The notes beneath the pieces were generated by a model. That model did no database searches. It was given only the letters and a program-made list of their open reading frames with translations, and was not told the origin of the DNA. A program made the translations under genes and the position numbers. A stretch of DNA of 7,308 nt. Origin: Octopus sinensis (Eukaryota). Positions 1 through 7,308 of this stretch are shown piece after piece. Every line of letters starts with the position of its first letter. Positions within the stretch are counted from its first letter, which is position 1. Location of the stretch: contig NW_021828916.1 in NCBI RefSeq assembly GCF_006345805.1, forward strand, positions 1 to 7,308, given 5' to 3'.

Positions 1-44
1 ACATATTTTTGATATTGTTGAGCAAACAGACAACTGACTAAATC

Positions 45-73
45 ATTATTATTATTATTATTTTTATTATTAT
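45..73. repeat. (ATT)n microsatellite, imperfect
   Basis: attattattattattatttttattattat read directly. Confidence 0.85.
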
Positions 74-407
74 ATAACATATTGAATTCTTCAGGCTGGA
101 ATTACCTATAAATGATATTTATATTGGAGAATTAGAGTGGATGCGGATGGGGGGAAGGAAGAATATTTTTAAATCCTTCATTTACTGATGAAGTAATTTT
201 AATTACACATAATTTTATGAGTTAAAATAAACAAAAGACACTGGAACGCCATCCTCCTCCACCGCCATTAATACAAAGATAATGAAGAACATAATCCAAC
301 CAACATCTATTTCACAAAGACACAAATATTAAAGTAAACAATATTCTTGAAAAAAAATTTCTCCTTCTCATACATACTCATACATACGCTTATACTCATA
401 CAGACAA

Positions 408-441
<34 letters not shown>

Positions 442-482
442 GCATACATACATGTATATATACATAAATATATACATGTATG

Positions 483-519
<37 letters not shown>

Positions 520-595
520 TATATACATGTATATATATAGATTATATATATACATACATACATATATACATAAATACATATATACATACATATAT

Positions 596-640
<45 letters not shown>

Positions 641-731
641 TATACATACATATATACATAGGTATATGCATGCATATATATATAGATATATACATACACA
701 CATATATACTTACATATATACATACATATAT

Positions 732-762
<31 letters not shown>

Positions 763-792
763 ATATATTATATATATATATATATATATTAT
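408..792. repeat. Compound (TA)n/(TACA)n microsatellite
   Basis: Almost continuous TA dinucleotide runs interspersed with TACA/CATG. It explains the Y/I/M-rich ORFs at 307-735, 347-661 and 519-701. Confidence 0.97.
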
Positions 793-966
793 ATTAATTA
801 ATAAGGGTGAGAGAATTAGATACTAATTTAATAGTATATCCATTCAACACCAAGTGGCCTAGTGCTCCGAGAAACCTGGATTATTATAATATTTTATAAT
901 ATATTATAATATTTTTACAAATAAATATAAGAGAGTGGTCACTATATGGCTCACTCTAGCACCAGT
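793..966 (-). repeat. 174-bp inverted partial copy of the 535-bp tandem unit
   Basis: 793-966 is the reverse complement of 1173-1346 (e.g. AAGGGTGAGAGAATTAG vs CTAATTCTCTCACCCTT; CTCTAGCACCAGT vs ACTGGTGCTAGAG), differing only slightly in the TATTT run near 920/1213. Confidence 0.97.
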
Positions 967-976
967 GGATTTCATC

Positions 977-1072
977 CAGATAGTTTTGGCCGATGAGCTA
1001 CAAGTGGATTTTTTTGTAAGTAAAATTACATTTAATTCATTAATAGCGAAACAATTGTCCCAAAATAATCTG
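977..1072 (+). ncRNA. Type I hammerhead ribozyme, copy 1 (predicted cleavage after C1059)
   Basis: Stem I CAGAT-AG-TTTTGG (977-989) / CCAAAA-TA-ATCTG (1060-1072); core CCGATGA 990-996; stem II GCTA 997-1000 / TAGC 1044-1047; GAAA 1048-1051; stem III AC-AATT-GT; GTC triplet 1057-1059. Confidence 0.88.
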
Positions 1073-1513
1073 TATTTTTGTTATTCTTTATTTGCCCTGT
1101 CCGTGTGAGCTAACAATCGTACTGACTTTCATGGGAAACATGTATTTTTAGTGGTTGAAACCTTTTGGATTAACTGGTGCTAGAGTGAGCCATATAGTGA
1201 CCACTCTCTTATATTATTTTGTAAAAATATTATAATATATTATAAAATATTATAATAATCCAGGTTTCTCGGAGCACTAGGCCACTTGGTGTTGAATGGA
1301 TATACTATTAAATTAGTATCTAATTCTCTCACCCTTATTAATTAATTATAATTATGCAGCATTTATTTCTAAATGCTGTATTTGTTTTCCGTGAAAGTTT
1401 GGCGCGCTGTTAGTTGGGGCATTTGAATTATAACGTCGGATGTAATCAATTGAACCACACACGCGTATTTATCGTTATGGTAAAATCTGGCGTGTGATTG
1501 AGTGGATTTCATC

Positions 1514-1605
1514 CAGATAGTTTTGGCCGATGAGCTACAAGTGGATATTTTTGTAAGTAAAATTACATTTAATTCATTAATAGCGAAACATTGTCCCAAA
1601 TTCTG
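1514..1605 (+). ncRNA. Type I hammerhead ribozyme, copy 2, with altered stem III and stem I (predicted site after C1595)
   Basis: Same core CCGATGA...TAGCGAAAC, but stem III reads ACATTGT (palindrome broken) and the 3' strand of stem I is shortened to CCAAATTCTG. Confidence 0.7.
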
Positions 1606-2044
1606 TATTTTTGTTATTCTTTATTTGCCCTGTCCGTGTGAGCTAACAATCGTACTGACTTTCATGGGAAACATGTATTTTTAGTGGTTGAAACCTTTTG
1701 GATTAACTGGTGCTAGAGTGAGCCATATAGTGACCACTCTCTTATATTTATTTTGTAAAAATATTATAATATATTATAAAATATTATAATAATCCAGGTT
1801 TCTCGGAGCACTAGGCCACTTGGTGTTGAATGGATATACTATTAAATTAGTATCTAATTCTCTCACCCTTATTAATTAATTATAATTATGCTGCATTTAT
1901 TTCTAAATGCTGTATTTGTTTTCCGTGAAAGTTGGCGCGCTGTTAGTTGGGGCATTTGAATTATAACATCGGATGTAATCAATTGAACCACACGCGTATT
2001 TATCGTTATGGTAAAATCTGGCGTGTGATTGAGTGGATTTCATC

Positions 2045-2137
2045 CAGATAGTTTTGGCCGATGAGCTACAAGTGGATATTTTGTAAGTAAAATACTTTAA
2101 TTCATTAATAGCGAAACAATTGTCCCAAAATAATCTG
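2045..2137 (+). ncRNA. Type I hammerhead ribozyme, copy 3 (predicted cleavage after C2124)
   Basis: TTTTGG-CCGATGA-GCTA...TAGC-GAAACAATTGTC-CCAAAATAATCTG intact; the tip of stem II has small deletions. Confidence 0.82.
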
Positions 2138-2573
2138 TTTTTGTTATTCTTTATTTGCCCTGTCCGTGTGAGCTAACATCGTACTGACTTTCATGGAAAC
2201 ATGTATTTTTAGTGGTTGAAACCTTTTGGATTAACTGGTGCTAGAGTGAGCCATATAGTGACCACTCTCTTATATTTTATTGTAAAAATATTATAATATA
2301 TTATAAAATATTATAATAATCCAGGTTTCTCGGAGCACTAGGCCACTTGGTGTTGAATGGATATACTATTAAATTAGTATCTAATTCTCTCACCCTTATT
2401 AACTAATTATAATTATGCTGCATTTATTTCTAAATGCTGTATTGTTTTCCGGTGAAAGTTTGGCGCGCTGTAGTTGTGGGGCATTTGAATTATAACGTCG
2501 GATGTAATCAATTGAAACACACGCGTATTTATCGTTATGGTAAAATCTGGCGTGTGATTGAGTGGATTTCATC

Positions 2574-2668
2574 CAGATAGTTTTGGCGATGAGCTACAAG
2601 TGGATTTTTTTGTAAGTAAAATTACATTTAATTCATTAATAGCGAAACAATTGTCCCAAAATAATCTG
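2574..2668 (+). ncRNA. Type I hammerhead ribozyme, copy 4, with a 1-nt core deletion (site after C2655)
   Basis: Reads TTTTGG-CGATGA (one C missing from the core); the remainder is intact. Either defective or an assembly indel. Confidence 0.65.
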
Positions 2669-3107
2669 TATTTTTGTTATTCTTTATTTGCCCTGTCCGT
2701 GTGAGCTAACAATCGTACTGACTTTCATGGGAAACATGTATTTTTAGTGGTTGAAACCTTTTGGATTAACTGGTGCTAGAGTGAGCCATATAGTGACCAC
2801 TCTCTTATATTTATTTTGTAAAAATATTATAATATATTATAAAATATTATAATAATCCAGGTTTCTCGGAGCACTAGGCCACTTGGTGTTGAATGGAATA
2901 TACTATTAAATTAGTATCTAATTCTCTCACCTTATTAATTAATTATAATTATGCTGCATTTATTTCTAAATGCTGTATTTGTTTTCCGTGAAAGTTTGGC
3001 GCGCTGTTAGTTGGGGCATTTGAATTATAACGTCGGATGAATCAATTGAACCACACGCGTATTTATCGTTATGGTAAAATCTGGCGTGTGATTGAGTGGA
3101 TTTCATC

Positions 3108-3203
3108 CAGATAGTTTTGGCCGATGAGCTACAAGTGGATTTTTTTGTAAGTAAAATTACATTTAATTCATTAATAGCGAAACAATTGTCCCAAAATAAT
3201 CTG
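3108..3203 (+). ncRNA. Type I hammerhead ribozyme, copy 5 (predicted cleavage after C3190)
   Basis: Identical to copy 1 in all stems and core. Confidence 0.88.
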
Positions 3204-3646
3204 TATTTTTGTTATTCTTTATTTGCCCTGTCCGTGTGAGCTAACAATCGTACTGACTTTCATGGGAAACATGTATTTTTAGTGGTTGAAACCTTTTGGA
3301 TTAACTGGTGCTAGAGTGAGCCATATAGTGACCACTCTCTTATATTTATTTTGTAAAAATATTATAATATATTATAAAATATTATAATAATCCAGGTTTC
3401 TCGGAGCACTAGGCCACTTGGTGTTGAATGGATATACTATTAAATTAGTATCTAATTCTCTCACCCTTATTAATTAATTATAATTATGCTGCATTTATTT
3501 CTAAATGCTGTATTTGTTTTCCGTGAAAGTTTGGCGCGCTGTTAGTTGGGGCATTTGAATTATAACGTCGGATGTAATCAATTGAACCACACGCGTATTT
3601 ATCGTTATGGTAAAATCTGGCGTGGTGTGATTGAGTGGATTTCATC

Positions 3647-3742
3647 CAGATAGTTTTGGCCGATGAGCTACAAGTGGATTTTTTTGTAAGTAAAATTACA
3701 TTTAATTCATTAATAGCGAAACAATTGTCCCAAAATAATCTG
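3647..3742 (+). ncRNA. Type I hammerhead ribozyme, copy 6 (predicted cleavage after C3729)
   Basis: Identical to copy 1 in all stems and core. Confidence 0.88.
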
Positions 3743-3891
3743 TATTTTTGTTATTCTTTATTTGCCCTGTCCGTGTGAGCTAACAATCGTACTGACTTTC
3801 ATGGGAAACATGTATTTTTAGTGGTTGAAACCTTTTGGATTAACTGGTGCTAGAGTGAGCCATATAGTGACCACTCTCTTATATTTATTTT

Positions 3892-3946
3892 ATATATATT
3901 ATATAATATATATATATATATATAATATATAATATATATATATTTA
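3892..3946. repeat. (TA)n microsatellite, imperfect
   Basis: TA run separating the end of the array from the LINE 3' end. Confidence 0.93.
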
Positions 3947-5411
3947 TAACTTAGAATAACTTAGAAAGGTTTGGTTTGGCCAGTATTGGCCCAGGCCATG
4001 TCTAACTTAATAGCACCACCTGGCGAAGTCTTTCAATTCAGGATTTGGGCACCAAGGCCCATTCGAGCTGACAGTTATTGTTTGCAGAGACATATCTTGG
4101 TGTGGATGGTTTGTCCGGCTCTGTTTGAAGGAATTTGTCCAAAGACTTCTTGAATTTTGTGTGGTCAGTTTCTGTTTTGACGTGTCCTGGTGTAATGATG
4201 AAGAGAGCGGTTCCAATTGAGATGAAATGATTGTGCCGTATTGTTGTTATGAGATGCGATTTAGATATTTGTTGTGGACGGATGGCACGTGGTCTAAGCC
4301 TTGGATGTATTTTGAAGGTGATGCCAACATCATTCGGACAGTGCTGATGGAATATTTTCCACATCATACATATAATGTAGCGTTCACGGCGTCGTTGGAG
4401 TGAAAACAGTTTCAGTTTCACTAGTCTACCCTAGTAGTCAAGGTCTGACATGCCATCTATCTTTTTTGTGATTGACCGTTGGGGAGCTTCAATTCTCATA
4501 ATATTTTGTTTTGTGTAGGGAGACCACAGTGGACAGCAGTATTCAAGGTGGGGTCGGGCAAAAGTGGAGAAGAGAAGGATAATGGTGTGGGAATATCTCG
4601 ACTGGAAGGTTCTGAGAATCCAGGAACACATTCTGCGGGCCATATCAACTTTGCTGCTTATATGTGTAGCCCAGCTTATGTTGTTGTCCACTGTTACTCC
4701 CAAGTCTCTGATGTTGTTAGACGCCATGAGAATTTCTCCAGAAGGAAGGGAGTATGGGAGTTTTAGAGCGTCCTCCCTTCCAAAGTGGATCAGTTCGAAT
4801 TTGTCTTCGTTTAGTAACATGTTATTCTTTTCCGCCCATTGGAGAACAGCCAGTAGGTCTGACTGAAGGCTTATTCGGTCATCCACGCCATTGATGACCT
4901 TCTGGAGCTTGGAATCATCAGCGAAAGTTCTGACGTAACTGTGTTTGATGGTGTCAGTAATATCATTTATGTAGATGATGAAGAGAAGTGGGCCCAACAC
5001 AGTGCCTTGTGGGACACCACTGCTGACTTTGGCTGGGCTGGATTTGACTCCTTCGACTACAACATGTTGGGTTCTGTTAGACAGGAAGCACTTGATCCAC
5101 TGCAGCAGCTTTCCAGTGACACCAATATTGGACAGCTTTCTCAAAAGGATCTTATGATCAACCCTGTCAAAGGCCTTGCTGAAATCAAGGAAGATGACAT
5201 CAGTGTTGGAACCCTCTCCCAAGGCTCTCAAAATGATGCAGTAGCTGCGTCAGGCAATCCTTTCCATTACGGAATCCATGCTGGTTGGAGTTCAGCATAT
5301 TATGACTCTCAAGGAAGTGAGTCATACGCGATCTCAGCACTCTCTCAAATACCTTAATGATATGAGAGGTGAGTGAGATTGGACGGTAATTCACGGCAAG
5401 CGATTTGTTTC
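3947..5411 (-). mobile_element. 5'-truncated non-LTR retrotransposon (LINE), CR1-group-like
   Basis: Minus-strand RT motifs KSLAVNYRPISLTS, QHGFR, FLDFSKAFDRVDH, GVPQGTVLGPLLFIIYINDI, FADDSK, DLGV, RPHLEYCCPLWSP, LQRRRERY and SLDKFL, followed by a short 3' UTR ending in a 10-bp tandem repeat (TAACTTAGAA x2 on + strand, 3947-3966). Confidence 0.93.
4038..5406 (-). pseudogene. Disrupted LINE ORF2 fragment (reverse transcriptase and C-terminal region; endonuclease domain absent)
   Basis: Three ORF-track pieces (5200-5394, 4431-5231, 4038-4421) join into one ORF2. They are separated by a frameshift near 5230 (HHFE to LRALGEG) and an in-frame TAG at 4431-4433 (LDY*GRL, probably TGG>TAG). Confidence 0.92.
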
Positions 5412-5662
5412 ATACATCATCATCATATTCATCATCATCATTTAACGTCCGTTTTCCGCGCTAGCACGGGTTGGACGGTTTCGACCGGGGTCTGGGGAGC
5501 TCGGGACTGCCCCAGGCTCCAGTCTAGTCTGGCAGTGTTTCTACAGCTGGATGCCCTTCCTAACGCCAACCACTCCGCGAGTGTAGTGGGTGTTTTTTAC
5601 GTGCCACCTGCACAGGTGCCAGAGGGGTCTGGCATCGGACACGTTCGGATGGTGCTTTTTAT
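5412..5662 (-). mobile_element. Truncated SINE/LINE-type 3' end with (GAT)n tail
   Basis: (CAT)n at 5412-5441 is a (GAT)n tail on the - strand, directly preceded by a stem-loop (CGTCC 5446-5450 / GGACG 5473-5477). The CATCATCATTTAACGTCCG...GGATGCCCTTCCTAACGCCAACC sequence resembles an abundant octopus retro-repeat (from memory, not verified by search). Confidence 0.65.
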
Positions 5663-6450
5663 GGGGGGGGGGTGCAGAAATATAGGGGAGCACCAGTGGG
5701 AGGGGTGGTTCAGAGGACAGGTTCTAGGCAAGTAGAACGTAGGATATCGAGAGAGGGGTAATGCATGGTGAAATAGCGTATTGAAGAGGGGGGTTCAAAG
5801 AGTAGACACCTATAATGGTGGTGGGGGGGTGCAGAAATATGGGGGAGCACCAGTGGGAGGGGTGGTTCAGAGGACAGGTTCTAGGCAAGTAGAACGTAGG
5901 ATATCGAGAGAGGGGTAATGCATGGTGAAATAGCGTATTGAAGAGGGGGTTCAAAGAGTAGACACCTATAATGGTGGTGGGGGGTGCAGAAATATAGGGG
6001 AGCACCAGTGGGAGGGGTGGTTCAGAGGACAGGTTCTAGGCAAGTAGAACGTAGGATATCGAGAGAGGGGTAATGCATGGAGAAATAGCGTATTGAAGAG
6101 GGGGGTTCAAAGAGTAGACACCTATAATGGTGGTGGGGGGGTGCAGAAATATAGGGGAGCACCAGTGGGAGGGGTGGTTCAGAGGACAGGTTCTAGGCAA
6201 GTAGAACGTAGGATGTCGTGAGAGGGGTAATGCATGGTGAAATAGCGTATTGAAGAGGGGGGTTCAAAGAGTAGACACCTATAATGGTGGTGGGGGGTGC
6301 AGAAATATAGGGGAGCACCAGTGGGAGGGGTGGTTCAGAGGACAGGTTCTAGGCAAGTAGAACGTAGGATATCGAGAGAGGGGTAATGCATGGTGAAATA
6401 GCGTATTGAAGAGGGGGGTTCAAAGAGTAGACACCTATAATGGTGGTGGG
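5663..6450. repeat. G-rich minisatellite, 5 x ~156 bp
   Basis: TGCAGAAATAT(A/G)GGGGAGCACCAG recurs at 5673, 5830, 5985, 6142 and 6298. Copies differ mainly in G-run length. Confidence 0.97.
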
Positions 6451-6527
6451 AGAAACGACATCCGGTATAGTTGGAGCAAAATAGAGATATCCGGTATTGG
6501 TGGTGGGGGTGGGTAGGGCTGGCCCGC

Positions 6528-6590
6528 CGCGAAGAATCGGCAGCCAATTTCTATCAGCCCTGTAAGGGAGATAGATCTTAAATATCTATA
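6528..6590 (+). repeat. 63-bp perfect direct repeat, copy 1
   Basis: CGCGAAGAATCGGCAGCCAATTTCTATCAGCCCTGTAAGGGAGATAGATCTTAAATATCTATA is identical to 6894-6956. Confidence 0.95.
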
Positions 6591-6672
6591 ACGATAACTA
6601 GTGAATTATACAGAATATGCAAAAACGAGGCGAGGCTGAAATAGTAAACAGAGTGGCGACTAGGGGGATCAG

Positions 6673-6703
6673 AATAATAATAATTAATAAATAATAATAA
6701 TAA
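6673..6703. repeat. (AAT)n microsatellite, imperfect
   Basis: aataataataattaataaataataataataa read directly. Confidence 0.85.
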
Positions 6704-6893
6704 ATAGAAATACGGGATGAATTAAAGTTCAAGGATTTCTTATCTTGGGATCACTTCGTTTACGGACAGTCTTGGCAAAAGGAATTCGGAATCAAGAATG
6801 AGGCAGGTTACTAGCTTAAGTATGCATAGCCATGGCGAGGAGTAGGAAGAGAGGAGTCCAGACAGACAATGTAAAAAGAGGGGGAGAGAAGGG

Positions 6894-6953
6894 CGCGAAG
6901 AATCGGCAGCCAATTTCTATCAGCCCTGTAAGGGAGATAGATCTTAAATATCT

Positions 6954-6956
<3 letters not shown>
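6894..6956 (+). repeat. 63-bp perfect direct repeat, copy 2
   Basis: Identical to 6528-6590; runs directly into a (TA)n tract. Confidence 0.95.
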
Positions 6957-6992
<36 letters not shown>

Positions 6993-7004
6993 ATATATAT
7001 ATAT
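6957..7004. repeat. (TA)n microsatellite
   Basis: Continuous TA run. Confidence 0.95.
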
Positions 7005-7115
7005 TTATACATAATGCATGCATTCATACATATACGTGTATATAACCCACATACGCATATATACTATCTAAAACAAAGAAAACCCGATCATGTCCAAAGG
7101 GTAGTACTGGATAGG

Positions 7116-7223
7116 GTGAGTACTTTACATAGTTTTCGGGTGTAATTAAATGTAAATTATAATGTCTATTTGTTAAAGTTAACAGCAGAAAATTTGCATG
7201 TGTATGTTTGTCTCTTCTTGCAG
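7116..7223 (+). other. Candidate 108-bp spliceosomal intron
   Basis: Consensus donor AGG|GTGAGT at 7116 and polypyrimidine acceptor TTTGTCTCTTCTTGCAG ending at 7223, with an AT-rich interior. No transcript evidence and no recognisable protein. Confidence 0.35.
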
Positions 7224-7308
7224 GAATGCAAGCGTGCCCTTCGCATGCGAAAATCAAACGCACCTACATCTTAAACTGTCATGTCTTTTATTAATATTTA
7301 AAGGGAAG

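Follow-up and report, generated by a model that had tools for sequence, protein, structure and literature searches.

A tandem array with a type I hammerhead-like motif in Octopus sinensis, a candidate non-LTR retrozyme

Hammerhead-bearing retroelements

Retrozymes are tandem, AT-rich, non-coding repeats that carry type I hammerheads and give rise to circular RNAs (circRNAs; PMC7229834), which range in size from 150 to >1000 nt (PMC7229834, 2020). In a 2026 survey (10.64898/2026.07.22.740005), the consensus lengths of non-LTR retrozymes cover 51-972 bp and average 650 bp in ray-finned fish. Invertebrate retrozymes are typically ~170-400 nt long; the nearest systems to which we compared the octopus locus are the non-LTR retrozymes of Mytilus galloprovincialis (350-390 bp) and Acropora millepora (220-240 bp) (PMC7229834). 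The canonical metazoan hammerhead has a helix I of 6 bp, a helix II of 4 bp, a helix III of 1-2 bp closed by a small palindromic loop, and a G10.1-C11.1 base pair (PMC4209133). In amphibian hammerheads, a weak helix III goes with efficient cleavage in dimers only, the monomers cleaving poorly. For instance, the type I motifs of the newt and axolotl satellite 2 retrozymes (HHR_Amex1/2, Rtz_331/353; PMC7229834) combine a helix III of 1-2 bp with a palindromic tetraloop.

Hammerheads are also found in the pseudo-LTRs of Penelope-like elements (PLEs) (PMC8557442, PMC4209133), and in Xenopus, retrozymes and PLE pseudo-LTRs have been reported to be homologous. PLE insertions are highly 5'-truncated and target microsatellites, including (TA)n; their copies lie in partial tandems, upstream of which sits a truncated copy in inverted orientation (PMC8557442). 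The plant LTR retrozymes (PMC4918200) are likewise non-autonomous and hammerhead-processed, with a circRNA intermediate of 600-1000 nt to which the unit described here is comparable in size, but their type III hammerheads located in LTRs, PBS, PPT and Gypsy-dependent mobilization have no counterpart in the octopus array, nor can 4-bp target-site duplications such as theirs be read around it. We consider this array to be probably a non-autonomous, hammerhead-bearing tandem retroelement of the non-LTR retrozyme type.

The octopus array and its flanks

The window, that is, the whole 7,308-nt stretch of contig NW_021828916.1 of Octopus sinensis that was analysed, contains a tandem array at positions 964-3890 (+ strand), delineated by direct-repeat families D1-D4 and D6 and by alignment A1. 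The array is a plain, circularly permuted head-to-tail repeat of ~535-bp units with a start-to-start spacing of 527-539 bp. It had been described in the initial annotation as comprising six copies; the tandem organization and six occurrences of the hammerhead motif stand, whereas the number of units is 5.5, the sixth being incomplete and ending at 3890. The copies are near-identical save for 1-3 nt indels, and those in copies 2-4 may be long-read assembly errors. With a GC content of 33%, the array is non-coding (the longest ORF, of 76 aa, is owed to an indel), and the repeat unit contains no LTR, PBS or PPT. Neither exact look-up nor homologue search retrieved anything for the ORF spanning the hammerhead from a protein collection essentially devoid of octopod sequences. 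Both ends of the array lie within TA-rich stretches of the unit and differ from the hammerhead cut site, a position that was counted against the retrozyme reading.

A 5'-truncated partial unit of 174 nt in inverted orientation (793-966, - strand), absent from the initial annotation, abuts the start of the array. Recognized as inverted repeat I1, by alignment and from the junction itself, it is the reverse complement of the unit segment 1173-1346, with 99% complementarity and 206 nt separating the two arms, and shares a 3-nt overlap (AGT) with the forward array at 964-966. The inverted copy and the array together are bordered on both sides by (TA)n microsatellites identified with TRF. On the left, a long (TA)n/(ATAC)n microsatellite (397-794; TRF rows 397-794 and 408-794) directly adjoins the element; Rfam miRNA matches within it are low-complexity artefacts. 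On the right, a (TA)n-rich microsatellite occupies 3891-3958 (TRF rows 3880-3958), and at least part of this flank is the 3' tail of a neighbouring LINE, as judged from the tail sequence in L003, a 20.5-kb piece of octopod DNA of which positions 494-1290 match the window at 3907-4713 (93.8%). Target-site duplications are unreadable around the array, both flanks being (TA)n-rich microsatellite, and the same difficulty has been reported for PLEs.

The array thus has the layout described for PLEs, namely, a partial tandem with an inverted 5'-truncated copy at the 5' end in a microsatellite setting. This suggests a PLE-type insertion, although the pattern is not exclusive to PLEs, and the junction anatomy provides a small measure of sequence-level support for the proposed mobilization of retrozymes by PLE machinery. 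No PLE was found in the window, which was counted against the retrozyme reading, and the sole nearby reverse transcriptase is that of the degraded LINE. Its best matches in the protein collection, which is essentially without octopod sequences, are 79% and 67% identical, and exact look-up of the LINE ORF returned nothing.

Comparison of the unit by BLAST with the rest of the window and with L001-L003 yielded AT-rich low-complexity matches only, and therefore the array does not resume beyond the LINE; L003 contains no copy of the unit. Pattern scans recovered nothing from viral contigs and only an unrelated human-gut contig (L001) from metagenomes. The lack of a further copy of the unit in the protein, metagenome and viral-contig collections searched was also counted against the retrozyme reading. 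In the literature on octopus and cephalopod hammerheads, retrozymes and octopus satellites, we found no description of this repeat family. The initial annotation had taken the ~535-nt unit to be unusually large and, hence, the family to be possibly undescribed, but this argument does not hold, as units of 529-539 bp fall inside the published range of retrozyme lengths (51-972 bp; 10.64898/2026.07.22.740005).

The hammerhead-like motif and its predicted folding

Every unit carries a hammerhead-like type I motif at a constant position. The string CAGATAGTTTTGG...GTC/CCAAA...TCTG has six occurrences, starting at 977, 1514, 2045, 2574, 3108 and 3647, and in the 7.3-kb window, with both strands scanned, the descriptor matches this motif only. 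Cleavage is predicted after 1059, 1595, 2124, 2655, 3190 and 3729, which would release monomers of 529-539 nt; these positions reproduce those given previously. The helices proposed in the initial annotation likewise reappear in the folds and in the Rfam alignment: an open helix I made of UUUUGG/CCAAAA (6-7 bp) and CAGAU/AUCUG (5 bp) across a small internal loop, a 4-bp helix II (GCUA/UAGC) that has the G10.1-C11.1 pair and continues into a hairpin, and the GAAAC..GUC segment. Helix III is palindromic and consists of only 2 bp (A-U and C-G) closed by an AAUU loop. Loop 2 carries a 39-nt hairpin. Overall, the motif has the canonical metazoan build, with helices of 6/4/2 bp, the G10.1-C11.1 pair and the palindromic helix III loop.

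The designation of the motif as a full type I hammerhead, by contrast, has to be given up. The core strand is CCGAUGA in copies 1, 2, 3, 5 and 6, and departs from the consensus CUGANGA, a difference that had gone unremarked: of the six fixed positions in the type I consensus, only U4 is altered, to C. The remaining core elements, namely, G12-A13-A14, the A15.1-U16.1 pair and C17 (not G), are present in all six copies. Copies 1, 5 and 6 of the motif are identical, and copies 1, 3, 5 and 6 are intact, whereas copies 2 and 4 are broken by indels, a point counted against the retrozyme reading.

Taking copy 5 (3108-3203, + strand; cut after 3190), which matches Rfam RF00163, as the reference, the 5' strand of helix I is formed by 3108-3112 and 3115-3120, followed by the core CCGAUGA (3121-3127) and by helix II, in which GCUA (3128-3131) pairs with UAGC (3175-3178) around a 43-nt hairpin segment. 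GAAA (3179-3182) then leads into the palindrome ACAAUUGU (3182-3189) and C17 at 3190. Copies 1 (977-1072; predicted cut after 1059) and 6 (3647-3742; predicted cut after 3729), both on the + strand, have the same organization, and in copy 3 (2045-2137, + strand; predicted cut after 2124), indels are confined to the loop 2 hairpin and spare the core and helices I-III. The damaged copy 2 (1514-1605, + strand; nominal cut after 1595) is one base short in the helix III loop, which reads AUU in place of AAUU, and three bases short in the 3' strand of helix I. The damaged copy 4 (2574-2668, + strand; nominal cut after 2655) has a core that is one C short (CGAUGA) and is missed by the motif descriptor. 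Consecutive units with a complete hammerhead are those of copies 5 and 6, provided that C4 counts as complete. Because all copies are near-identical, there being only six from a single array, they offer neither covariation nor independent evidence of selection.

The Rfam model Hammerhead_1 (RF00163), suggested as a check in the initial annotation, gave a mixed outcome. In a search of 111 nt, the full model (1-45) aligns end to end with 3115-3196, at 24.9 bits and an E value of 1.9e-4, and GAAAC-AAUU-GUC fits helix III of the model. This score falls below the gathering score of 34 bits, and searches of 581 nt and of the whole window reported no hammerhead; both results were counted against the retrozyme reading. 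Copies 2 and 4 gave no match. The minus strand carries neither a hammerhead nor any other Rfam ribozyme, and a tRNA-like part is likewise absent.

To judge from shuffled sequences, the specificity of the motif depends on how strictly it is defined. With loose stems and one core mismatch allowed, 14 of 3000 shuffles match, compared with 2 of 3000 when the core is exact; this loose descriptor produces ~0.5% false matches per shuffled unit and two weak matches in 33 kb of unrelated DNA. The published metazoan build, in contrast, is reproduced in none of 40,000 dinucleotide shuffles. The motif goes beyond a chance resemblance.

The circular + strand monomer is predicted to fold with a minimum free energy (MFE) of -145.8 kcal/mol, compared with -109.0 +/- 5.7 for shuffles (z -6.45; 68% paired), and the minus strand monomer folds less strongly (z -4.75). 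For a single motif, the MFE structure retains helices I and II, and the 43-nt 'loop' of helix II forms a regular hairpin. In this structure, however, the core is paired to the loop of helix III, and the hammerhead fold is less stable by 4.3 kcal/mol, which was counted against the retrozyme reading. When two motifs are cofolded, the result is a double hammerhead whose 8-bp helix III is intermolecular and whose core is free, at -54.6 kcal/mol versus 2 x -26.0 for the monomers, whose MFE structures sequester the core. The hammerhead of the array would probably act as a double hammerhead.

Affinities, alternative origins and possible RNA cycle

Like the invertebrate non-LTR retrozymes, including those of Mytilus galloprovincialis, which also is a mollusc, the octopus array is head-to-tail, non-coding and low in GC, with one type I hammerhead per unit and a monomer RNA predicted to be highly self-paired. 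It differs from them in the longer unit (535 bp), the C4 core, the 39-nt hairpin in loop 2 and the weak, palindromic helix III, which suggests action as a dimer. In the short helix III and its palindromic loop, the motif resembles those of the newt and axolotl, a likeness extending to the Rfam consensus GAAACGcgCGUC, which lines up with the octopus GAAACAAUUGUC. The amphibian retrozymes nevertheless differ in sequence, host phylum and unit length, and their motifs retain U4, a short loop 2 and conserved loop 1/loop 2 contacts. Hammerheads of PLE pseudo-LTRs (PMC4209133, PMC8557442) share with the octopus array not only the partial tandems, inverted 5'-truncated upstream copies and (TA)n targets but also a design for dimer action and a long helix II. 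However, most of them are minimal, with a longer helix II and a shorter helix I, whereas helices I and III of the octopus motif are canonical (PMC4209133), and neither the octopus unit nor the window contains an RT/GIY-YIG ORF. A lone substitution at core position 4 of an otherwise complete hammerhead, as in the octopus motif, is described for a viroid in PMC3088659, according to which the U4C variant has considerably decreased activity in vitro yet supports infectivity; that hammerhead is of type III and belongs to an infectious plant RNA, whereas the octopus motif is of type I and genomic. We found no animal genomic type I hammerhead family with C4 in the literature searched.

Several other origins of the array have to be weighed. 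That an ordinary AT-rich satellite carries a hammerhead-like string by chance, its six occurrences being a single independent observation, is a highly improbable explanation, even though the copies are indeed non-independent, the core has a mismatch, Rfam is silent at the scale of the window and the loose descriptor finds false matches in shuffled units and unrelated DNA. The strict published architecture is absent from all shuffles and the Rfam alignment is full-length; moreover, helix II is prolonged by a regular hairpin, helix I resumes beyond its internal loop, the helix III palindrome permits dimerization, and a tandem, non-coding, structured unit is the known setting of such ribozymes. 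Somewhat better placed, but still unlikely, is an array of stacked 5'-truncated copies or pseudo-LTRs of an autonomous PLE, the coding part of which would lie elsewhere or was never copied. The truncation, tandem arrangement and microsatellite targeting of PLE insertions (PMC8557442), the residence of PLE hammerheads in pseudo-LTRs and the homology reported in Xenopus all fit this scenario; 5.5 circularly permuted units without an ORF fragment, however, favour a unit-length template of 535 nt over 3' terminal portions of an element of 3-4 kb, and the canonical 6/4/2 motif sits poorly with the mostly minimal hammerheads of PLEs.

A dead relic deserves more weight, as a possibility we would entertain without favouring it. 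The unit would derive from a hammerhead-bearing retrozyme or PLE pseudo-LTR with the ribozyme inactivated by U4C, and the array would now persist or expand as ordinary satellite DNA alone, with unequal crossing-over or slippage during replication as the mechanism and no RNA cycle. The substitution affects a conserved core position at which, in the viroid case, it is reported to lower activity in vitro; further disruptive indels are present in two of the six copies, the Rfam score lies under the gathering score, and the near-identity of the copies suits recent amplification at the DNA level no less than rolling-circle reverse transcription. Yet four copies retain all other hammerhead features, the 8-nt palindrome and both helix I segments among them, and the complete + strand monomer still folds strongly. 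The flanking (TA)n and the truncated copy in inverted orientation also speak for insertion by retrotransposition and against growth of a satellite in place. The indels, too, may be assembly errors, and U4C is tolerated in vivo in that one natural case.

The retrozyme reading put forward in the initial annotation fits the tandem, non-coding, low-GC organization, the hammerhead of canonical build in each unit, the self-paired monomer and the PLE-like insertion, and we retain a non-LTR retrozyme-type element as the probable identity of the array, which looks like a further member of the known animal retrozyme class, not a new kind of element. In such an element, the + strand would be transcribed as a multimer, in which each unit would fold a type I hammerhead. 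As the 2-bp helix III lies inside the 8-nt palindrome, two hammerheads would join through a helix III of 8 bp into a double hammerhead, which would cut after GUC at 1059, 2124, 3190 and 3729. A host RNA ligase might then close the cleavage products into a highly base-paired circle with the predicted back-junction …UUGUC|CCAAAAU…, i.e. …CAAUUGUC|CCAAAAUAAUCUG…. Finally, a PLE reverse transcriptase/endonuclease would copy the circle or the multimer more than once around and insert the product at (TA)n, leaving behind a partial tandem with an inverted truncated copy. The change of U4 to C is expected to slow cleavage, and the activity of the predicted hammerheads is uncertain because of this substitution and the damage to two of the six copies. 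Given U4C and the 39-nt loop 2 hairpin, the array may be a slow or partly decayed copy.

More tentatively, the array might represent a cephalopod retrozyme family that works with C4, the extended helix II hairpin and an obligatory dimerization through the 8-nt palindrome compensating for the altered core. If so, the CUGANGA descriptors and Rfam thresholds on which retrozyme censuses rely would miss the family, and hammerhead-bearing circRNA elements would therefore be undercounted. Should the array be inactive, it would be an ordinary decayed repeat. If active, it would add cephalopods to the hosts of circular-RNA retroelements processed by hammerheads and provide a natural animal case of a tolerated U4C core combined with a large loop 2 insertion, which would help to decide how much to relax search descriptors and to understand how dimerization and peripheral structure rescue a weakened core.

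Architecture of the tandem array and its hammerhead motif

The + strand carries a head-to-tail array of 5.5 directly repeated units at positions 964–3890, with a start-to-start spacing of 527–539 bp. The array itself is real, as are the six motif occurrences reported in the initial annotation, although the units number 5.5 rather than six. Each unit has a GC content of 33% and no ORF longer than 76 aa, and the last one breaks off at 3890, within an AT-rich stretch. Aligned units differ nearly exclusively by 1–3 nt indels, many of them at homopolymers, and by very few substitutions, a pattern suggestive of recent amplification, of noise in the long-read assembly, or of the two combined. The string CAGATAGTTTTGG…GTC/CCAAA…TCTG is found six times in the window, at 977, 1514, 2045, 2574, 3108 and 3647. 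The nominal cut sites, after GTC, fall at 1059, 1595, 2124, 2655, 3190 and 3729, exactly where the initial annotation had placed them, with predicted monomers of 529–539 nt.

In the reference copy of the motif (copy 5, 3108–3203), helix I consists of UUUUGG/CCAAAA (6 bp, or 7 with a G·U pair) and, beyond a small internal loop, CAGAU/AUCUG. The core strand, CCGAUGA, is followed by helix II (GCUA/UAGC, including the conserved G10.1-C11.1 pair), GAAA and a helix III of one A-U and one C-G pair, which closes an AAUU loop and precedes C17. The three helices are built as in most metazoan type I hammerheads, which have a helix I of 6 bp, a helix II of 4 bp and a helix III of 1–2 bp under a small palindromic loop, and for which dimeric action is expected in tandem repeats (Cervera and de la Peña, PMC4209133). 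Copies 1, 5 and 6 share one sequence, from which copy 3 deviates only within the loop 2 hairpin. By contrast, copy 4 lacks one of the two Cs of the core (CGAUGA), and copy 2 is missing one helix III loop base and a portion of the 3′ strand of helix I. Given that the indel pattern resembles long-read consensus error, this damage, as well as the frameshifts in the neighbouring LINE, may not be real.

The octopus core reads C-C-G-A-U-G-A as opposed to the consensus C-U-G-A-N-G-A. The departure affects conserved position 4 (U4C), so that the motif falls short of the 'full' hammerhead initially described. Rare core variants of hammerheads exist in nature, and lower activity has been reported for U4C (PMC3088659); by analogy, the octopus motif would probably cleave at a reduced rate.

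Insertion context and neighbouring elements

Directly to the left of the array lies an inverted partial unit (793–966), the reverse complement of unit segment 1173–1346 (174 nt, 99%), which meets the forward array via a 3-nt overlap, AGT. A search of the rest of the window for the unit yielded no further piece. The inverted partial unit is preceded by a 400-bp (TA)n/(ATAC)n microsatellite, another (TA)n run is found to the right of the array, and the outer termini of the element lie in the two stretches of the unit with the highest TA content. This anatomy agrees with the description of Penelope-like element (PLE) insertions, which are partial tandems, strongly 5′-truncated, carry an inverted truncated copy at the upstream end, and favour microsatellites such as (TA)n, where target-site duplications are hidden (Craig et al., PMC8557442). 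By this analogy, we infer that the array may have been inserted by a PLE-type enzyme.

The reverse transcriptase beside the array is not a PLE but a 5′-truncated LINE-type fragment (Pfam RVT_1) on the − strand at 4038–5394, with a tail to ~3907, and is broken up among three reading frames (5200–5394, 4431–5231 and 4038–4421). Its 3′ part (3907–4713) is 93.8% identical to positions 494–1290 of an Octopus sinensis contig (VCDQ01000580.1). Because the LINE copy on that contig likewise terminates in a TA-rich microsatellite, the array may sit within the microsatellite tail of the LINE.

Further along, positions 5400–5660 comprise a (CAT)n run and, after it, ~230 bp of GC-rich sequence that resembles a SINE-type interspersed repeat, as in similar cephalopod sequences; the 120-aa ORF of this region has no Pfam match. 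It is followed by a G-rich tandem repeat with strong GC skew (5662–6450; 157 bp × 5 copies, 97% matches), containing neither an Rfam match nor a hammerhead-like motif. A 63-bp direct repeat, CGCGAAGAATCGGCAGCCAATTTC…AAATATCTATA, is present in two identical copies (6528–6590 and 6894–6956) separated by ~300 bp, the second continuing into a (TA)n microsatellite; the pair could mark the termini of a further small element or reflect a segmental duplication. The long (TA)n/(ATAC)n microsatellites at 397–794 and 6948–7013 produced many sub-threshold Rfam miRNA matches (mir-297, mir-3149, mir-1277 and others), which we rejected as low-complexity artefacts.

Origin of the motif and relation to retrozymes

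Being duplicates of one another, the six motif copies were treated as a single observation. A chance resemblance to a hammerhead has to be considered, given that a loose three-helix descriptor permitting one core mismatch matched 14 of 3000 dinucleotide-shuffled units (2 of 3000 with an exact core) and gave two minimal matches in 33 kb of unrelated DNA. Across both strands of the window, however, the array motifs were its only matches, and a descriptor of the published architecture (helices I and II no shorter than 6 and 4 bp, respectively, G10.1-C11.1 in helix II, palindromy of the 15.1–16.1 segment and no more than one mismatch in the core) matched none of 40,000 shuffles. In the Rfam comparison proposed in the initial annotation, no hammerhead match was obtained when scanning the whole window or 581 nt, but when 111 nt were scanned under relaxed filters, Hammerhead_1 (RF00163) aligned over its full length (model 1–45) to 3115–3196 (24.9 bits, E 1.9e-4). 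The score remains below the gathering score of 34 due to a 39-nt loop 2 insertion, the C at position 4 and poor alignment of helix II; model GAAACGcgCGUC lines up base for base with GAAACAAUUGUC of the octopus motif. Neither of the damaged copies, 2 and 4, matched Rfam. Overall, the motif is very probably hammerhead-derived, and coincidence appears highly unlikely.

In the predicted minimum free energy (MFE) fold of the 96-nt motif (−26.0 kcal/mol), helix II and both parts of helix I are retained, the 43-nt 'loop' of helix II becomes a regular hairpin, and the helix III loop is paired with CGAU of the core; a hammerhead-compatible fold reaches −21.7 kcal/mol. When two motifs are cofolded, the predicted MFE structure is a double hammerhead (−54.6 versus 2 × −26.0 kcal/mol), in which helix III is an 8-bp intermolecular duplex of the palindrome ACAAUUGU, with both cores left free. 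This predicted behaviour recalls the hammerheads of newt and axolotl retrozymes, which cleave well as dimers and poorly as monomers (PMC7229834). The circular + strand monomer, which retains helices I and II, folds at −145.8 kcal/mol (shuffles −109.0 ± 5.7, mean ± sd; z −6.45) with 68% of bases paired, and the − strand at −105.9 kcal/mol (shuffles −81.2 ± 5.2; z −4.75) with 59% paired. The main rival reading, a decayed relic now kept as plain satellite DNA, we regard as possible but rather unlikely. The better reading, which we favour with some reservation, is a retrozyme-type array whose predicted hammerhead would act as a dimer.

Non-LTR retrozymes consist of tandemly repeated, AT-rich, non-coding units with type I hammerheads. 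Their linear and circular RNAs are abundant and highly self-paired, and are probably circularized by tRNA ligase and mobilized by PLEs; molluscs are among the known hosts of these elements, with mussel repeats of 350–390 bp (PMC7229834). The novelty initially suggested on the basis of the large monomer does not hold, as published consensus lengths span 51–972 bp and average 650 bp in ray-finned fishes (10.64898/2026.07.22.740005), and circRNAs from 150 to >1000 nt have been mentioned (PMC7229834). Neither ORF look-ups nor scans of metagenome and viral contigs for relatives of the unit returned anything relevant. The sole metagenome match to a degenerate pattern, in a human gut contig (L001, 9885–9954, − strand), combines the consensus core CUGAUGA with GAAAC and a GCUA/UAGC helix II; helices III and I are not obvious. 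It bears no similarity to the octopod unit and is probably a chance match or a motif of unrelated bacterial or phage origin. In the literature searched, we found no description of hammerheads or retrozymes in cephalopods. The 2026 survey relied on rnabob with canonical and minimal type I descriptors (10.64898/2026.07.22.740005); if these demand CUGANGA, a C4 core would slip past them, just as the octopus motif slipped below the Rfam gathering threshold.
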